A DNA stretch of 64,000 nt, taken from assembly GCA_018715045.1 (NCBI GenBank), contig DVMH01000027.1, positions 6,306 to 70,305 on the forward strand, in the 5' to 3' direction. Below are positions 1 to 64,000 of this stretch, piece after piece; position 1 is the first letter of the stretch, and each line of letters opens with the position of its first letter. The stretch is from Candidatus Avidehalobacter gallistercoris (lineage in GTDB: Bacteria > Bacillota > Dehalobacteriia > UBA4068 > UBA4997). The translations under genes and the position numbers were made by a program. The notes under the pieces were generated by a model. The model was given only the letters and a program-made list of their open reading frames with translations, made no database searches and had not been told where the DNA came from.

Positions 1-330
1 ATCAGGAAAATCTTCCATACCCATTTCCATACCAAACTCTGCGTCAGCTTTGGGTGGCATATATATCATCAAATTGGCAAACTGACCTTTGGTACGTCTG
101 ATTTTTTGTATAGAATATTTTAAGGCTTGTCCTAACCAGGCTGCCGGATTTTCGCAATTCATAATGGTATCTATTTTCACACAGGCGTCTGCAAAAGCAT
201 TCTGCACCGCTTCTTCCGCATTGCTTTTTTCCAAAAACTGCATGGCATAATTAAGCAGCTTATCATAATGCGCCTTATATAAATCCGCAATAAACTGGCT
301 TTCTTTGGCATTTAATTCACGCATCACCAT
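1..330 (-). CDS. Sigma-70 family (ECF-like) RNA polymerase sigma factor, 5' part only (gene continues past the left window edge)
   Basis: Absent from the ORF track because it is open at the edge. The reverse strand from ATG at 328-330 reads MVMRELNAKESQFIADLYKAHYDKLLNYAMQFLEKSNAEEAVQNAFADACVKIDTIMNCENPAAWLGQALKYSIQKIRRTKGQF. This matches the layout of sigma-70 region 2. Family call by motif recognition only. Confidence 0.55.
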   Translation of the reverse strand, partial: MVMRELNAKESQFIADLYKAHYDKLLNYAMQFLEKSNAEEAVQNAFADACVKIDTIMNCENPAAWLGQALKYSIQKIRRTKGQFANLMIYMPPKADAEFGMEMGMEDFPD

Positions 331-482
331 ACCACATCCCGCAACCTCACCTCATAATTTATTTTAGCATATTTTCATTATTTGCCAACTATTATAAAAC
401 ATCTTTTGCCAGTTTTTCTACAAATTTCGATTTTTCAGGCAGAGCTATATTGCCAATATAAGGAAAAAACCGGAAGCCGAAT

Positions 483-523
483 AAAAAAGAGGCATGAATG
501 TCTGTTTTGACATTCATGCCTCT
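483..523 (-). terminator. Rho-independent terminator downstream of the giant surface-protein gene
   Basis: Perfect 15-bp stem AGAGGCATGAATGTC / GACATTCATGCCTCT with a 6-nt loop. The A-run at 483-488 on the + strand gives a U-tract on the - strand. Confidence 0.8.
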
Positions 524-649
524 AAACGGGCTGCTTTTATTTCATTCTGTCCGCTTTGACGCAACAGGATATTACATTGGCAGCCTCATTCGCCGCCGTG
601 CTTATCACCGATATTTGATAAGCGCGGCATAAATTCATTTACTGAGAAA

Positions 650-3600
650 TCAGTCTGCCAAGTCAGTCCAGTTTTCTGCACTGCCAGACTTTTTGTATTC
701 GTGGCCGTTGGTGGCCTCGATGATGTTATAGTACGCCCAGTTGCTTACCGATACATCGGAGAAAGTGCGCAGACTGCCTGCATGAGCATCTACATAATCT
801 TCATCCGCCGCACGATCCAACAGACGGTTTGTGATGGTGGTCACTTCAGCACGGGTAATGGTATTGTTCGGGCGGAAAGAGCCGTCCTCATAGCCATTGA
901 TCCAGCCATACTGAATCGAGCCAACCACCTGATCATAGAACCAGTCGTCCTCATCTACATCAGTGAAGATGTTTTTGCCGCCGGTATCCAGTTCGGCAAA
1001 GCCCATGGCAATAACCGTAAACTCGGCGCGGGTAATGGCGCGATTCGGGTCGAAACGGTTATCGCCCACACCCTTAATAATTCCAAGAGACGCCAGAGTA
1101 TTCACAGGTTTGGCATACCATGCGTTATCCGCCACATCAACAAAATTCGCCGTTATGGCAACATTTTTATCCAGCAGCAGGTTATAGAACATCTGCGCCA
1201 CCTCGGCACGGGTCATAACACTGCCCGGAGCAAAAGCGCCATCAGCATAGCCGTTCAGGTAAGCGTTATGGTCTTTGGTGTTCAGCCAATCGGATACGTT
1301 GGTATCGTCAGGATCAGCCACACCGCTTTCCAGAGCAAAAATTGCCTCGATAGTGTGTCTTTCCCGCACTTTTTCAAAAGTGTACTTCTCCACTGCGCCG
1401 ACGCTCTCGCCGTCCACCAGCACGTCAGAGATCTCATAGCCTTCGTTGGCCGTGATGGTGAAAGTCCTTTCGCCATTGCGGATCACACTTACGCTGCCGT
1501 CAGGGCTGATCTTGCCGCCCTTGCCGGCGCTGGCGTTGATGATATAGCGGGTGGCGCCGCCGCCGGTATTCACGGCAAAGCTGGCGGTTATGGCCGCATT
1601 GGCAGTGATGTTTTCAATCTCATAACTGCTTACCGCGCCAACGCTTTGACCGTTGACGGTAACATCAGAGATGTGATAGCCTGAATTAGCGGCGATAGTG
1701 AAAGTCTGATTTTCGCCGCGCTTCACAAACACTGTGCCGCTCGGGCTGATTGTACCGTTAGCGCCAGCCTGCGCCGTAACGGTCAGATAGGTTGGCTCGT
1801 CGGGAATACCGTCACCGTCAGTATCCTCGCCAAAGTAGGCTACGACAGCGCTGTCCGCCTGCACATCTTCAAGGGTCCAGACGCTTTCAAACGGATTTTC
1901 GGCGTCATTGTTGGCATAGACCACATCATCGTTGACAGTGATGTAATCCAGAGCATAGTCCGCGTTCGCAGTGATGGTGAATTCAACATCATCGCCAGCC
2001 CTGACCACCTTAGTAGCAGGACTAATGGAGCCGTTGTTGGAACCGTCCACGCTGGCGGTTACGGTGTAGGTCTTGTATTTGTCAGGAATGCCATTGCTGT
2101 CAGCATCTTCGGCGAAAGTCACGACGATGCTATGGTCTGCCTGGACATCCGAGAAAGTATAGGTCTTGTTATCCTTATCATATCCTGCCAGGTCCTCTGT
2201 GCCATCGTTGCAGAACGGCGTTCTGTCAATGTAGATAAGATCCACTGCATATCCGGAAGCAGGGCTCAGCGTGAACGCCTTTTCGCCACCCTTCGTAACC
2301 GTAGTGGCCTTATCGGGATTAATGCTGCCATTCAGGCCGGCAAAAGGATAAATTACATAATCATTGCCAAGAACGTCCGCGCGGCCATCACCGTCCGCAT
2401 CGTAGCCCCAAACCGCATAAACGGTGATATTCGCCTTATCAAAGGTTACAGCAGGAACAATTGTAATCTTTGCAAAAGCTGCTTTATCATCATCGCTGTC
2501 GCTATAGATTTGATCGGTATCATTTGCAGACCAGCCAATGAATACTACTTTCTTTGCATCAGCTCCAGATTCCGTATAGGAAAGACTGCTGCCGTCAGCC
2601 AGCACCACAGTCTGTCCGGAAATATAATCGTTATCATCGGTTATACCGCCGGTAACAGTATCATTCTCCATAGCGTTCGTATCATAGGTCAAGGCGTACT
2701 TAGCCGCCTGCTCCACATCCGGAACGCCATCCCCGTCCTCATCATAAGCCCAGGCGGCGTAGAGCTGTGTGCCGGTTGCGGAAATCGTTACGCTGTACTG
2801 GAGCTTGCTCAAAACGCCTGTATCTTCAGCACCGTAAATTTTATTATCCTCTTTATCATTTTCTGTCAGCCAGCCGAGGAACAAGACGTCTTTTCCATCC
2901 ACCGCATCGTGCGTCGGGGCATCTACCTTAACGGCGGAATCCGTAAACCGATAACTCTTTTCTTCCAGATGCTGCTTGGTAATCGTTGCATTACCATCCG
3001 CGAACTCACCGCCGTTAGCGTTATAAGTCAACGTGCGGTTGTATTTATCGGGGATATTACCGTCGCCTGTAACTGCATCAAAAGTGATACTTATGGTATG
3101 ATTAGCCGCTACATTGTTGAAGCTGACCGCCTGGAAGCTGGTGGAAGTGTAGCCAGCACCGCTGGGAGAAGCCGCGCCATTAGTATTCTTGTACGGAACG
3201 TTGTCCACCGTAATGGTATCCACAGCATAACCGGAATCCGGGGTAATATTTACCGTCAGGTTTTGCCCCGCAACCACAGAGTAAGTGTTAGAGAGCGTTC
3301 TCGCCAAACTGTTCGCAGCAGGCTGATTAAAACTATAATCAACTGCGGCGGAGCCATTGTCGCCAGTTTCCACCGTGATAGTCCAGGTACCATCATTAAT
3401 ATCCGCAGTGCCATTGCCGTCAGCATCATAGCCCCAAACAGCATAAACCGTCGTATTTCCTGTGATATCCACAGAGGTAACTATATCAGTAGGCCGTGAA
3501 TCATTGACACTGTAAATATTTTCATGCTTAGTTTCAGACCAGCCCATGCACACAACCGCTACGGTCTTTTTATCCCAAGTGCCTTCAGCGTGGGTGGGAA

Positions 3601-6600
3601 GAGGCGCACCACTCAACAGCGTATAGCCTGTCTGCGCCACTACGTCAACAGTTTTTGTTGTCGCATTATCAGCAAATGCGCCGCCGTTAGCGTTATAAGT
3701 CAGAGTGTAGACATCCTCCGCCACATCAGCCGTACCATCGTTGTTGGTGTCGTAACCCCAAACCGCGTAAAGAGTCGTGTTAGTGTTCGGCATCGTATAC
3801 TGAGCGCTCGCTGCATATACGGTCAGAGCAGCAAATTCCTGCTTGTCTTCCAGGCTGTATATCTTATCCGTCTTAGTTTCCGTCCAGCCGATGAAAGCCA
3901 CTGCCTTGCCATCCACATTGCTGTGCGCCGGTTTATCCACCGACAGGGCAACAGTTGTGCCACCCTGTATACCGCCCTGCTGAGCAGGCACCCCTGTTAC
4001 CGTGCCCTCGATCGCATTGCCGTTATAAGTAAGCAGATATGTTGCCGTAGTAGCATCATATGCATTGGTGACGGTCACGCTCTTATCTAAGGTCACAGTA
4101 CCACTTTTGTCCGCATAATTGATGTAACCGCCCTGGCCGACCGCAGCAACTACATCTCCGGTAAACGCAGGTGTATAACCGTCAACATGAGTCTGCGTCA
4201 ACTGATATTGGGCGCCCACGGGCAGACCCTCAATCACTGCCGTATCCCCAGCTTTCAGGCTGAACGTACCGCCATTGCTTATTTTTGTGCCAGAATCAGT
4301 GTTGTTAATCTTAATCGCATATGCGCCGGAAAGAGCAGTCTGACCATTCAGGTTAGAGAGATTCAGGGTATAAGTAAACTCCTGATCTTGATTTGCACCA
4401 TCTCCAGTGGTAGCATCCACAGTCACGGTAAGGCTGCCGGTAAGCGCAGCCTCCGTCAGCAGGCCGTTGTTACCCAGACGCACGGTGACCTGCCCATTAG
4501 CAAACACGGGATAGTTATATGTCGATGCGGTATCGGTCACATTTGGAGATTTAACGAAATTCGCATCGGCTACGCGGGAGAGCTTATCGGTACCCGCTTT
4601 GATGTACAGAACGCTATCCACTATCATAGCGTTGTTTGATACACTAATACGGCTGCCGTCTTCCAGCATATGATAATCGGTCAGCTTATCGGCAGCATCG
4701 CCTATGCCAGTTGCCTGATAGTAAACATGCTCATAATAATAGGCAAGACCAGGCGTATAGCCTGTCGCCGGCTGAAGCCGGTAAGCAACGTCGTTAACAT
4801 TTACCACATTCTGACCCGGCAGAATAGTCGTTTGACCTGCCGCCGCGGCGGCTGCTTCGGTAAGGTAGGTTGTTGTGCCGCCTGCTGTATTTACCAGATT
4901 ATAGAGAACGGTATCCTCGGTGTACTTATAGAAAGCGTTGGATGATGCGGGCGTGAACACAGCAGTGGCAGTACCATACTGCTCGTCGCCCTGCGTGGCG
5001 CTATCATATTCCCCTGCATAGTAACTGGTTACACCGTTCAGGGAATTAGCCGTCAGATAATCGTTATCCGCAACGCCCCAGGTGTGCGTATCATCTTTGG
5101 CCACCGAGTAAAACAGGCGGATGGGATAGGCATTCTTACCCTCCTGAATAGCATAGGAGATTGTTCCGTTCGGGTCTACGGCAGCCGTGGCCGTGACTGT
5201 ACGCAGCGGCAGAAGATTAGCCGGAATCGTCCAGCTCAACATATTCAGATCATTGTCGCCTTTGGTAACGGTCAACTGGATTGTATTCAGATTGCCGCCG
5301 GGGTAAATATCATTGGCATCGATTTGTTGACTGGGGAAAGTATAGGTTGTCGTATCACCAATTGTATTCGAAGTTACAGCGTCATACTTATTGCCACCAA
5401 ACACGATAGACGGCATACCGGTCACATTCATATATGCCCCCAGCTTATCGGTAAAGGTCAGCACCTTACTATCGCCGCCAGTACCCGCCACGCCCTCAAT
5501 CTCGGTAGTCGGGAAAGAAGGATTGACGGTATTCACCTGATTTATTATTTGATCAAAAATGTTTTGCCAAGCGTCTCCTGTATCAAGATCCGTGGCAGCA
5601 AAGTAACCGTCATTGTACTTCAGGTCATCCAAAGTCAACTCAGTGTTGCTTCCGCGATAAATGGTCTGATATATGTGCCTATCTCTTATAGCAGCTTGTG
5701 CACGCATCAACTGAACAGAAGAATTATTAAATGATTCTAAAGCATCCTTTACAAGTACATTTTCTATACCTATTTGCAAAGCATCCGTCAGAGTTGCCTG
5801 TGGATTCAGCACCAGTTCAGCCATGGTTTTATCGGAATCATTTGTCAGATCGCCCAAACCCACGGTGTAGATATAAGGCTGCTTGCTGTTTCCGTTGTAG
5901 GTATAGTTTTCTTCTATGGCCTGCTTACCATAAGCCGCTGTCAGCAACGATAAAAAACTCTGAGCAATATAGTTCTGCGGGTTAAGATTTGCAATCTGTC
6001 CATCAATATTAAACGGATTTACATAACTAGACTCTTCCATTGCTTGCGGAGTGCCTACATAAAGCTCGTTTCCTCTTTCAGGGTTGCCGCTGGCCATGGA
6101 GATCACCACCGGAACGCGCAACACGGTTTCGGTTTGCCCGCTGGTATTTTTAACCTCAGCCGTTACGTCAGCCGCGCTGGAAAGATTATACATACCCTCG
6201 TTAATGCCCACCTGATAATTCCGATAGCAGGTGCTGTCAAAATCAAAGGCTATCGAGACCAACGGCTGGCCGGTCAAAATACCCCGCGAAGCAACACCGT
6301 CTTGAGTCCGAACCAGAAGTTGAGTGGTTGCGGTTCCATTATCATAGTTCTCATAATGATTCAGAGGCAGCAGGGTCAGTGAGGTGTTATCATAAGTAAC
6401 CACACTAACTCTGTTTTGCGGGTTGGAAACCAGAATCTCACGCAAAGCTGCATTTGCAGCCACAAGCATTTCATTCACATACTGCTCCATATCGGGCGAC
6501 ATATCCAGCACCAGAGAAACATCCATAGGAATCTGTGTCTGATCAATGATCGTGGCAGTCGAACCCAGGGCGGACAATACCACCTGGAAGTCTGCATCAG

Positions 6601-6865
6601 CTGCTTTGTCGATAGTCAGACCGCTGTCGCCCACATCACCCTGAAGCGTGATGCTTTCTTCGGATACGGTTTTATCCGTCCAGATACGGCCAATATCTTT
6701 GGTGGAAAGCGTATCCCCGCCAAAAACCTCACTCCATGTGGTTAAAGTGGAGGCGTCAGTTTGTACGCCCTCTACGTCGTCTGCCATCACCGGCACGCCC
6801 GGCGGAATAACCAATCCCACCAGCATAACCAATGACAGCGCCATTGCTATAAGCTTTCTTTTCAT
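650..6865 (-). CDS. Giant (2,071 aa) secreted, S-layer-homology-anchored adhesin-like protein with a VWA-like head, Listeria-Bacteroides-type repeats, InlB-B-repeat-like modules and 3 C-terminal SLH domains
   Basis: ORF track. Signal peptide MKRKLIAMALSLVMLVGLVIPPGVPVMA. GRIWTDKTV plus DVSLVLDMSPDM form a degenerate MIDAS/VWA-like head. A prealbumin/Cna-B-like segment reads LTGSLTVTVDATTGDG...EGLPVGAQYQLTQTHVDGYTP. Repeated Y(T/A)LTYNANGG...YAVWGYDxDGDGxxDV modules and repeated G(S/T/K)ISP...F(T)I.A..GY.I..V.V modules follow. The C-terminus has three SLH domains. RBS GGAAAGGAG precedes ATG 6865. Confidence 0.9.
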   Translation of the reverse strand: MKRKLIAMALSLVMLVGLVIPPGVPVMADDVEGVQTDASTLTTWSEVFGGDTLSTKDIGRIWTDKTVSEESITLQGDVGDSGLTIDKAADADFQVVLSALGSTATIIDQTQIPMDVSLVLDMSPDMEQYVNEMLVAANAALREILVSNPQNRVSVVTYDNTSLTLLPLNHYENYDNGTATTQLLVRTQDGVASRGILTGQPLVSIAFDFDSTCYRNYQVGINEGMYNLSSAADVTAEVKNTSGQTETVLRVPVVISMASGNPERGNELYVGTPQAMEESSYVNPFNIDGQIANLNPQNYIAQSFLSLLTAAYGKQAIEENYTYNGNSKQPYIYTVGLGDLTNDSDKTMAELVLNPQATLTDALQIGIENVLVKDALESFNNSSVQLMRAQAAIRDRHIYQTIYRGSNTELTLDDLKYNDGYFAATDLDTGDAWQNIFDQIINQVNTVNPSFPTTEIEGVAGTGGDSKVLTFTDKLGAYMNVTGMPSIVFGGNKYDAVTSNTIGDTTTYTFPSQQIDANDIYPGGNLNTIQLTVTKGDNDLNMLSWTIPANLLPLRTVTATAAVDPNGTISYAIQEGKNAYPIRLFYSVAKDDTHTWGVADNDYLTANSLNGVTSYYAGEYDSATQGDEQYGTATAVFTPASSNAFYKYTEDTVLYNLVNTAGGTTTYLTEAAAAAAGQTTILPGQNVVNVNDVAYRLQPATGYTPGLAYYYEHVYYQATGIGDAADKLTDYHMLEDGSRISVSNNAMIVDSVLYIKAGTDKLSRVADANFVKSPNVTDTASTYNYPVFANGQVTVRLGNNGLLTEAALTGSLTVTVDATTGDGANQDQEFTYTLNLSNLNGQTALSGAYAIKINNTDSGTKISNGGTFSLKAGDTAVIEGLPVGAQYQLTQTHVDGYTPAFTGDVVAAVGQGGYINYADKSGTVTLDKSVTVTNAYDATTATYLLTYNGNAIEGTVTGVPAQQGGIQGGTTVALSVDKPAHSNVDGKAVAFIGWTETKTDKIYSLEDKQEFAALTVYAASAQYTMPNTNTTLYAVWGYDTNNDGTADVAEDVYTLTYNANGGAFADNATTKTVDVVAQTGYTLLSGAPLPTHAEGTWDKKTVAVVCMGWSETKHENIYSVNDSRPTDIVTSVDITGNTTVYAVWGYDADGNGTADINDGTWTITVETGDNGSAAVDYSFNQPAANSLARTLSNTYSVVAGQNLTVNITPDSGYAVDTITVDNVPYKNTNGAASPSGAGYTSTSFQAVSFNNVAANHTISITFDAVTGDGNIPDKYNRTLTYNANGGEFADGNATITKQHLEEKSYRFTDSAVKVDAPTHDAVDGKDVLFLGWLTENDKEDNKIYGAEDTGVLSKLQYSVTISATGTQLYAAWAYDEDGDGVPDVEQAAKYALTYDTNAMENDTVTGGITDDNDYISGQTVVLADGSSLSYTESGADAKKVVFIGWSANDTDQIYSDSDDDKAAFAKITIVPAVTFDKANITVYAVWGYDADGDGRADVLGNDYVIYPFAGLNGSINPDKATTVTKGGEKAFTLSPASGYAVDLIYIDRTPFCNDGTEDLAGYDKDNKTYTFSDVQADHSIVVTFAEDADSNGIPDKYKTYTVTASVDGSNNGSISPATKVVRAGDDVEFTITANADYALDYITVNDDVVYANNDAENPFESVWTLEDVQADSAVVAYFGEDTDGDGIPDEPTYLTVTAQAGANGTISPSGTVFVKRGENQTFTIAANSGYHISDVTVNGQSVGAVSSYEIENITANAAITASFAVNTGGGATRYIINASAGKGGKISPDGSVSVIRNGERTFTITANEGYEISDVLVDGESVGAVEKYTFEKVRERHTIEAIFALESGVADPDDTNVSDWLNTKDHNAYLNGYADGAFAPGSVMTRAEVAQMFYNLLLDKNVAITANFVDVADNAWYAKPVNTLASLGIIKGVGDNRFDPNRAITRAEFTVIAMGFAELDTGGKNIFTDVDEDDWFYDQVVGSIQYGWINGYEDGSFRPNNTITRAEVTTITNRLLDRAADEDYVDAHAGSLRTFSDVSVSNWAYYNIIEATNGHEYKKSGSAENWTDLAD
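653..1297 (-). other. C-terminal cell-wall anchor: three tandem SLH domains plus a fourth SLH-like remnant (last 215 aa of the giant CDS)
   Basis: The three domains read VSDWLNTKDHNAYLNGYADGAFAPGSVMTRAEVAQMFYNLL, FVDVADNAWYAKPVNTLASLGIIKGVGDNRFDPNRAITRAEFTVIAMGFA and FTDVDEDDWFYDQVVGSIQYGWINGYEDGSFRPNNTITRAEVTTITNRLL. FSDVSVSNWAYYNIIEA is the remnant. Coordinates come from counting residues back from the stop. Confidence 0.85.
2370..4045 (-). repeat. Four tandem protein-coding modules inside the giant CDS (Listeria-Bacteroides/Flg_new-type repeat followed by a DxDxDG acidic loop); borders approximate
   Basis: Modules begin TYLLTYNGNAIEG, VYTLTYNANGGAFADN, RTLTYNANGGEFADG and YALTYDTNAMEND. 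Each ends (L/V)YA(V/A)W(G/A)YD(T/A/E)(N/D)(N/G)DG(T/V/R)(A/P)DV. The recurring WGYD-encoding DNA is visible near 3770, 3435, 2750 and 2410. Confidence 0.7.
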
Positions 6866-6965
6866 GCCATTGTTTCTCCTTTCCTGCTAATCCAGCTTTC
6901 AACGCTTGACTACATTGATCCTTTTCTGTGACAACCCTATACCCTGATAGCCACCTGGTAGAATA

Positions 6966-6994
6966 ATCATACCAGAAAAAAAAAAAAATACAAT
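6966..6994 (-). promoter_or_regulatory. Predicted sigma-A-type promoter of the giant adhesin gene, with a spacer made almost entirely of a T13 homopolymer
   Basis: The - strand reads TTGTA-T13-CTGG-TATGAT. The -10 is TATGAT (6966-6971) with an upstream TGG (extended -10-like). The spacer is CTGG plus a T-run (A13 at 6976-6988 on the + strand). The -35-like element is TTGTAT/ATTGTA. The predicted 5' UTR is about 95 nt. Confidence 0.45.
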
Positions 6995-7058
6995 AACCAA
7001 TTGTAAATAGACCATAAAAATCCGGCATTATTTCCGACAGATTTCCGCTTATTACGCA

Positions 7059-7100
7059 TAAAAAAACGCCCCCGGCCAAATGGCCAGAGGCGTTTTTTTA
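7059..7100. terminator. Bidirectional Rho-independent terminator (ends hppA on the - strand)
   Basis: Stem AACGCCCCCGGCC / GGCCAGAGGCGTT with a 4-nt loop. It is flanked by an A7 run on the left and a T7 run on the right. Confidence 0.8.
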
Positions 7101-7121
7101 TGCATTTTGTTATCTATCTGT

Positions 7122-9164
7122 TTACAGGAACAGGGGCACGAAGACCAGCGCGATAATCGTCATCAGCTTGATCAGAATGTTGATGGACGGACCCGAAGTA
7201 TCCTTGAAAGGATCGCCCACAGTGTCGCCGTTAACAGCCGCCGCGTGCGCATCAGAGCCTTTGCCGCCAAAGTGGCCGCCCTCGATGTACTTCTTGGCGT
7301 TATCCCAGGCGCCGCCCGCGTTGCTCATCATCACAGCCAGCAGGAAACCGGTCACCAGAGAGCCGGCCAGCAGACCGCCCAGAGCCTCAGGCCCCAGCAC
7401 CAGGCCGACAAACAGCGGCGCAACCACAGCCAGCACAGCCGGCATAACCATCTCACGCAGAGCCGCCGTAGTAGAGATATCCACGCAGCGGGCATAATCC
7501 GGCTTGGCAGCGCCCTCCATCAGGCCGGGGATTTCACGGAACTGACGGCGCACCTCAGTAATCATATGCGAAGCCGAACGCCCCACAGCGCTCATTGTCA
7601 TCGCAGAGAACAGGAATGGCAGCATACCGCCGATAAACAGGCCGATAACCACCATCGGATTCATAATATCAATATTGGTAACTCCCGCTGCCTGCGTGTA
7701 GGCGGAAAACAGCGCCAAAGCAGTCAGCGCAGCAGAACCAATAGCAAAGCCCTTGCCGATGGCAGCGGTGGTGTTGCCAACCGCGTCCAGATTATCGGTG
7801 ATCTCACGCACATGGTGTTCCAGACCGGCCATCTCAGCAATGCCGCCAGCATTATCGGAAATCGGGCCATACGCGTCAACCGCCACCACAATGCCGGTGG
7901 TGGAAAGCATACCCACAGCCGCGATGGCAATGCCGTACAGACCGGCAAAGTAAAACGCAGCGCCGATACCGCAGCAGATAACGATGATCGGCAGCGCGGT
8001 GGAAGTCATCCCAGTGGCAATACCGGAAATGATGTTGGTCGCAGTGCCAGTCTCGCAGGAAGCGGCAATGTCCTTAACCGGCTTATAGTCAGCCGAAGTG
8101 TAATATTCGGTGATCTTACCAATCAATGTACCGGCCACCAGACCAGCCACACTGGCAATGAACACGCCGGTGTTGGTGTACATACCGTTCTGGAAAGTTT
8201 CCGGCAGAACAAACTTGCAGATAACGAACGTGCCCACGATAGAAAGCAGCGTTGCCACATATGTACCGGCGTCCAGAGCTTTCTGGGGGTTTTTGCCCTC
8301 GCCCGTGCGCACAAAGAAAGTGCCGATAATGCTGGAAACAATGCCCCAGGCCGCCAGCAGCAGCGGCACGATAACGCCCTCGCCGTTATCTCCGATAGCC
8401 AAAGACGCGCCCAGCGCAATGGCTGCAATAACAGAACCAACATAAGATTCAAACAAGTCGGAACCCATACCGGCCACGTCGCCGACGTTATCGCCCACGT
8501 TATCAGCAATAACCGCCGGGTTACGCGGATCATCTTCGGGAATACCGGCCTCAACCTTGCCAACCAGGTCAGCGCCCACGTCGGCAGCCTTGGTGTAGAT
8601 ACCGCCGCCCACACGGCCAAACAGAGCCACGGACGAAGCGCCCAGGCTGAATCCGTTAATAATGTCAGACTGACCGGGGAAAAGCAAAACCACAATACCC
8701 AGACCCAAAAGACCCAGGCCAACCACGCTCATGCCCATAACAGCGCCGCCGGAGAAAGCCACGCTCAAAGCCTTGTTCAGGCCGGAGGCCTGCGCAGCAT
8801 TGGCAGTTCTGGCATTGGCCTTGGTTGCAATACGCATACCGATATTGCCAGCCAGAATGGAGCAGACCGCGCCAATCAGGAAAGGAACGGCAGTCAGCGG
8901 ATTCAGGCCGCCCTCAGTGCCGCCGGTAATCATACCGGCCCCCACGATGACCAGCGCCATAACCACGACGAAAATAACCAGAGTTTTATACTGACGGCCC
9001 AAAAAAGCCATTGCGCCCTCATGGATAGAATTCATAATCTCCACCATGCGGTCATTGCCGGGCTCCACAGCCGTCACCCGCTTGGCCAGCACCACTGCGA
9101 ACAGCAATGCCAGCACGCCGGCCAACGCACCGATCACCGGAGCGTAATTCATAATGAAATCCAT
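7122..9164 (-). CDS. hppA: Membrane-bound ion-translocating pyrophosphatase (K+-dependent subfamily signature)
   Basis: 680 aa and polytopic. Diagnostic motifs are [76 protein letters not shown] and [29 protein letters not shown] (Ala rather than Lys) is the K+-dependent signature. H+ versus Na+ coupling cannot be told by eye. Confidence 0.95.
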
Positions 9165-9218
9165 AGTTCTCTCAAAATCCTCCTAACTTTGCCTTAAAAC
9201 GATTGAATCCCTGCGGCA

Positions 9219-9440
9219 TTAAAGAGCCGCCAACAACAGCGTCAACGCCAGAAACAGCACCGCCGCCACTATAGAGAGCTTGGAAAACAGTTCATCCATA
9301 CCCTTCTTTTTGCCGAAGAACGTCTCCGCGCCGCCCGCGATGGAGCCGGAAAGCCCGGCGCTCTTGCTGGACTGCATCAGTACCGTCACAATCAGCGCAA
9401 TGGCGCACAGCATCTGCAAAATCATCAGCACAGTAGTCAT
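9219..9440 (-). CDS. secG: Preprotein translocase subunit SecG
   Basis: 73 aa with two TM segments. The central LMQSSKSAGLSGSIAGGAETFFGKKKG is typical of SecG. Confidence 0.85.
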   Translation of the reverse strand: MTTVLMILQMLCAIALIVTVLMQSSKSAGLSGSIAGGAETFFGKKKGMDELFSKLSIVAAVLFLALTLLLAAL

Positions 9441-9506
9441 TTTTTCACCTCCGCTATTGGCTATATATTATTCAAAAAATATTTACCTTAGATTAAAGCG
9501 CATTAT

Positions 9507-9535
9507 ATTATAGCACGGCCAAAGCCTTTTAGCAA
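9507..9535 (-). promoter_or_regulatory. Predicted promoter for secG(-hppA)
   Basis: The - strand reads TTGCTA, a 17-nt spacer, then TATAAT. Confidence 0.55.
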
Positions 9536-9608
9536 GCGGTTTTCCCAAGTTATTGCATAATTTTCCCACAAAATTCCTTAATATAATGTAATTCCGGCGA
9601 CGGACGGC

Positions 9609-9637
9609 TTGCATTTTGCAACGGTTTAATTTATGAT
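9609..9637 (+). promoter_or_regulatory. Predicted promoter for cobD (no riboswitch between it and the start codon)
   Basis: TTGCAT (9609-9614), a 17-nt spacer, then TATGAT (9632-9637). About 25 nt remain to the GGAGG RBS and ATG 9667. Confidence 0.55.
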
Positions 9638-9666
9638 TAAGAGAGTATTTTTTTCAGGAGGCTCTT

Positions 9667-10707
9667 ATGCACATTCACGGCGGCGACATTTACACTTATC
9701 AGAATATGCTGGATTTTTCGGCCAACATCAACCCTCTTGGCATACCAGAGAGCGTTGTGCGGGCAGCAGCGGCGGGAGCGGCGGCCTCCGCATCCTATCC
9801 CGACCCAAAATGCCGCCGGCTGAAAGCGGCTATAGCGGCGCACGAACAGACGCCGGAGGAGTATGTCGTCTGCGGCAACGGCGCAGCGGATCTGATCTTC
9901 CAGCTGGCGTTGGCTGCAAAACCCAGGCGCGCCCTGCTGCTCGCCCCCGGTTTCCATGAATATGAACAGGCTCTCCGCACTGTAGACTGCCAGGTTGATT
10001 TCTTCTATCTTAAAGAGGAAGACGGCTTCCGGCTGGCCGACGCCTATCTGGAGGCACTCACTCCAGGTCTGGATATCGTGTTTTTGTGCAATCCTAACAA
10101 TCCCACCGGGCTGGCCGTGCCGCGCCCGGCGCTGCTCCGGATATTGGAGAAATGCCGCGACATCGGCGCCCGTCTGGTCATGGATGAGTGCTTCAACGAA
10201 TTCCTGGACGAGCCCGCCGCCTATAGCCTTAAGCCAGAGCTATCCGCTTATCCCAACCTGTTCATTCTGAAAGCGTTCACCAAGATATACGCCATGCCCG
10301 GTTTGCGTCTGGGCTATGGCCTATGCGCTGACCAGGCGCTGCTGGCGGCCCTCGCCGAAGCCGCTCAGCCATGGAGCGTATCTATCCCCGCACAGGAGGC
10401 AGGGCTGGCAGCGCTCACGGAAACCGAATACGTCGCCCGCGCCAAGGCGCTGGTCAAAGACGAGCGGGAACGCCTACAAGACGCCCTGGCAGCGCTGGGC
10501 TGCCGAACCTACGGTTCTATGGCCAACTATATATTCTTCCGCAGCGTGCCGGGATTGGCTGAGGCCTGCCGCGCGCATAACCTGCTGCTGCGGGATTGCA
10601 GCAACTATCAGGGGCTTTGCCCCGGCTATTTTCGTGCGGCAGTGAAGCTGCCGGAGCAAAACAACCAACTGCTGGCCGTTCTGACTGCGGTATTAGCCGA
10701 ATTTTGA
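9667..10707 (+). CDS. cobD: L-threonine-O-3-phosphate decarboxylase (class I/II aminotransferase fold)
   Basis: 346 aa. The N-terminus MHIHGGDIYTYQNMLDFSANINPLGIPESV is characteristic of CobD. Also has CNPNNPTG and the FTKIYAMPGLRLGY PLP-lysine region. Sits in a B12 gene context. Confidence 0.8.
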   Translation: MHIHGGDIYTYQNMLDFSANINPLGIPESVVRAAAAGAAASASYPDPKCRRLKAAIAAHEQTPEEYVVCGNGAADLIFQLALAAKPRRALLLAPGFHEYEQALRTVDCQVDFFYLKEEDGFRLADAYLEALTPGLDIVFLCNPNNPTGLAVPRPALLRILEKCRDIGARLVMDECFNEFLDEPAAYSLKPELSAYPNLFILKAFTKIYAMPGLRLGYGLCADQALLAALAEAAQPWSVSIPAQEAGLAALTETEYVARAKALVKDERERLQDALAALGCRTYGSMANYIFFRSVPGLAEACRAHNLLLRDCSNYQGLCPGYFRAAVKLPEQNNQLLAVLTAVLAEF

Positions 10708-10731
10708 CGGCTGATTTGCAGCAAAAACCGA

Positions 10732-10761
10732 TTGACTTTCGCGGATTTTTTATGTTAAAAT
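10732..10761 (+). promoter_or_regulatory. Strong predicted promoter in front of the MFS-CBS gene leader
   Basis: TTGACT (10732-10737), an 18-nt spacer, then TGT-TAAAAT (extended -10, 10756-10761). Confidence 0.6.
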
Positions 10762-10793
10762 AGCTCTTGTGCCAAAGGCACCAACAACTTTAT

Positions 10794-10950
10794 AATTACA
10801 GAAAAACAAACGGTAACGACACATGTTTAGCCATGCTAGTAAATCTGATTACGGCACCGTAATACAGAGCATAGGCTGAAGCATGTGCCGTTTTTTGTTT
10901 ACCGGAAAACGAACGCCAGCGCCCAAGCGGCGTTATTTTTTTCTGTAATT
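10794..10950 (+). promoter_or_regulatory. Structured ~160-nt leader element: nested inverted repeats with two terminator-like hairpins (attenuator, unknown riboswitch or MITE-like insert)
   Basis: An outer 13-bp stem pairs AATTACAGAAAAA (10794-10806) with TTTTTCTGTAATT (10938-10950). Inside it, a long imperfect hairpin (~10813-10890, e.g. ACGACACATGTTTAGCCATGCT / AGCATAGGCTGAAGCATGTGCCGT) is followed by T6. A second hairpin AACGCC...GGCGTT (10912-10934) is followed by A-T7. No B12-box or other motif I recognise. Confidence 0.5.
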
Positions 10951-10973
10951 AATATCAGAAAGGAGATCTTTTT

Positions 10974-12842
10974 GTGACTCAGACACAAAACTCGAACAAC
11001 GTATCATCCCGAATCCGCAGGCCAGAACTAATGATTTTCGTGGCCGCCTTTTCCGCCTTTTTGGCCACTTTCAATGAAACGTTCCTGAATGTAGCGTTCA
11101 CGCAGATCATGGACGATCTGAATGTCGGCGTGGCGACAGTGCAGTGGCTTTCCACCGCCTATATGCTGGGAGCGGCGGTTATGGTGCCGATCTCGGCCTT
11201 TTTATACCGCAGCATACCCACCAGGAAACTGTACCTTTTCACTGTCGCCCTGCTGGTAATCGGCAGCGCTGTCTGTGCCTCAGCAGGTAATTTTACTGTT
11301 TTGCTGGCTGGCCGCATTGTGCAGGCCTTCGGCACCGGCATGTTGATCCCGATCGGCATGAACATCACGCTGGAAGTTGCGCCTAAGCGCAAACTGGGAG
11401 CTTATATGGGCTTAATGGGCGCAATGACCACCCTCGGCCCCTCCTCCAGCGTGATTCTGGCAGGTCTGTTCCTGGCGCTGGCCGATTGGCACGCCATGAT
11501 CTGGTTTTTCTTTACGCTGACCGTACTTTGTTTTATCTGCGGCGCACTGATGCTGGACAATATTTCCAGGCTGACCTATCCCAAGCTGGACGCGCTCTCG
11601 GTAATTTACATCAGCATCGCCCTGATCGGCATACTTTACGGCATCTCCACCGTCTTTATGGGTAATCTGAAGCTGGCCGTCGCCGTTATACTGCTGGGCG
11701 CGGTGTTTCTGAGCGCTTTTATACGGCGGCAGAGCCGTCTGGAGCAACCGCTGATCAAGCTGACTCCTCTTGCTATCAAACCCTTTGCGCTGGGCGTATT
11801 GCTGAATATGCTGGCGCTGCTGGTGATTTTCGCCATGAATATCGTCACACCGATGTTTCTGCAGAGCGGTTGGGGAGTCTCTGCGCTGGCGGCCTCGCTG
11901 ACCCTGTTCCCGGCAATTTTGCTTTCCTGCTTTTTCTCGCCGCTGGCCGGGCGCATTTATGACAAACACGGGGCCGCAATCCTGCTGCCGCTGGGCTTCA
12001 TATTGATCGGTCTGGCGGCCGGCGCTATCGGCCTCACCCATTCCACCGGCAACATCTATCTGCTTTCGCTGCTTTATATCCCGGTGATCTGCGGCTCAGC
12101 CCTGATCATCGGCCCGGTGCAGAGTCTGGCATTATCGAATCTCTCGTTTGAGGAAAATCCCCACGGCGTCACCATTATGAGCACCGGCTTTCAGATTGCA
12201 GGCTGCCTCGGCGCGTCGCTGTTTTCCGGCCTTTATTCGCTTTATCCCACAGCGGGAGGCGGCTTCACCGCCAGCTGCCTGCTTGCAGCAGCCACAGGCG
12301 CGCTCGGCCTGCTGCTGGCCCTTCTGGAGAACAAATGGAGCAATCAGCAAGCCGCTTATCACCAGACTGACAGAATGACCGGTATCGCCGCCTTTATGAA
12401 CCGCACGCCTTACAGCGTGAGCAACAGAGCCACTGCCCTGGACGCGTTGCTTTGCATGGCGGAACATAAAACCAGCGGTCTGCCTATCGTCAATGATCAG
12501 ACACAGGTCTGCGGTTTTATCTCCGACGGCGATATTATCCGTTATATGGGCGGTCTGGAAATGGAACCAAACAATTTTTCCCTGCGCTATCCGCTATGGC
12601 AGAGCCTTGACAAGCTGGACGACCGTCTGGCCAAGCTCAGCAGCCTGAAAGTTATGGAATTGGCCACCAAAGAAGCGGTCTGTATTGAGCAAAACGCCAG
12701 CGAACAGGAACTTTTTCACATCTTCGCGGATAAGCGTATCAAAAAAGTGCCGGTTCTCAACCAAGGCCGGTTAAGCGGCATTGTCAGCCGTTCCGACCTG
12801 CTGCGGCAGCTAATAAATCAGGCTATGGCCAGGCAGCAATAA
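10974..12842 (+). CDS. MFS transporter (DHA2/EmrB-like, ~14 TM) fused to a C-terminal CBS-domain pair
   Basis: 622 aa with a GTG start after a GAAAGGAG RBS. The N-terminal ~460 aa are polytopic with MFS motifs (LAGRIVQAFGTGMLIP, FSPLAGRIYDKHG). The C-terminal ~150 aa read LPIVNDQTQVCGFISDGDIIRY ... VPVLNQGRLSGIVSRSDLLRQL, i.e. two CBS motifs. Confidence 0.8.
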   Translation: MTQTQNSNNVSSRIRRPELMIFVAAFSAFLATFNETFLNVAFTQIMDDLNVGVATVQWLSTAYMLGAAVMVPISAFLYRSIPTRKLYLFTVALLVIGSAVCASAGNFTVLLAGRIVQAFGTGMLIPIGMNITLEVAPKRKLGAYMGLMGAMTTLGPSSSVILAGLFLALADWHAMIWFFFTLTVLCFICGALMLDNISRLTYPKLDALSVIYISIALIGILYGISTVFMGNLKLAVAVILLGAVFLSAFIRRQSRLEQPLIKLTPLAIKPFALGVLLNMLALLVIFAMNIVTPMFLQSGWGVSALAASLTLFPAILLSCFFSPLAGRIYDKHGAAILLPLGFILIGLAAGAIGLTHSTGNIYLLSLLYIPVICGSALIIGPVQSLALSNLSFEENPHGVTIMSTGFQIAGCLGASLFSGLYSLYPTAGGGFTASCLLAAATGALGLLLALLENKWSNQQAAYHQTDRMTGIAAFMNRTPYSVSNRATALDALLCMAEHKTSGLPIVNDQTQVCGFISDGDIIRYMGGLEMEPNNFSLRYPLWQSLDKLDDRLAKLSSLKVMELATKEAVCIEQNASEQELFHIFADKRIKKVPVLNQGRLSGIVSRSDLLRQLINQAMARQQ

Positions 12843-12866
12843 ACACAGTAATCGCCTGCCAAACGC

Positions 12867-12895
12867 TTGCTCTTTGCACCGCAATCGAGTATAAT
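12867..12895 (+). promoter_or_regulatory. Predicted promoter for cobO
   Basis: TTGCTC (12867-12872), a 17-nt spacer, then TATAAT (12890-12895). Confidence 0.55.
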
Positions 12896-12922
12896 CAGAA
12901 AAAAGCGAATTGGAGGCAAAAT

Positions 12923-13447
12923 ATGACTGGGCTTATTCACATCTATACCGGTGACGGCAAAGGCAAAACCACCGCAGCCGTAGGGCTGGCCGTGCGCTGC
13001 GCGGGCAGCGGCGCAAACGTCGTGTTCTGCCAGTTTTTGAAAAACAACCAATCATCTGAGCTGAATATCCTGCGGATGATACCGCAAATCACACTGGTGC
13101 AGACTGCGCCTACCCTTGGCTTCTATAAAAGTATGACGGCGGAGCAGCGGACTGAATCTAAGCATATCTGCATCGGCCTGCTGGAAAAGGCGATAACTGC
13201 CGCGCTTACCAACAACGCTCGTTTGCTGGTGTTGGATGAGGTCGTGGCTGCGTATAACCACCAAATGCTTGACCGGGAACGTTTGCTGGCATTTCTGAGA
13301 GAGAAACCGGCGGAACTTGAGATTGTTCTGACCGGGCGTAAGCCCGCGCCGGAGCTTATCGAGCTGGCCGATTATCTTTCGGAAGTAACAAAGCTGAAAC
13401 ATCCGTTTGACCGTGGTATCCCCGCCCGCCGGGGCATCGAAAAATAG
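12923..13447 (+). CDS. cobO: Cob(I)yrinic acid a,c-diamide adenosyltransferase (CobA/CobO/BtuR type)
   Basis: 174 aa. Motifs: IHIYTGDGKGKTTAAVGLAVRCAGSG (P-loop), LLVLDEV and KHPFDRGIPARRGIE. Confidence 0.9.
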   Translation: MTGLIHIYTGDGKGKTTAAVGLAVRCAGSGANVVFCQFLKNNQSSELNILRMIPQITLVQTAPTLGFYKSMTAEQRTESKHICIGLLEKAITAALTNNARLLVLDEVVAAYNHQMLDRERLLAFLREKPAELEIVLTGRKPAPELIELADYLSEVTKLKHPFDRGIPARRGIEK

Positions 13448-13463
13448 CCTGAAATAAATTTAA

Positions 13464-13507
13464 CAAGGGTTTGGCGCAATTTTTCACTGCCAAGCCCTTG
13501 TCTTTTT
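13464..13507 (+). terminator. Rho-independent terminator after cobO
   Basis: 12-bp stem CAAGGGTTTGGC / GCCAAGCCCTTG with a 13-nt loop, followed by TCTTTTT. Confidence 0.75.
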
Positions 13508-13526
13508 ACGCGAAATAAAGTATAAT
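13498..13526 (+). promoter_or_regulatory. Predicted promoter of the riboswitch-controlled cob/hem operon
   Basis: TTGTCT (13498-13503), a 17-nt spacer, then TATAAT (13521-13526). Confidence 0.55.
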
Positions 13527-13544
13527 TTTCTATACTATATAATA

Positions 13545-13710
13545 AAAACTCTGCGCGGTGCCGCAAGGCATAACAGGGAAACAGGTTCAAATCCTGTACT
13601 GTCCCAGCAACCGTGATACTGACGAACGGGCGCACAGCCACTATTCCGCAGGAATGGGAAGGAGCCCTATTAGGAAGAAGTTAAGTCGGTAGACCTACCG
13701 CAGGCAGTTA
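13545..13710 (+). promoter_or_regulatory. Cobalamin (B12) riboswitch aptamer
   Basis: Conserved core GGTGCCGCAAGGCATAACAGGGAAACAGGTTCAAATCCTGTACTGTCCCAGCAACCGTGA. B12-box region AGCCACTATTCCGCAGGAATGGGAAGG. Candidate P1 pairs CTGCG (13551-13555) with CGCAG (13699-13703). It lies directly upstream of cobQ. Confidence 0.9.
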
Positions 13711-13764
13711 CTTTCTGGGCAAAAGCATTATGGTCTTACTATGCCGTAATGAAACAGACTGGCA

Positions 13765-13813
13765 GCGCCGGCGGAAAGTGACCGCGTTCATTCCGTCCGG
13801 CGCTTTTATTTTT
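13765..13813 (+). terminator. Terminator-type expression platform of the cobalamin riboswitch
   Basis: Stem GCGCCGGCGG ... CCGTCCGGCGC followed by TTTTATTTTT, 20 nt before the cobQ RBS/ATG. Confidence 0.7.
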
Positions 13814-13834
13814 GCAATTTAACGAGGTGTAAGC

Positions 13835-15319
13835 ATGAAAGGCATTATGATACAGGGCTGCTCCAGCGACGCGGGCAAAAGCTATGTGGCGACAGCGCTG
13901 TGCCGTGTGTTAGCCGATATGGGGCGCAGGGTTTCGCCCTTTAAGAGTCAGAATATGTCCAATAATTCATACGTCACGTGGGACGGCGGTGAGATTGGCC
14001 GGGCGCAGGGCGTGCAGGCCGAGGCCGCGGGCGTTATACCGGAGACATACATGAACCCCATTCTGCTGAAGCCGCAGAAGAACAGCGGTTCGGAAATCGT
14101 GCTGTTCGGACAGGTATATAAGAGTATGCCGGGAAGCGAGTATCACGCGCATTTTACCATGAACGAAGGCATACAGGCCGTGCGAAAGGCGCTTGGCATT
14201 ATCGCAGCCAATTACGACACTATTGTTATCGAAGGCGCGGGCAGTCCCGCCGAGGTGAACCTGAACGCGCATGAGATCGTTAACATGCGCATTGCCAGAG
14301 AAGCCGACGTACCGGTGCTGTTGGTGGCTGACGTCAACCGGGGCGGCAGCTTCGCCTCCATCGTGGGCACTTTGGAGTTGCTGGGCGAGGACAGAAACCG
14401 CGTTAAGGGAATCATCTTCAACCAGTTTCGCGGCGACATCGCCCTGTTCACCGATGGCGCCAAATGGATAGAGGAATACACCGGCGTCAAAGTGGTGGGC
14501 GTTCTGCCTTATTTCACCGATATCAACATTGAGGGCGAGGATTCTTTAAGCATCAATTTTGAGCATACCTCCGGCGCGGCGCGCCCCATTCGTATCGGCG
14601 TGGTAAAGCTACCGTACATATCCAACCACACTGATATGGAAATTTTCCGCTATGAGCCGGACGTTGACGTGCGGCAGGTGGATGAATTCACGGAACTGAC
14701 AGATTTTGACGCCATAATTCTGCCCGGAACCAAAAGCACCATCGCCGATTTGGCATATCTGGAGCAAAGCGGCTTGGCCGATAAAATCCGGCGTTTTCCC
14801 GGTTTCATCTATGGTATCTGCGGTGGTTATCAGATAATGGGGCAGAAGATGCTTGACCCGGACGGCGTTGATTTTAAGCCCGGTTTTCAGGCGGCGGGGC
14901 TGGGGCTGCTCCCACTTGTCACCCGATTTCAGCCGCAGAAGCACGTGCAGCAGCAGCAGGCGCGTGGCCTGCATCCCATGCTGGGCGGTATGACGGCGCT
15001 TGGCTATGAGATACACCTTGGCGAAAGCGAGCTCGTCTCCGATACGGCTCTTCCCCTATGGCAAATAGAGCGGCATACTGACGGCGCGGCCACCCCGGAC
15101 TTGCGCGTGGCCGGGTCATACCTGCACAATGTATTCCATAACGACACATTCCGCAATATCTGGCTGAACCAAATCCGCAAAAGCATTGGTTTAAAGCCGT
15201 TGCCCCCGGTGGATACCGCCGCCATTAAAGAACAGCAATACGCCAAACTGGGCGAATATGCCAGAAAGTATCTGGACATCGACTATATCCTCCGCCTGAT
15301 TGACGGCAAAAATCAGTAA
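13835..15319 (+). CDS. cobQ: Cobyric acid synthase (glutamine amidotransferase)
   Basis: 494 aa. N-terminus MKGIMIQGCSSDAGKSYVATALCRVL. Contains EGAGSPAEVNL and the GATase-like IYGICGGYQIMG. Confidence 0.95.
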   Translation: MKGIMIQGCSSDAGKSYVATALCRVLADMGRRVSPFKSQNMSNNSYVTWDGGEIGRAQGVQAEAAGVIPETYMNPILLKPQKNSGSEIVLFGQVYKSMPGSEYHAHFTMNEGIQAVRKALGIIAANYDTIVIEGAGSPAEVNLNAHEIVNMRIAREADVPVLLVADVNRGGSFASIVGTLELLGEDRNRVKGIIFNQFRGDIALFTDGAKWIEEYTGVKVVGVLPYFTDINIEGEDSLSINFEHTSGAARPIRIGVVKLPYISNHTDMEIFRYEPDVDVRQVDEFTELTDFDAIILPGTKSTIADLAYLEQSGLADKIRRFPGFIYGICGGYQIMGQKMLDPDGVDFKPGFQAAGLGLLPLVTRFQPQKHVQQQQARGLHPMLGGMTALGYEIHLGESELVSDTALPLWQIERHTDGAATPDLRVAGSYLHNVFHNDTFRNIWLNQIRKSIGLKPLPPVDTAAIKEQQYAKLGEYARKYLDIDYILRLIDGKNQ

Positions 15320-15340
15320 ACAGAAAGGTCGCGCATTTTA

Positions 15341-16297
15341 ATGCCGGTTTATTTTGGCCTGCTTCTGGACGCCCTGCTGGGCGACCCCAAAGGCTTTCCC
15401 CACCCAATAATGCTGGTGGGCAAAATTATCTCCTCATATGAAAATCTGTTCTATAAGCGCACTGATAAACGTACCGGCGGCCTTATGTTTATGCTGGCTG
15501 TCCTTGTTACGGTAGCGGCGCTGGTGCTGGCGCCTTTCGCTCTGTTTGCACGCTGGCCATGGCTGCAAACTGTATTAGGCGTATATCTGCTTTATACGGC
15601 GCTGGCATGGAAAGACCTGAAAGTAGAACCAGGTCTGGCGGTAAAAGCGCTGCAAAAGGGTGATATCGCCCTGGCGCGGCAAAAGCTCTCGCTGGTGGTA
15701 GGACGGGATACGCAAAACCTCACTCCGCCGCAAATTATCAAAGCCGCGGTGGAAACGGTAGCTGAAAACACGATAGACGGCGTATTAGCCCCGTTTTTCT
15801 ATATGTGTCTGGGCTATATATTCTGGGGTCTGCCTGGGGCAGTGCTGCTGGCTTATCTTTATAAGGCCGCCAACACGATGGATTCCATGGTGGGCTATAA
15901 AAACGCCCGCTATTACGATTTCGGTTTCTTCCCGGCGCATTTAGACGACATAGCCAATTTTATCCCGGCGCGCTTGGGAGCGTTGCTTATGCTGCTGGCA
16001 GGGGGGCTTTTGGGCTATGATATAGCCGGCGGCTGGCGGACATGGCTGAAAGATCGGTATGCCCACCAAAGCCCTAACAGCGCCCAATCGGAAAGCGTGA
16101 TGGCTGGACTGCTGGGCATACAGTTGGGAGGACCCAATTATTACGGCGGACAATTGGTGGCCAAACCGTTTATCGGCCAGGCAAAAAAAGCCCCGGAATT
16201 TGATGATTACACAAAAGCCTGCCGCATATTGGATTGCAGCGTTTTGCTGGCGGCATTAATTTACGGATTCTTCTACTTGGGAACAGTGGTATTATAG
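15341..16297 (+). CDS. cbiB: Adenosylcobinamide-phosphate synthase (CbiB/CobD membrane protein)
   Basis: 318 aa integral membrane protein. Motifs: LLGDPKGFPHPIMLVGKIIS, VAENTIDGVLAPFFY and NSAQSESVMAGLLGIQLGG. Confidence 0.9.
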   Translation: MPVYFGLLLDALLGDPKGFPHPIMLVGKIISSYENLFYKRTDKRTGGLMFMLAVLVTVAALVLAPFALFARWPWLQTVLGVYLLYTALAWKDLKVEPGLAVKALQKGDIALARQKLSLVVGRDTQNLTPPQIIKAAVETVAENTIDGVLAPFFYMCLGYIFWGLPGAVLLAYLYKAANTMDSMVGYKNARYYDFGFFPAHLDDIANFIPARLGALLMLLAGGLLGYDIAGGWRTWLKDRYAHQSPNSAQSESVMAGLLGIQLGGPNYYGGQLVAKPFIGQAKKAPEFDDYTKACRILDCSVLLAALIYGFFYLGTVVL

Positions 16298-16487
16298 AGA
16301 TATCTTGCAGGGGAATAATAATTGTTCCAGCATAATTTAATGCAATGCAGCGAAACCCATGAAACCGGAACACCTATCAGTTCCTGCGTGGGCGATTAGC
16401 ATTGATAAAATCCCTGCTTTATGCATCAACTATGTGAAAAGTATTATCAACACCCGCCAAGTCGGATACAAGGAGGACGCAAGGATC

Positions 16488-17117
16488 ATGACGGAAATTA
16501 CCATTATTGAACCGGCCAGAATTGAGGCCAGAAGCTTTGAAATTATCACCGAAATTCTGGGTAACAAAACTTTCCCCGCTGAGCAGCAGGGCATTATCAA
16601 GCGTGTTATTCATACCAGCGCCGATTTTGATTATGCCGACAATCTGGTGTTTGGCCATAATGCGGTCAAATCCGGCGTGGCCGCCCTTAAAGCAGGATGC
16701 ACGGTGGTTACCGACACCCGCATGGCGTTTGCGGGGATTAATCAAAAGAATTTGTCCAAACTCGGTGCGGCAAAAGCTTGCTTTATCGACGACCCGCAGG
16801 TAATGGAACAGGCCAAAGCAGGCGGTGTGACACGCGCGGCTATGGCCATGGAGCTTGCCGCAAGAGACGCCAAAAACAGCATTTTCGCCATCGGCAACGC
16901 ACCTACGGCTCTTTTGATGCTGCGCGATTTGATCCTTGCAGGCAAGCTCTCCCCGGCTTTAGTGGTTGGCGTTCCGGTCGGTTTCGTCAACGTAGTGGAA
17001 GCCAAAGAGCTGTTCATGGAGTTGAACGTGCCGTATATTGTGGCCAAAGGACGCAAAGGCGGCAGCAATGTGGCTGCCGCTATCATCAACGCACTGATGT
17101 TGGAAGCTTTGAAATAA
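16488..17117 (+). CDS. cbiC: Cobalt-precorrin-8 methylmutase
   Basis: The ORF track opens at 16359. The ATG at 16488 (MTEITIIEPARIEARSFEII) follows AGGAGG/AAGGA and matches the usual CbiC N-terminus. Motifs: IIKRVIHTSADFDY and GNAPTAL. Confidence 0.9.
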   Translation: MTEITIIEPARIEARSFEIITEILGNKTFPAEQQGIIKRVIHTSADFDYADNLVFGHNAVKSGVAALKAGCTVVTDTRMAFAGINQKNLSKLGAAKACFIDDPQVMEQAKAGGVTRAAMAMELAARDAKNSIFAIGNAPTALLMLRDLILAGKLSPALVVGVPVGFVNVVEAKELFMELNVPYIVAKGRKGGSNVAAAIINALMLEALK

Positions 17118-17142
17118 AGCATTGAATAATTAAGGAAACGAA

Positions 17143-18297
17143 ATGACAGAAATCTTTGAGGAATACGTGGCTTTCGGCAACAAAATGCTGCGCAAAGGCT
17201 ATACCACCGGCACCTGCGCGGCGGCAGCAGCCCAAGCCGCAGCCTGCCTGCTGGTGACGGGTGAAAAACCCGCCCAGGTGGAGGTAGAATTGCCGCAGGG
17301 CAGACACATCACACTGCCGCTGGCGCGCTGCGAGTATACCGCAGAGGGGGCTATGGCTGCCGTTACCAAAGACGGCGGCGACGACCCGGATATCACCAGC
17401 GGCCTCAACATCTGCGCTGAGGTAAGGCTGACAGAGGGCGGCGAAATAACTATCACAGGCGGCTCTGGCGTGGGCAAGGTGACACTGGCGGGCTTAAAGG
17501 TGCCAGTTGGACAGGCTGCCATCAACCCTACCCCTCGCGCTATGATCACTCAGAACCTGCGCCGTGTGCTGCCGGCGGGGCAAGGTGCGACCGTCGTTAT
17601 CTCCGTTCCCGGCGGCACGGAAATTGCCAAGCGCACATTCAACCCACGGCTCGGCATCGTCGGCGGCATATCTATTCTGGGCAGCACCGGCATCGTGAAC
17701 CCAATGTCGGAAGAAGCTCTGAAGCAAAGCCTTAAAGTGGAGCTGAGCGTGCTGCTGCACCGCCTGCCGGAGGACATGCCCATCATTTTCGCTTTCGGCA
17801 ACTATGGTCTGGATTTTCTGGCGTCATGCGGCATAGCGGCAGAAAACGTTCTGAAAATCAGCAACTATCTCGGCTTTATGCTGGACACAGCCAGAGAAAT
17901 GAATGTTAAGCGCCTGCTGCTTTGCGGCCACCTCGGCAAGCTGGTTAAGGTGAGCGGCAGCATTTTCCACACCCACAGCCATGTGGCTGACGCGCGGCTG
18001 GAAATTCTGACGGCTTACGCAGCTCTTGCCGGTGGCGATGCGCAGCTTCTGCGCCGCATTTACGCTGCCAAAACAACCAGCGCAGCGGCAGCGGAAATTG
18101 ACGCGGCAGGGCTCGCCGGCGTTTACCGTATGGTGACGGAAAACGCCGCCCGGCGGTCGGAAACTTACACATACAACGAAATAACGGTGGGCGCCATGCT
18201 GTTCGGCGACGCGAACCGCCTGCTTTATATGGAAGAGAAAGCCAGGCAAATGCTTACCGAAATCAAGCAAAAAAGCAGAAAGGCGGATGATCTATGA
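17143..18297 (+). CDS. cbiD: Cobalt-precorrin-5B (C1)-methyltransferase (anaerobic pathway)
   Basis: 384 aa. Motifs: LRKGYTTGTCAAAAAQAA, TKDGGDDPDIT and GISILGSTGIVNPMS. Confidence 0.9.
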   Translation: MTEIFEEYVAFGNKMLRKGYTTGTCAAAAAQAAACLLVTGEKPAQVEVELPQGRHITLPLARCEYTAEGAMAAVTKDGGDDPDITSGLNICAEVRLTEGGEITITGGSGVGKVTLAGLKVPVGQAAINPTPRAMITQNLRRVLPAGQGATVVISVPGGTEIAKRTFNPRLGIVGGISILGSTGIVNPMSEEALKQSLKVELSVLLHRLPEDMPIIFAFGNYGLDFLASCGIAAENVLKISNYLGFMLDTAREMNVKRLLLCGHLGKLVKVSGSIFHTHSHVADARLEILTAYAALAGGDAQLLRRIYAAKTTSAAAAEIDAAGLAGVYRMVTENAARRSETYTYNEITVGAMLFGDANRLLYMEEKARQMLTEIKQKSRKADDL

Positions 18298-19511
18298 ACG
18301 GGCAGATCCCTTACATTATCGGCGTGGGGCCGGGCAGCCCCGGCTTCTTATACCCCATTGCCAAGGATTTGATCGACCGCGCCGATATCGTTATCGGCGG
18401 GCGGCGGCAGCTGACGGAATTTGCACCGAACGCGCCGGAAACAGTGGTAATAGACAAGGGATTATCCTCCATTCTCGCCTTAATCGAGTCAAAATGGCGC
18501 GAAAAACGGCTGGTAGTGCTGGCCTCTGGCGACACCGGGCTGTTCAGTATCCGAGCCTATCTGCAAAACCGCCTGCCTGACGTGCCGTTTAAAGTGCTGC
18601 CGGGCATAAGCTCGCTGCAATGCCTGCTGGCGCACTGCAACGCCAATTTGAACGATTTGAAAATCATCACGCTGCACGGCGCGGCTGACGCCAATCTGCA
18701 AAACACAGTTATGATGAACCCGCTAACGGCCATTTTCTGCGGCGGCGAGAACACACCGCAAAGCATTGCGGCGAAACTTACACGGCTGAAATTTGCCAGC
18801 CTTTGGCTCACGGTTGGCGAAAACCTGACCTATCCGGAGGAGCGCGTATCCTGCGGCAGCCCGGCGGATATTGCCCAGGGAGATTTCAGTGAATTAAGCG
18901 TTATGCTTATCAAAAACAACGATCCCGCCAGCCGTCCCTGGCCGTATTTGCCCGCAGGTATTGCCGACGAGGCCTTCACCCGCGGCAATGTGCCGATGAC
19001 CAAAAGCGAGGTGCGGGCGGTCATCACCGCCAAGCTCCATCTGACGCCGCAAAGCCGCCTGCTGGAGATTGGCTCCGGAACCGGCTCAGTCACTATCGAA
19101 GCCGCTCTGGCGGCATATAACGGCAGCGTTATCTCTCTGGAAAAAAACCCAGCGGCAGTAGCGCTCTGCCGTGAGAATTTGGCTCGCTTCGGACTTGATA
19201 ACGTAAAGTTAATTGAGGGCGAGGCTCCGGCGGCAATTCCGGAGGACGCTATATTTGACCGCGTTTTCATCGGCGGCAGCGGCGGCAATCTGGCCGATAT
19301 TATAAAAAGCCTGGGCGAAAAACCGCTCCGCGCTGTCATCTCTGCCATCACGCTGGAATCCGCCGGCGAGGCGCTGACGGCACTGCAGGATTGCGGCTTC
19401 AGCGATATTGAAGCAGTGCAGATAACGGCAGCCCGGAGCCGCCCGGCAGGCTCAAAGCACTTAATGCTGGGGCTGAACCCCGTGACGATCATCAGCGGTG
19501 AGAGAAAATGA
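18294..19511 (+). CDS. cbiET: Fused cobalt-precorrin-7 (C5)-methyltransferase / cobalt-precorrin-6B (C15)-methyltransferase, decarboxylating (CbiE-CbiT)
   Basis: 405 aa. The N-terminal half is tetrapyrrole-methylase-like (YIIGVGPGSPGFL). The C-terminal half is a SAM-MTase (MTKSEVRAVITAKL...LLEIGSGTGSVTIEAA). ATGA overlap with cbiD. Confidence 0.85.
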   Translation: MNGQIPYIIGVGPGSPGFLYPIAKDLIDRADIVIGGRRQLTEFAPNAPETVVIDKGLSSILALIESKWREKRLVVLASGDTGLFSIRAYLQNRLPDVPFKVLPGISSLQCLLAHCNANLNDLKIITLHGAADANLQNTVMMNPLTAIFCGGENTPQSIAAKLTRLKFASLWLTVGENLTYPEERVSCGSPADIAQGDFSELSVMLIKNNDPASRPWPYLPAGIADEAFTRGNVPMTKSEVRAVITAKLHLTPQSRLLEIGSGTGSVTIEAALAAYNGSVISLEKNPAAVALCRENLARFGLDNVKLIEGEAPAAIPEDAIFDRVFIGGSGGNLADIIKSLGEKPLRAVISAITLESAGEALTALQDCGFSDIEAVQITAARSRPAGSKHLMLGLNPVTIISGERK

Positions 19512-20581
19512 GTAATCTGAGGGAAAATAACAAAATCGCCGTCATCGCCCTGACGCAGGGCGGCTGCCGCACGGCGCTCCGCCTACGTGAACTTCCTGCC
19601 GACGTTTATCTGAAAGCAAGGGCGGAGGCAAACGGCGATACGGCGGACACGCATATTTTTGACTGCCCGCTGGCCGAGCTTTTGGCAAAGATATTCCCCC
19701 GCTATGGCGCTTTCATCATGGTGATGGCGGCAGGCATCGCAGTGAGGCAGTTTGCGCCCTATGTGCGCCACAAAACCTATGACCCGGCGGTGCTGGTGAT
19801 AGACGAGCAGGCCAGTTTTGTCATCAGCCTGCTTTCCGGCCATCTGGGCGGAGGCAACGCTCTCTGCCGCCGCGTATCAGAACTGCTCGGCGCCACTTCG
19901 GTCATCACCACCGCCACCGACGTCACCGGTAAGCCAGCCTTTGATTTGTTGGCGCAGGCCAATCATTGCGCCATAGCTAACATCGCAGCATTGAAACATA
20001 TCAGCGGAGCGCTGGTGAACGGTGAACAAGTGGCGGTTTTAAGCGATATTCCCCTGGCCGAGCCGCTGCCGCCGGATATCTGCCGGGCAGAGGAAGCACA
20101 GAACGCGCGCAACCTGGTCTACATTGGATATCAGACGGCAACACCGGCGACACGTTTTAAACACGTTCTGCGGCTGATACCGCAGAATCTGGTGCTGGGC
20201 GTGGGCTGCAAACGCAATACCCCGGCCGAAGATCTGCGTCGGGCGCTGGACCAATTTCTTGCGGCACACGGCATTAACCCGCTGGCTATCAAAGCAATCG
20301 CGTCTATCGACCTGAAAAAGGACGAGCCAGCCTTGCTGGCACTGTCAGCGGAATATAAGCTGCGCTTCCGCACGTTCAGCGCAGCAGAGCTGGCAGGCGT
20401 ATCTGCCCAAATTACGGCGGACAGGAAATCGGCCTTTGTGACCAGTATCACCGGCGCCCCCAGCGTGGCGCAGGCAGCGGCGCTGCTGGCCGCCGGCGGC
20501 AAAACCTTAGTACCCAAGGAGATTTACCCCGGTATTACATTCAGCCTGGCGGCAACGCCAATGACTTTCCGCTGGCAATAA
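19508..20581 (+). CDS. cbiG: Cobalt-precorrin-5A hydrolase (anaerobic pathway)
   Basis: 357 aa. Motifs: VISLLSGHLGGGNALCRRVSELLGATSVITTATDV and LVLGVGCKRNT ... SIDLKKDEPAL. Confidence 0.85.
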   Translation: MSNLRENNKIAVIALTQGGCRTALRLRELPADVYLKARAEANGDTADTHIFDCPLAELLAKIFPRYGAFIMVMAAGIAVRQFAPYVRHKTYDPAVLVIDEQASFVISLLSGHLGGGNALCRRVSELLGATSVITTATDVTGKPAFDLLAQANHCAIANIAALKHISGALVNGEQVAVLSDIPLAEPLPPDICRAEEAQNARNLVYIGYQTATPATRFKHVLRLIPQNLVLGVGCKRNTPAEDLRRALDQFLAAHGINPLAIKAIASIDLKKDEPALLALSAEYKLRFRTFSAAELAGVSAQITADRKSAFVTSITGAPSVAQAAALLAAGGKTLVPKEIYPGITFSLAATPMTFRWQ

Positions 20582-20598
20582 TAATAAGGAGAATGATT

Positions 20599-21342
20599 AT
20601 GCAGAAATTTTACGTTGTGGGCATCGGGCCCGGCAGCCCTGAACAAATGACGGAGCAGGCAAAAGCTGCTCTGGCCGAGGCCGACGTTATCGCCGGATAC
20701 GGCGCGTATATCAAGCTGGTACAGCCGCTTTACCCTGATAAGGAGTACCTGCAAAACGGCATGACAGGCGAAGTAAAGCGATGCGAGCTGGCGCTGGCGG
20801 AGGCATTACAGGGCAAGACCGTTGCAATGGTGAGCAGCGGCGATGCGGGCATTTACGGCATGGCTGGGCTGATACTGGAGCTAGCGCAGGACTTGCCGGT
20901 CAAGGTCGTCGTGGTGCCGGGTATTACGGCAGCAGCCAGCGGGGCGGCTCTGCTCGGCGCACCACTGATGCATGACTTTGCGGTAATCAGCCTGTCCGAC
21001 CGGCTGACCGAATGGCAGCTGATCGAAAAACGACTGGCAGCGGCATCTTCCGCGGATTTCAACATTGTAATTTATAACCCCAGAAGCCATGGACGGCCGG
21101 AACATTTGGCCAAGGCGCGGGAAATTATGCTGCAATACAAAAAGGCGACAACGCCTGTCGGTATCGTCAAAAACATCGGGCGCGAGGGCGAGCACACCAT
21201 AGTCACCACATTGGCCGGTCTGGACACTGAGCAGGTAGATATGTTCTCCACTGTGTTTGTCGGCAACAGCCAGACATACGTCTGGAACGACAAAATCATT
21301 ACTCCGCGCGGCTATCAGGGAAAGCGCGAGAACAATGACTAA
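20599..21342 (+). CDS. cbiH: Cobalt-precorrin-3B (C17)-methyltransferase
   Basis: The ORF track starts at 20593. ATG 20599 has better spacing from AAGGAG (20586-20591). Motifs: FYVVGIGPGSPEQMT...ADVIAGYGAYIKLV, VSSGDAGIYGMAG and IVIYNPRS. Confidence 0.9.
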   Translation: MQKFYVVGIGPGSPEQMTEQAKAALAEADVIAGYGAYIKLVQPLYPDKEYLQNGMTGEVKRCELALAEALQGKTVAMVSSGDAGIYGMAGLILELAQDLPVKVVVVPGITAAASGAALLGAPLMHDFAVISLSDRLTEWQLIEKRLAAASSADFNIVIYNPRSHGRPEHLAKAREIMLQYKKATTPVGIVKNIGREGEHTIVTTLAGLDTEQVDMFSTVFVGNSQTYVWNDKIITPRGYQGKRENND

Positions 21343-22090
21343 GCTGTTGGTGGTAGCTGGCACAGCAGACGGCGCCGCGTTCATTGCCGCCCAGCCGGAG
21401 GATACTCAGATAACCGCCACCACGTTCAGCCAGCTGGGCGCCGCCTGCCTCCCCCCCCGCCCCGGTCTGAAAACTGTTTCCGGCGCGCTGGACGAGGCAG
21501 GATTTGCCCGCCTTATCGCGGCGGAACAACCCAATTTTCTGGTCGATTTAAGCCACCCTTTCGCAGTGGAAGTGAGCGCCAACGCCAAGGCGGCGGCGCA
21601 AAGCCAAAATGTGCCATACCTCCGCTATGAACGGGAAACAGCGGAGGAAGCCGGGGCACATGTTATTCGCGCGGCTGATTTTTCCTCGGCGGTAGCTATC
21701 CTCCGTGATATGCCCGGCAGTATTCTGCTGACGGTGGGCAGCAAAACTCTACCCCAATTTATGGATCTGCCGGATTTTCACACCCGCGTATATATGAGGG
21801 TGCTGGCCGAAAGCCGCATACTCCGGGAGCTGGAGGAGCTAAATATCGACCCGGCTCACATCTTCGCTATGAAAGGTGTGGCGACGGCAGAGCTAAACAT
21901 AGCGCTGGCGCATTACTGCAATGCTTCCGTTATCGTCTCCAAGGATAGCGGCAAGGCTGGCGGGCTTGATGAAAAGCTGGCGGCGGCCAGGACTCTGGGG
22001 ATTCCGCTGCTGAAAATCGAACGCCCCAAGGCGGCAGGCAGAACATATGCCAGTTTTGCGGCGCTGAACCAGGTCATATATAACAGATGA
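21335..22090 (+). CDS. cbiJ: Cobalt-precorrin-6A reductase
   Basis: The ORF track opens at 21257 inside cbiH. The ATG at 21335 (MTKLLVVAGTADG) is the plausible start. Motifs: LVDLSHPFA and VIVSKDSGKAGGLDEKLAAA. Confidence 0.85.
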   Translation: MTKLLVVAGTADGAAFIAAQPEDTQITATTFSQLGAACLPPRPGLKTVSGALDEAGFARLIAAEQPNFLVDLSHPFAVEVSANAKAAAQSQNVPYLRYERETAEEAGAHVIRAADFSSAVAILRDMPGSILLTVGSKTLPQFMDLPDFHTRVYMRVLAESRILRELEELNIDPAHIFAMKGVATAELNIALAHYCNASVIVSKDSGKAGGLDEKLAAARTLGIPLLKIERPKAAGRTYASFAALNQVIYNR

Positions 22091-22117
22091 ATTTTTTAAG
22101 AAAGCGAGGAAAAAGCC

Positions 22118-23497
22118 ATGGCCAAAGCAGCCTTTATGCTGGCGGCGGCAGGAAGCGGCAGCGGCAAAACCACGTTCGCCTGCGGGTTGATGACGGCGCT
22201 ACGCCGGCAGGGATTTGCCGTACAGCCGTTTAAGGTGGGGCCGGATTATATCGACCCTATGTATCACACGGCGCTCTGCGGCCGCCCCTCCCGCAATTTG
22301 GACAGCGTTATGCTGCCGGAGGAAACATTGCGCCATCTTTTCAACAAAAACGCCGCCGATGCTGATATAGCGCTGATTGAAGGCGTGATGGGGCTGTTCG
22401 ACGGCTTATCGCCCAAGAGCATTTACGGCAGCTCTGCCGATATAGCCCGGATTTTGGACTTACCGGTGCTGCTGCTGGTGAACGCACGCGGCATGGCGCT
22501 TTCGGCAGCGGCGCTGGTAAACGGCTTCCGCGATTTTGCTCCCGGCGTCAAAATTGCCGGCGTACTGCTGAACAACGTTAAATCGGCCATGCTTTTCCGT
22601 TATCTTAAGGAAATTATTGAAGCAAACTGCCAGATCCCGGTGTTGGGCTGGCTGCCGCATGATCCGGCTTTCGCCCTCTCCGAACGGCATTTGGGGCTTT
22701 ATTGCAGCGGCGAGTATACCGACCTCACCGCCAAATTCGACAAGGTAGCCGGCTGTCTGCTGGAAAACTGCGACTGGCCTGCTCTGCTTGCCGCAGCGGC
22801 GTATACGCCAAAATACGCGCCGGAACCGCCTCTCCCCGCGCCGCTCGCCCAACCCGTGCGGCTGGGTATTGCGCAGGACGCGGCGTTTAACTTTTATTAT
22901 CAGGACAATATTGACTTGTTAGAGCAACTGGGAGCGGAAATTGTTCCATTCAGCCCGCTGAAAGACGCATCGCTTCCTCCAGTGGACGCGCTGTATCTCG
23001 GCGGCGGTTATCCGGAGCTTTTCGCGGCAGCACTGGAGGCCAACGCCGGGTTCCGTGCCGACATTGCCGCAAAACTCGCGGCTGGTCTTCCCTGCTACGC
23101 CGAGTGCGGCGGCTTTATCTACCTGGGACGCACGCTTACCTATCAAAATGCTACATATCAAATGACGGGGTTCTTCCCATTTAATTTCGCCATGACCGAC
23201 CGCTTGCAGCATTTTGGCTATATGCAGGCAGAAATAACAGCAGGCACGCCGCTTACCGGGAACGCGTCTGGAGCAATAACCGGACATGAGTTTCATTATA
23301 CCAAGCGAGTGGACAAGGCAGACTATCCACCGCGCTATCAGGTGAGCAAACCTGGCAAAAACCAATACTGGCAGGAGGGCTATCAGCGCGAAAACACGCT
23401 GGGCGGCTATCCGCACTTCAATTTCTGGGGAAATCCTCAAATGGCCAAAAATCTGCTGCTGGCTGCAGCGGCCTATCAACAAAGGAGGCGTCAGTAA
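22118..23497 (+). CDS. cbiA: Cobyrinate a,c-diamide synthase
   Basis: 459 aa. Motifs: AAAGSGSGKTTFACGLM, KVGPDYIDP, EGVMGLFDG and the GATase-like AECGGFIYLG. Confidence 0.95.
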   Translation: MAKAAFMLAAAGSGSGKTTFACGLMTALRRQGFAVQPFKVGPDYIDPMYHTALCGRPSRNLDSVMLPEETLRHLFNKNAADADIALIEGVMGLFDGLSPKSIYGSSADIARILDLPVLLLVNARGMALSAAALVNGFRDFAPGVKIAGVLLNNVKSAMLFRYLKEIIEANCQIPVLGWLPHDPAFALSERHLGLYCSGEYTDLTAKFDKVAGCLLENCDWPALLAAAAYTPKYAPEPPLPAPLAQPVRLGIAQDAAFNFYYQDNIDLLEQLGAEIVPFSPLKDASLPPVDALYLGGGYPELFAAALEANAGFRADIAAKLAAGLPCYAECGGFIYLGRTLTYQNATYQMTGFFPFNFAMTDRLQHFGYMQAEITAGTPLTGNASGAITGHEFHYTKRVDKADYPPRYQVSKPGKNQYWQEGYQRENTLGGYPHFNFWGNPQMAKNLLLAAAAYQQRRRQ

Positions 23498-23498
23498 A

Positions 23499-24764
23499 GT
23501 GCAAATTTCCGTTTTGGGCATCGACCACCGCGCGGACGCGGCTATTCGTGAAAAAGCAGCGTTTTCGGAAAGCCACAGCCTGGAATTTTCTTCCAGACTT
23601 CTGGCAGGAGGCGCAGCAGAAACAGTTATACTCTCCACCTGCAACCGCAGCGAGATATATTACCTGCAAAACACCGACGATGAGCTGAAACTTTCACGTG
23701 TAAACCGGGATTTCCGCCGTCTGTATATCGATTATTTTAAACTGGCCGACCATCATAACATGGTCTACCAGCTATCCGGCGAGGCGGCTATACGCCACAT
23801 TTTCCGCGTAGCGGCAGGATTGGAATCAGCCGTGATCGGCGAGGACGAAATACTGCGTCAGGTCAAGGAAGCATACGAGTTCGCCCACAACTTCCACAAC
23901 ACCGACAAATATTTCAACCGCCTGTTTCAAGAGGCCATCAAGTGCGCCAAAGAAATCAAAACCAGCCTGAAAATTTCGGAGATCCCTGTCTCCACAGGCT
24001 ATATCGGCCTGAAATATCTGGAAAAGGAATCCGGTGGCTTTGAGGGCAAAACAATGCTGCTGCTGGGCTTTGGCGAGATCGGCAGGCTATTCCTGCAATA
24101 TGCCAAGGACAGGCCTCTTGCCAAAATTATAATCTGCAACCGCAGCGCTGCCGCTGCTCGAGCCGCCTGCCGGGAGCTTAACAATGTGGAATATCAGCCC
24201 AGCAACCGTGCGACGGAACTTGTAAGCGAGGCCGACCTGCTGGTGGCAGCCACCTCCTGCCCGCACGTGCTGCTGAAAAAACAGGATATGCCGGCCAGAG
24301 AAACACCCTGCTATATGCTGGATATGGCTATTCCCCGCAACATAGACGAAACAATTGCGGAACTGCCCAATTATCACGTCGCCAATATTGACGTTTTAAA
24401 GCAGCAGGCTGCGGCCGGTCTGGCCGAACGCGATGCACTTTCCGCCCGCGCCGAGGCAATGATCGAACAGTATCTGGCCGATTACAAGGCGTGGGTGGCA
24501 CATTCCGGACAGGACAACGTGATCCAGTCTCTGAACAACTCGGTGGATGAGATTGCCGAGGCGCATTTAGAATACCTGTTCCGCAAGATATCAGTCAGTG
24601 AACGCGAACAGAAAATCATCAGCCGCACGCTGCAATCAGCCCTCCGCAAAGCTGTACAGAACCCGATTTTAAGTCTGAAAGCAATGGACGACCCGCAAAA
24701 GCGCGAGCATTATTCGCAAGTTTTGCAGGAATTGTTTGAAAATGAACAACGGCAGGCGCGTTGA
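23499..24764 (+). CDS. hemA: Glutamyl-tRNA reductase
   Basis: 421 aa with a GTG start 1 nt after the cbiA stop. Motifs: ILSTCNRSEIYY, GLESAVIGEDEILRQVK and an NAD-binding LLLGFGEIGRL. Confidence 0.9.
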   Translation: MQISVLGIDHRADAAIREKAAFSESHSLEFSSRLLAGGAAETVILSTCNRSEIYYLQNTDDELKLSRVNRDFRRLYIDYFKLADHHNMVYQLSGEAAIRHIFRVAAGLESAVIGEDEILRQVKEAYEFAHNFHNTDKYFNRLFQEAIKCAKEIKTSLKISEIPVSTGYIGLKYLEKESGGFEGKTMLLLGFGEIGRLFLQYAKDRPLAKIIICNRSAAAARAACRELNNVEYQPSNRATELVSEADLLVAATSCPHVLLKKQDMPARETPCYMLDMAIPRNIDETIAELPNYHVANIDVLKQQAAAGLAERDALSARAEAMIEQYLADYKAWVAHSGQDNVIQSLNNSVDEIAEAHLEYLFRKISVSEREQKIISRTLQSALRKAVQNPILSLKAMDDPQKREHYSQVLQELFENEQRQAR

Positions 24765-24778
24765 CACGGGAGAATATC

Positions 24779-25435
24779 ATGCATACACCGTTATTTATCA
24801 ACATTTCCGGCTGGCCGGTTTTGATTATCGGCGGCGGCGCTATCGGCGCACGCAAGGCAGCGGAGCTTGCAGCAGGTGGAGCGGTGATAACGCTTCTGTC
24901 CCCCCGGTGTGACAAGGCCGCCTGGAGCCGCATTCCCCACACAAGGCGAGAAGAAGCTTTCGACCCTGCCCACCCGGAGATTTTACATGGGTTTCGGCTG
25001 GTCATCGCTGCAACAGACAACAGAGAACTGAACAGTGAAATTGCCCGGCTGGCGCGGGAGCAAAATCTGCTCTGCAATGTCGCCTCCGCCGCGAACGAGG
25101 GCAATGTAATACTGCCAGGCGTTATTAAAAGCGGCGGCATCACCTTGGCTATCTCTTCTGGCGGGCAAACGCCATTTTTGACCAGACACTTAAAGCAGGA
25201 AATCACACCGCTGCTTGCCGCTTATGACGAAACAACGGTGAAAAGGCTGGGAACAGTGCGCCGCCTGATTGTCACAAAATTGGCGGCGGACACGGACGCT
25301 AAACGGAGGCTTTTGACCAAGCTTACCAATACGCCAGCCGACCGATTTAACGCTATATGGAATGCAAAGAAAGGAAACTGCGATGAAATTATTGATTGGC
25401 TCCAGAGGGAGCAAGCTGGCGCTGACACAAACTGA
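24779..25435 (+). CDS. sirC: Precorrin-2 dehydrogenase / sirohydrochlorin chelatase family protein (SirC / CysG N-terminal-domain / Met8-like)
   Basis: ~218 aa from ATG 24779 (the ORF track opens at TTG 24761). Rossmann motif VLIIGGGAIGARKA. Also has LVIAATDNRELNSEIA. The 3' end overlaps hemC by ~53 nt. Confidence 0.75.
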   Translation: MHTPLFINISGWPVLIIGGGAIGARKAAELAAGGAVITLLSPRCDKAAWSRIPHTRREEAFDPAHPEILHGFRLVIAATDNRELNSEIARLAREQNLLCNVASAANEGNVILPGVIKSGGITLAISSGGQTPFLTRHLKQEITPLLAAYDETTVKRLGTVRRLIVTKLAADTDAKRRLLTKLTNTPADRFNAIWNAKKGNCDEIIDWLQREQAGADTN

Positions 25436-26279
25436 ACAGGTAGCTGCGTCCATCCGCGCCGCTAATCCCGGGCTTGCCACTGAAATTATCGTCATTAAGA
25501 CACAGGGCGATCTGATATTAGACAAGCCGCTGAACGAACTGGGCTCTAAGGGAGTATTCGTGCGGGAAATTGAGGAGGCGCTTCTTTCCGGCCAAATTGA
25601 CCTGGCAGTACACAGTCTGAAAGATCTGCCCGCCGAGCAGCCGCCGGGTTTGACATTAGCCGTAACGCCACGCCGGGAAGACCCCCGCGATTTTCTCGTC
25701 TGCTTCGGCGGTGAAAAGTGCCTGGCAGATCTTGCTCCAAATAGTGTTATCGCTACCGGGAGCCTGCGCCGTATCGGCCAGCTGCAAGCGCTTCGTCCGG
25801 ATATCACATGCGCCCCCATGCGCGGCAATGTGGAAACACGGCTGCGCAAGGCCAAAGAACAGGGATTGCAGGGCGTATTGCTGGCGGCAGCCGGGCTAAG
25901 CCGTTTGGGGCTGATTGACAAGATCGCCGGTTTTGCGTTGGAGCCGCAAGACATGCTGCCCGCCCCGGCGCAGGGTATTTTGGGACTGGAAACGCGGGCA
26001 GACGATACAGCAACGCAAAAGCTATTGCTGCCTCTGCATGACGAGGTAAGTCACCGTCAAATGCTGGCAGAACGCGCCTTTCTTAAGTTCACCGAGGGCG
26101 GCTGCCACGCGCCGATAGGCGCATATTGCGAAATTAGCAACGCAAGCTTTACGCTTTGCGGCTTCTTCCAGACTGACCGCGGCCTGCACAGGAAAACGAT
26201 CAGTGGACGGTACGGCGAGGAAGCAGCGGCAGGCGCCAAGCTGGCGCAAAATATCAAGGAGATGATTGCCAATGAATGA
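25383..26279 (+). CDS. hemC: Hydroxymethylbilane synthase (porphobilinogen deaminase)
   Basis: Starts at MKLLIGSRGSKLALTQTEQV (ATG 25383, after an AAGAAAGGAAA RBS). Motifs: IKTQGD, VHSLKDLP, RGNVETRL and GGCHAPIGA. Confidence 0.95.
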   Translation: MKLLIGSRGSKLALTQTEQVAASIRAANPGLATEIIVIKTQGDLILDKPLNELGSKGVFVREIEEALLSGQIDLAVHSLKDLPAEQPPGLTLAVTPRREDPRDFLVCFGGEKCLADLAPNSVIATGSLRRIGQLQALRPDITCAPMRGNVETRLRKAKEQGLQGVLLAAAGLSRLGLIDKIAGFALEPQDMLPAPAQGILGLETRADDTATQKLLLPLHDEVSHRQMLAERAFLKFTEGGCHAPIGAYCEISNASFTLCGFFQTDRGLHRKTISGRYGEEAAAGAKLAQNIKEMIANE

Positions 26280-27780
26280 ACAGAAACCCGGTAAGGTTTA
26301 TCTGGTGGGCGCCGGCCCCGGTGATTTTGGCCTGATCACACTGAAAGGGCTTCAAGCCATAGAACAAGCCGAAGTGTTGGTGTATGACCGCCTAATCAAC
26401 GAAAATCTGATTTACCGTGCTCCCGAGACCGCCGAAAAAATTTACGTGGGCAAGCAGGCTGCCAACCACGCTCTGCCGCAGGACAAAATCAACGATCTGC
26501 TGTATCAAAAGGCTGCTGCGGGCAAAATTGTGGTGCGGCTTAAGGGTGGCGACCCTTACGTCTTTGGACGTGGCGGCGAAGAGGGCATATATCTCGCCGA
26601 GCGCGGTATTCCGTTTGAGGAGATTCCCGGCATCACCTCCTGCATTGCGGGGCCGGCTTACGCTGGTATTCCGGTGACTCACCGCGAATGTGCTTCCTCT
26701 TTCCATGTGTTCACTGGCAATTTCAAAGACGAACTGCGCGGACTGAACTTCCCTAATCTCGCCGCGCTTGAGGGCACTCTTATTTTCCTGATGGGCTTTG
26801 GCAACCTGCCCTACATCACGCAGGGTCTGATATACGCTGGCAAACCAGCCGCAACACCCGTGGCCGTCGTAAGTCATGCCACACGCAGCGACCAGCAGAC
26901 TGTCTGCGGCACCCTCGCCGATATTGAGCAAAAGGTTAAGGAAGCCGGGCTAACGCCGCCTGCCATCACCATCGTTGGTGATGTGGTAAATTGCCGTGGC
27001 CAGCTTAACTTCTTTGAGCAGAGACGATCACCCGGCGTGCTGGTTTTGCGAGACGCACGGCAGAGCAGTCCGTTTGCCAAAATGCTGCGCGGCGCTGGCT
27101 TTCGACCGGTCATCTGCCCGGTTATCCGTATTGAACCACTGGGTTTAACACCAAAGCTCCAGGACGCAATAACCAACATCTGCCGCTACACCTGGCTTGT
27201 CTTCACCTCGCCCAACGGAGTAACGCTGTTCTTTCGCCAATTCTTTGCAGCGGGCGGCGATCTGCGCCAGATGGCCGGGCTGAAGTTTGCCGCTATCGGC
27301 AAGGCTACGGCGGAAAATCTGCAAAAAAACGGTTTCCGGGCTGATTACGTACCAAACAGCCAAATCAGTGATTCGCTGGCGAAAGGGCTGACCGAAAAGC
27401 TGACAGCAAACGACTGCGTACTGCTCCCTCGGAGCGCAATTGCCAACAATAATATGGTGCCAATGCTTGCCGCCAAATGCCGGGTGGACGACGTGCCGCT
27501 TTATGATACCGTGGTGCAGACCAGCTGCCGGAATGAGCTTAAAACACTTATCACCTCCGGCGAGGTGCGCTACATTCCGTTTACCAGCGCATCCACTGTG
27601 GACGGCTTTTATCAGGCTATTGGCGGGGATCTGTCAATCCTCGCGGACGTTAAATGCGCCGCCATCGGCCCCGTCACGGCAAAGCGTATGCAGGAACTCG
27701 GCATAACTCCTGCTCTTACAGCGTCAGAACATAGTCTGGACGGAGTGCTGGCCGTATTAAAAGAGGACACACAAAATTAA
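26272..27780 (+). CDS. cobA/hemD: Fused uroporphyrinogen-III C-methyltransferase / uroporphyrinogen-III synthase
   Basis: ~502 aa. The N-terminal half is SUMT (KVYLVGAGPGDFGLITLKG...VLVYDRL, RLKGGDPYVFGRGGEE). The C-terminal ~250 aa is HemD-like (WLVFTSPNGV..., IPFTSASTV). Confidence 0.9.
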   Translation: MNEQKPGKVYLVGAGPGDFGLITLKGLQAIEQAEVLVYDRLINENLIYRAPETAEKIYVGKQAANHALPQDKINDLLYQKAAAGKIVVRLKGGDPYVFGRGGEEGIYLAERGIPFEEIPGITSCIAGPAYAGIPVTHRECASSFHVFTGNFKDELRGLNFPNLAALEGTLIFLMGFGNLPYITQGLIYAGKPAATPVAVVSHATRSDQQTVCGTLADIEQKVKEAGLTPPAITIVGDVVNCRGQLNFFEQRRSPGVLVLRDARQSSPFAKMLRGAGFRPVICPVIRIEPLGLTPKLQDAITNICRYTWLVFTSPNGVTLFFRQFFAAGGDLRQMAGLKFAAIGKATAENLQKNGFRADYVPNSQISDSLAKGLTEKLTANDCVLLPRSAIANNNMVPMLAAKCRVDDVPLYDTVVQTSCRNELKTLITSGEVRYIPFTSASTVDGFYQAIGGDLSILADVKCAAIGPVTAKRMQELGITPALTASEHSLDGVLAVLKEDTQN

Positions 27781-27803
27781 TATAGAAAAGAGATTTTTCA
27801 GCC

Positions 27804-28778
27804 ATGATTATCAGACCAAGAAGACTTCGCATTAACGAAACCATGCGCGCGCTGGTGCGCGAGACTGCCATATCTGCCGACCAGCTTATCTACCCAATGT
27901 TCGTGGTGGAAGGCAAGGGCCTGAAAGAAGAAATTACCGCCATGCCCGGCCAATACCGCTATTCGGTGGATATGCTGCCCGCCGCCGTGAAAGATCTGGA
28001 ACAGGCCGGCGTCAAGCACATCATTCTGTTCGGCGTACCGGCGCCCGAAGCCCACGACGCCTACGGCACAGCAGCTTTTATCAAAGACGGCATCGTGCAG
28101 CGGGCGATCCATGAAATCAAAAGCCATAGCAATATTTTTATCACCACTGACGTATGCCTTTGCGAATACACTGACCACGGTCACTGCGGCATTTTAGACC
28201 CCGACGGCTACGTAAACAACGATAAAACGCTGGCTGTGCTGGCCAAAACCGCGCTGAGCCATGTGGAGGCAGGAGCCGATATGGTAGCCCCTTCGGATAT
28301 GATGGACGGGCGCGTCGCTGCTATCCGCCAGATCCTGGACGAAAACGGTTACATTAATACGCCGGTCATGTCCTACGCCGTAAAATACGCATCCACCTAT
28401 TACGGTCCTTTTCGGGAGGCGGCCAACTCTGCCCCGGGCAAGGGCAACCGCAAAGCATATCAGATGGATTATCACAACAGCCGCGAGGCTGAAAAGGAAG
28501 CCGCACTGGACGTGGACGAGGGCGCGGATATCATCATGGTGAAGCCCGCTTTGGCCTATTTGGATATCATCGCGAAACTCCGCCCGCAAATAAAGCTTCC
28601 ATTGGCCACATATTGTGTCAGCGGTGAGTATACCATGCTGAAAATGGCCGTTGACAGCGGCGCCGTACAACCAGAAATCATCTACGAAAGCCATATTGCC
28701 ATGCGGCGGGCGGGCGCGGATATTATCATCACCTACTTTGCCCCGGAACTGGCGCGTTTTTTGCAGGAGGCAAAATAA
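27804..28778 (+). CDS. hemB: Porphobilinogen synthase (delta-aminolevulinate dehydratase)
   Basis: 324 aa. Motifs: RPRRLRINETMRALVRET, CLCEYTDHGHCG (Zn-type cysteines), MVAPSDMMDGRV, SYAVKYAS and MVKPA. Confidence 0.95.
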   Translation: MIIRPRRLRINETMRALVRETAISADQLIYPMFVVEGKGLKEEITAMPGQYRYSVDMLPAAVKDLEQAGVKHIILFGVPAPEAHDAYGTAAFIKDGIVQRAIHEIKSHSNIFITTDVCLCEYTDHGHCGILDPDGYVNNDKTLAVLAKTALSHVEAGADMVAPSDMMDGRVAAIRQILDENGYINTPVMSYAVKYASTYYGPFREAANSAPGKGNRKAYQMDYHNSREAEKEAALDVDEGADIIMVKPALAYLDIIAKLRPQIKLPLATYCVSGEYTMLKMAVDSGAVQPEIIYESHIAMRRAGADIIITYFAPELARFLQEAK

Positions 28779-30067
28779 TGTATAAAAACAATGATAAGCA
28801 GGAAATTCTGCGGCTGGCGAACGAGCTTATGCCAGGCGGTGTGAACAGCCCGGTGCGCGCTTTCCGTTCGGTTAACTGCCAGCCAGTTATTGTAGAGAGC
28901 GCCCAAGGCGCTCACGTCACCGATATTGAAGGCAAAACGTATATCGACTATGTCTGCTCCTACGGCCCCTTGATTTTCGGCCACACTCCAGATTGGCTGG
29001 TGGAGGAAATAACACAAGCTGCCGCCAAAGGAACAACTTATGGCTTTACTACGCCGCACGAGGTAGAACTGGCTGAAATTATCCGTGACGCCTACCCGGC
29101 CTGTGAGATGATGCGTATGGTAAACTCCGGCACCGAAGCCACCATGAGCGCCATTCGCGTGGCGCGCGCTTACACCGGGCGGGATAAAATTCTGAAGTTT
29201 GAAGGCTGTTATCACGGGCACAGTGACAGTCTGCTGGTGAAAAGCGGTAGTGGTCTTTTAACCCAGGGCGTACCCACCAGCCCCGGCGTTTTAGCCTCGC
29301 TGGTAGCGGAAACGCTGGTCTGCCCGTATAATGACGCGGCGGCGCTGGAAACCATGCTGGCCGCGCACCAGGGCGAAATCGCCTGCCTGATTATGGAGCC
29401 TGTGGCCGGGAATATGGGCGTGGTCGTACCGGCAGAGGGCTATTTGAAACGCGTCCGCGAGCTGTGTGATAAGTATGGTATAGTGCTGATATTCGACGAA
29501 GTAATAACCGGCTTCCGCGTGGACTATCACTCGGCAGCCGGCGTTTGGAACGTCACGCCCGATATGGTCTGCTTCGGTAAAATCATTGGCGGGGGGTTGC
29601 CCGTCGGCTGCTACGGCGGCCGGCGTGAGCTGATGGAGATGGTATCCCCTGTCGGCCCCGTCTATCAGGGCGGCACCCTTTCCGGCAATCCGCTGGCCAT
29701 GCGGGCAGGTATCGCGGCTCTTTCGCGTCTGCGTGATAACCCAGCCTATTACGAAACACTGCTGGCAAACACGTCATATCTGGACGAGGCGATAACCAAA
29801 CTCATCAAAAAACACAATATCCCCGCCGTCACATCGCGCTGCCGCACTATGTTCTGCCTGTTCTTCACACCGCAGCCCGTCACCTGCTATGCCGATGTAA
29901 TGACTTGCGATCTGGATATGTACCGGCGTTTCTTCGAGGGAATGCTCGCCTCAGGCGTGTTGCTGGCGCCCTCGCAGTTCGAGGCATGGTTCCCCTCGCT
30001 GGCGCATGACAAGGCCATTCTCGACGAGACTATTGCCGCGGTGGACAATGTTTTTGCCATGCTGTAG
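28778..30067 (+). CDS. hemL: Glutamate-1-semialdehyde 2,1-aminomutase
   Basis: 429 aa. Motifs: PGGVNSPVRAF, NSGTEATMSAIRVARAYTGR, IFDEVITGFR and CFGKIIGGGLPVG. Confidence 0.95.
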   Translation: MYKNNDKQEILRLANELMPGGVNSPVRAFRSVNCQPVIVESAQGAHVTDIEGKTYIDYVCSYGPLIFGHTPDWLVEEITQAAAKGTTYGFTTPHEVELAEIIRDAYPACEMMRMVNSGTEATMSAIRVARAYTGRDKILKFEGCYHGHSDSLLVKSGSGLLTQGVPTSPGVLASLVAETLVCPYNDAAALETMLAAHQGEIACLIMEPVAGNMGVVVPAEGYLKRVRELCDKYGIVLIFDEVITGFRVDYHSAAGVWNVTPDMVCFGKIIGGGLPVGCYGGRRELMEMVSPVGPVYQGGTLSGNPLAMRAGIAALSRLRDNPAYYETLLANTSYLDEAITKLIKKHNIPAVTSRCRTMFCLFFTPQPVTCYADVMTCDLDMYRRFFEGMLASGVLLAPSQFEAWFPSLAHDKAILDETIAAVDNVFAML

Positions 30068-30089
30068 AAATAGAAAGGAGCATAAAAAA

Positions 30090-30866
30090 ATGACTGATTT
30101 GACTGCTAATCTGGTTAACATCGTAGGAGCAGGACCAGGCGACCCCGAGCTTATCACCGTGCGTGGTATGCATCTTTTGCAGGAAGCCGACGTAGTCATC
30201 TACGCCGGAAGCCTGGTAAACCCCAAACTGCTGGATTACTGCCACGCTGGCTGCGAGATTTTTGATTCTGCCGGCATGAATTTGGACGAAGTTATCGCCG
30301 TGATCAAAGACCGCCACGCTAAGGGCAAGCGCGTAGTGCGCCTGCACACTGGCGATCCCTCCATCTACGGCGCGATCCGCGAGCAAATTGATATTCTGGA
30401 GCAAGCCGCCATACCGTTTCGCGTCACACCGGGCGTAAGCTCGTTTTGTGCCGTAGCTGCCGCGCTGAAAAAGGAATACGTGCTACCGGAGGTCAGCCAA
30501 ACAGTGATCCTGACGCGCATGGAGGGGCGCACACCAGTGCCGGAGGCGGAAGATATCCGCAATCTCGCCAAAATTAACGCCACCATGATCATTTTCCTGA
30601 GCGTACATATGATCGATGAGCTGGTGAACCGCCTGCTCGAGGGTTACCCAGCCGACACACCCGCTGCTGTGGTATACAAAGCTTCCTGGCCGGAGGAAAA
30701 ACAGGTCGTAGGCACTTTAAGCGACATCGCACAGAAAGTGAAAGACGCCCAAATCGGCCGTACTGCGCTGGTCACCGTCGGGCGCTTTTTGGGCGACGAA
30801 TACGCACTTTCCAAGCTCTATGACAAAGGCTTCAGCCATGGCTATCGCAAGGCCAAGGTGGACTAA
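30090..30866 (+). CDS. cbiF: Cobalt-precorrin-4 (C11)-methyltransferase
   Basis: The ORF track opens at 30006 inside hemL. ATG 30090 follows GAAAGGAG. Motifs: VNIVGAGPGDPELITVRG...ADVVIYAGSLVNP and RLHTGDPSIYGAI. Confidence 0.9.
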   Translation: MTDLTANLVNIVGAGPGDPELITVRGMHLLQEADVVIYAGSLVNPKLLDYCHAGCEIFDSAGMNLDEVIAVIKDRHAKGKRVVRLHTGDPSIYGAIREQIDILEQAAIPFRVTPGVSSFCAVAAALKKEYVLPEVSQTVILTRMEGRTPVPEAEDIRNLAKINATMIIFLSVHMIDELVNRLLEGYPADTPAAVVYKASWPEEKQVVGTLSDIAQKVKDAQIGRTALVTVGRFLGDEYALSKLYDKGFSHGYRKAKVD

Positions 30867-30917
30867 CGCATTTGTCGGAAAAAGTGGTAAAAAAGGCTAA
30901 AAATTTTAATAAAACTG

Positions 30918-30946
30918 TTGACAAAACTCCCCGTATTGGATATAAT
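30918..30946 (+). promoter_or_regulatory. Consensus sigma-A promoter for the tRNA pair
   Basis: TTGACA (30918-30923), a 17-nt spacer, then TATAAT (30941-30946). Both hexamers are perfect. Confidence 0.75.
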
Positions 30947-30984
30947 AATTATTGCTTGTTGGGTATCACCGCAAGTGAGCATAT

Positions 30985-31059
30985 TCCTCGATAGCTCAAC
31001 GGTAGAGCACTCGGCTGTTAACCGAGGGGTTGTTGGTTCGAATCCAACTCGGGGAGCCA
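30985..31059 (+). tRNA. tRNA-Asn (anticodon GTT), CCA encoded
   Basis: Acceptor stem TCCTCGA/TCGGGGA. D-arm TAGCTCAACGGTAGAGCA. Anticodon loop CTGTTAA. T-arm GGTTCGAATCC. Ends in GCCA. Confidence 0.9.
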
Positions 31060-31107
31060 TATAGTTAAAGCAACTGCTCTTTCCGAACAGTTGCTTTAAT
31101 TATACCC

Positions 31108-31184
31108 GGGCCATTAGCTCAGTTGGTTAGAGCCACCGGCTCATAACCGGTCGGTCTCAGGTTCGAGTCCTGAATGGCCCACCA
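31108..31184 (+). tRNA. tRNA with CAT anticodon (elongator Met or lysidine-type Ile2; not initiator-like), CCA encoded
   Basis: Acceptor stem GGGCCAT/ATGGCCC. D-arm TAGCTCAGTTGGTTAGAGC. Anticodon loop CTCATAA (CAT at 31142-31144). T-arm GGTTCGAGTCC. G1-C72 is paired and there is no GGG/CCC anticodon stem, so it is not initiator-like. Confidence 0.85.
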
Positions 31185-31188
31185 TAAT

Positions 31189-31220
31189 AAAAGCCTCCGC
31201 TTTGCGGAGGCTTTTATTAT
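31189..31220. terminator. Bidirectional Rho-independent terminator (tRNA unit on +, vanZ-like gene on -)
   Basis: AAAAGCCTCCGC-TTT-GCGGAGGCTTTT, with A-rich flanks on the left and T-rich flanks on the right. Confidence 0.8.
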
Positions 31221-31264
31221 GGTGGCATTATTCAAAACCAGAACTGCGCCTGAATGGCTATACC

Positions 31265-31840
31265 CTATAACACCGCCTGCCAGAGCAGCCCCACCAGCGG
31301 CGGCTGCAAAAACATCATTACGGCCAGCACCAAACCCGCCAGCAGCCAAAGCTCCCGCAGCTGGCTGTCCGCCCGCCACGGCAACAGACGCGCCAAGCCA
31401 AAGCCGATGACCGCGCCCAGCGTATTGGTAATTAAATCGTTAATATCGCTGGCACGGAAGGTGAATATCTGCAAAATTTCAATTAAGCCGGAAAACGCCA
31501 GCGCCAGCAACGCCATATGCTTCAGACGGCGCAAATCCGGCCAAAGCAGCGGCGCCAGCAGCCCCAGCGGCACAAACAGCAGCACGTTCAATGCCGCGTT
31601 TTTCACGTCTGCCGCCATACCGGCAAACGGCAGTATATTTAAGTTCAGTTCCCAATGAAAATTGCCGATCCCTGGCAGCCCCACCAGCGCGCACACCGCC
31701 GCCAGATAACAGGCGAACATAAAATAGCCCGCCGTTTTACGCAAATCATGCCAATAAACTGCGTTAATAACCAGCAGCATCGGCAACAGAATAACCGCCG
31801 CAGCGCCCATTTCCAAGGCAGCCGCCCCAATTCTATACAT
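31265..31840 (-). CDS. VanZ-like family membrane protein
   Basis: The ORF track opens at 31876. ATG 31840 (MYRIGAAALEMG) has a GGAGGG RBS 8 nt upstream. Motifs: NVLLFVPLGLLAPLLW and SGLIEILQIFTFRASDINDLITNTLGAVIGFGLA. Confidence 0.7.
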   Translation of the reverse strand: MYRIGAAALEMGAAAVILLPMLLVINAVYWHDLRKTAGYFMFACYLAAVCALVGLPGIGNFHWELNLNILPFAGMAADVKNAALNVLLFVPLGLLAPLLWPDLRRLKHMALLALAFSGLIEILQIFTFRASDINDLITNTLGAVIGFGLARLLPWRADSQLRELWLLAGLVLAVMMFLQPPLVGLLWQAVL

Positions 31841-31912
31841 ATAAAAGCCCTCCACAAAACACATCACATCAAGCAAAAAATGGTCTGCTCCACGGAACAG
31901 ACCATTCTCTAT

Positions 31913-33208
31913 TTAATCCAGATAATCTTTCAGCTTCTTGCTGCGGCTGGGGTGACGCAGCTTACGCAGAGCCTTTGCTTCGATTTGACGGATACGCTCG
32001 CGCGTTACACCAAAATAATTACCAACTTCCTCCAGAGTGCGGGCTCGTCCATCATTTAAGCCGAAACGCAGCTGCAAAACCTTTTTCTCACGCGGGGTCA
32101 GAGTGTCCAGCACATCGTCTAGCTGTTCACGCAACAGGAAGAATGAAGCTGCCTCTGCCGGAGCCAACGCTTCTTCGTCCTCAATGAAGTCACCAAGATG
32201 GCTGTCCTCCTCCTCACCGATCGGTGTTTCCAGCGAAACCGGCTCCTGCGATATTTTGGAAATCTCGCGTACCCTATCCACGCTGACGCCCATACGCTTG
32301 GCGATCTCCTCTGGCAAAGGATCCCGCCCCAACTCCTGAATCAACTGCCGCTGCACGCGATTCAGCTTGTTGATCGTCTCTACCATATGAACGGGAATAC
32401 GGATCGTACGCGCCTGGTCAGCGATAGCGCGGGTGATAGCCTGGCGGATCCACCATGTCGCGTACGTGGAAAATTTGTAACCTTTGCGGTAGTCAAATTT
32501 CTCCACCGCTTTGATCAGCCCCAGATTGCCCTCCTGAATTAAATCAAGAAACAGCATACCACGCCCCACATAGCGTTTAGCAATGCTGACCACCAACCGC
32601 AGGTTAGACTCAATCAGGCGGCGCTTGGCCACCTCGTCGCCGTCCTCCATCGCCTGAGCCAGATTGACCTCCTCCTGCGCGGAAAGCAGATGAACGCGTC
32701 CGATTTCTTTCAAATACATACGCACCGGGTCATCAATAGCCACGCCGTCAGGCACAGAAAAGTCAACGTCCTCCAGCACGTCGTCCTGCTCAAGCTTCTT
32801 AAGCTCCGCCTCATCCGGCTCCTCTTCCTCGACAGCTTCATTCACCAGCTCCACACCATGCTGTGCCAGAATATCGTAGATATCCTCCATATCCTGCACA
32901 GAGAGCTCGTAATCGCCGAAAACCTCCAGCACTCCGCCGACAGTCACCTCGGTATGATTTTTCAAAACATCGTCCAGCCGTGCAGCCAGCTCTTTTTTGC
33001 TTAGCGTGGCGGCAATAGGCGCGTCAATATTCTCCGGCAAGTCGGCCAAATCAGACTCCGCTGTGAAATCCACCTCGTCCACACCCTCCGCCGAAATGGC
33101 AGCCAGTTCCTCATCGGTCGGAGCCAGTTCCTCCACATCTGCCGTCAAAATCTCGGCCAACGGTTCAGCCACAGTATTGGTTGGCTTTTTCTTATTCGTT
33201 GCAGTCAA
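31913..33208 (-). CDS. rpoD: Primary RNA polymerase sigma factor (sigma-A/RpoD)
   Basis: 431 aa with a TTG start. Acidic N-terminal region. Motifs: [95 protein letters not shown] and [30 protein letters not shown]. Confidence 0.97.
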
Positions 33209-33283
33209 TGAACAAACCTCTTTCCATAAAAACGCTTTGGCAGCCCAAAGCCTTCCCCAAACAACCTGCTTCCATATTAAATG

Positions 33284-35062
33284 CTAAAAGCTTCTGAGCT
33301 CTCTGATTTGGCGCTCCAGCCCGGCAATCTCCCGCAGCAGCCCTGCCGTCTGGTGAGGATCCGCCGCAGTCAGCCCACTTCTCAGCTTACCCAGCTGCTG
33401 CTGCAAACGCTCGATTTTAATCGCGCGAATACAACCATCGGCCAGCTCCGGCATTTTGGCAGGATCCACATCGGCCTGCACCATGCGCAGCAAAAGCTGA
33501 TATGCCGCCCCCTCGTTCAGATAACTGAACAGACTGGCTGGACGCCAATCGTATTTTTCTTTTATATTCTGTACCAAATGCAATAATTCCTGCAAAGCCG
33601 GGCTTTCTGCAAAATTTTCTCCCAATTCCGACAGTGTTCGCTCAAAAATATCGCGATTACACAGCATAAAGAACAGCAAATTCGCTTGTGTGCGCGAAAC
33701 CTCTGCCGGGGCTTCGCGCATATCGCCATAGGAAGGCTTGGATACCGGACGCGGTTTCTCCTGATATTTTTTCGGACGCAGCTCGGTATAAATTGTTTCC
33801 GGCGAAACGCTCACCGCCCGCGCCAACAGGTTAACGACGCTTTCGACCTCCACCGCGTCAGTACATTCGTTCAGATAGGGCTTAAGCGCCTGCACCGCCG
33901 CCACCTTGCCGGGAACGCCACTCACATCATGTTCTGCCAGCGCCTTGTTCAATTTGTGCTGCCAGAAATCTACTGTTTGGTTATCCGCCAGCTTGTCCCA
34001 CTCAATTTTGCCGTATTTATGCAGAAACTCGTCAGGATCAAGATTATCCGGCAACGTCAACAACCGCACGTCAAATCCTGCCAAGTGCAGCATATCCATA
34101 GCCCTGTCCGCAGCGTTCACTCCGGCGCTGTCGCCGTCATAGACCAACAGCACGCGCGTGGTATACCGCCGCAGCAGCCTGATATGATCTTCAGTGAACG
34201 CTGTTCCAAGAGACGCAATAGCGTTGGTCACGCCGAACTGGTGCGCCGCCAGCACGTCCATATACCCCTCCATCAGCACCACCCTGTCCTCCTTGCGGAT
34301 AGCGGAAGCCGCCTGAAACAAGCCGTACAAATTCTGTGATTTATGAAAATAATACGTCTCCGGCGAGTTCAGGTATTTCGGCTGGCCGTCGCCCATCATC
34401 CGTCCGCCGAACGCCACCACTTGACCGCGGTAATCATAGATTGGGAAGATCAGGCGATGATGAAACTTATCAAAAAAGCCAGCGCTGGCCTCGCGGCGGC
34501 TTATTAGCCCGGCCGCCTCCAACTCAGCAAACTCAAAGCCCTGAGCCAGCAACGCTTTGGCCGCGCCGTCCCAGCCGTCCGAAAGTCCCAGTCCAAAACG
34601 CTGCGCCACTTCCGGGGCAAGCGCACGTTCCACAAGATACTCCCGCGCCGCGCGTCCGGCCTCACTCCACATTGTACGGTAATAGTGCGTGGCCGCCGCT
34701 TTCATTAAATTAAAATAGCGCCGCCTTTTCTGCATGGCTGCCGTTTCCTCCGGCGTCGCCTGCTCGCGCGGCATTTCCAACCCCACCATGCCAGCAGCTT
34801 TCTCCACCGCCTCAGGGAAGCTCAAACCCTCAATCTCCATCAGAAACTTCAGCGCATTGCCGCCCTTGTGGCAGCCGAAGCAATAGAATATCTGCTTCTG
34901 CGGCGAGACGCTGAATGACGGAGTTTTCTCATTATGAAACGGGCAGAGACCGACCAGATTGCGCCCCTGTTTCTTCAGCGAGACGTAATTGGATACGACG
35001 TCCGCCACGTCCAAGCGCGCGTTGACCTCCGCCACAAATTCTTCCGGAATCATTCTTGCCAC
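33284..35062 (-). CDS. dnaG: DNA primase
   Basis: 592 aa with a GTG start after GGGGAGAG. Zn-finger CPFHNEKTPSFSVSPQKQIFYCFGCHKGGN. TOPRIM region VVLMEGYMDVL...LLVYDGDSAG. Confidence 0.95.
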   Translation of the reverse strand: MARMIPEEFVAEVNARLDVADVVSNYVSLKKQGRNLVGLCPFHNEKTPSFSVSPQKQIFYCFGCHKGGNALKFLMEIEGLSFPEAVEKAAGMVGLEMPREQATPEETAAMQKRRRYFNLMKAAATHYYRTMWSEAGRAAREYLVERALAPEVAQRFGLGLSDGWDGAAKALLAQGFEFAELEAAGLISRREASAGFFDKFHHRLIFPIYDYRGQVVAFGGRMMGDGQPKYLNSPETYYFHKSQNLYGLFQAASAIRKEDRVVLMEGYMDVLAAHQFGVTNAIASLGTAFTEDHIRLLRRYTTRVLLVYDGDSAGVNAADRAMDMLHLAGFDVRLLTLPDNLDPDEFLHKYGKIEWDKLADNQTVDFWQHKLNKALAEHDVSGVPGKVAAVQALKPYLNECTDAVEVESVVNLLARAVSVSPETIYTELRPKKYQEKPRPVSKPSYGDMREAPAEVSRTQANLLFFMLCNRDIFERTLSELGENFAESPALQELLHLVQNIKEKYDWRPASLFSYLNEGAAYQLLLRMVQADVDPAKMPELADGCIRAIKIERLQQQLGKLRSGLTAADPHQTAGLLREIAGLERQIRELRSF

Positions 35063-35241
35063 CAGCTACTCTCCCCGCCGTTACTATCTGCCCAAAGCGC
35101 TTTTGTTTATCGCCCAAAAGTATTCGCCGCGCGGTGGGCATTATCCTTTTTTCCGCACGACAGTCAAGGCGCAGGCAGCCTGTTCGTCGGTATATGTTGC
35201 CCAAACCGCCGCCAAAATATACCAATTATACCAGCCGCCTG

Positions 35242-36207
35242 CTATATGCCTAAGCCTGCAAATAATTTCATCGCATAGGAATCCGACATACCCGCAATAT
35301 AATCGCAGGCAGCACGGCGTACATCGCCAAGACGCAACAGCTCCGGCGGCAGCAGCTCCGGCCGGCTCACAAAATGGTCGAAAGCATAATTCAGCTTCTC
35401 TTTCAGAATCTCCTCCTGTCGAATGGCCTGCGGCGTGCGGTATACCCGTTCAAACAGGAAGTTCCGCAGCTCGTCCATTGCCTGCGCCTCACGCTGGTTC
35501 ATGCGAATACCGCATAGATCCTGCGACGCTTCAATAACGGAAAGTACCATCGCGTTAATACGCTTGCTGTTGGTGGCTCCCAGCACCGCCACCGCATTCT
35601 GCGGCAGCTCGCCAGCGCGGATCAGCCCCGCTCGCATCGCATCGTCGGTGTCGTGGTTCACATAGGCCATGCGGTCAGCCAGCTGAACCAATTCACCCTC
35701 CAGAGTCAGGTTTTTCAACCCGCCAGAATGATGCAATATGCCGTCGCGCACCTCAAACGTCAGGTTCAGACCCTGACCTTCCTTTTCCAGCACGTCCACA
35801 ACACGCAGACTTTGCTCGTTATGGCGAAAGCTGCCGTATATCTCGTTCAGCGCCCTCTCGCCGGCATGGCCGAAAGGAGTATGCCCCAAATCGTGCCCGA
35901 GAGCGATGGCCTCAGTCAAGTCCTCGTTCAGGCATAAAGCGCGGGCAATCGTGCGCGCAATCTGCATAACCTCCAGCGTATGCGTAAGACGCGTGCGGTA
36001 ATGATCACCGTCCGGCGCGATGAACACTTGCGTTTTCATCTTCAGCCGCCGAAAACTTTTGCAGTGGATAATACGGTCGCGGTCACGCTGAAAACAGGTA
36101 CGCACAGGCGATTCCGTCTCCTGCTGGCGCCGCCCCCGGCTGTTTGCAGCATGCGTGGCCTCCGGCGCCAGCAGCACCGCCTCTCTCTCAAAAGCGTCTT
36201 TCAGCAT
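35242..36207 (-). CDS. dgt: dGTP triphosphohydrolase-like HD-domain protein
   Basis: Start MLKDAFERE at 36207 (GGAGGG RBS). Motifs: FQRDRDRIIHCKSFRRLKMKTQVF, HYRTRLTHTLEV and LGHDLGHTPFGHAGE. Confidence 0.85.
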   Translation of the reverse strand: MLKDAFEREAVLLAPEATHAANSRGRRQQETESPVRTCFQRDRDRIIHCKSFRRLKMKTQVFIAPDGDHYRTRLTHTLEVMQIARTIARALCLNEDLTEAIALGHDLGHTPFGHAGERALNEIYGSFRHNEQSLRVVDVLEKEGQGLNLTFEVRDGILHHSGGLKNLTLEGELVQLADRMAYVNHDTDDAMRAGLIRAGELPQNAVAVLGATNSKRINAMVLSVIEASQDLCGIRMNQREAQAMDELRNFLFERVYRTPQAIRQEEILKEKLNYAFDHFVSRPELLPPELLRLGDVRRAACDYIAGMSDSYAMKLFAGLGI

Positions 36208-36301
36208 GATAAACCCTCCCCGGCGCAACTGCGCCCACTGTTTTATCGAGAGTTTTCGCCAAAGAAGCAGCTATTTCCTGCCACACCGACTAAATCTGGC
36301 G

Positions 36302-36694
36302 CTAGCGTTTGTCAGGCAGGCGTTTGCCCGCCATAAAAGCCTGAAAATCCGCCTCGCTGATCACATATTTGCGCCCAACGCGGCTACTCTTAAGCTCGCC
36401 GCTTTTCACCAGCTCGCTGATATAGGCATAGCTTAGAGATAGCTTTGCCATCAGCTGGCGTATGGTGTAACCGTCCTCACCCCCGCCCGCAGCCCGGCGC
36501 TGGCAAAACTCCTCCGCCTGCCCGCGTTCGATAAAAAACCGTCTGCCAATGCGATAGGCGCTGATTTCACCCAAATCAATCGCCCGCTTCACAGTACCAT
36601 AGCTAACGCCAGCAGCTTTCGCCACCTCCGCCGGGGATAGATAGTCACGCAGCGTATCATTGCCGCACTGATTTTTTTTGTCAATTTCTGTCAT
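36302..36694 (-). CDS. Small DNA-binding protein with two tandem excisionase/MerR-type helix-turn-helix domains
   Basis: ~130 aa. Repeat 1 reads YLSPAEVAKAAGVSYGTVKRAIDLGEISAYRIGRRFFIERGQAEEF. Repeat 2 reads YTIRQLMAKLSLSYAYISELVKSGELKSSRVGRKYVISEADFQAF. The start may be ATG 36694 or TTG 36709. Confidence 0.65.
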   Translation of the reverse strand: MTEIDKKNQCGNDTLRDYLSPAEVAKAAGVSYGTVKRAIDLGEISAYRIGRRFFIERGQAEEFCQRRAAGGGEDGYTIRQLMAKLSLSYAYISELVKSGELKSSRVGRKYVISEADFQAFMAGKRLPDKR

Positions 36695-36765
36695 TGTTAA
36701 ACCCTCCAAGCTGTGCTTTTCTGCTTACAATTTATGAGCAGAGCATTGTATTTAGACTGGCATAT

Positions 36766-36794
36766 TTGCATTTTCAGCGCATTTATGCTAGAAT
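36766..36794 (+). promoter_or_regulatory. Predicted promoter for the HD-domain gene
   Basis: TTGCAT (36766-36771), a 17-nt spacer, then TAGAAT (36789-36794). Confidence 0.5.
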
Positions 36795-36850
36795 ATATCT
36801 GTTCTGGCCGTCACAGGCCACCATCATTCAGCTGAAAGGAGGCGTTTATT

Positions 36851-37396
36851 TTGACGCCGATTAAAGCCACGGCCTCGCATAAGAATCTGGCTAGCGAGGA
36901 TACTCATCTGGTGCGGGAATACCGCACTCTGGTAGACGATTTGCTTGCTGCTCCGGAATTTGCCCAACTGGCCGATTGCCGCCATCATAAAATGAACCGC
37001 CGCCAGCACGCGCTGAACGTATCATGGTATGCCTTTCTGCTCGCCCGCCGTTGCCGAATGGATGTGGCAGCCTGTGCGCGCAGCGGCCTGCTGCATGATT
37101 TATACTATTATAACTTCCGCGACGAGGACTGCGGTAAAAGCGAACATATCAAAAACCACCCGCGGCTGGCGTTGGAAAATGCCAGGGCGCTGACCAACCT
37201 TTCCAGCCGTGAGGAGGATATTATTTTAAACCATATGTGGCCGATGAGTGTAGAGCGCCGACTTCACTTCAAGGAAACATATCTGGTGGCCTGCATCGAC
37301 AAAATGTGTTGTCTGTTGGAGCTTTTCGCCGTGGCATGGCAGGGCAGCAAACGCGGCGCCCGGCGTGTCTGGCAGAATCTGCGCGGCCAAAACTAA
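36851..37396 (+). CDS. HD-domain phosphohydrolase family protein
   Basis: 181 aa with a TTG start after AAAGGAGG. Motifs: HHKMNRRQHALNVSWYAFLLA...GLLHDLYYYNF and HPRLALENA. Confidence 0.6.
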   Translation: MTPIKATASHKNLASEDTHLVREYRTLVDDLLAAPEFAQLADCRHHKMNRRQHALNVSWYAFLLARRCRMDVAACARSGLLHDLYYYNFRDEDCGKSEHIKNHPRLALENARALTNLSSREEDIILNHMWPMSVERRLHFKETYLVACIDKMCCLLELFAVAWQGSKRGARRVWQNLRGQN

Positions 37397-37444
37397 GCCT
37401 TACCCCCGCGCCTCGCGGGGCATTTTTTTTTGAGGAGGCACGCC

Positions 37445-38296
37445 ATGTCCCCCAAGATAGACGCCACCCGGCAGAATTTTGCCGCCATGCGAACGGTTCT
37501 GCTCTGTCCAGTCTGCAATAAGCGCTTAAATCTTTCTGGAAACAGCTTTCGCTGCCCGTCCGGGCATTGCTTTGATCTTTCAGCCAAAAATTATCTTAAC
37601 CTGGCGCCGCATTTGAAACCCCCCGCACTCTACGACGAGCGGCTTTTTGCCGCCCGCCGCGCCGTATTTGCCGCCGGATTTTACGCGCCGTTAGCCGAAG
37701 CGCTGATTGAGCAGGCGCTGGCGTTTCAACAAAAGGTTGGCCGTTCCATAACTGTGCTGGATGCTGGCTGCGGCGAGGGCTATTTTGCCGCGGCAATGCT
37801 TAACGCGTTGGGCAGTGATAAATGTGAAATGCTGGCGCTGGATCTGGCAAAACCCGGCCTGCTGCTGGCCGCCCGCCTCTGCCGAGAGCTGAAGTGCCTG
37901 TTGGCCGATTTGGCACGGCTGCCCGTTCCTGACAACTCGCTTGATATCATCTTGAACGTGCTTTCTCCCGCTAACTATCAGGAATTTCGGCGGGTACTGC
38001 ATCCCGGCGGTTTGCTGTTGAAAATCGCCCCCGGTGCGGACTATCTACAGGAGGTGCGTCAGGCGTTTAATCTGCCGCCCGGTGAAAAAAGCGAAGCGGA
38101 AAAACTGCTCGCCGCCGCCGCCAGCACTTACAGTGCGGCTGATCTACGCTATACAAAACACGTCACCAGCGAACAGAGGAAGGCTTTACTGGCTATGAGC
38201 CCTCTCGCCGGTCATCATACCGCACCCAAAGCAGATTTCACTGAGGTGACGATTGATTTGCAGATTTTAATCGCACAGTTTGGCGCGGATTATTGA
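37445..38296 (+). CDS. rlmA: 23S rRNA (guanine-N1)-methyltransferase RlmA-like (Zn-ribbon + SAM MTase)
   Basis: Start MSPKIDAT at 37445 after GAGGAGG. Motifs: CPVCNKRLNLSGNSFRCPSGHCFDLSAKNYLNL and VLDAGCGEGYF. Confidence 0.65.
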   Translation: MSPKIDATRQNFAAMRTVLLCPVCNKRLNLSGNSFRCPSGHCFDLSAKNYLNLAPHLKPPALYDERLFAARRAVFAAGFYAPLAEALIEQALAFQQKVGRSITVLDAGCGEGYFAAAMLNALGSDKCEMLALDLAKPGLLLAARLCRELKCLLADLARLPVPDNSLDIILNVLSPANYQEFRRVLHPGGLLLKIAPGADYLQEVRQAFNLPPGEKSEAEKLLAAAASTYSAADLRYTKHVTSEQRKALLAMSPLAGHHTAPKADFTEVTIDLQILIAQFGADY

Positions 38297-38427
38297 GGTT
38301 CTGATAGAGCTTTCCATTTTATTATGATCTGAGTAATTTTGCGTGAAAAAGTATTATCCGAGCCGCCGAAGTAAGCAGCCCAGGACAGAGTATTTGCCTT
38401 ATCTATTGGCACAAAACCGCATGAGAA

Positions 38428-38465
38428 AAGCGGCCTGATTGCTATCAGGCCGCTTCTTTTTCTTT
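38428..38465. terminator. Bidirectional terminator between rlmA-like (+) and thioredoxin (-)
   Basis: 12-bp stem AAGCGGCCTGAT / ATCAGGCCGCTT with a 4-nt loop. T-rich run on the right and A-rich run on the left. Confidence 0.8.
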
Positions 38466-38473
38466 TGAACAGT

Positions 38474-38794
38474 TTATTTCAAAAGTTCCTCCACCGCGTC
38501 ACGCGATTTAAAGCCAATGGTGGAATTAACCTGCTTGCCGTTGCGATAAACAATCAGCGTGGGAATCGTATCCACACCGAAACGCCGTGCCAGATCTTCC
38601 TCCTCGTCGATATTGATCTTGCCAACGGTAAGTTCCTTGCCGTCCGCCTCCCAGGCCGCATCCACCTGCTGCAATACAGGCTCAATCATGCGGCAGTAAC
38701 CGCACCACGGCGCCCAAAAATCAAGCAGCACCGTGCCCGGAGCCTGCTCCACCTCCGCCGCGAAGTTTTCGGCAGTAATCATTACTTCTGCCAT
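38474..38794 (-). CDS. trxA: Thioredoxin with non-canonical WCGYC active site
   Basis: 106 aa. Motifs: VLLDFWAPWCGYCRMIEPVL, KINIDEEEDLARRFGVDTIPTLIVYRNGK. Confidence 0.9.
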   Translation of the reverse strand: MAEVMITAENFAAEVEQAPGTVLLDFWAPWCGYCRMIEPVLQQVDAAWEADGKELTVGKINIDEEEDLARRFGVDTIPTLIVYRNGKQVNSTIGFKSRDAVEELLK

Positions 38795-38851
38795 AAAAAT
38801 CAGCTCCTTTCAGCTTTTCTGCAATATTTAATATAGCCGCCGCGCCGTCAA

Positions 38852-40678
38852 TTATTCGACGGTAACGGATTTGGCCAAATTCTTCGGCTGGTCGATACTG
38901 CACCCTTTCTGGCTCGCCACATAATAGGCAAAAAGCTGCAACGGAATCACCGTCAGCGAGGGCTGCAACAACGGCAGCGTTTTCGGCACGCTGAACACCA
39001 CGTCGGAAACTGCGGCCATTTGCTTGTCGCCCGCCACCGCCACCGAGACCAGATAAGCGCCGCGTGCCCGCACCTCCTCGGCATTGCTCTTGATTTTCTC
39101 AACCAACGGCTGATACGTCGCCAATGTAAACACCAAAGTACCCTGCTCAATCAGCGAGATAGTACCATGCTTCAGCTCGCCCCCGGCATATGCCTCGGAA
39201 TGGATATACGAAATCTCTTTCAGCTTGAGGCTTCCCTCCATCGCTACGGCGTAATCCAGATTGCGCCCAATGAAGAAAATACTGTGCTTGTTGTATAACT
39301 GCGACGCCCAATATTGGATCTTTTCCTTATCCGCCAGCACGTCTTCAACCTGAGCCGGCAGGTTCGCCAGCGCTTCGCAGTAAGCGGCCAATTCTTCTTC
39401 CGGCATGGTTCCCAGCAGCTCGGCAAATTTCAACGCCAACAGGTCGATAACCACCAGCTGAGTGCTGTACGCCTTGGTGGTGGCAACGGCAATTTCCGGC
39501 CCCGCCCAGGTATAAAGCACGTCGTCTGCCTCACGGGCAATGGTGCTGCCCAGCACATTCACAATGGCCAGCACCCGCGCCCCTTGCGCCTTGCCCTCAC
39601 GCATGGCGGCAATGGTGTCGGCTGTTTCGCCGGATTGGGATATGACGATCATCAGTGTGCGTTCGTCAATGATTGGCTGACGATAGCGGAACTCCGATGC
39701 GATATCCACCTCCACCGGGATACGGGTAGTACTTTCCAGCACATATTTGCCCACAACGCCCACATGATAGGACGATCCGCAGGCCACGATATAGATTTTA
39801 GACGTGTTTTGCAGCATTTCCCGCGTGATGTGGAAGTCGTCAAGCACGATGCCGCCGTCTTTTAAGCGTGGGCTGACGGTCTTTTGCAGGCTTTGCGGCT
39901 GCTCCATGATTTCCTTAAACATGAAATGCTCATAGCCGCCCTTTTCTGCCGCCGAAACGTCCCAGTCGATATGCGTGGAGCGCACCGGCTTTTCATCACC
40001 ATTGGTATCGAATATCCTGACCCTATCCGACGCAATAATGACGATTTCCCGGTCTTCCAGATAGCAGACCTCCTGCGTGTGCGCCAAAAGAGAGGGCACG
40101 TCGCTGGCGATCAGGTTCTCGCCCTGGCCTAAGCCCACCACCAGAGGACTGTCTTTCCGTACAGCATAGAAGCGCTCCGGCTCGTCCGCCGAGAGCACCC
40201 CCAGCGAATAAGACCCCTCCAGCACGTTCAGCAGATGGATCATCGTATCCAACATATCACCCTGATAGAAATACTCCACCAACTGGGCAATAACCTCAGT
40301 ATCAGTCTGCGAAATGAAGCTGAAACCTTTTTTTTGCAACATTTCTTTCAGCTGCTGATAGTTTTCGATAATTCCGTTATGTACCACCGCAAAGCGCCCG
40401 GAATTGCTCAGGTGCGGGTGCGCGTTAACATCGGACGGCTCGCCGTGAGTCGCCCAGCGCGTGTGCCCGATACCGACATGGCCTGGCACCTTTTCACCGT
40501 TTGCCGTCAAATCTTTCAGTACCTGCAGCTTGCCCGCCGCCTTGGCGATATCAATTTTATCTCCCTGAATCACCGCAATGCCCGCTGAATCATAGCCGCG
40601 GTATTCCAGCTTTTCCAGCCCTTTCAGCAGCACCGGAGCCGCCTCAAGCGATCCAGCATAGCCAACTATGCCGCACAT
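38852..40678 (-). CDS. glmS: Glutamine--fructose-6-phosphate aminotransferase (isomerizing)
   Basis: True start MCGIVGYAG at 40678 (the ORF track opens at TTG 40756, inside the promoter). Motifs: GIGHTRWATHG, two SIS domains, and the C-terminal NLAKSVTVE. Confidence 0.97.
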   Translation of the reverse strand: MCGIVGYAGSLEAAPVLLKGLEKLEYRGYDSAGIAVIQGDKIDIAKAAGKLQVLKDLTANGEKVPGHVGIGHTRWATHGEPSDVNAHPHLSNSGRFAVVHNGIIENYQQLKEMLQKKGFSFISQTDTEVIAQLVEYFYQGDMLDTMIHLLNVLEGSYSLGVLSADEPERFYAVRKDSPLVVGLGQGENLIASDVPSLLAHTQEVCYLEDREIVIIASDRVRIFDTNGDEKPVRSTHIDWDVSAAEKGGYEHFMFKEIMEQPQSLQKTVSPRLKDGGIVLDDFHITREMLQNTSKIYIVACGSSYHVGVVGKYVLESTTRIPVEVDIASEFRYRQPIIDERTLMIVISQSGETADTIAAMREGKAQGARVLAIVNVLGSTIAREADDVLYTWAGPEIAVATTKAYSTQLVVIDLLALKFAELLGTMPEEELAAYCEALANLPAQVEDVLADKEKIQYWASQLYNKHSIFFIGRNLDYAVAMEGSLKLKEISYIHSEAYAGGELKHGTISLIEQGTLVFTLATYQPLVEKIKSNAEEVRARGAYLVSVAVAGDKQMAAVSDVVFSVPKTLPLLQPSLTVIPLQLFAYYVASQKGCSIDQPKNLAKSVTVE

Positions 40679-40727
40679 ATTAATCCCCCTTTTTCCCGAA
40701 CAATTAACAACTATATACTTAATAGCA

Positions 40728-40756
40728 ATTATATTATACCGGCTGCCTTTTTGCAA
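40728..40756 (-). promoter_or_regulatory. Predicted glmS promoter (leaves only a ~40-nt 5' UTR)
   Basis: The - strand reads TTGCAA (40751-40756), a 17-nt spacer, then TATAAT (40728-40733). Confidence 0.55.
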
Positions 40757-40764
40757 GTTTTAAT

Positions 40765-40780
40765 TCTTAGCCGGCTAAGA
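40765..40780. promoter_or_regulatory. Perfect 16-bp palindrome in the divergent glmS / thioesterase intergenic region (candidate operator)
   Basis: TCTTAGCCGGCTAAGA is its own reverse complement. It lies 9 nt upstream of the glmS -35 element. Confidence 0.35.
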
Positions 40781-40914
40781 CATTGATTTTGTCCGCATTA
40801 TGATTGTATTTTTGCGGCGAATGTAGTATACTGTTAAATGGTGTTTTGTTTATATTTTCCAACCCGGCCTTATGGCCAAGGGGTTGGTTTAATGATGAAA
40901 GTAAGGAGGGCAAA

Positions 40915-41439
40915 ATGCGTTATAAAGTTTGCGGCAAACAGTACCGCAACGATAAATGCCTGGTCTGCGGCTTTGACAATCCACTGAGCCTTGGCATGGA
41001 TTTCTGGCAACTGGAAAACGGGGAGCTGGCAGCTTACTGCATATGCAGAGAATACCACCAAAGCTACCCGGGGCGCACCCACGGCGGCGTCATCAGCGCC
41101 CTGCTGGACGAGGTCATCGGCCGGGCTATTTGCATCACCGAGCCTACTTGCTGGGGTGTAACGGTTGAACTTAATGTTAAATTCAAGCAACCGGTTCCGC
41201 TGGAAGAGAAGCTGCTGATCGTGGGGCGTATCACCCGCAACCGCAGCCGTATGTTCGAGGGCAGCGGCGAGATATACGACGGCAACGGCAATGTGCTTGC
41301 CACCGCCAGCGGCAATTATATGAAGCTGCCGGCAGATAAGATAGTTCATACCGATGACCCGGAAGGGCCGGTCAACGCGATGAACTGGCGGCTGGTAGAC
41401 GAAACGCCCGCGCCAGAGTATATTGAGCTGCCTTATTGA
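40915..41439 (+). CDS. PaaI/hotdog-fold acyl-CoA thioesterase family protein with N-terminal Cys-rich segment
   Basis: Start MRYKVCGKQ at 40915 after GTAAGGAGGG. Motifs: KCLVCGFDNP and GRTHGGVISALLDEVIGRAI. Confidence 0.7.
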   Translation: MRYKVCGKQYRNDKCLVCGFDNPLSLGMDFWQLENGELAAYCICREYHQSYPGRTHGGVISALLDEVIGRAICITEPTCWGVTVELNVKFKQPVPLEEKLLIVGRITRNRSRMFEGSGEIYDGNGNVLATASGNYMKLPADKIVHTDDPEGPVNAMNWRLVDETPAPEYIELPY

Positions 41440-41463
41440 TTTTAAGCATATGTGGAGGATTTT

Positions 41464-44124
<2,661 letters not shown>

Positions 44125-44141
44125 TCCGGAGGTTGATATCA

Positions 44142-45239
44142 ATGTTGACAGACTGGAAACCGCAAATTGAGCGAGCCGAGGAAAAACTGCACGAGCTGGA
44201 AAAAGCTCTCGACATGACCTGAAGGGAGGATGAGGCCGCGCGGCTGGAAGAACAATCCGCCGCCCCCGGCTTCTGGGATGATCAAGAGGCGGCGCAGAGC
44301 CTGCTGCAAAAGCTGACCCAACTGAAATCCGTCATCAACAACTATAATGATTTAAGCAGCCGTCTTTCCGACGTGCAAACATTGCTGGAATTGGCGCTGG
44401 AGGAAAATGACGAGGCCCTGGAAAAGGAAATCGAACATGATTTCCACGCGCTATCCCGCGATTTGGATAAGCTGGAGATCGAAGTGCTGTTCAGCGGCCC
44501 CTATGACGACCACAACTGCATTTTAACGCTGCACGCGGGTGCGGGCGGCACTGAAGCGCAGGACTGGGCGGATATGCTATACCGCATGTATACCCGCTTT
44601 TGCGAGAAGAATGGCTTCAAATGCGAGGTCCTGGATTATCTGGACGGTGAAGAAGCCGGCTTAAAAAGCGTTACCTTGGGCATTGAGGGCGCACATGCTT
44701 ATGGTCATTTCCGCTCGGAAAAAGGGGTTCATCGGCTGGTGCGTATCTCGCCGTTTGACGCTTCGGCCAGACGTCACACCTCGTTCGCTTCGGTAGATAT
44801 TATGCCGCAGGTACAGGAAGATAATGAAATCATTATCCACCCGGAGGAGTTAAAAATAGACACCTATCGCAGCGGCGGTGCGGGCGGCCAGCACGTCAAC
44901 AAGACTGACTCTGCCGTGCGTATCACTCACCTGCCCACTGGCATTGTAGTGCAGTGCCAGGATGAACGCTCGCAGTATAACAACAAGGATCGTGCGATGA
45001 ATCTGCTAAAAGCAAGGCTGCTGGAAGAAAAAGTGCGCGAGCGCGAAAAAGAGCTGGCCGAAATCCGCGGCGAACACACCGAAATCGGCTGGGGCAACCA
45101 GATACGTTCTTACGTGTTTCAGCCATACCGCATGGTAAAAGACCACCGCACAAATGAAGAATCCGGCAACGTTGACGCAGTAATGGACGGTGAGCTGCTG
45201 CCCTTTATGAGCGCTTATCTGAAAAAGTTTAAGGGTTGA
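44142..45239 (+). CDS. prfB: Peptide chain release factor 2, interrupted by an IN-FRAME TGA (44220-44222) at the position of the canonical +1 frameshift site
   Basis: GGAGG (44127-44131) is followed 10 nt later by ATG 44142. This opens 26 codons ([26 protein letters not shown]) ending in TGA. The same frame then stays open to 45239 ([28 protein letters not shown]...). It carries the RF2 motifs SPF ([15 protein letters not shown]) and GGQ ([21 protein letters not shown]). The ORF-track entry 44373..45239 is in the same frame as ATG 44142 (difference 231 nt). Confidence 0.85.
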
Positions 45240-45411
45240 TAAACTAAAACTTTTGGCAGAGTTTTGATAAAAATTTTCGCTTCATCAATAAATTACACGG
45301 AAAGCATCGGTAAAACCTGCGTGTTCAGAGTACAGCGCAAGGCGGACAAAAAGAATGCATTAGTTAACTTTTATTAATATAAAATTTTGCAAGGATTTGG
45401 GGGTTATATTT

Positions 45412-46221
45412 GTGGATATTGTGGCATTAGAGGCCAAGGCCAAAGAAATGCGGCGGGAGATCGTCAAAATGATCGCCACCGCGGCCAGCGGTCACCCCGG
45501 CGGCTCGCTTTCCGCCGCGGATATTCTGACAGTGCTCTACTTTGATAAAATGAACCTGCGGCCTGAAGAGCCGCATTGGGAGGAACGCGACTATTTCGTT
45601 CTCTCCAAGGGGCACGCCGCCCCTGCCTTATACACGGCTTTGGCTCTCAGGGGATTCTTCCCGCTGGAACAGCTGCCAACGCTGAGACAACTGCATAGCC
45701 CGTTGCAGGGGCACCCGGTCAGCAGCAAGGTACCGGGCGTTGACGTCAGTACCGGATCGTTGGGTCAGGGTATCAGCGTGGCCTGCGGCATTGCCAAGGG
45801 ACTGAAAATTGACGGCAAACCCAACCGTGTCTACGCTCTTTTGGGCGACGGCGAATGTCAGGAGGGCGAAGTTTGGGAGGCTTTAATGTTTGCCTCTCAT
45901 TACAAGCTGAACAATCTGACTGTAATCATCGACAATAACCGCCTGCAGATTGACGGCCCGGTGGACGAGGTGATGTCCACGGCGCCACTGGATAAGAAGC
46001 TGGATGCTTTCGGCTTCAACGTGCTGCTGGTGAACGGCCACAATCTGGAAAGCATCGGCCAGGCTATTGATCGCGCGCAGCAAGAATCGAGCCGCCCCAC
46101 CGCCATAATCGCCAACACAGTAAAGGGACGTGGTGTTTCGTTCATGGAAAATAAGGTAGGCTGGCACGGCACGGCGCCCAAGCCGGAAGAAGCTGCTCAA
46201 GCCCTGCAGGAATTGGCATAA
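45412..46221 (+). CDS. tkt: Transketolase, N-terminal (TPP-binding) subunit
   Basis: The ORF track opens at TTG 45397. GTG 45412 is better spaced from GGGGG. Motifs: GHPGGSLSAADIL, SKGHAAPALY and GDGECQEGEVWEA. Confidence 0.9.
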   Translation: MDIVALEAKAKEMRREIVKMIATAASGHPGGSLSAADILTVLYFDKMNLRPEEPHWEERDYFVLSKGHAAPALYTALALRGFFPLEQLPTLRQLHSPLQGHPVSSKVPGVDVSTGSLGQGISVACGIAKGLKIDGKPNRVYALLGDGECQEGEVWEALMFASHYKLNNLTVIIDNNRLQIDGPVDEVMSTAPLDKKLDAFGFNVLLVNGHNLESIGQAIDRAQQESSRPTAIIANTVKGRGVSFMENKVGWHGTAPKPEEAAQALQELA

Positions 46222-46239
46222 GCAAGGGAGGAAAATCAA

Positions 46240-47178
46240 ATGACAGAAAAAATTGCAACTCGCGACGCTTACGGCCAAACGCTGGCGGAGCTGGCAGCCA
46301 CTGACGAAAAGTTGGTGGTTTTGGACGCTGACCTTGCCAAATCTACCAAAACTGCCGAGTTTGCCAAAGCAGCCCCGGAACGTTTTGTGGAAATGGGCAT
46401 CGCGGAACAGAATATGATTGGCGTGGCGGCTGGTCTGGCCACACTGGGCAAACATGTTTTTTGTAGCTCTTTCGCTATTTTTGCGGTGGGGCGCGCCTTC
46501 GAGCAGGTGCGTAACGCCTTGGCCTATCCGGGGCTCCCGGTAACGGTGGCGGCTACCCATGCCGGAATCACCGTGGGGGAGGACGGTGCAACGCATCAGG
46601 CAATAGAAGATATCGCGCTGATGCGTGCAGTGCCAAACATGACGGTGATCGTGCCCACCGATGCACGGGAAACAGCGCAGGCGGTGAAAGCCCTGGCGGA
46701 ATATGATAAACCCGCCTATCTGCGTCTGGGCCGTCTGGCCGTGGAAACCGTGATGCCAGCGGACTACCAGTTTACAATCGGCAAGGGATACGTTCTGCGC
46801 GAGGGCAGCGACGCGGTCATCTTCGCCTGCGGTTTGATGGTACAGGAGGCTATGTATGCAGCAGAACAGCTTGCCGCCGAGGGAATCAATATTACGGTGG
46901 CGAATATGGCAACCGTTAAACCGTTGGACACTGAGCTGGTTATCCATCTGGCCGAAAAGTGCAAAGCGGTGGTAACAGCAGAAGAGCACAACATTATCGG
47001 CGGCTTGGGAAGTGCGGTAGCCGAGGTCTTGAGCGAAAACTGCCCTACACCACTGCTCCGAGTTGGCGTGGCCGACAGCTTCGGTCAATCAGGCAAACCA
47101 GCCGAGCTGATGGCAGAATATAATCTCACGGCGGCAGCTATCGCGGCTAAGGTGCGCGAGGTCATCAAGCGCAAATAG
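46240..47178 (+). CDS. tkt: Transketolase, C-terminal (pyrimidine-binding) subunit
   Basis: 312 aa. Motifs: RDAYGQTLAELA, FVEMGIAEQNMIGVAAGLA and EDGATHQAIEDIALMR. Confidence 0.9.
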   Translation: MTEKIATRDAYGQTLAELAATDEKLVVLDADLAKSTKTAEFAKAAPERFVEMGIAEQNMIGVAAGLATLGKHVFCSSFAIFAVGRAFEQVRNALAYPGLPVTVAATHAGITVGEDGATHQAIEDIALMRAVPNMTVIVPTDARETAQAVKALAEYDKPAYLRLGRLAVETVMPADYQFTIGKGYVLREGSDAVIFACGLMVQEAMYAAEQLAAEGINITVANMATVKPLDTELVIHLAEKCKAVVTAEEHNIIGGLGSAVAEVLSENCPTPLLRVGVADSFGQSGKPAELMAEYNLTAAAIAAKVREVIKRK

Positions 47179-47188
47179 AAACAACCCC

Positions 47189-47226
47189 AAAAAACCTCTT
47201 CGTCATGAAGGCGAAGAGGTTTTTTA
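47189..47226. terminator. Bidirectional Rho-independent terminator between tkt (+) and asnB (-)
   Basis: AAAAAA-CCTCTTCG...CGAAGAGG-TTTTTT. A second hairpin, GAGGGAACC-AAA-GGTTCCCTC-TTTTT, lies at 47247-47272. Confidence 0.8.
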
Positions 47227-47270
47227 TCAGACAATCTTAACAGCAGGAGGGAACCAAAGGTTCCCTCTTT

Positions 47271-49112
47271 TTATGCATCTACGTATTCGATATGATAATG
47301 CTTCAACCAATGATTCACCTGCAAAAAATAAGCTATCGTCTGCGGCGTCAACATCAGCTGGCCGTACCATGGCGTCTGTACGTCGCTATCAAGCAACTGT
47401 TCCAGCGCCTCCCTACGGCAAAAATCCAACAACGGCGCATTTCTGTCCGCCAGCACCTGCCGCAGCATTTCACTGACCACTGCCAAATAAACCGGGTTAT
47501 GCGTTTTGGGATATGGGCTTTTCTTGCGCCACAGCACCTCGTCCGGCAGCCACCCGCGCATGGCCTCGCGCAGCAACCCTTTTTCGTGTTCCTGCCAGTC
47601 CTTGAATGCCCAGGGCACGGTGTAAAGATACTCTGCAATGCGCCAGTCACAAAACGGTACCCGCACCTCCAGGCCGCTCCACATACTCATGCGGTCTTTG
47701 CGATCCAACAGCGTCTGCATAAACCAAGTCAGGTTAAGCGCCATCATTTCTTTAACACGGCGGTTATCGCCCGCACATTCCGTCAAAATATCCGCTTCGG
47801 CCAGTGTTTTTTCATATGCAGCATTGATATAGGCTTCACCATCAATCTGCTCCGCCAGCTCCGAGCGCAGAAATTCGCTCCGCCAGGCCGTTGACTGTGC
47901 CCAGGGGAAGCCATATTTAGCACGAATTTCCGGATCACGATACCACGGGTAACCGCCGAATATCTCATCCGCACACTCGCCGGAAAGCGCCACCGTTACT
48001 TCCTTTTTGATTTCGCGGCAAAACAGCAGCAGCGAGCTGTCCACATCGGCCATGCCCGGCAGATCGCGCGCCTCCACCGCTTCAAACAGAGCCGGCGCCA
48101 GAGCCTCGCTCTCCAGTACCACCAAATGATTTTCGGCGTTCAGATATTTGTTCATACGCCGGATAAATTCTTCATCGCTGTTCGGCTGGAATTTGCTGCG
48201 CTTGAAATAGCGTTCATTATCACGGTAGGTAACAGAAAACGTCTTGAGCCTGCGCCCGCTTGCAGTGTAATATTTATCAGCCACGGCAGCAATCAGACTG
48301 GAATCCAGCCCCCCAGATAAAAAGCAACCCAGCAGCACATCGCTGACCAGCTGTCGCTTGATCGCGTCCTCCACCAAATGCCGTACCTTGGCTGCTGCTT
48401 CAGCAAAACTATCATGACAGGGCGCATCATGCAAACGCCAATACGTCTGCTCCCGCCAGCCTGCTGCATCATAAACCGCCATACAAGCCGCCGGCAACTC
48501 CCGTACTCCAAGGAACACACCGCAGCCCGGCGTGCGCCCCGGCCCCATATATAACACCTCCGTCAGCCCACGGCGGTCGATCTGAGGTTTTACCTGCGGG
48601 TGTGCCAGCAGCGTCTTGATTTCTGAAGCAAACAGCAAAGTATCCCCCCGCATGGCATAAAACAGTGGCTTTACGCCAAAACGGTCGCGTGCCAGAAAAA
48701 GCCGCCCCACCGCCGGTTCCCACACCGCAAACGCAAAAATGCCGTTCAGACGCAACAGCAGATCCTCGCCCCACTCCGCAAAGCCGTGCAACAGCACCTC
48801 AGTATCGGAATGACCACGGAAATCATGACCCACAGCCAGAAGCTCTTGTCTAAGCTCCTCAGTATTATATATTTCGCCATTATACACCAGAACCAAATGC
48901 CGCCCCTGCCAGTCCAAATGCATCGGCTGACGTCCCTTGGCCACGTCAACCACCGCCAGCCGCGCGTGAATCAGCGCCGCGTGGCCGTCCCAGAAAAGGC
49001 CCTCCTGATCAGGCCCGCGCCGCTTAAGCGTCGCCTGCATCGCCCACCAAGTTGGCAGCTTTGCCTCAGCAAAATTCTCCTGCAAATTTATTTCCCCGGC
49101 AATTCCGCACAT
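47271..49112 (-). CDS. asnB: Asparagine synthase (glutamine-hydrolysing)
   Basis: 613 aa. N-terminal nucleophile MCGIAGE. Motifs: HRGPD-like RRGPDQEG and the PP-loop FLSGGLDSS. Confidence 0.9.
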   Translation of the reverse strand: MCGIAGEINLQENFAEAKLPTWWAMQATLKRRGPDQEGLFWDGHAALIHARLAVVDVAKGRQPMHLDWQGRHLVLVYNGEIYNTEELRQELLAVGHDFRGHSDTEVLLHGFAEWGEDLLLRLNGIFAFAVWEPAVGRLFLARDRFGVKPLFYAMRGDTLLFASEIKTLLAHPQVKPQIDRRGLTEVLYMGPGRTPGCGVFLGVRELPAACMAVYDAAGWREQTYWRLHDAPCHDSFAEAAAKVRHLVEDAIKRQLVSDVLLGCFLSGGLDSSLIAAVADKYYTASGRRLKTFSVTYRDNERYFKRSKFQPNSDEEFIRRMNKYLNAENHLVVLESEALAPALFEAVEARDLPGMADVDSSLLLFCREIKKEVTVALSGECADEIFGGYPWYRDPEIRAKYGFPWAQSTAWRSEFLRSELAEQIDGEAYINAAYEKTLAEADILTECAGDNRRVKEMMALNLTWFMQTLLDRKDRMSMWSGLEVRVPFCDWRIAEYLYTVPWAFKDWQEHEKGLLREAMRGWLPDEVLWRKKSPYPKTHNPVYLAVVSEMLRQVLADRNAPLLDFCRREALEQLLDSDVQTPWYGQLMLTPQTIAYFLQVNHWLKHYHIEYVDA

Positions 49113-49183
49113 TCCGCAACACTCCTCGCCCTATTCTCCCTCTCAATATATGCGGCGAGCGGCTGGTTTTGCCTGTTCATTGC

Positions 49184-49216
49184 AAAAAAAAACGGCCTGC
49201 ACATAAGCGCAGGCCG
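49184..49216 (-). terminator. Rho-independent terminator after the HD-GYP-like gene
   Basis: Stem CGGCCTGC / GCAGGCCG. The A9 run (49184-49192) on the + strand gives a U9 tract on the - strand. Confidence 0.75.
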
Positions 49217-49235
49217 CAGTAAGCAATATTAAGTT

Positions 49236-50252
49236 CTAACCGATCTGGCGCAGCTGACCGTTTTCCGGAAACAAATCACTTGCCAGCGAGTGCTGCCGGA
49301 ACATTCCCGTAAACACCGCCACCAACTCAGGGTCAAGCGCTGTTCCAGCGTACATTTGCAGCATATCCAGCGCGTCTTCAGTTGACAAACGCCACGCGCC
49401 GTACGGCTTGGTGAACGCGTTATACACCCATGCCAGCGCAAATATACGGCTACCCAGCGGGATATCCAGCCCTGAAAGACCAAGCAAACCGCTGCCGTCC
49501 CACTTTTCGTGGTGAGTCAGAACCAGCTCTGCCGCCATAGCAAGCTCGGGAATATCAGCCACAATATCAGCACCCAGCTTAGTGTGCGTTTCATATGTTG
49601 CGCCGTCCACCGAACGGCCAATGTCATAGGCATAGCAAAGCGTACGAATGATCGCCAGCTCGTTAACATCAAGTTTCAAAGCGCTGCCGATTTTACCGCA
49701 ATACTGCCACAGCAGCTGGGAATCGTTCTTCTGAATGGCAGCGAAACGCTCCGTTCGCAAATCTTCCGCTTTGCGCTTGGCTTTGGCGCACTTCACGACA
49801 TTGGAACGACGCGAGGGCTGGTTGAAAGTGCGTTTGATATGTTCGCTAAAATATATAGGGCGGTTCGCCACATCAATGTTGGGATTCTTGTTCACGCTCT
49901 CCACATAGCTGAAACCGCGCAGGGTATCATCACCGCTGAAACCCGCGTCATGCGAAGCGGCCAGATAATCCGTATCCGTAAAGAGCTCGTCCGCCTGAAA
50001 TCCTGCGAGAGGCTCGGTATGAGACCTAACACTGCGATAACCCCAATACACACCAACAAGCAGGCAACACAAAAACACCAGCAAACGCACTGACAATCGC
50101 AAAACAGAAACTTCAGTAAACAATGCGCCGCTGATGGAGACACTGGGCTGACCAAGCGCGAAAATGATGCTGTCCACCACCCATATAACACTGCCGGTGA
50201 GTGCGCTGGTCACGATTGGCGAAGAGTATCGACCCAATTCCTGCACCTCCAA
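49236..50252 (-). CDS. Membrane-associated HD-GYP-like domain protein with degenerate catalytic motifs
   Basis: 338 aa; the start is uncertain (TTG 50252 or TTG 50237 after GGAGG). Two or three N-terminal TM segments. The C-terminal domain reads LCYAYDIGRS...HTKLGADIV...LTHHEKWDGSGLLGLSGLDIPLGSRIFALAWVYNAF. This compares with the HD-GYP consensus (..LHDIGK..H..G....HHE[RK]WDGSGYP.GL.G..IP...RI..VAD.FDA). Confidence 0.7.
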   Translation of the reverse strand: MEVQELGRYSSPIVTSALTGSVIWVVDSIIFALGQPSVSISGALFTEVSVLRLSVRLLVFLCCLLVGVYWGYRSVRSHTEPLAGFQADELFTDTDYLAASHDAGFSGDDTLRGFSYVESVNKNPNIDVANRPIYFSEHIKRTFNQPSRRSNVVKCAKAKRKAEDLRTERFAAIQKNDSQLLWQYCGKIGSALKLDVNELAIIRTLCYAYDIGRSVDGATYETHTKLGADIVADIPELAMAAELVLTHHEKWDGSGLLGLSGLDIPLGSRIFALAWVYNAFTKPYGAWRLSTEDALDMLQMYAGTALDPELVAVFTGMFRQHSLASDLFPENGQLRQIG

Positions 50253-50457
50253 CTATATGCTATGTCGATTTTAACATATTTTTCTGCTATTTTCAATAAT
50301 ATTTCAATATTTAGTGAATTTTTTTTCGTCAAACCACTACAAAAAGTAGTTCAAACCGAGTTTTTTCCCATATTTGCCGAATATTTCCCCAAAATTCCAC
50401 ATGGCTTGCCACCCGCCGCCCAAAGCAGCGCAACAATCCGGCAATACTTCCCACCAC

Positions 50458-50496
50458 AAAAAAACCAGCCGTAGCCAAAAGGCTGCGGCTGGTTTA
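50458..50496 (-). terminator. Rho-independent terminator after the yabE-like gene
   Basis: 14-bp stem AACCAGCCGTAGCC / GGCTGCGGCTGGTT with an AAAA loop. The A7 run on the + strand gives a U-tract on the - strand. Confidence 0.8.
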
Positions 50497-50514
50497 AACC
50501 TGACAGTTTAATTT

Positions 50515-51549
50515 TTACTTCAGCACATATACACGAACGGTACGGACGCCCCAGTTCAGGCACTCCTGTTCACTGTTGAAGAACAGATCTATACGATTAC
50601 CAGTGATAGCGCCGCCGGTGTCCTCCGCCTTTGCATAGCCATAGCCGTCCACATATAGCATTGAGCCCAACGGAATAACCGAAGGATCAACGGCCACGGT
50701 ATAACCCGCCTTGGGCTTGGTGCCACTGGCGGTGTTATTGCCGGTGTGCGTGTAGGCGCTGGCTTTCATAGCCAACATATCGGTGTATTCGTACGTCTTA
50801 TTGCCGCGGCTGATCACCCGGCGCGTTCCCACCGCCATCACCTTTTCGACCGGCTCGGTGGTCACCGCACGGGAAAGTTCCTGCTTGGCGATCGGCACAC
50901 CATCCTTATACGTCACCAAACTGGTGATGGTCTTTTCGCCCGCCTTGCCCTCCTGTATGATCTTGCTCTGCCCCACGTTCATACTCGCGTCCTCGCGTCG
51001 CACCGTCTGAGGAACAATGGCCTCTTTCACCTGCGTCTGACGATAGGTTATGCGGTTAACAACCACATTCTCGCCCTTAGCCAGCACGTGATCCAGCGCG
51101 GGGCTCACCCAGTCATGCTCACCCAATGTTACATTGTTGGCAGCAAGAAAATCGCGCACCGTCTGCGGCTGGGTAAGATAACTTTTCGTCTGGAAATCTG
51201 CCGTGACCGCCACATCAAAGGCGCGGCGGATAACCACCTGTGCCTCGTCCTCCAGTCCGGCGTCCTCGGCCGGTTCCACCACGTCCAGCTCGCCCAACAT
51301 AATATCCTGCTGACGTAGAAAATCACCCACGGTGTTGGCACGGGTGGCCACGGTACGGACGATACCGTCATCAATCAGTTCCACCTTTTTTTCCGTCATG
51401 GCATAAGCAAAGGCGGCGATACCAAACAGCATGACCAGCAACAGGACAAACACCGTCAGATTCAGCTTGCAAAGCCGGCGGCGCGGTCTGGCGGCTCTTA
51501 AGCGATCGAACTGCCAAAACGCCTGCTCGTTATTCTGTTTTTGTACCAA
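50515..51549 (-). CDS. YabE/RpfB-like cell-wall protein (signal anchor, DUF348 repeats, G5 domain, C-terminal 3D domain)
   Basis: TTG 51549 lies 7 nt after GGAGGG (the ORF track opens at GTG 51609). DUF348-like segments read VRTVATRANTVGDFLRQQDI and QTVRDFLAANNVTLGEHD. G5 reads IVPQTVRREDASMNVGQSKIIQEGKAGEKT. 3D reads GTKPKAGYTVAVDPSVIPLGSMLYVDGYGYAKAEDTGGAITGNRIDLFF. Confidence 0.8.
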   Translation of the reverse strand: MVQKQNNEQAFWQFDRLRAARPRRRLCKLNLTVFVLLLVMLFGIAAFAYAMTEKKVELIDDGIVRTVATRANTVGDFLRQQDIMLGELDVVEPAEDAGLEDEAQVVIRRAFDVAVTADFQTKSYLTQPQTVRDFLAANNVTLGEHDWVSPALDHVLAKGENVVVNRITYRQTQVKEAIVPQTVRREDASMNVGQSKIIQEGKAGEKTITSLVTYKDGVPIAKQELSRAVTTEPVEKVMAVGTRRVISRGNKTYEYTDMLAMKASAYTHTGNNTASGTKPKAGYTVAVDPSVIPLGSMLYVDGYGYAKAEDTGGAITGNRIDLFFNSEQECLNWGVRTVRVYVLK

Positions 51550-51683
51550 AAAGTCGCCCTCCTTTTTCCGTGTTTTCAGGTTTTGCGGCCAGCTCCACAC
51601 GCGCCCCACATTTTATTATTTTGGGCGGCAAAAAGCCGCACTTTGCGCCACGCGACTGCCATTTTGGCCGGCCTTTTTCATAT

Positions 51684-51712
51684 ATTTTAACCTAAAAACG
51701 CTGTTTTGTCAA
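51684..51712 (-). promoter_or_regulatory. Near-consensus promoter for the yabE-like gene
   Basis: The - strand reads TTGACA (51707-51712), a 17-nt spacer, then TAAAAT (51684-51689). Confidence 0.6.
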
Positions 51713-51879
51713 ATTGGCCGGGGGTTAGGCCTATATTCCCCACGCCTTATTCTGATTATATGCTGTCGTCCGGTTTTTATACCCAGGAATTTTCATCTAA
51801 AGCAACAAGCGCGTTACAGCAGGGCTTAAGCCCGCCAAACGCGCTTGGTTCACAGCAATCATTAACATATTGTCTGCCA

Positions 51880-52656
51880 TTATATACCGTATAGCCGGCA
51901 GGCATTTTCATAAGTGGCTTCGGCCACCTCTTCCACGCTGATACCGCGAATAGCCGCAATTTTTTCCGCCACAAAATAGACGTTGGAAGGTTCATTGGTG
52001 GTGCCGCGGTGCGGTTCCGGCGCAAGATACGGACTGTCCGTTTCGATCAACAGCCTGTCCAGTGGGCAGTTTTTGGCCACCTCCGGCAGCTGACGCGAAT
52101 TTTTGAACGTCACAGGACCTGCCAGCGAAATATAGAAGTTGCGGCGCAGCGCCTCCTTGGCCAGCTCCCAGCTGCCGGAAAAGCAATGCATAACGCCGCC
52201 GTATTCGCCCGCGTTCTCCTCCCGAATGATGTTAAAGACGTCGCCGTGCGCCTCCCGGTCATGGATAGCAATTGGTTTGTGCAAGTCCTTCGCCAGATGT
52301 ATCTGTTCAATGAACCAGTACCGCTGTACATCATGCGAGGGCTCCGGCCAATAATAATCCAGACCGATCTCGCCCACCGCTTTCACCTGCGGTAACGCGG
52401 CCAGCTCCGCCAGTTCAGCCAGCACTTTTTCATTCAGACCAGCGCTATCCGATGGGTGAAACCCCACCAGTGCGATCAACTGCGGATATTTTTCCGCCAA
52501 ATGCACGGCATAAAGAGAACTGCGCCAATCGCAGCCCACCACCGCCATCTTACGGACGCCGGCGGCTTCCGCACGCTCCAGAGTTCCAGCAATATCCCGC
52601 GCCAGCTTCGCATCGTTTAAATGGCAATGGGTATCAAAAAGCCGTAATTTATCCAT
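51880..52656 (-). CDS. tatD: TatD-family metal-dependent hydrolase/DNase
   Basis: Start MDKLRLFDTHCHLND at 52656. Motifs: AVGEIGLDYYW, PIAIHDREAH and LIETDSPYLAP. Confidence 0.9.
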   Translation of the reverse strand: MDKLRLFDTHCHLNDAKLARDIAGTLERAEAAGVRKMAVVGCDWRSSLYAVHLAEKYPQLIALVGFHPSDSAGLNEKVLAELAELAALPQVKAVGEIGLDYYWPEPSHDVQRYWFIEQIHLAKDLHKPIAIHDREAHGDVFNIIREENAGEYGGVMHCFSGSWELAKEALRRNFYISLAGPVTFKNSRQLPEVAKNCPLDRLLIETDSPYLAPEPHRGTTNEPSNVYFVAEKIAAIRGISVEEVAEATYENACRLYGI

Positions 52657-52684
52657 TTTATAATGAACTCCTAATATCAAATCC

Positions 52685-54247
52685 TTATTCAGCGCCCAGA
52701 GCCTTTGCCGTATCAATACGAGGGAATATCGGCTCGCCGCGCGAAATCTTGGCGCCCGCGGGGAAGCCGCCCCATTCAAGCGCCGTCCAGTCGCTGCCAG
52801 CCTGCTCCGAAGAAAGCCCCAGCTGAGCCCAGACCTTTTCGGCCACGTGCGGCATAACGGGAGTGATAAGGATGGTCACCTGCCGCAAAACCTCGGCCAG
52901 ATTATACATCACAGTTTTAAGCTTCTCTGTCTCGCCGTTCTTATTAAGCGCCCAAGGCGCGGTGTCATCCACGTACTTATTGGCCTTGGCCACCAGTTTC
53001 CACACCTCAGCCACTGCATTGGCAATATCTACCTTGTCCATATACTGCGCCATGTTAGCGGGAGTAGCAGCAGCCAGCTCTTTCAGCTCCACATCAAACT
53101 CAGTGCCCTCGGCGCCTGGCTCCACCACGCCGCCCAAGAATTTGGTGATCATCGCAGTGGTGCGGGAAAGCAAATTGCCATAATCATTGGCAAGGTCGGT
53201 GTTAATGCAGTTGATAAGCGCCTCCTCGCTGTAATTGGCGTCCATGCCATAGGCCATCTCGCGCAGCAGGAAGAAGCGGATTGCATCCACGCCGTATTTT
53301 TCCACCAGCACCACCGGGTCAACAACGTTGCCTTTGCTTTTACTCATCTTGCCATCCTGCATCAGCAACCAGCCATGTGCAACAACTTTCTTCGGCAGCT
53401 CCACACCCGCCGCCATCAGGATTATTGGCCAGATAATAGAATGGAAGCGGATAATATCTTTCGCCATCAAATGCACATCGGCAGGCCAGTATTTCTGGAA
53501 TTTCGCATCGTCGCCAGAGCCGAAACCCAGCGCGGAGATATAGTTGACCAGCGCGTCAAACCACACGTAAACCACGTGCTTTTCATCAAACGGCACCTTA
53601 ATGCCCCAGTCAAACGTGGTGCGGGAAACGCACAGATCCTCCAGCCCCTGCTTCACAAAGCTGATCATCTCGTTGCGGCGCGTCTCCGGCTGGATAAAAT
53701 CGGGATTCTCCTCGATGAACTTAAGCCAACGATCGGCGTATTTGCTCATCTGGAAGAAATAGCTTTCCTCATGCGCCATTTCCACCGGGCGGCCGCAATC
53801 CGGGCAGGTATGCCCCTCCGCCAGCTGACGCTCCGTAAAGAATGTCTCGCACGGCGTGCAGTACCAGCCGGAATACTCGGCCTTATAAATATCACCCTGG
53901 TCGTAGATCTTCTGAAACAGCTTCTGCACCACCTGCTCATGCCGCGCGTCGGTAGTACGGATAAAATCGTCATAGTCGATGTCCAGCAGCCGCCAAAGGC
54001 TCTTGATGCCGTCCACAATACCATCCACAAACTCTTTCGGCGTCTGTCCCGCGGCCTCAGCGCGCTGTTGAATTTTCAGGCCGTGCTCATCAGTGCCGGT
54101 CAAAAAATACGCATCATAACCACGCTGCTTTTTATAGCGCTTCATCGCGTCGGCAGCCACGGTTGTATAAGCATGGCCGATATGCAGCTTGTCGCTGGGG
54201 TAGTAGATCGGCGTAGTGATATAAAAGGTCGGTTTCTCTGTCATCAT
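52685..54247 (-). CDS. metG: Methionine--tRNA ligase (short form, no C-terminal tRNA-binding appendix)
   Basis: ~520 aa; ATG 54247 follows GGAGGG. HIGH motif reads PSDKLHIGHAYT. KMSKS is present. Zn knuckle reads CTPCETFF...CPDCGRP. Confidence 0.95.
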   Translation of the reverse strand: MMTEKPTFYITTPIYYPSDKLHIGHAYTTVAADAMKRYKKQRGYDAYFLTGTDEHGLKIQQRAEAAGQTPKEFVDGIVDGIKSLWRLLDIDYDDFIRTTDARHEQVVQKLFQKIYDQGDIYKAEYSGWYCTPCETFFTERQLAEGHTCPDCGRPVEMAHEESYFFQMSKYADRWLKFIEENPDFIQPETRRNEMISFVKQGLEDLCVSRTTFDWGIKVPFDEKHVVYVWFDALVNYISALGFGSGDDAKFQKYWPADVHLMAKDIIRFHSIIWPIILMAAGVELPKKVVAHGWLLMQDGKMSKSKGNVVDPVVLVEKYGVDAIRFFLLREMAYGMDANYSEEALINCINTDLANDYGNLLSRTTAMITKFLGGVVEPGAEGTEFDVELKELAAATPANMAQYMDKVDIANAVAEVWKLVAKANKYVDDTAPWALNKNGETEKLKTVMYNLAEVLRQVTILITPVMPHVAEKVWAQLGLSSEQAGSDWTALEWGGFPAGAKISRGEPIFPRIDTAKALGAE

Positions 54248-54330
54248 CAAACCCTCCAAAACAAAATCATTAACTTTTATTTATTCTGGCTTTTGCCGCC
54301 ATTTCCTTTTTTTGGCGGCAAAATACCACT

Positions 54331-55194
54331 TTATTCCCGTTTTAATACCAGGCCCAGCGCGTAAACCCTGCTTACAGGGAGACTGTAGCGCGCCGCTATC
54401 TCGCGGGCTGCGGCTTTGTGCTTCATACCCCCGTCCAGCAGACGTTTAAGCTCCGCTTTCAGTTGCTCCTCACCAACCTCCGGCCTGTGACAAGCCTCAT
54501 CGCAGCCTTCCAACACCAGCACGTATTCGCCCCTGGGCTCACGCTCCTGCCAAACTGCGGCAAGCTCTGCTACCGTGCCGCGCTGCACTTCCTGAAACTT
54601 CTTGGTCAATTCCCGACAGACGGCCATTCTACGTCCGCCGCCAAATACTTCTTCCAGCATTTGCATGGTTTCCCGCAGACGGTGCGGCGCTTCATAGAAA
54701 ACAAGCGTCCTCTCCTCAGCCGCCAGTTTTTGCAAAAATTCCAGCTTCACTTTACCGCGTGGCAGAAAACCCTCAAAAGCGAACCGCTCAGTAGGAAGGC
54801 CGGAAAGCACCAGCGCCTGAATGGCTGCACAGGGACCAGGAATCGCATCCACCTCAAATCCCGCCTGCGCCGCCGCCAATAGTATTGACGATCCCGGGTC
54901 ACAGATACCAGGCGTACCCGCGTCACTGATCAAGGCGATATTCTCACCCGCCGCCAGCTTCGCCAGCAATTCCTCCTCGCGCCCGGCCTCGTTATGTTTA
55001 TAGTAGCTCAAAAGCGGCTTCTTAAGCCCTAAATGAGCCAGCAGCAAACCGCTGTGCCGGGTATCCTCCGCCGCCACCAGATCGGCTGCGGCCAAAGTAT
55101 CACGCTGCCGCTCCGATAGGTCGGCGAGATTACCAATCGGCGTCGCCACCAGTGACAATTTGCCGCGTTTCTGCTTTATCTTAGGCTCTTCCAT
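54331..55194 (-). CDS. rsmI: 16S rRNA (cytidine1402-2'-O)-methyltransferase
   Basis: Start MEEPKIKQKRGKLSLVATPIGNLADLS at 55194. Motifs: AEDTRHSG, SDAGTPGICDPG and YEAPHR. Confidence 0.9.
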   Translation of the reverse strand: MEEPKIKQKRGKLSLVATPIGNLADLSERQRDTLAAADLVAAEDTRHSGLLLAHLGLKKPLLSYYKHNEAGREEELLAKLAAGENIALISDAGTPGICDPGSSILLAAAQAGFEVDAIPGPCAAIQALVLSGLPTERFAFEGFLPRGKVKLEFLQKLAAEERTLVFYEAPHRLRETMQMLEEVFGGGRRMAVCRELTKKFQEVQRGTVAELAAVWQEREPRGEYVLVLEGCDEACHRPEVGEEQLKAELKRLLDGGMKHKAAAREIAARYSLPVSRVYALGLVLKRE

Positions 55195-55207
55195 TTTTTC
55201 ACCGCCT

Positions 55208-55873
55208 TTATTCCACTTTGGCCGCAGCAAACAACACCCGCCGCTGCCAATGCTCAATCTGCGTAATAACCAAACCCGTCGCCGTCAGTTTTGCCGCCGC
55301 CTCGTTCTGACGCTCTTCCGGCAGCAGCAGACAAAACCGTCCGCCAGGAGCAAGAATATAGGCAGCCGCTTGTATAAGCGACTTCAAACCGCCAAAGCAC
55401 TCAATCCGCGCCGCCCGCCTCTCCAGACAGGGACTAAGCCGGCTTGCTTCAGCCCGCCAGAACGGAGGATTGCTGACAACCAAATCGCACCCGGCGGCGG
55501 GAAAATATTGTGATATCTGACGCCAATCACCGCAAACAAAGCGTATCTGCCGCAACAGTTCCGGCACGTTATGATTCAATTCGATACTGCGCTGCGCCAG
55601 GCTCACATTGGCAGACATGATTTCCAGACCAGTGCAACTGGCCTCATTGAGCTTCGCCCATAAATAAAACGTCAGCCCACCGTTGCCGCTGCCCAACTCG
55701 ATAACTCGCCGCGCTTCCGGCAAGGCGTCCGCCGCAAAATCCGCCAGCCGCACCGCCTCACCGGAAAAACAAAAAAACCGAGGATCTTGCAGCAGCCTCA
55801 ATCCTCGCTCTCGCAAATCAATTATGACTTCGCCGGGGCGGCAAAGCAACGCCCCGGACTTGTTAGCTGCCAT
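55208..55873 (-). CDS. SAM-dependent N6-adenine methyltransferase, YabB/TrmN6-like
   Basis: 221 aa. Motifs: VIELGSGNGGLTFYL (motif I) and LVVSNPPFW (NPPF motif IV). It occupies the yabB position of the Bacillus-type gene order. Confidence 0.65.
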   Translation of the reverse strand: MAANKSGALLCRPGEVIIDLRERGLRLLQDPRFFCFSGEAVRLADFAADALPEARRVIELGSGNGGLTFYLWAKLNEASCTGLEIMSANVSLAQRSIELNHNVPELLRQIRFVCGDWRQISQYFPAAGCDLVVSNPPFWRAEASRLSPCLERRAARIECFGGLKSLIQAAAYILAPGGRFCLLLPEERQNEAAAKLTATGLVITQIEHWQRRVLFAAAKVE

Positions 55874-55876
55874 AAA

Positions 55877-56149
55877 TCAAGCGTTCTCCTTCAAAAAGCT
55901 CTGGCAGAACAGACACTCCTCGCCATGACGGTTCTGCGCAAAATAGGTGGCGCAAATGTGATAGCCCTCGTCATAAAGCTTGGTTAGCTCCTCCACTCCC
56001 TCGCTCTTGATGTTTTCCTCACTCAGGCGCTCCAGCAGGCGAGCGTTCTGCACCTCCAGCGAGTCCACTTTCAGCCGCAGCTCCTGCAAACGATCCTGCA
56101 ACGCCGCCAGAGCCTCTTCAATCTCCCAAATTTCATTCCGCAGCGCCAT
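55877..56149 (-). CDS. yabA: DNA replication initiation control protein YabA
   Basis: 90 aa from ATG 56149; the longer ORF-track entry 55877..56491 is an upstream read-through of this frame. Coiled coil reads IEEALAALQDRLQELRLKVDSLEVQNARLLERL. C-terminal Zn motif reads HICATYF...ECLFCQSFL. Confidence 0.8.
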   Translation of the reverse strand: MALRNEIWEIEEALAALQDRLQELRLKVDSLEVQNARLLERLSEENIKSEGVEELTKLYDEGYHICATYFAQNRHGEECLFCQSFLKENA

Positions 56150-57116
56150 GTTGCTCACTCTCCCTCTGCCTGTCCTGCTTCGGTTGATTGGGGCGGTGCG
56201 CCCCGCCGCCGCGCCGGTTGCCCGGTCTTCTGGAATTGCGCCGCAGTGTGCCGCCGCCCTTTTGTTCTGACTTATCGGAACGCTTATCAGGCAAGTTTTC
56301 ACCTGGCATATCATCGGATACCGCCGCCAGCTCCGCCGACGCCAGATCAGGCACATCGTCAACAGAAAGCGCCGCCAGCCGCTCACGCACGCCACAGGTT
56401 TTGGCTGTGCAGTCGCTGCAATTTTTATCGCAGGCGGCAAGAGCCGGCTTCGGTTCGTCCTGCCCGGCAAGTTCTGGCGAGTTCTCGTCATATTCGTAGT
56501 ATAAGCAGCACATCAACCTGCCGCACACACCGGAAATTTTGGCCGGATTCAACGCCAGATTTTGCTTCTTCGCCATTTTGATGGAAACGGGATGAAATCC
56601 ATCCAGAAAAGAGGCGCAGCAAAGCTCGCGCCCGCAGGTGGAATATCCCCCCACCAGGCGCGCCTCATCCCGCACGCCAACCTGACGCAGCTCAATGCGC
56701 GTGTGAAAATGCCCGGCCAGAACTTTCACCAGCTCACGGAAATCCACTCGATTGTCCGACGTGAAATAAAACACGATTTTGCTGCCGTCAAACGTATAGC
56801 TGGCTTTGATCAGCTTCATCGGCAGTTTGGCCGCGATGATCTGCTGCTGGCAGAATTCAAAAGCCGCCGGTTCCTTGGCCTTATTCTCCTGATAGCTTTG
56901 CTCGTCATCGTCGGTTGCCAGACGGATAAGCGGCTTCAGCGGCTGAGATAGACTTTGCTCATCCACTTCCTGCGCAGGCGTGGCCACCGTGCCATAATCC
57001 AGGCCGCGGCTGCTCTCCACGATAACGTGGTCGCCGAAAACAGCATCCACCCCATTAAGCTTAAAATAATATATTTTCCCGGCGCGCTCAAAACGCACGC
57101 CCACCACTTGTACCAT
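56133..57116 (-). CDS. ricT: PSP1-domain protein YaaT/RicT with Cys-rich and Arg/Gly-rich C-terminal extension
   Basis: Start MVQVVGVRFERAGKIYYF at 57116 after GTGAGGA. Motifs: CGRELCCASFL and CGRLMCCLYYE. The tail reads CDKNCSDCTAKTCG...RRNSRRPGNRRGGGAHRPNQPKQDRQRE. Confidence 0.85.
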   Translation of the reverse strand: MVQVVGVRFERAGKIYYFKLNGVDAVFGDHVIVESSRGLDYGTVATPAQEVDEQSLSQPLKPLIRLATDDDEQSYQENKAKEPAAFEFCQQQIIAAKLPMKLIKASYTFDGSKIVFYFTSDNRVDFRELVKVLAGHFHTRIELRQVGVRDEARLVGGYSTCGRELCCASFLDGFHPVSIKMAKKQNLALNPAKISGVCGRLMCCLYYEYDENSPELAGQDEPKPALAACDKNCSDCTAKTCGVRERLAALSVDDVPDLASAELAAVSDDMPGENLPDKRSDKSEQKGGGTLRRNSRRPGNRRGGGAHRPNQPKQDRQRESEQHGAAE

Positions 57117-57257
57117 AGATAAGTCCTCACTTTGCTCTTTCATCCATATATTTATGCCCAGTTTAGGCCGCCTTTAAGCGCCCGCGTCAAGCTATAAATA
57201 CCCTATCTTTTAGCGTAACACAAAACGTCGCAAAGTGCAAGGTAGAGCCGTCAAAAT

Positions 57258-58169
57258 TTATTGCTTCCTTAAATTATAAATGCGCAGAAACAGCACAGAA
57301 AGCGTCAACGTGCCGTTAATATTACCTGCGATATCGCGCGCCGCATCTTCGGTAAGCAGACCTGCTGCCAACGCCTCCTGCCCGTCAAACAGCAGGCGGG
57401 AAGCATACGCCAGCTTAAAATCCTCGCCCGCCGCATGCTTGATAGCCCCGGCAGCCTGTTCATTCAGCGCCGCCAACAACTCTGCCAAAAAAACCGCCTG
57501 CGAGCGTTTGACGCCTGCGGCTAGCTTTTCGTCGCGGAAACTTTTAGCCAGCACCAGCAACGCCGCGCCGCTGTCCGCCGCCGAAAGCAGTTCAAACAAA
57601 CGCCGGCATTTTTCCCGCATAGCGCAGATAAGCTCCTGCTCCTGCGCCATTTCCGGCAATAAAGCAGAATAATACACGTCATCCCCACAGCCCGGCAAAT
57701 CGTCCGGCAGACGCAGCCACACCACACGGGAGAGTATCGTTTCCAGCAGGCTGTCGCCCAGCGGCGCAGTCAGGATAAAAAACAGCCCCTCCTGCGGCTC
57801 TTCCAGAATTTTCAGCAGACTATTAGCCGCAGCCGGCGGCATGGTATGCGCCTGATGAATAATCACCACACGCCGTCCGCCTTCATATGCCTCCAGATTC
57901 GCCATATACTGCATGGCGCGAGTCTGCTCGATTTTGACGCTGGCGCCGCGCGGCAGCACCAGCTGCAAATCCGGGTGATTGCCTGCCGCCAGTTTTTTGC
58001 AGCTGGCGCATTTGCCGCAGGGTTGCCCGTCCTCGCCCAGGTGATGGCATAACAGTGCCTGCGCCAACTGCACCGCCTGTTCCAGCGCTTGCTCCGGCCG
58101 CCCCGTCAACAGCCAGGCATGACTGATTTTGCCAGAGGCAACAATGCCCGCCAGCTTATCGTACAACAT
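57258..58169 (-). CDS. holB: DNA polymerase III subunit delta'
   Basis: Start MLYDKLAGIV at 58169. Motifs: ISHAWLLTG, Zn module CGKCASCKKLAAGNHPD and LLKILEEP. Confidence 0.85.
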   Translation of the reverse strand: MLYDKLAGIVASGKISHAWLLTGRPEQALEQAVQLAQALLCHHLGEDGQPCGKCASCKKLAAGNHPDLQLVLPRGASVKIEQTRAMQYMANLEAYEGGRRVVIIHQAHTMPPAAANSLLKILEEPQEGLFFILTAPLGDSLLETILSRVVWLRLPDDLPGCGDDVYYSALLPEMAQEQELICAMREKCRRLFELLSAADSGAALLVLAKSFRDEKLAAGVKRSQAVFLAELLAALNEQAAGAIKHAAGEDFKLAYASRLLFDGQEALAAGLLTEDAARDIAGNINGTLTLSVLFLRIYNLRKQ

Positions 58170-58809
58170 CACGCACCAGCCCTCTCTCATAAAGCAGCGG
58201 CAGCAGAACCTTCCGCATATCCGCCTGCACCAGCGTCTCTTCCTGCGCTGCGTTGATCTGTCTAATACGCTGCGGGAAAGCCTCCGCCAACTTTTGATAA
58301 CCGTCGCTCAAACGCCGGTGAAAATCCAGCTGCTCCTGTTCCATACGGTCGCTCGCACCGCGCTTGGCCGCCCGTTTAAGCCCCTCATCAGGCGGCAGTT
58401 CCAGCAAAAGTGTAATATCCGGGATAAGGCCGCCCGCCGCCGCTTCGTTCAGCGAGATAAGTTCCGCCATATTCAGACCCCGGCCATAGCCCTGATACGC
58501 GAAAAACGAGTCCGCATAACGATCACAAACGATGATCTTACCCGCCGCCAGAGCAGGGCGCAACGTTTCAGCCACATGCTGGGCGCGATCCGCCGCCAGC
58601 AGCAGCGCCTCGGTCATCGGGGCAAGTTCGGTGTTCGCCGGGTTAAGCAATACCTGCCTGATTTGCGCGCCAATCAACCCCGCGCCCGGCTCCCGCGTTG
58701 CCAGCACAGGAAGCCCCAGCCCGGATAACCACTCCGCCAGCTGCTTGGCCTGCGTTGTTTTGCCAGCGCCCTCAACGCCTTCTAACGTGATAAACAAACC
58801 ATCAGACAT
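58156..58809 (-). CDS. tmk: dTMP (thymidylate) kinase
   Basis: 217 aa. Motifs: FITLEGVEGAGKTTQ, TREPG, DRYADSFFAYQG. Confidence 0.95.
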   Translation of the reverse strand: MSDGLFITLEGVEGAGKTTQAKQLAEWLSGLGLPVLATREPGAGLIGAQIRQVLLNPANTELAPMTEALLLAADRAQHVAETLRPALAAGKIIVCDRYADSFFAYQGYGRGLNMAELISLNEAAAGGLIPDITLLLELPPDEGLKRAAKRGASDRMEQEQLDFHRRLSDGYQKLAEAFPQRIRQINAAQEETLVQADMRKVLLPLLYERGLVRDVVR

Positions 58810-58930
58810 ATATTAAAGCTCCCAGTATATATTAAAAGATGCACGTTTTTTTCTAATTTATATAATATGGCAATTTACGCCCAAGGTCAAGGCGCAAATT
58901 GCCTGTCACAACAAGCCCGAATACAACATG

Positions 58931-60340
58931 CTATTGTTGTTTCTGGCATATAACCGTGACATTGCCTTTGGCAACGCCCTGCACTTTACCGCCTGACGCC
59001 ATAAGCTCTTGCAGCTTTTCCACCATTTCGGCCTCAATCACCTCGCCCATGCCAACGGCAGGTATGCCCGGCGGATACGGGGTCAATAAGCCCGCGGATA
59101 TGCAGCCAGCCGCAGCAGCAAGAGGTATATCTTTTGTATCAGCGTGTGCAGCGTAAAACGGCGTTATAGCCTGTTCCGGCAACGGCAGCGCCGCCGGGTC
59201 AGGCGCACCCTCCGGGTTAACTGCCGTAAGTTTTGCGTCTGCCGCCGCTAATGACGCCGCCAGGCTATCCGGCGCCGTGTCGGCATAAGTCAGCAGCAGC
59301 AAGGCAAAGCGGCCCGCGGCAAACTCCGGTTCCAAGCCGCATTCGCGCAGTTTTCCGGCAATCTGACCGCCGCTATGCCCCACAGCACTGTATAGCAGGG
59401 CTTTCGTATCGTCATAAGCGAACCCTGCGGGCAAATCAGCCCCGTCAATCAAGCGCAGATTCGCCGCCCCGGCGAGTGCGTTCTCCAGTAAACGGCGTTC
59501 CTGACGCAACTGCCCCGCCCATGCCACCGCCTGCTCCTGCCATTCCGCCCGCGCCGCGTCCAGTGACGCCAACAGAGGATAAGAAGGACTGCTGGTTTGC
59601 AGCAGCGTCAGCCAATGCTCCGGATGCAAATCAGGACGGTTGCAGCCCAGCACAGCCGTCTGACCAAGGCTGCCCATGCTTTTATGCCAGCTATCAATCA
59701 CCAGATCCGCTCCCAGCCGCGCCGCCGCCAAGTCCGGCGCTATAAACGGCAGGGGCGCGCCATGCGCCTCGTCTACGATAGTGGTAACGCCATGCCGGCG
59801 CGCCGCCGCCAGGCAGCCTGCTAAATCGCCGCAAACACCGTAAAAGCTGGGATAGACGAAAAATGCCGCTTTTACCTCCGGGTGGGCAGATAGCGCCTGC
59901 TCGACCTGTTCCGGCATCACGGCCAGCGGTAACCCCGCCGCCGTTTGAGGCACTTCCAGCCACAGCGGACGAATATCCCCCAACGCCATAGCCGTCCAGG
60001 CCGCACGATGCGCATTCCGAGGCAACAGCAACATCTCCCCCGGCTTTACCGCCGCAAGAATGGCCGCTTGTATTCCCGCCGTTGCCCCGTTCACCAGAAA
60101 ATACGCCTTGAGCGCGCCCACAGCCAGCGCCATCAAATGCTCCGCGCAGAGGATCGCCCCCTCCGGCGCGTGCAGATCATCCAGCCCATCAGCCTCAGTA
60201 ACATCCCAAGCCGCAAGCTCGCCAAAACTCGAGAGCAAGCCCCTGGCCTGCCCCTTATGCCCCGGCATATGACCGCGCTGCCGCCCCTTGGCAATATATG
60301 CCGCAATCGCGTCCACCAGCGGCGTTTCGTTGTTATGCAT
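58931..60340 (-). CDS. Orn/Lys/Arg decarboxylase family PLP enzyme (YaaO-like)
   Basis: 469 aa. Motifs: GHMPGHKG, NGATAGIQAAILA, DEAHGA and the PLP-lysine region DSWHKSMGSLGQTAVL. It sits upstream of tmk, as yaaO does in B. subtilis. Confidence 0.8.
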   Translation of the reverse strand: MHNNETPLVDAIAAYIAKGRQRGHMPGHKGQARGLLSSFGELAAWDVTEADGLDDLHAPEGAILCAEHLMALAVGALKAYFLVNGATAGIQAAILAAVKPGEMLLLPRNAHRAAWTAMALGDIRPLWLEVPQTAAGLPLAVMPEQVEQALSAHPEVKAAFFVYPSFYGVCGDLAGCLAAARRHGVTTIVDEAHGAPLPFIAPDLAAARLGADLVIDSWHKSMGSLGQTAVLGCNRPDLHPEHWLTLLQTSSPSYPLLASLDAARAEWQEQAVAWAGQLRQERRLLENALAGAANLRLIDGADLPAGFAYDDTKALLYSAVGHSGGQIAGKLRECGLEPEFAAGRFALLLLTYADTAPDSLAASLAAADAKLTAVNPEGAPDPAALPLPEQAITPFYAAHADTKDIPLAAAAGCISAGLLTPYPPGIPAVGMGEVIEAEMVEKLQELMASGGKVQGVAKGNVTVICQKQQ

Positions 60341-60346
60341 GTCCTT

Positions 60347-61609
60347 TTACTCCGTCTTTAACCCCGGATAATCCAGCGTCGCAAACAAATCGGCCATCGT
60401 TTCTGACCGGCGAATCCGCCGCAGCGTGCCATTCTCCTGCAGCAAAAGCTCCTGGCAGCGCAGTTTGCCATTGTAATTGAAGCCCATCGTCAGCCCATGC
60501 GCTCCCGTATCGTGAATAGCCAGCAGATCCCCCACCTGGATTTCCGGCAACGACCGGTTCACGGCAAATTTGTCGTTGTTCTCGCACAGCGACCCCACCA
60601 CGTCATACACATGATCCGCGGGCTGGGTCTGCTTGCCCAGCACCGTGATATGATGATACGCGCCGTAGATCGCCGGACGCATCAGATGCGCCATGCACGC
60701 GTCCACGCCGATATAATGGCGATAGATATTCTTTGTATGCACCGCCCTGGTCACCAAAATGCCGTGCGGTCCGGTCATCAAACGCCCGCTTTCCATCGCC
60801 AGTGTCACTCCGCCAAGACCGGCAGGCGCCAACAGCCGTTCATATTCGCGGCGTATGCCCTTGCCAACGGCAGCTATATCCAGATCCGGTTCGTCCGGGC
60901 GATATGCCAGCCCCAAACCGCCGCCAAGATTGATGAATTCCACGGCCACGCCCAGCTTATCTTTGATTTCCACCGCCAGCTCAAACATCATGGTAGCAGT
61001 ACCAATGATATAATCCGCTGCCAGCTCATTAGAGACGATCATGGTGTGCAGACCGAAACGCTGCACTCCTTTGGCACGGCAGACTTCCACCGCCCTCAGC
61101 AGCTGCTCGTGCGTCATACCATATTTTGCCTCCTCCGGCCGGCCGATAATCGCATTACCGCCGCCCCGCGCCGCGCCAGGATTATAGCGGAACGAAAGCA
61201 ACTCCGGCAGGCCGCAGTTTTGCTCTAAAAACGCAATATGCGAAAAATCGTCCAGATTAACGGTAGCGCCCAGAGCCAGCGCCTTGGCGAATTCTTCCGC
61301 CGGGGTGTTGTTGGAGGTAAAACAGATTTCCGCCCCGCGCATACCCACGGCCTCAGCCATCAGCAACTCGGCATAGGAGCTGCAATCCGCCCCCAGCCCC
61401 TCTTCGCGCAGAATTTCCAGTATGTAAGGATTCGGCAGCGCTTTCACGGCATAATGCTCACGAAAGCCTGGCGCCCAGGCAAACGCAGCAAGCAGCTCCC
61501 GCGCCTGCCGCCGGATACCCCTCTCGTCATATAAATGAAATGGCGTACCAAATTGCTCCGCCGCCTCTCTGATTTTTTCCTCCGGACAAAAAAGCCGTTT
61601 TTCGGCCAT
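60347..61609 (-). CDS. lysA: Diaminopimelate decarboxylase family (fold-III PLP decarboxylase)
   Basis: Start MAEKRLF at 61609. Motifs: FGTPFHLYDE, YAVKALPN (PLP-Lys), INLGGGLG, GSLCENNDKF and DTGAHG. Confidence 0.75.
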   Translation of the reverse strand: MAEKRLFCPEEKIREAAEQFGTPFHLYDERGIRRQARELLAAFAWAPGFREHYAVKALPNPYILEILREEGLGADCSSYAELLMAEAVGMRGAEICFTSNNTPAEEFAKALALGATVNLDDFSHIAFLEQNCGLPELLSFRYNPGAARGGGNAIIGRPEEAKYGMTHEQLLRAVEVCRAKGVQRFGLHTMIVSNELAADYIIGTATMMFELAVEIKDKLGVAVEFINLGGGLGLAYRPDEPDLDIAAVGKGIRREYERLLAPAGLGGVTLAMESGRLMTGPHGILVTRAVHTKNIYRHYIGVDACMAHLMRPAIYGAYHHITVLGKQTQPADHVYDVVGSLCENNDKFAVNRSLPEIQVGDLLAIHDTGAHGLTMGFNYNGKLRCQELLLQENGTLRRIRRSETMADLFATLDYPGLKTE

Positions 61610-61707
61610 ACGTCTCACTCCCTAACTCGCAAGATGATTATATTAAACCATTCGCCCCCTCTAAAAGTCAAGAGGCCAAGCGTATGTATACATTACAATT
61701 CCCGTCT

Positions 61708-61740
61708 AAAAATGCACCCTGCCGAAGCGGGGTGCATTTA
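61708..61740 (-). terminator. Rho-independent terminator after the PhzF-like gene
   Basis: Stem ATGCACCC...GGGGTGCAT. The A-run on the + strand (61708-61712) gives a U-tract on the - strand. Confidence 0.7.
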
Positions 61741-61789
61741 AATCCACTGTTATTGCATGTTCAGACTGTTTTGGCGCTATATGACAGTT

Positions 61790-62566
61790 TCACAACATGA
61801 TTTCTGAAACGGCAAACAACACCGCCTGGCCGGCTAAAAACACCTTGCCGCCCTCCAGGCGGCAATAAAGAGTTCCGCCGCGCTTAGACGCCTGATACGC
61901 CACAATATCCTGCTTGCCCAGCATAGCCGCCCAATACGGCACTATATGACAATGACCGGAGCCGCATACCGGGTCTTCGCCAACATTCAGCTTAGGCGCA
62001 AAGCTCCGCGAAACGCAATCAGTTTGCGTACCCCTGGCCGTCACTTGCAGCAGCAAACCGTCCAGTTGTTTGACCTTGGCCATATTAGGTTGCAGATTTC
62101 TCAGCGTAGCCTCATCCTGCATAATACAAAGCAGATCCCGCCCCATATACGCCGCCAGCGGGGAAGCGCCAAGAGCTTCCGTCATTGCCTGCGTTACCGG
62201 CACCTGCTTCAGACGATACGCCGGGAATTCCATTTCCAGCAGTTTGCCCAGCCTGTTCACAATTAATTCACCGCTAAGCGTGGTAAAAACAACCCGATTT
62301 GCGTCCGGAATATAGTAATTCAGCAGCACATATCCGCATGCCAGCGTCGCATGGCCGCACAAGTCGATCTCGCCGCCGGGCGTGAACCAGCGCAGATGAT
62401 ACTTTTCCCCTTCTTTAACCGCAAAAGCCGTCTCTGAAAGATTATTCTCCTGCGTAATATTCATCATGGTTTCTTCCGGCAACCAATCGTCAAGCACACA
62501 AATGGCCGCCGGATTGCCATGAAAAACACTGTCCGTAAAAGCATCGACAACATACTGTTTAAGCAT
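61790..62566 (-). CDS. PhzF-family isomerase-like protein
   Basis: Start MLKQYVVDAFTDSVFHGNPAAICVL at 62566. Motifs: NLSETAF, DLCGHATLA and DPVCGSGHC. Confidence 0.8.
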   Translation of the reverse strand: MLKQYVVDAFTDSVFHGNPAAICVLDDWLPEETMMNITQENNLSETAFAVKEGEKYHLRWFTPGGEIDLCGHATLACGYVLLNYYIPDANRVVFTTLSGELIVNRLGKLLEMEFPAYRLKQVPVTQAMTEALGASPLAAYMGRDLLCIMQDEATLRNLQPNMAKVKQLDGLLLQVTARGTQTDCVSRSFAPKLNVGEDPVCGSGHCHIVPYWAAMLGKQDIVAYQASKRGGTLYCRLEGGKVFLAGQAVLFAVSEIML

Positions 62567-62676
62567 AATCAACTCCCGCTTTATCGTTCTCATTATAGCC
62601 CGCGCGTAAACATCAAACAAAATAACGCTGCTTAAAAGCCTCTGTCATGTTAGCTCAGCCGGCAAATTCAAACCTG

Positions 62677-63210
62677 CTACACATAAAACACACGGTTTTC
62701 TTTCCGAGGCGCTGCAAGCGGAAGTTCACCGTCCACATAACCCAGTGCGCAGTGGCCGATCCCTTCGAACTCGCCCGCCATGCCTAAGCTGGCCAGCAGG
62801 GATTTATACCCCTCCATCTCAAACTCTTCTTTGGCGCGGTGAATCCAGCAACTACCCAAGCCAAGCGCATGAGCCGCCAGCATTAGATTCCCCATCACCA
62901 GGCTGCCATCATATATCCGGTTAGGCCAATCTTTTTCCGCCAGCACAATTAGAATTACCGGCGCGCCATAAAACGGATCAAAGCCGTCTTCCCAGCCGCC
63001 TATCTTCCGATTATCCTCCACGATCTTATTCCGCAGCTCTTTGTTAGTCACGGCAATAATGCGCGTTGCCTGCTGCCCTCTGGCGCTGGCAGCGTAAAGA
63101 CCGGCCTCGATAATTTGATCGATCAGTTCCCGCTCAATCATGTCCGGTTTGAATCTTCGAATACTCCGCCTTTCCAGCATATCTTTGATGGTTTGATTCA
63201 TATTAGCCAC
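62677..63210 (-). CDS. Nitroreductase family protein
   Basis: 177 aa. Motifs: LERRSIRRF, AASARGQQ and LGLGSCWI. Confidence 0.8.
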   Translation of the reverse strand: MANMNQTIKDMLERRSIRRFKPDMIERELIDQIIEAGLYAASARGQQATRIIAVTNKELRNKIVEDNRKIGGWEDGFDPFYGAPVILIVLAEKDWPNRIYDGSLVMGNLMLAAHALGLGSCWIHRAKEEFEMEGYKSLLASLGMAGEFEGIGHCALGYVDGELPLAAPRKENRVFYV

Positions 63211-63447
63211 ACCCTTTCTTTAATTCTCACAGTCATGCCCTAACCCGCCAAAGAGAAGCTTTCTTTTTATATTAGCATTAAAATACCCTGCGCGCAAGCA
63301 TAAAAATTTTCTCTAAACAAACCAGAATTACAGTTTAGAGTTCCACACTGTTTTTATAATGAATCCGTTTGCAATTAATCGAGACAGCGACATTGTTGAA
63401 GTAAAAAAGAACGATTACTTAGGCGTGAAAATAGTCGCCTGAATTTA

Positions 63448-64000
63448 TTATTCTGAAATGGTGATTTTTATTGGCGTCGCTTTGCCGCCATTAAATCCCA
63501 TCAAAACAAACGGGCAGGCTGAAACGGCTACTAATGCATCAGTTAGAAACTTTAACATGATGTAATCGCCGGCACATGAGTGTTTCAGTTCACTGCCCTG
63601 TCCGCCCGCCGCAATCGCGTTCATATCCGGCGTGTTTTGAAATAAATTCCATGGATCTGGAATGCGCCATTCTTCTATACCATATGGTGCAAGGTTTTCC
63701 TTAAAGTTCTGCTGACAGGTGCGCTCATCAATCGTTCCGCCATACCGCAGATGTTCTGCGGTATCACAGGCGGCATAGGTAGAATCGTGAATTCCAAAAG
63801 TATCCTCAACAACCGCAAGCATCGGATTATTGAAATTCGTCACCAAAGTATCGCCTACCGTAAAATTGTTTCTGCGCATACCAAGGCGGCAACGGGACAT
63901 GGATAGAAACTCTTTGGCATCAGGCTGGCAGAACGCCATAAAATCTACGACCTGTTCCCCCTCCAAATCAGTAACCGTAACGTACTGATTTGCTTTAACA
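63448..64000 (-). CDS. DUF1989 / urea-carboxylase-associated-like family protein, 3' part (5' end beyond right window edge)
   Basis: The frame stays open to the window end (...VKANQYVTVTDLEGEQVVDFMAFCQPD...). Recognition is from the TDLEGEQVVDF ... C.PD pattern only. Confidence 0.45.
   Translation of the reverse strand, partial: VKANQYVTVTDLEGEQVVDFMAFCQPDAKEFLSMSRCRLGMRRNNFTVGDTLVTNFNNPMLAVVEDTFGIHDSTYAACDTAEHLRYGGTIDERTCQQNFKENLAPYGIEEWRIPDPWNLFQNTPDMNAIAAGGQGSELKHSCAGDYIMLKFLTDALVAVSACPFVLMGFNGGKATPIKITISE

Follow-up and report, generated by a model that had tools for sequence, protein, structure and literature searches.

Organization of the Locus

The DNA considered here, hereafter called the window, is a stretch of 64 kb from Candidatus Avidehalobacter gallistercoris (assembly GCA_018715045.1, contig DVMH01000027.1, positions 6,306-70,305 of the forward strand). 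The species received its name from chicken faecal metagenomes (PMC8035907), and the NCBI taxonomy places its genus in Clostridia, within Peptococcaceae incertae sedis. The locus consists of the gene for a giant surface protein, preceded on the minus strand by hppA, the gene for a membrane pyrophosphatase, with a long poly(T) tract in the region between them. A MAG that bears the name Candidatus Avidehalobacter gallistercoris supplies an NCBI protein with 100% identity to the giant protein, and the nearest HppA from a named organism, among the matches listed, is that of Dehalobacterium formicoaceticum (76%). The features of the locus, all on the minus strand, are the following.

650-6865, minus strand: gene for the giant surface protein of 2071 aa, an open reading frame with a signal peptide, a weak VWA-like head, DUF7601, an InlB B-repeat and a C-terminal SLH region
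6866-6959, minus strand: predicted 5' leader of ~94 nt, its extent following from the -10 element and the start codon (6865), with the ribosome-binding site GGAG at 6879-6876
6966-6974, minus strand: predicted extended -10 element TGgTATGAT (hexamer TATGAT at 6971-6966), matching TATAAT at 5/6 positions and carrying TG at -15/-14
6976-6988, minus strand: poly(T) tract, T13 (A13 on the plus strand), read directly from the sequence; a simple repeat, very probably hypermutable
6988-6993, minus strand: weak -35-like hexamer TTGTAT, matching TTGACA at 3/6 positions, its last T being the first T of the tract
7000-7005, minus strand: alternative -10-like hexamer TACAAT, a 5/6 match without TG and without a -35 better than 3/6
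7018-7047, minus strand: three direct repeats (CGGAAAT, CGGAAAT, CGGATTT) spaced 11-12 bp, read by eye and statistically not compelling
7056-7103, minus strand: hairpin terminator of the upstream pyrophosphatase gene, of the form A7-stem-loop-stem-T7, with a 23-nt inverted repeat that is 91% complementary
7122-9164, minus strand: membrane pyrophosphatase gene hppA (PF03030, E = 5.6e-282), the conserved upstream neighbour

Reading along the minus strand from hppA, one meets the stop codon of this gene, its terminator, ~60 nt of AT-rich DNA, the composite element TTGTA-T13-CTGG-TATGAT, the leader and the ATG at 6865. The composite element reads exactly as in the original prediction that led to this analysis, namely TTGTA (6993-6989), T13 (6988-6976, equivalent to A13 at 6976-6988 of the plus strand), CTGG (6975-6972) and TATGAT (6971-6966). 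The hairpin at 7056-7103 parts the promoter of the giant gene from hppA transcription.

The tract is the sole homopolymer of at least 10 bases in the window and hence the longest, followed by two T9 runs (37423-37431 and 49184-49192) that are both terminator tails of GC-rich hairpins. Under an independent-base model, runs of at least 13 are expected ~0.008 times per window and ~1e-4 times per 256-nt intergenic region. A 13-mer is therefore conspicuous as predicted, even if the GC-rich background to which the prediction appealed amounts to 53.7% GC in the window, which is only moderately GC-rich.

Two other roles of the tract region were considered and rejected. The T-run is not the tail of an intrinsic terminator, since the preceding 90 nt fold no better than shuffled sequences (z = +0.38); no stable hairpin lies before the tract and a terminator scan finds none. 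An inverton at the window locus was discarded too, the terminator palindrome being the only inverted repeat in 6500-7300, and no recombinase gene is present beside the adhesin gene in the A. gallistercoris loci examined. Rfam searches of 6500-7500 returned only sub-threshold matches arising from the terminator hairpin and no riboswitch or leader family. A pattern scan of genome contigs for GGTTATTGTA-N(4-30)-CTGGTATGAT retrieved 25 loci, all of them chance matches in unrelated taxa, and a longer flank pattern scanned against metagenome contigs gave no match.

The Predicted Promoter

The tract lies directly before the best -10 candidate, for TGgTATGAT ranked first in a relaxed scan of the intergenic region. 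Its general pattern, TGNTATRAT, occurs nine times in the window against 2.9 expected, a number that none of 100 shuffles reached, and the other intergenic matches stand before genes, as in the case of TTGCTA-17-TGcTATAAT upstream of secG-hppA. On the far side of the tract and separated by a spacer of 16 nt, TTGTAT occupies the place of the -35 element, but it matches the consensus TTGACA at only 3/6 positions and, because of this, a scan for consensus sigma-70-type promoters called none between 6500 and 7500. The earlier claim that this is the only good promoter-like element upstream of the giant gene needs correction, in that the hexamer of the extended -10 is the best of its kind there and not the sole one, TACAAT being another 5/6 match, without the TG.

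The spacing originally proposed also requires correction. Measured from TTGTAT to the six-base hexamer TATGAT, the spacer is 13, 14, 15, 16 and 17 nt for T10, T11, T12, T13 and T14, respectively, so that T12, T13 and T14 give 15, 16 and 17 nt instead of the 16, 17 and 18 nt claimed, a difference of one. Extended -10 promoters can work without a -35 element, and the spacing might consequently matter little at this locus.

A different geometry would result if transcription started upstream of the tract, either from TACAAT (7005-7000) or because polymerase reads through the terminator of hppA. In that case the U-run would act within the leader, through reiterative transcription, mRNA stability or the frameshifting of a small upstream ORF (7015-6899, 38 aa at T13). 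Transcripts begun from TACAAT would contain the tract at about +5 to +18, and a 38-aa ORF across the tract, the reading frame of which shifts with tract length, was annotated by the gene caller in one lineage-2 assembly (L036). We regard this possibility as very improbable, given that the 5/6 match of TACAAT comes without a TG and with no -35 better than 3/6, that a strong hairpin terminator stands between hppA and the tract and that folding of the 5' leader reveals no significant RNA structure (z = -0.2). The small ORF itself has been judged spurious, because it lacks a convincing ribosome-binding site and is called in 1/13 loci.

Tract Length among Natural Strains

Tract lengths were taken as consensus calls from short-read metagenome assemblies, 14 in all including the window, with hppA serving as the handle for retrieving homologous loci. 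The HppA protein is identical on 21 contigs. Lineage 1, as compared here, comprises ten loci of 6-8 kb with exactly this protein, obtained from different samples (L001 to L010), plus the window; lineage 2 comprises three assemblies with a different adhesin allele, P0002. Nine further contigs similar to L001 exist beyond the loci compared.

The tract measures T10 in L007, T11 in L001, T12 in L002, L004, L008, L009 and L010, and T13 in L003, L005, L006 and the window (the source runs include SRR12972273 for T10, ERZ28614714/SAMEA6814453 for T11, SRR23239677/73/66 for T12 and SRR11482355 for T13). All three samples of lineage 2 (SRR21721022/25/26) carry T13 and the same promoter as the window. 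The run is uninterrupted in every assembly, which places it among the perfect homopolymers of about 8-9 bases or more that characterize repeat switches. The comparison of tract length across strains and MAGs, suggested beforehand as a check, has therefore uncovered variation from T10 to T13 in 14 assemblies, that is four alleles, with flanks that are nearly invariant; length polymorphism combined with conserved flanks is another hallmark of such switches. An invariant tract, the outcome that would have spoken against the idea, is not what these assemblies show.

The extent of this conservation is apparent in an alignment of 8,047 columns for the 11 lineage-1 sequences, which contains eight substitution columns and one indel outside the tract. 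Six assemblies, L002, L004, L006, L007, L008 and L009, have zero substitutions over their common sequence and yet possess tracts of T12, T12, T13, T10, T12 and T12, respectively. Since these six substitution-free assemblies carry three tract alleles, the tract is very probably a mutational hotspot: at least three length changes in 13 bp, compared with nine events in the other ~8,030 bp, correspond to a roughly 200-fold excess per base. In a control of 21.8 kb from three assemblies, admittedly a thin one that adds two loci, we found two substitutions and constant T9, A9 and A8 tracts. On the strength of these sequence comparisons, the tract is very probably hypermutable in nature as well as in the assemblies. 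Homopolymers of 10-13 bases are, however, intrinsically unstable, and variability alone is for this reason no proof of function.

A less interesting origin of the variation would be a true tract of invariant length, blurred by slippage during library PCR or by errors of sequencing and assembly consensus. All the sequences derive from short-read metagenome assemblies, in which homopolymers of 10 or more bases are error-prone (PMC8808543). This explanation nevertheless appears quite improbable to us. The four lengths span a wider range than plus or minus one, and they are reproducible within studies, three SRR232396xx samples all having T12 and three SRR217210xx samples of lineage 2 all having T13. 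They also track a linked SNP haplotype, for G at 5992 is found in the window, L003 and L005, all three with T13. Within-study agreement and the 5992 haplotype together argue against random assembly noise. Moreover, typical assembly k-mers are longer than the tract, and assemblies are therefore not broken by it. A residual artefact of plus or minus one may still affect the tract lengths.

Two other features of the alignment deserve mention. The sole indel outside the tract in the 8 kb of the 11 assemblies is an A7-to-A8 change in L010, located in the region of window position 10943 between the genes for an MFS transporter and an aminotransferase; it accords with the idea that indels in this near-clonal species generally arise by slippage. 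Separately, L001, the assembly with T11, shows four substitutions within 48 nt of the adhesin leader (window positions 6947, 6922, 6921 and 6900) and is otherwise free of private changes over the 8 kb. These substitutions are not compensatory in any predicted structure, and their clustering possibly reflects recombination of a small patch or selection acting on regulatory DNA.

A Surface Protein with a Variable Head

The giant protein begins with a signal peptide (MKRKLIAMALSLVMLVGLVIPPGVPVMADD), followed near the N-terminus by a match to VWA_2 that is weak and lies below the Pfam cut-off in the window protein; most of its homologues have VWA or VWA_2 in precomputed domain lists. The C-terminal SLH region matches structures of Bacillus anthracis Sap. 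We thus consider the protein to be a putative adhesin, secreted and anchored by its SLH region. The surface-protein target that had been claimed for the promoter is borne out by the signal peptide, the SLH anchors and the VWA-like head, and the presence of DUF7601 and of an allelic head is equally in keeping with a surface or host-interaction gene.

Allelic variation of the head emerges from the comparison between the two lineages. The lineage-2 allele, P0002, is 79% identical to the window adhesin, and the nucleotide identity between the window and lineage 2 (L036) falls to 56-63% in the region 6570-5090, which encodes approximately residues 100-590. Conversely, hppA, the promoter and the 3' part coding for the SLH region are 98-100% identical between lineages. 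From this pattern the head looks like an allelic cassette, probably exchanged by recombination, and such head replacement is typical of receptor-binding proteins under diversifying selection.

The contigs of L002, L008, L009 and L010 end inside the adhesin gene. Alleles co-existing in the same sample could be the cause of these interruptions, although the contigs of L008 and L010 stop short of the divergent region or just where it begins.

Absence of the Adhesin in Sister Species

In the sister species, the HppA of which is 95% or 92% identical (L049-L061), the adhesin is absent and hppA is followed by genes for an MBL-fold protein, HtrA and RlmH. Given this absence, the adhesin gene, probably along with the genes for an ECF-like sigma factor and a DUF4367 protein that follow it, can be regarded as an accessory insertion, and the comparison of the tract is confined to the lineages of A. 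gallistercoris. Judging from gene content, the adhesin region would be a recent acquisition and evolutionarily young.

The same loci of the sister species (L049-L061, ~5543-5720) have a promoter of the form TTGAAA/TTCAAA-17-TATAAT before the genes for the MBL-fold protein, HtrA and RlmH, with CTGGT in its spacer. The adhesin promoter may be derived from this ancestral promoter, but its similarity to it is weak.

Invertible Promoters at Homologous Loci

Distant homologues of the adhesin (37-50% identity) in other Clostridia adjoin genes for tyrosine recombinases. Homopolymers of at least 8 bases are missing from three of these loci (L044-L046) and from the 300 nt upstream of the gene in five others (L039-L043). 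The combination of flanking inverted repeats and a recombinase gene, which is not found at the adhesin gene of the window, is present in L039-L046.

One case is the locus of P0051, a homologue of 2141 aa with 37% identity. Just past the tyrosine recombinase gene, at L039 265-546, inverted repeats of 27 nt bracket a segment of 228 bp, downstream of which lie a 274-aa ORF and the gene for P0051. Compared with the same coordinates in L040, L041 and L042, this segment of L039 is reverse-complemented without a mismatch (228/228), and in the L039 orientation a promoter, TTGATT-17-TGgTAAAAT, is aimed at the adhesin operon. This segment is a real inverton, seen in its ON and OFF states.

At another locus, represented by L044, L045 and L046, a 22-nt inverted repeat with 95% complementarity (2176-2197 / 2435-2456) brackets 237 bp between the stop codon of the recombinase and the start of the adhesin. 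L044 contains a second pair of inverted repeats (10261-10283 / 10505-10527) around 221 bp, after a second recombinase gene. These segments are candidate invertons, found in one orientation only among these loci. Three very different adhesin alleles of 2188, 1956 and 1747 aa occupy the L044-L046 locus, with identical neighbours (SpoIIID, SpoVT and integrase). The P0003 cluster has 1583 member sequences.

The adhesin family is demonstrably under stochastic promoter switching elsewhere. By analogy only, inversion switches before the homologues raise the plausibility of another kind of stochastic device on the gene of Avidehalobacter.

Proposed Mechanism

We propose that the poly(T) tract is a contingency locus within the core promoter of an SLH-anchored surface protein, providing volume or on/off control of its expression, and we assign this reading a probability of roughly 0.5. 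Slipped-strand mispairing at replication would add or remove T's in a tract situated at about -18 to -30 of the predicted extended -10 promoter for sigma-A. Each T would shift the -10 element in distance and, by about 34 degrees per bp, in helical phase with respect to TTGTAT, or to activator or UP-like sites further upstream, and by precedent this would change initiation by the sigma-A RNA polymerase. The population would then be a heritable and rapidly reversible mix of levels of surface-protein expression. At the population level, slippage changing the number of T's is documented by the assembled sequences; that transcription starts where predicted, that it responds to tract length and that a single lineage can reverse the change is what we infer.

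There is published precedent. Sigma docking is influenced by repeats placed between -35 and -10, and a T-tract beside the -35 can serve as a rheostat (PMC4081817). The level of NspA switches with a change of one base in the A-tract of its promoter (PMC6389960).

The observed lengths bear on the form that control might take. The nominal optimum of 17 nt would require T14, an allele absent from all 14 assemblies, the common T12 and T13 corresponding to 15 and 16 nt. With spacers of 13-16 nt for all the alleles found, the population does not display a clean on/off toggle about 17 nt, and graded control, or an effect of phasing on upstream elements, has at least the likelihood of an on/off switch. 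Of the promoter-spacer switch originally envisaged, the location of the tract relative to the best -10, its polymorphism and its surface-protein target have been sustained, and the weakness of the -35 and the lack of a 17-nt allele speak against the switch in its strict form. An effect of tract length on adhesin transcription seems to us about evenly poised between true and false, and that it would operate specifically via the -35/-10 distance is doubtful. If spacing does matter, T13 would be the highest-expressing of the observed alleles, with T10-T12 progressively lower or off.

Alternatively, the tract could be a neutral microsatellite, hypermutable and without meaningful effect on expression, the T-run being AT-rich filler in a young island and the -35 being unused. 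The 3/6 match of TTGTAT and the blank consensus scan are in line with this view, as is the extended -10 at 35225-35233 of the window, which is likewise without a good -35. Also compatible are the coexistence of T10-T13 in nature with no preference for the 17-nt spacing, and the youth of a region the whole gene of which is missing in sister species. Against it, the other long homopolymers in the window are only terminator tails of at most 9 bases, and the one long tract coincides with the core promoter for a variable surface protein with homologues under stochastic inversion switches. In addition, moving upstream DNA by 1-3 bp relative to the -10 normally alters promoter strength (PMC4081817). 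On balance we consider neutrality rather unlikely.

A live functional alternative, though one that we deem unlikely, is that the extended -10 is used alone and the length of the tract aligns upstream UP-like or activator sites with it, producing a multiphasic output. Phasing of upstream sites by tract length has precedents in Helicobacter pylori sabA and the Bordetella fim promoters. Lying at about -18 to -30, the tract displaces all the DNA upstream, and four lengths are observed instead of two states. The sabA mechanism is documented for T9 to T18 (PMC4081817). Three 7-mer direct repeats with a periodicity of 11-12 bp are present ~30-60 bp upstream of the tract; speculatively, these CGGAAAT-like sequences might be activator sites (of the response-regulator type) or UP-like sites, but they are short and could have arisen by chance, and the available sequences are too similar to reveal conservation. 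Furthermore, the sabA tract is upstream of the -35 element whereas the Avidehalobacter tract is downstream of the only -35 candidate with a TTG.

Comparison with Known Systems

The contingency locus proposed here has its closest relatives among the repeats located in promoter spacers, which reportedly include the poly(A) of Mycoplasma hyorhinis vlp, the poly(G) of Neisseria meningitidis porA, the poly(C) of opc and the TA repeat of Haemophilus influenzae hifA/B. To our knowledge, what is understood of phase variation by promoter repeats comes almost wholly from a few pathogens, namely Neisseria, Haemophilus, Helicobacter and mycoplasmas. The class of repeats between -35 and -10 has been summarized previously (PMC4081817). 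The Avidehalobacter tract shares with vlp, porA, opc and hif a pure mononucleotide run that separates a -35-like hexamer with TTG from the -10 before the gene for a surface protein, with a length that differs among strains and alters the spacer in one-base steps. It departs from them in its host, a gut commensal of the Gram-positive-type class Clostridia known from metagenomes only, in the combination of a weak -35 with an extended -10, which makes dependence on the spacing uncertain, and in its spacers of 13-16 nt, never 17.

The resemblance to sabA consists of a poly(T) of similar length that borders the core promoter of an adhesin gene on its upstream side, with several natural length alleles and an output that is plausibly graded rather than binary. 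T13 is the high-expression allele of sabA in strain SMI109 (PMC4081817; PMC2715451). The sabA tract, however, precedes the -35 and aligns UP-like A-boxes, and sabA has a coding CT repeat, none of which was noted in the Avidehalobacter gene. A tract of at least 9 bases adjacent to the upstream side of a -35 is not what we find, and the arrangement would be of the sabA type only if the promoter had no -35.

Comparison with nspA (PMC6389960) is also instructive, for there a one-base difference in a promoter homopolymer sets a surface protein low or high and the alleles segregate in natural isolates. The nspA tract has 5-6 bases and is fairly stable, whereas the Avidehalobacter tract, with 10-13 bases, should mutate much faster.

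Within Clostridia, the stochastic and heritable control of surface proteins proposed here is akin to that of Clostridioides difficile cwpV, flgB and pdcB and of the Bacteroides invertons (PMC11868660), and homologues of the Avidehalobacter adhesin family stand behind such switches. The Avidehalobacter device would differ in being driven by replication slippage, not by site-specific recombination. A review of 2025 treats clostridial phase variation in terms of invertible promoters only (PMC11868660). Our literature search found no report on the A. gallistercoris promoter and no promoter-repeat contingency locus in Clostridia (or Dehalobacteriia).

We tentatively suggest, with somewhat less than even confidence, that one family of giant, SLH-anchored and VWA-headed surface proteins of gut Clostridia has come under stochastic control on more than one occasion and by different devices, Oscillospiraceae-like relatives using recombinase-driven inversion and Avidehalobacter a slipping poly(T) combined with head replacement between strains. 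The tract would be a credible example of the known control of surface-protein expression by slipping repeats. If this is true, the promoter-repeat mechanism would be extended to an uncultured commensal of the chicken gut, and the locus would indicate that strong selection, by host, phage or immunity, acts on a surface protein in poultry microbiomes. As a marker, the locus would moreover have the advantage that metagenomes directly yield its allele frequencies. With inverton-controlled homologues as a parallel, this adhesin family is a useful case for studying the convergent evolution of bet-hedging.

Genes Following the Adhesin

Beyond the adhesin gene, one lineage-2 contig (L036 9473-11415) codes for an ECF-like sigma factor of 178 aa with a weak Sigma70_r4_2 match, a DUF4367 protein of 287 aa that is possibly an anti-sigma factor and a 148-aa ORF; the window covers only the start of the equivalent region, below position 650. 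No promoter motif is evidently common to this group of genes and the region upstream of the adhesin. The three genes have their own terminator and promoter and may constitute a dedicated regulator of the island.

Follow-up and report, generated by a model that had tools for sequence, protein, structure and literature searches.

What is encoded by the untranslated leader that separates a cobD-like aminotransferase gene (9667-10707) from the gene for an MFS transporter with a C-terminal CBS pair (GTG at 10974) in the 64-kb stretch of DNA analyzed here (hereafter, the window)? The initial annotation had proposed an attenuator, a novel riboswitch, or a MITE-like insert. Our analysis supports the regulatory reading, because the inner hairpin of the leader is kept in front of orthologous transporters in distant taxa, displays compensatory changes, and has its own terminator. 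We estimate a probability of roughly 60% that the segment 10814-10896 is a member of a leader RNA family without a match in Rfam 15, which controls exporter genes by attenuation and in which a ligand most likely turns expression on. The family is thus probably a candidate riboswitch or attenuator class of the ON type. The elements of the locus are as follows.

10732..10761, + strand: sigma-70-type promoter, with the -35 box TTGACT at 10732-10737, an 18-nt spacer, TG at 10753-10754, and the -10 box TAAAAT at 10756-10761
10769..10781, + strand: 5'-terminal hairpin GUGCC-AAA-GGCAC at the predicted transcript start (MFE fold)
10793..10806, + strand: 5' arm of the outer stem, TAATTACAGAAAAA, a perfect 14-nt complement of 10938-10951
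10815..10826, + strand: conserved 5' segment of the sensor, AACGACACAUGU, here also the 5' strand of P1 (protein-ascertained leaders)
10828..10838, + strand: local hairpin P2, UAGC, loop CAU, GCUA (covariation)
10839..10857, + strand: near-invariant core, GUAAAUCUGAUUACGGCAC (protein-ascertained leaders; core of the covariance model R1)
10858..10879, + strand: variable "anti-sensor" strand (MFE and centroid folds)
10880..10896, + strand: 3' strand of P1, AGCAUGUGCCG, and U6 tract, forming the first intrinsic terminator, T1 (folds)
10912..10942, + strand: second intrinsic terminator, T2, AACGCC...GGCGUU (hairpin 10912-10934) followed by A-U7 (terminator scan and fold)
10938..10951, + strand: 3' arm of the outer stem, TTTTTCTGTAATTA, complementary to 10793-10806 and overlapping the U tract of T2
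10960..10976, + strand: ribosome binding site AAGGAG (10960-10965) and GTG start codon (10974-10976) (sequence and ORF list)
10974..12842, + strand: regulated gene for a DHA2-type (EmrB/LmrB-like) MFS transporter of 622 aa with a C-terminal CBS pair (Pfam MFS_1 and CBS)

The near-consensus extended -10 promoter that had been noticed by eye at 10732-10761 was recovered by a consensus scan, in which TTGACT-18-TAAAAT matches the consensus at 10/12 positions and carries the TG in addition. A TATG(T/C)TAAAAT box is seen again in five related leaders (L003, L005, L008, L022, and L084), and transcription probably starts near 10768, immediately in front of the 5'-terminal hairpin. In relatives, matched substitutions on both sides preserve this hairpin (GUGC/GCAC in L075 and GCGC/GCGC in L003), which may serve the stability of the transcript. 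A second promoter-like site, GTGCCA-16-TATAAT, is found at 10769-10796 on the + strand, with its -35 box within the 5'-terminal hairpin and its -10 box TATAAT (10791-10796) overlapping the 5' arm of the outer stem, so that it could account for part of the conservation of that arm.

The transporter matches NCBIfam models for LmrB/EmrB-type DHA2 proteins, although below their equivalog cut-offs, and its nearest solved structures are those of EmrB, EfpA, and QacA. Together with its leader, the gene is embedded in a cobalamin biosynthesis cluster, between the cobD-like gene and cobO (12923-13447), an arrangement shared by the related locus L003 and absent in most other relatives. The same region contains a cobalamin riboswitch (RF00174, 95.4 bits, 13539-13716, + strand) upstream of a cobQ-like gene (13835-15319), and the Rfam scan located two tRNA genes further along the window (30985-31056 and 31108-31181, + strand). 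On the other side of the leader, two long ORFs are mutually antisense (7080-9197, + strand, 705 aa, and 7122-9164, - strand, 680 aa); the translation of the former has no match in Pfam, and on the identical contig L001, the public annotation places the gene on the - strand.

Folding of the whole leader (10762-10985) gave a minimum free energy (MFE) of -73.7 kcal/mol (z = -6.37), and none of 200 shuffled sequences folded equally well. The structures described in the initial annotation were all recovered. The long imperfect hairpin ending in T6 is real, spanning approximately 10815-10892 in front of T6 at 10891-10896, with an MFE of -33.8 kcal/mol compared to -15.7 ± 2.7 kcal/mol for shuffled sequences (z = -6.75). 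The GC hairpin at 10912-10934 followed by A-T7 was likewise recovered as AACGCC/GGCGTT, also by the terminator scan. T1 and T2 thus both consist of a stable stem and a U run located between promoter and start codon, as is characteristic of intrinsic terminators and attenuators. Where the annotation had described two tandem terminators, both are confirmed as such, but the first is the conserved element itself rather than a separate module. Relatives also have a second terminator at the site of T2, where its sequence is unrelated.

The outer stem, described as 13 bp long, turned out to be one base pair longer, being a 14-nt inverted repeat with no mismatches, and none of 100 shuffled sequences reached as many matches. 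Its 3' arm overlaps the U tract of T2, and the outer stem can therefore pair only in read-through transcripts. Only the closest relatives, L003 and L075, have the repeat, at the orthologous site and with an identical 5' arm. The outer inverted repeat is not part of the conserved element. Other lineages display analogous pairings between flanks of different sequence, and we considered whether an outer stem could be a general feature of the family, but rejected this, because the advantage of cognate over mismatched flanks in pairing is modest (-10.4 vs. -8.2 kcal/mol). Any role of the outer stem is a putative one.

If the leader has a regulatory function, its conserved parts should recur in front of orthologous genes. 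The exact MFS-CBS protein is present on many gut-metagenome contigs, where the leader is identical, and orthologues with 86%, 70%, 67%, 63%, and 58% protein identity have the same core in their leaders in unrelated gene neighborhoods. Conservation in the orthologous leaders of relatives, which the initial annotation had named as the mark of a riboswitch, was thus found, and it takes the form of a covarying inner element, AACGACACAYGU - NAGC-loop-GCUN' - GUAAAUCUGAUYACGG-N-AC ... ACRUGUGU-U run. A scan with a 20-nt core pattern, using one genome per species, matched at least 80 stretches. Approximately 67 of the 80 matches listed are true instances, and the rest are chance matches inside ORFs. 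The hosts found by the pattern include Clostridia, Bacilli, Peptococcaceae, Oscillospiraceae, Anaerovoracaceae, Clostridium tanneri, C. tunisiense, and one Desulfatiglandales MAG. A second sample was composed of 80 loci of MFS homologues fetched purely by protein similarity and scanned with the covariance model R1. A match was found directly upstream of the gene in approximately 37 of these 80 loci, always on the strand of the gene, and the positive loci are essentially all those with a protein identity above ~46%. The element in the window scores 62.8 bits (E = 2.5e-12, with the E-values of R1 being rough), compared to 75.2 bits for the one in Caproicibacter fermentans (CP060286.1, ~3,029,938-3,030,002, in front of the MFS-CBS gene) and 63.9 bits for the one upstream of a protein of Gordonibacter urolithinfaciens (Actinomycetota). 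The family is thus found in at least two phyla, with Clostridia and Bacilli representing Bacillota and Gordonibacter representing Actinomycetota, and its members are biased towards gut anaerobes. Two instances are in MAGs assigned outside these phyla, L071 (record titled Muribaculaceae) and L027 (Desulfatiglandales), which could be due to horizontal transfer or mis-binning.

The conserved part of the element is a sensor of approximately 45 nt, composed of the 5' segment AAACGACACAYGU, the hairpin P2, and the core GUAAAUCUGAUYACGGNAC. Since the genome set was chosen by an exact match to the core, the apparent invariance of the core in that set is inflated, and only 36 protein-ascertained leaders are free of this bias, although these too had to pass R1. 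Conservation in these 36 leaders amounts to 92-97% for the 5' segment and to 94-100% per position for the core, except for Y (alignment column 86) and N (column 91). The two helices, by contrast to the core, vary in sequence and do so in a correlated manner. In P2, 99% of the cells are paired and both sides change in 3/4 pairs, giving the variants GAGC/GCUC, UAGC/GCUA (the window), AAGC/GCUU, GUGC/GCAC, and GCGC/GCGC, with loops from 3 to more than 8 nt. In P1, formed by the 5' segment and the strand preceding the U run, 92.5% are paired and both sides change in 6/9 pairs; the pair Y11/R142, for example, covaries as UA (51), CG (31), and UG (11). Overall, the structure is 93.6% paired, compared to 18-59% when the partners are slid against each other, none of 500 shuffles reached the observed values, and the pairs with the highest mutual information are exactly those of P2 and P1. 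Both P1 and P2 are therefore helices with compensatory changes of the kind expected for a riboswitch, and the conserved sequence and structure lie in the leaders of functionally related genes across distant taxa. Many pairs in P1 are G-U (e.g., G5-U149 in 69 rows), and R1 scores only 17-29 bits on the reverse strand compared to 60-87 bits on the sense strand, which together indicate a strand-specific RNA. The core, being invariant, is without covariation. A putative local GUA/UAC hairpin, P3, involves positions that do not vary, except that its third pair, A52-Y86, is an A·C mismatch in 29/97 rows. A search of the alignment revealed no part of the core that could form Watson-Crick pairs with the 5' segment, no other partner that would account for the conservation of this segment, and no further covarying pair.

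The family is always located on the sense strand directly upstream of genes for DHA2 MFS proteins with or without the CBS pair, DUF2798-like proteins, or occasionally SMR or MATE proteins. Counting only instances ascertained by the RNA alone, approximately 39 precede a membrane protein of ~180 aa with sub-threshold similarity to DUF2798, approximately 23 precede DHA2-type (EmrB/LmrB/EfpA-like) MFS genes with or without the CBS pair, and a single instance each is found in front of an SMR gene and of a DUF2798-like fragment that has a MATE-like gene behind it. All of the controlled genes are exporter-like. Their neighborhoods are otherwise varied, comprising cobalamin genes (in the window), folate, flavodoxin, aldo-keto reductase, transposase, and conjugation genes, and no conserved adjacent regulator gene was found across the neighborhoods compared. 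Tandem copies are found in L009/L010, L014, L038, and L107, each copy with its own P1 and U run. The tandem layout (L009/L010 2815-2972; L014; L038; L107 1414-1576) is a canonical copy followed by a diverged one, e.g., CCGUAAUUCUGACUACGG, and the tandem cassette in L009 is flanked by transposase genes. Two loci deviate more strongly. In L047 (~6960-7110), P2 has an insertion of ~45 nt, there is no U run, and a Shine-Dalgarno sequence directly follows the element in front of a DUF2798-like gene, which may represent a translational or terminator-less expression platform. In L123 (~800-900), upstream of a more distant MFS homologue with 44% identity, only the 5' segment AAACGACACAUAG is kept, followed by an unrelated hairpin and no core, which makes this leader a degenerate remnant or one of a related type.

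How could such an element control transcription? In the window, the variable strand pairs onto the sensor in two stretches, CCGUAAU-A-CAG onto the core and AGCAU-A-GGCUGA onto the 5' strand and loop of P2, resulting in one long rod. This anti-sensor strand differs in sequence and pairing register from lineage to lineage but invariably finds a complement somewhere within the conserved block. The terminators of Firmicutes pair their 3' strand with the 5' segment, and the variable strand pairs with the core (25 sequences), with the 5' strand and loop of P2 (approximately 23), or with both (12, including the window lineage with its continuous rod). Where the variable strand invades P2, the terminator is in conflict with P2, whereas the class of 25, which has a local P2 and a long P3, has a terminator compatible with P2, and mutual exclusion is not evident. 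In a GC-rich clade, the 5' strand of the terminator is the entire P2 hairpin plus CGUAAAUC, and the 5' segment either has no partner or finds one only downstream of the U tract, its sequence still being conserved. Since the terminator of this clade consumes P2, it and the covariation-supported P2 are mutually exclusive. The conserved nucleotides are one-sided, with a partner strand that changes in both sequence and register, and the block is therefore most likely recognized in its own fold and not within the rod.

In most family members, the U run follows directly 3' of P1. The sensor alone folds with -4.6 kcal/mol, which is no better than shuffled sequences, compared to -33.8 kcal/mol (z = -6.75) for the rod, and this large difference in stability suggests that the default is termination. 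In the model that we propose, the variable strand, P1, and the U run would by default build the rod terminator, so that transcription would end at ~10896, with a second stop at ~10942 in the window lineage. If the sensor were instead held in its own fold, most likely by a small-molecule ligand, the terminator could not form, and RNA polymerase would read into the MFS-CBS efflux gene. The exclusion between sensor and terminator where the latter consumes P2, taken together with the exporter partners, argues for such an ON switch, in which a ligand or factor stabilizes the sensor; both the direct binding of a ligand and the direction of the switch are what we infer from these patterns. A search of the window leader for an antiterminator or relay acting on T2 found none. 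The second terminator of L028, L048, and L037 re-uses GACACACG...CGUGUGU-U7, with a 5' strand that has the same sequence as the sensor's 5' segment and is complementary to the 3' strand of the first terminator. A relay is plausible there, with the freed 3' strand of P1 serving as antiterminator of the second terminator, and is partially seen in L005.

Several other explanations have to be weighed against this model, and the first three discussed here fare worst. A MITE-like insert, another repeat, or a DNA operator for a repressor (the CGTAA-N6-TTACG palindrome) would account for the perfect 14-nt terminal inverted repeat in the window and for the imperfect DNA palindrome within the core, but we give it virtually no credence. 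The MITE alternative raised in the initial annotation did not hold up, since pattern, repeat, and R1 searches of the 64-kb window found no second copy, the genome scan gave no more than one match per stretch among the 80 matches listed, and the position and orientation are fixed in front of a few gene families. Moreover, plasmid and viral collections contained no matches, and the outer repeat, which is missing from most family members, has no target-site duplication around it (the flanks are TA and AT); we therefore rejected a dispersed repeat. As for an operator, the G-U wobble pairs and strand specificity are the signature of an RNA, the palindrome is broken (Y = C) in ~30% of the rows, and there is no conserved regulator gene nearby. 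Only slightly less improbable is a ribosome-mediated attenuation by a leader peptide, as in other MFS and ABC-F resistance genes, which the LmrB/EmrB-like nature of the gene brings to mind and for which some leaders offer an AUG within the 5' segment or shortly before it. These AUGs in MFS leaders share no start, frame, or Shine-Dalgarno sequence, the stops differ as well, 31/97 rows have ACG instead of AUG in the 5' segment, and conservation is at the nucleotide level without third-position wobble, for which reasons this reading was also rejected. With its strong promoter, its stable hairpin, and a terminator that looks efficient, the leader would be expected to give an abundant short transcript, and the ~130-nt structured RNA could thus be an independent trans-acting small RNA gene lying upstream of the transporter by chance. 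We find this highly unlikely in view of the tandem copies and of the fixed position and orientation in front of the ribosome binding sites of two or three gene families, with often only 10-40 nt between the U run and the Shine-Dalgarno sequence, though a role in trans for the terminated product is possible.

The remaining alternatives accept a regulatory leader but differ in what is sensed or in the direction of the response. The most serious of them, which we nevertheless consider doubtful, is a protein-dependent antitermination, where the 5' segment, P2, and the core would form the binding site for a trans-acting RNA-binding protein or other trans factor rather than for a metabolite. Approximately 30 near-invariant nucleotides for which little pairing is predicted could equally well belong to a protein site, and the sensor alone is not stably folded. 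The element is, however, found in at least two phyla, moves together with the transporter in contexts flanked by transposase or conjugation genes, has no conserved neighboring gene, and matches none of the protein-binding leaders in Rfam. Known antiterminator targets such as the dual hexaloop hairpins of the ANTAR type offer no better fit, given a P2 loop of 3 to more than 8 nt, the absence of an Rfam leader match, and the lack of a conserved regulator nearby. The association with several unrelated exporter families is, on the other hand, typical of metabolite sensing, and the tandem copies, the spread across phyla, and the mobile contexts together favor a self-contained metabolite sensor over a protein site. 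A ligand could also act in the opposite direction, by binding a P1-P2-P3 three-way junction and stabilizing P1, leading to more termination. This OFF switch draws on compact forms (e.g., L038 and copy 1 of L009) with a tidy junction of P1, local P2, and P3, in which P1 is the terminator. We regard it as unlikely, because we see no alternative antiterminator that would form without the ligand, the P1-containing rod is already far more stable than the sensor, the terminator of the GC-rich clade destroys P2, and repression by the ligand would be an odd logic for efflux-type genes. We therefore favor the ligand-responsive ON switch.

The initial annotation could not assign the leader to any riboswitch class by eye, and a scan against Rfam 15 led to the same result, with no match at gathering thresholds, nor at E ≤ 10 over 10650-11050. 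The leader is thus not a member of any Rfam 15 family, including cobalamin, T-box, ykkC/guanidine-I to -IV, nhaA-I, PRPP, and THF-II. Eleven related loci gave nothing at the motif either, and short-region scans of L046 and L171 returned chance-level matches only. One of these is a match to nhaA-I (the Li+ riboswitch) in the Gordonibacter leader (L171, 2455-2497), with 20.1 bits against a gathering score of 37 and E = 0.014-0.03; we judged it to be due to chance, because it lies downstream of the motif, before the start codon, and only a GC hairpin by the Shine-Dalgarno sequence aligns. Searches of open-access text by sequence, by DUF2798, and by combinations of gene and term found no prior description of the motif. 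Since it has neither Rfam membership nor a text description, it appears to be a regulator of a known type whose family has not been catalogued, although it may have been described outside the open-access text.

Orphan riboswitch candidates are rare and valuable, as validated classes have each revealed the metabolite or ion that is monitored, and often the function of a transporter. The family described here has the hallmarks of such a class, namely approximately 30 near-invariant nucleotides, a covarying helix, variable platforms, tandem copies, unrelated exporter partners, and a bias towards gut anaerobes. We place at even odds the more far-reaching proposal that the ~45-nt sensor directly binds a toxic or gut-relevant small molecule or ion and thereby induces four mutually unrelated families of exporters (DHA2 MFS with or without the CBS pair, DUF2798-like, SMR, and MATE) in Bacillota and Actinomycetota. 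If so, export of that ligand would be the first function for DUF2798-like proteins and for the MFS-CBS subfamily, and the identity of the ligand would both name a stress compound of gut bacteria and annotate two uncharacterized families of membrane proteins. Since the element is present in species that have been cultured and sequenced (Caproicibacter fermentans and Gordonibacter urolithinfaciens), this can be put to a direct test.

Among known systems, the closest in architecture is the HMP-PP (thiS motif) riboswitch, reportedly described by Atilho et al. in eLife in 2019 as an aptamer embedded in a terminator upstream of thiamin biosynthesis genes. The two share a small sensor lying almost wholly inside the terminator hairpin, with the conserved nucleotides on the 5' side and a 3' strand that competes with the sensor fold. 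The family described here, however, has no sequence or model similarity to the thiS motif, controls exporters rather than thiamin biosynthesis, and probably switches in the opposite direction. Tandem arrangements are also known, for example, from guanidine-II hairpins and glycine aptamers, and some members of our family (L009, L014, L038, and L107) similarly carry serial copies, each with its own terminator, while the window lineage has a second terminator in place of a second copy. Guanidine-II loops contain conserved ACGR tetranucleotides, and ACGR (ACGA and ACGG) is conserved here as well, a resemblance that is a lead only. In the family described here, neither ACGR element forms the tetraloop of a GC-rich hairpin, and no match to the mini-ykkC model was found. 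In terms of the genes controlled, the nearest relatives are guanidine-IV (the mepA motif) and its variant Gd4v, which are transcriptional ON-type switches of efflux-type genes (MATE and SMR) with a terminator formed by the 3' hairpin (PMC9788692). Gd4v is an orphan-ligand variant enriched in gut metagenomes (PMC9788692). These RNAs consist of two hairpins joined by a loop-loop pseudoknot and have other conserved nucleotides. They gave no match here at E ≤ 10, and the main partners of our family, DHA2 MFS and DUF2798-like genes, are not among the genes in the Gd4v paper (PMC9788692). Like guanidine-IV and Gd4v, the family described here is nevertheless a candidate ON-type leader of exporter genes, and it shares with Gd4v the bias towards the gut.

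Follow-up and report, generated by a model that had tools for sequence, protein, structure and literature searches.

The canonical control of prfB, the gene for release factor 2 (RF2), is the +1 frameshift of E. coli and B. subtilis, which is present in approximately 64% of 12,753 RefSeq species (PMC12421855). In these genes, an RF2-specific stop equivalent to codon 24, usually UGA and rarely UAA, near the α1-α2 turn of domain 1, is followed by C (the weak UGA-C) and preceded by a CUU-U slip site, with an SD-like AGGGGG or AGGGAG located 3 nt 5′ of the slip codon; the rest of RF2 is encoded in the +1 frame. Recent surveys score prfB as frameshift or none, and regain is deemed rare (PMC12421855, PMC13245932). 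UGA can also be read through by near-cognate tRNAs. A catA86-TGA reporter in B. subtilis showed 6% read-through in the wild type and 19–54% when prfB was mutated (Karow 1998, cited in PMC7918605), and in E. coli tRNA-Trp reads through UGA more readily when the next base is A (Engelberg-Kulka 1981 and Kopelowitz 1992, cited in PMC10540940).

Here we analyzed prfB of Candidatus Avidehalobacter gallistercoris, represented by a MAG from chicken gut, in a 64-kb stretch of DNA (the window). The gene contains an in-frame UGA at codon 27, and seven other lineages share it (with the window, the TGA lineages). As in the canonical system, the UGA is internal, RF2-specific and near the α1-α2 turn, the gene stands in the secA-prfB operon context of Firmicutes, and RF2 would terminate translation of its own mRNA. 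Unlike the canonical UGA, it lies at codon 27, 9 nt further 3′. The CUU-U slip site is replaced by ATG-ACN-TGA in all eight TGA lineages, the sequence upstream is AAAGCTCTCGAC rather than an SD-like element, and the base after the stop is A in 8/8. The remainder of RF2 follows in frame 0, so that its synthesis would require read-through and a shift would be lethal. We regard programmed, RF2-sensed read-through of this UGA as the best explanation, and as a probable one.

The prfB locus and its in-frame UGA

The prfB gene occupies positions 44142-45239 on the + strand, where all features given below also lie. It is preceded by the secA stop (44122-44124) across a gap of 17 nt, in which no promoter-like site was found. 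The sequence-only reading had placed a GGAGG ahead of the ATG at 44142; the Shine-Dalgarno motif is present, but at 44128..44132 (9 nt 5′ of the ATG) and not at 44127-44131. Segment 1 (44142..44219; the ATG and 25 codons) encodes helix α1 and the α1-α2 turn of RF2. It is followed by the UGA (44220..44222, codon 27), at which recoding by read-through is proposed, and by segment 2 (44223..45236; 338 codons), which encodes the PCRF and RF-1 domains and the remaining RF2. The terminator (45237..45242) is a TGA with a TAA directly after it. The same reading had described a TGA after 26 sense codons with frame 0 open to the TGA at 45237-45239, and the sequence confirmed this.

The identification of the product as RF2 was borne out by the positions of its motifs, namely SPF (44748-44756, residues 203-205), the stop-codon recognition tripeptide, and GGQ (44883-44891, residues 248-250), the catalytic motif. 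Residues 28-365 scored 515 bits against the NCBIfam model TIGR00020 prfB (cut-off 370). The conceptual read-through product scored 526 bits and was colinear with the model over positions 2-353, segment 1 being colinear with positions 2-21. RF1 models scored under their cut-offs.

No other frame yields RF2. The +1 frame after the UGA closes at 44314-44316, after 31 codons, so the initial claim that a +1 shift cannot produce RF2 stands, and the −1 frame closes within three codons. The absence of a CUU slip codon and of an SD-like element upstream, first seen in the window, was confirmed in the eight TGA lineages; the only SD-like run near the UGA lies 3′ of it. One positional claim failed. The UGA had been assigned to the codon immediately after the frameshift junction, but a gap-free alignment with the RF2 of E. 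coli, B. subtilis, Dehalobacterium and Zhaonella, in which the canonical slip-site Leu is L23, puts it three codons downstream. Ribosomal hopping was rejected, the ACC having no matching landing codon nearby. The known target motif of TadA is UACG. Conversion of UGA to UGG through A-to-I editing by this enzyme was rejected by inspection, the A here preceding A-R-G and not CG.

Conservation, context and history of the UGA

Five independent assemblies of Ca. A. gallistercoris carry one and the same prfB sequence, TGA included. In the alignment of relatives that had been proposed as a check, the TGA recurred at codon 27 in seven further lineages (L081, L083, L089, L091, L092, L093 and L103), with synonymous changes around it. 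Sequences of the TGA lineages were drawn from NCBI, ENA, JGI and Logan data. RF2 identity for the seven was 82–96% and synonymous divergence was near-saturated: pairwise pS among TGA lineages was mostly 0.4–0.9, and only 14 of 95 four-fold degenerate sites (15%) were invariant across all eight. RF2 of the L083 lineage was recorded on 543 contigs, and the TGA was present in all six loci read. A JGI metagenome scan with AARGCNCTNGAYATGACNTGAARG gave one true match, L098, which belongs to the L083 lineage and adds no further lineage; the second match, L097, was a chance match. A protein search with the first 125 residues, carrying W at position 27, returned a single 98-residue fragment.

Strong purifying selection acts on prfB both 5′ and 3′ of the UGA. 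Across the eight TGA lineages, pN/pS was 0.34 for codons 2-26, 0.34 for codons 28-77 and 0.13 for the gene body. The segments flanking the UGA aligned colinearly, without insertion or deletion at the stop, to the RF2 model and to homologues whose 365 residues are uninterrupted, and we argue from this that both segments would be translated as a single protein. The secA-prfB-transketolase synteny was intact. The public annotations, in which the ORF lacks its N-terminus and has 288-335 residues, might suggest an error of sequencing or assembly, or else an inactive pseudogene whose function is covered by another prfB. Such an origin is extremely improbable given this synteny, the low pN/pS of the gene body and the variety of data sources; the five identical assemblies, the conservation over eight lineages and the purifying selection on both flanks dispose of the alternative that the sequence-only reading had allowed.

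The conservation extends to the bases around the UGA, and the TGA lineages share the fixed context AUG-ACN-UGA-ARG-G. On the 5′ side (AUG ACC in the window, 44214..44219), Met25-Thr26 is invariant in 8/8 TGA lineages, the Thr codon varying among ACC, ACG and ACA; in 13 relatives with a sense codon at position 27, positions −2 and −1 vary (I, V or M, then T, A, D, E, G or K). On the 3′ side, A-R-G-G (AGGG in the window, 44223..44226) is likewise invariant in all eight, the +4 base always being A. Codon 28 is AGG in the three Arg lineages and AAG in the five Lys lineages, never AAA. Elsewhere in the genes of the TGA lineages, AGG accounts for 1 of 164 Arg codons and AAG for 83 of 174 Lys codons, and codon 28 of the sense-codon relatives is AAA or CGA. 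As judged from these alignments, the UGA context shows selection at the nucleotide level. The SD-like AGGGAGGA directly 3′ of the stop, to which attention had been drawn, is conserved only in its A-R-G-G part, not as a full motif. UGA-A also terminates seven ordinary genes in the window; therefore, an A at +4 does not by itself make the stop very leaky.

The sister lineages have an uninterrupted 365-codon prfB with GGC or CAG at codon 27, and homologues have G, Q or E at the position of the UGA. An AlphaFold model of a sister RF2 places codon 27 in the first turn of helix α2, just past the α1-α2 turn, and given the residues seen in relatives this site should tolerate substitution. As a control panel, we used 80 more distant Bacillota prfB among the matches listed, all with at most 61% RF2 identity. 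CTTTGAC or CTTTAAC was found in 67 of these 80 listed matches and an in-frame stop in none of them. Distant Bacillota with the canonical site have the SD and CUU-UGA-C three codons 5′ of codon 27; the others have no stop.

In a neighbor-joining tree of the RF2 gene, the key split had a bootstrap value of 81% and monophyly of the TGA sequences one of 0%. This topology requires either losses or repeated gains of the UGA, which implies that the UGA is dispensable in some lineages. Among the nested lineages, the Q group and L099 appear to have lost the UGA or never to have gained it.

The history that we favor, with somewhat better than even confidence, is that a gut Dehalobacteriia-like clade (GTDB order UBA4068) lost the +1 frameshift and re-evolved RF2 autoregulation through UGA read-through, with Met-Thr-UGA-ARG-G as the signal. 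The canonical frameshift site at L23|D24 would have been lost in an ancestor, the nearest outgroups being uninterrupted with GGC at codon 27. The UGA would have been gained later, three codons 3′ of the old frameshift site, and subsequently lost in at least one sublineage.

The UGA might instead be a tolerated leaky nonsense codon, with a GGN-to-UGA change fixed by drift, basal read-through sufficient for the cell, compensation locking the change in and feedback as a by-product. The apparent absence of the UGA from the nested Q group and L099 fits such an origin, in-frame stops under purifying selection are reported to be widespread in bacteria (PMC7918605), and loss of prfB autoregulation in P. 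fluorescens had no detectable fitness effect (PMC13245932). However, all but one of the nine possible single-base substitutions would turn UGA into a sense codon; that it is nevertheless unchanged in eight lineages at near-saturated synonymous divergence counts against drift without a role, as does the apparent nucleotide-level selection on its context. We therefore consider such an origin unlikely, although the UGA may have been kept in part because compensation locked it in and not because regulation was selected. It differs from regulatory read-through mainly in why the UGA was kept, not in how it works, feedback being inherent in the architecture: because RF2 is the sole reader of UGA, feedback would arise whatever the origin of the codon.

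Decoding of the UGA

The claim that UGA is not reassigned here held up. Of the 49 long ORFs in the window, 13 end in TGA, some of them within ATGA overlaps of consecutive genes, and TGA is also the stop of 6 of 32 genes in the relatives' loci. UGA is thus a normal stop in this genome and its relatives, and RF2 is needed. A reassigned code (table 4 or 25) would be expected to bring loss of RF2; prfB is present and under purifying selection. No other gene with an in-frame TGA was found in the 64-kb window. A TGA at 55877 was considered as a second in-frame stop and rejected, Pfam resolving the region into two separate genes (yabA and a methyltransferase).

Dedicated decoding of the prfB UGA, by selenocysteine, by a tRNA with a UCA anticodon or through clade-wide drift to UGA as Trp or Gly (code 4 or 25), has some precedent. 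The prfB of Providencia siddallii PSAC has an in-frame UGA amid a code change (PMC10540940), UGA-reading forms of tRNA-Trp whose anticodon stem has 4 bp are known from diverse bacteria (PMC13092985), and the sister genes encode Gly at codon 27. Against it stand the ordinary TGA stops and the lack of other interrupted genes in the window. In addition, neither tRNA-Sec nor tRNA(UCA) was found in the 64-kb window, Cys occupies the UGA position in no homologue compared, codon 27 is not a catalytic position, and the supplements of PMC13092985, searched for the tRNA-Trp type of the TGA clade, had no entries for it. We regard dedicated decoding as very unlikely.

RNA structure provided no support for it either. 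The UGA region folded no better than shuffled sequence (z = −0.49), the covariation term of the alignment fold was unfavourable (+1.53), an Rfam search of the region gave no match, and neither the fold nor the alignment fold showed a SECIS-like or other conserved structure at the UGA; in particular, no conserved hairpin was found 3′ of it. The GC palindrome GCCGCGCGGC, proposed earlier as a read-through stimulator, is present at 44235-44244 in the window but is not conserved among relatives, and with these folding results that role is rejected. A possible small hairpin, GAGCU-GGAAAA-AGCUC (44193..44208), ends 11 nt 5′ of the UGA. Its pairs (alignment columns 4-8/15-19) were kept in 7/7 sequences with one A-C mismatch, and this conservation may merely reflect the codons for E-L..A-L.

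It could also be proposed that the first 26 codons are a regulatory uORF encoding a leader peptide, and that RF2 without helix α1 is made by reinitiation or independent initiation downstream, for example at Leu35. A purine-rich SD-like ARGG..GAGG follows the UGA in all TGA lineages, with Leu35 located 8 nt past the GAGG, and in L089 and L092 codon 35 is TTG, where gene callers place the start (P0006 and P0008). However, codon 35 is the non-canonical CTG in six of the eight lineages, and codons 28-77 contain no canonical start shared by all eight. The GAGG, 8-nt and Leu arrangement is also present in the uninterrupted L099 and is thus not specific to the TGA lineages. Moreover, the first 26 codons are homologous to the N-terminal helix of RF2 and in frame in 8/8 lineages, and their pN/pS equals that of codons 28-77. 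A leader peptide is, accordingly, quite improbable.

UGA read-through autoregulation, which the sequence-only reading had put forward, is the best remaining option, as no other frame, internal start, SECIS or code change was supported. Under the RF2-sensed read-through that we propose from the sequence, ribosomes would initiate at AUG 44142, decode 26 codons and place the UGA in the A site. There, RF2, the only UGA-recognising factor, would compete with a near-cognate aminoacyl-tRNA, for which Trp-tRNA(CCA) is the likeliest candidate. Termination would release a 26-residue peptide; read-through would add one amino acid, and translation would continue in frame 0 to give the full 365-residue RF2. 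The Met-Thr codons and A-R-G-G probably weaken termination or favour near-cognate decoding. High RF2 would then lead to less RF2 being made and low RF2 to more, a negative feedback because the terminating factor would be the product of prfB itself.

Comparison with described systems

No natural control of prfB by UGA read-through was described in the literature searched, and the arrangement is apparently a second form of RF2 autoregulation beside the textbook frameshift. If confirmed, it would be the first case in nature of a bacterial release factor whose gene is under stop-codon read-through control, with a compact read-through signal that can be dissected experimentally. An independent second route to RF2 feedback would argue that selection targets the feedback and not frameshifting. 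The essential reader of UGA would depend on misreading of UGA, which bears on the onset of UGA reassignment; the state could be an intermediate from which reassignment can begin. Because pipelines call prfB of the TGA lineages truncated, protein databases do not show the in-frame UGA, and surveys would mis-score the clade.

The A1 protein of phage Qβ is an example of leaky UGA read-through. The proposed mechanism shares with leaky read-through by tRNA-Trp near-cognate decoding in competition with RF2 and a favourable 3′ A. Such leaky UGAs give C-terminal extensions or are laboratory nonsense alleles, and none is a conserved feature inside the gene of the release factor itself, as is proposed here.

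The leech endosymbiont Ca. Providencia siddallii PSAC also has a 0-frame prfB UGA that needs read-through, probably by tRNA-Trp, and an A-rich 3′ context has been invoked for it (PMC10540940). PSAC represents one reduced genome that is drifting toward code 4; it shows a UGG-to-UGA change, approximately 20% of its genes carry in-frame UGAs, and the authors consider the prfB a probable pseudogene under code 11 (PMC10540940). In contrast, the UGA described here is conserved over a diverse gut clade with normal UGA stops, Gly or Gln in relatives and a conserved context.

Plant eRF1 resembles the proposed system in that a class-I release factor senses read-through in its own mRNA, with negative feedback (PMC5397192); the bacterial gene would be its convergent counterpart. 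The plant system is eukaryotic, its read-through stop is the gene's own terminator, and its output is produced via NMD from 3′UTR features (PMC5397192), whereas the output of prfB read-through would be completion of the coding sequence.

The prfB locus and its interrupted frame

The prfB gene of the window (44142–45239, forward strand) starts at ATG 44142, 9 nt downstream of GGAGG (44128–44132), and its first 26 sense codons are followed by TGA at codon 27 (44220–44222). From there the same frame was open through to the TGA at 45237–45239. Reading of the window, translation of 44142–45239, and the ORF listing all confirmed this arrangement, which an earlier sequence-only reading had described. 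The 338 residues 3′ of the codon-27 TGA scored 515 bits against the NCBIfam prfB model TIGR00020 (cut-off 370); the conceptual read-through product scored 526 bits, was colinear with model positions 2–353, and carried SPF at residues 203–205 and GGQ at residues 248–250. Counted from the codon-27 stop, the +1 frame ran for 31 codons before closing and the −1 frame for 3; thus, a +1 shift cannot give RF2, as that reading had held. The terminator is a tandem TGA TAA (45237–45242) in the window and varies among relatives (TGA, TAA, or TAG). The end of secA lies 17 nt upstream, with no promoter-like site in the gap, and split transketolase genes come after prfB; the secA-prfB-transketolase synteny is conserved.

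Of the 49 long ORFs in the window, 13 ended in TGA, among them consecutive cobalamin genes that overlap at ATGA; in the loci of relatives, TGA terminated 6 of 32 genes. These counts argue against a UGA-reassigned genetic code and for the earlier claim that TGA is a genuine stop. The only other in-frame TGA junction in the window (55877, reverse strand) was rejected as a candidate: Pfam showed two separate genes, yabA (55877–56491, ending in TGA) and, one codon later in the same frame, a methyltransferase ORF (55208–55873). This region has the usual holB-yaaT-yabA-yabB-rsmI order. Elsewhere in the window, a cobalamin riboswitch (13539–13716, 95 bits) lies upstream of a long cobalamin-biosynthesis operon starting at 13835, tRNA-Asn and tRNA-Met are located at 30985–31184, and the “giant adhesin” of the earlier reading is a 2071-residue ORF (650–6865, reverse strand) with a TGA stop followed by T.

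Conservation of the in-frame TGA

Exact protein matches assigned the window to Candidatus Avidehalobacter gallistercoris (taxid 2840694), a chicken-faeces MAG (GTDB order UBA4068, family UBA5755; PMC8035907). Five loci of this species from different samples (L104–L108) matched the window base for base across prfB, TGA included, which excludes an assembly error; the 288-residue ORF 3′ of the TGA was on record in many contigs. The close RF2s from the protein search were of two kinds, full 365-residue proteins and many truncated calls of 288–335 residues. When the DNA of the truncated calls was retrieved and the 5′ regions were read, seven other lineages (L081, L083, L089, L091, L092, L093, and L103; 82–96% RF2 identity to the window) had TGA exactly at codon 27, with the remainder of the 365-codon frame uninterrupted. 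The RF2 of L083 was on record in 543 contigs. The truncated ORFs (P0004, P0006–P0019, P0043, P0052, P0147, and others) were annotated from GTG, TTG, or CTG starts, and NCBI gene calling likewise truncates prfB (MBQ3180657.1, 331 residues); protein databases consequently do not show the in-frame UGA.

The consensus around the stop was AAR GCT CTS GAY ATG ACN TGA ARG GNN, with synonymous variation beside the TGA (Thr codon ACC, ACG, or ACA; Leu, Asp, and Lys codons also varied). Within the TGA lineages, pN/pS was 0.34 in codons 2–26, 0.34 in codons 28–77, and 0.13 in codons 78–365. Pairwise synonymous differences were mostly 0.4–0.9 per site, being lower only between the window and its close relative L081. 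Since 14 of 95 four-fold sites were invariant across the eight lineages, three unconstrained bases would all remain unchanged in approximately 0.3% of cases. Together, these comparisons argue that both flanks of the stop are translated and selected as protein and that the stop itself is maintained. A pseudogene, which with assembly error had been the other option of the earlier reading, is incompatible with this selection pattern and the conserved synteny. The in-frame UGA is a real and conserved feature, and it is almost certainly functional.

Codon context, alternative routes, and proposed read-through

Codon 27 was preceded by Met-Thr in all eight TGA lineages; in 13 sense relatives the same two residues were I, V, or M and then T, A, D, E, G, or K. 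Codon 28 was AGG in three TGA lineages and AAG in five, and AAA or CGA in sense relatives. Elsewhere in the TGA-lineage prfB genes, just one Arg codon in 164 was AGG, and AAA was slightly commoner than AAG. A small hairpin (GAGCU-GGAAAA-AGCUC, 44193–44208), whose 3′ end lies 11 nt upstream of the UGA, persists across the TGA lineages apart from a single A-C mismatch, the Ala22 codon being GCT in all eight; this hairpin may act as a 5′ element, or codon constraints may be enough to explain it.

Folding around the UGA was no better than in shuffled sequences (z = −0.49), the covariation term of the alignment fold was unfavourable, Rfam gave no match for a selenocysteine or stimulatory RNA element at the prfB UGA, and Cys was absent from the codon-27 position of all homologues. 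Selenocysteine insertion and a stimulatory RNA were rejected on these grounds; the GC palindrome proposed earlier as a read-through stimulator was not conserved either. Internal initiation also failed: no canonical start codon was conserved between codons 28 and 77, and the GAGG-8 nt-Leu arrangement (Leu35, encoded by CTG in six lineages) occurs in uninterrupted relatives too.

RF2 alone among release factors reads UGA, and the architecture thus implies that RF2 and a near-cognate tRNA would compete at codon 27, with negative feedback on RF2 synthesis as the outcome. In the AlphaFold prediction for a sister RF2 (pLDDT 83), residue 27 lies in the first turn of helix α2, just past the α1-α2 turn; since this position is Gly, Gln, or Glu in relatives, it should accommodate an inserted Trp or a residue like it. 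The read-through kinetics have support from two published observations: UGA read-through in B. subtilis was 6% in wild type and 19–54% in prfB mutants (Karow 1998, as cited in PMC7918605), and an A 3′ of UGA promotes tRNA-Trp read-through (as cited in PMC10540940). Read-through autoregulation, the other option of the sequence-only reading, is probably correct: the TGA is conserved, both flanks are under selection, and the alternatives fail. From this we infer read-through itself, the inserted residue, and a function for the Met-Thr/ARGG context. Feedback may be the selected benefit; the rival explanation is a leaky stop that became locked in, with feedback a mere by-product.

Gene history and known systems

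Codon 27 of uninterrupted close relatives was CAG (L094) or GGC (L099, L100, and L101). The sense gene of L099 (708–1805) retains most of the sequence context typical of the TGA lineages (KALD-I-T-G-K-E-D-E; ATA ACG GGC AAA) and looks like a recent revertant, with changes already present at the Met codon and at the +6 G. Among the matches listed, 80 more distant Bacillota representatives (55–61% identity) comprised 67 with an SD-like element, CTTTGAC or CTTTAAC, and the rest of RF2 in +1, 13 with uninterrupted prfB, and none with a 0-frame stop. CTTTAAC was present in 14 of these 67 listed sites (mostly in Lachnospiraceae MAGs), far above the 1.4% share of the CTTTAA type among RefSeq species (PMC12421855). 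The canonical slip-site Leu aligned without gaps with L23, so the UGA lies three codons 3′ of the canonical position rather than at it, where the earlier reading had placed it.

In a bootstrapped NJ tree of RF2, canonical Dehalobacterium and Zhaonella fell outside, followed by an uninterrupted Gly-27 clade; TGA lineages and two sense groups were interleaved within one clade (99% support). Monophyly of the TGA lineages had 0% support, and L091 was placed outside the rest with 81%. This topology fits a history in which the frameshift was lost, UGA was gained later, and at least one secondary loss followed, a tentative order because the tree is distance-based and from a single gene; alternatively, UGA was gained repeatedly.

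Searches of open-access papers and preprints yielded no account of a conserved 0-frame UGA within prfB of standard-code bacteria. A survey of 12,753 RefSeq species described prfB only with CTTTGA/CTTTAA +1 sites or with no stop, read-through being unmentioned (PMC12421855), and later work scored prfB as positive or negative for the programmed frameshift, with rare regain (PMC13245932). Of the five features that define the canonical frameshift site, the window prfB lacks four, yet the two have their regulatory logic in common. The nearest precedent for a UGA within prfB is the leech symbiont Providencia siddallii PSAC, in which UGG became UGA during drift to code 4 (PMC10540940), and the nearest analogue in logic is plant eRF1, which is controlled via read-through and NMD (PMC5397192).
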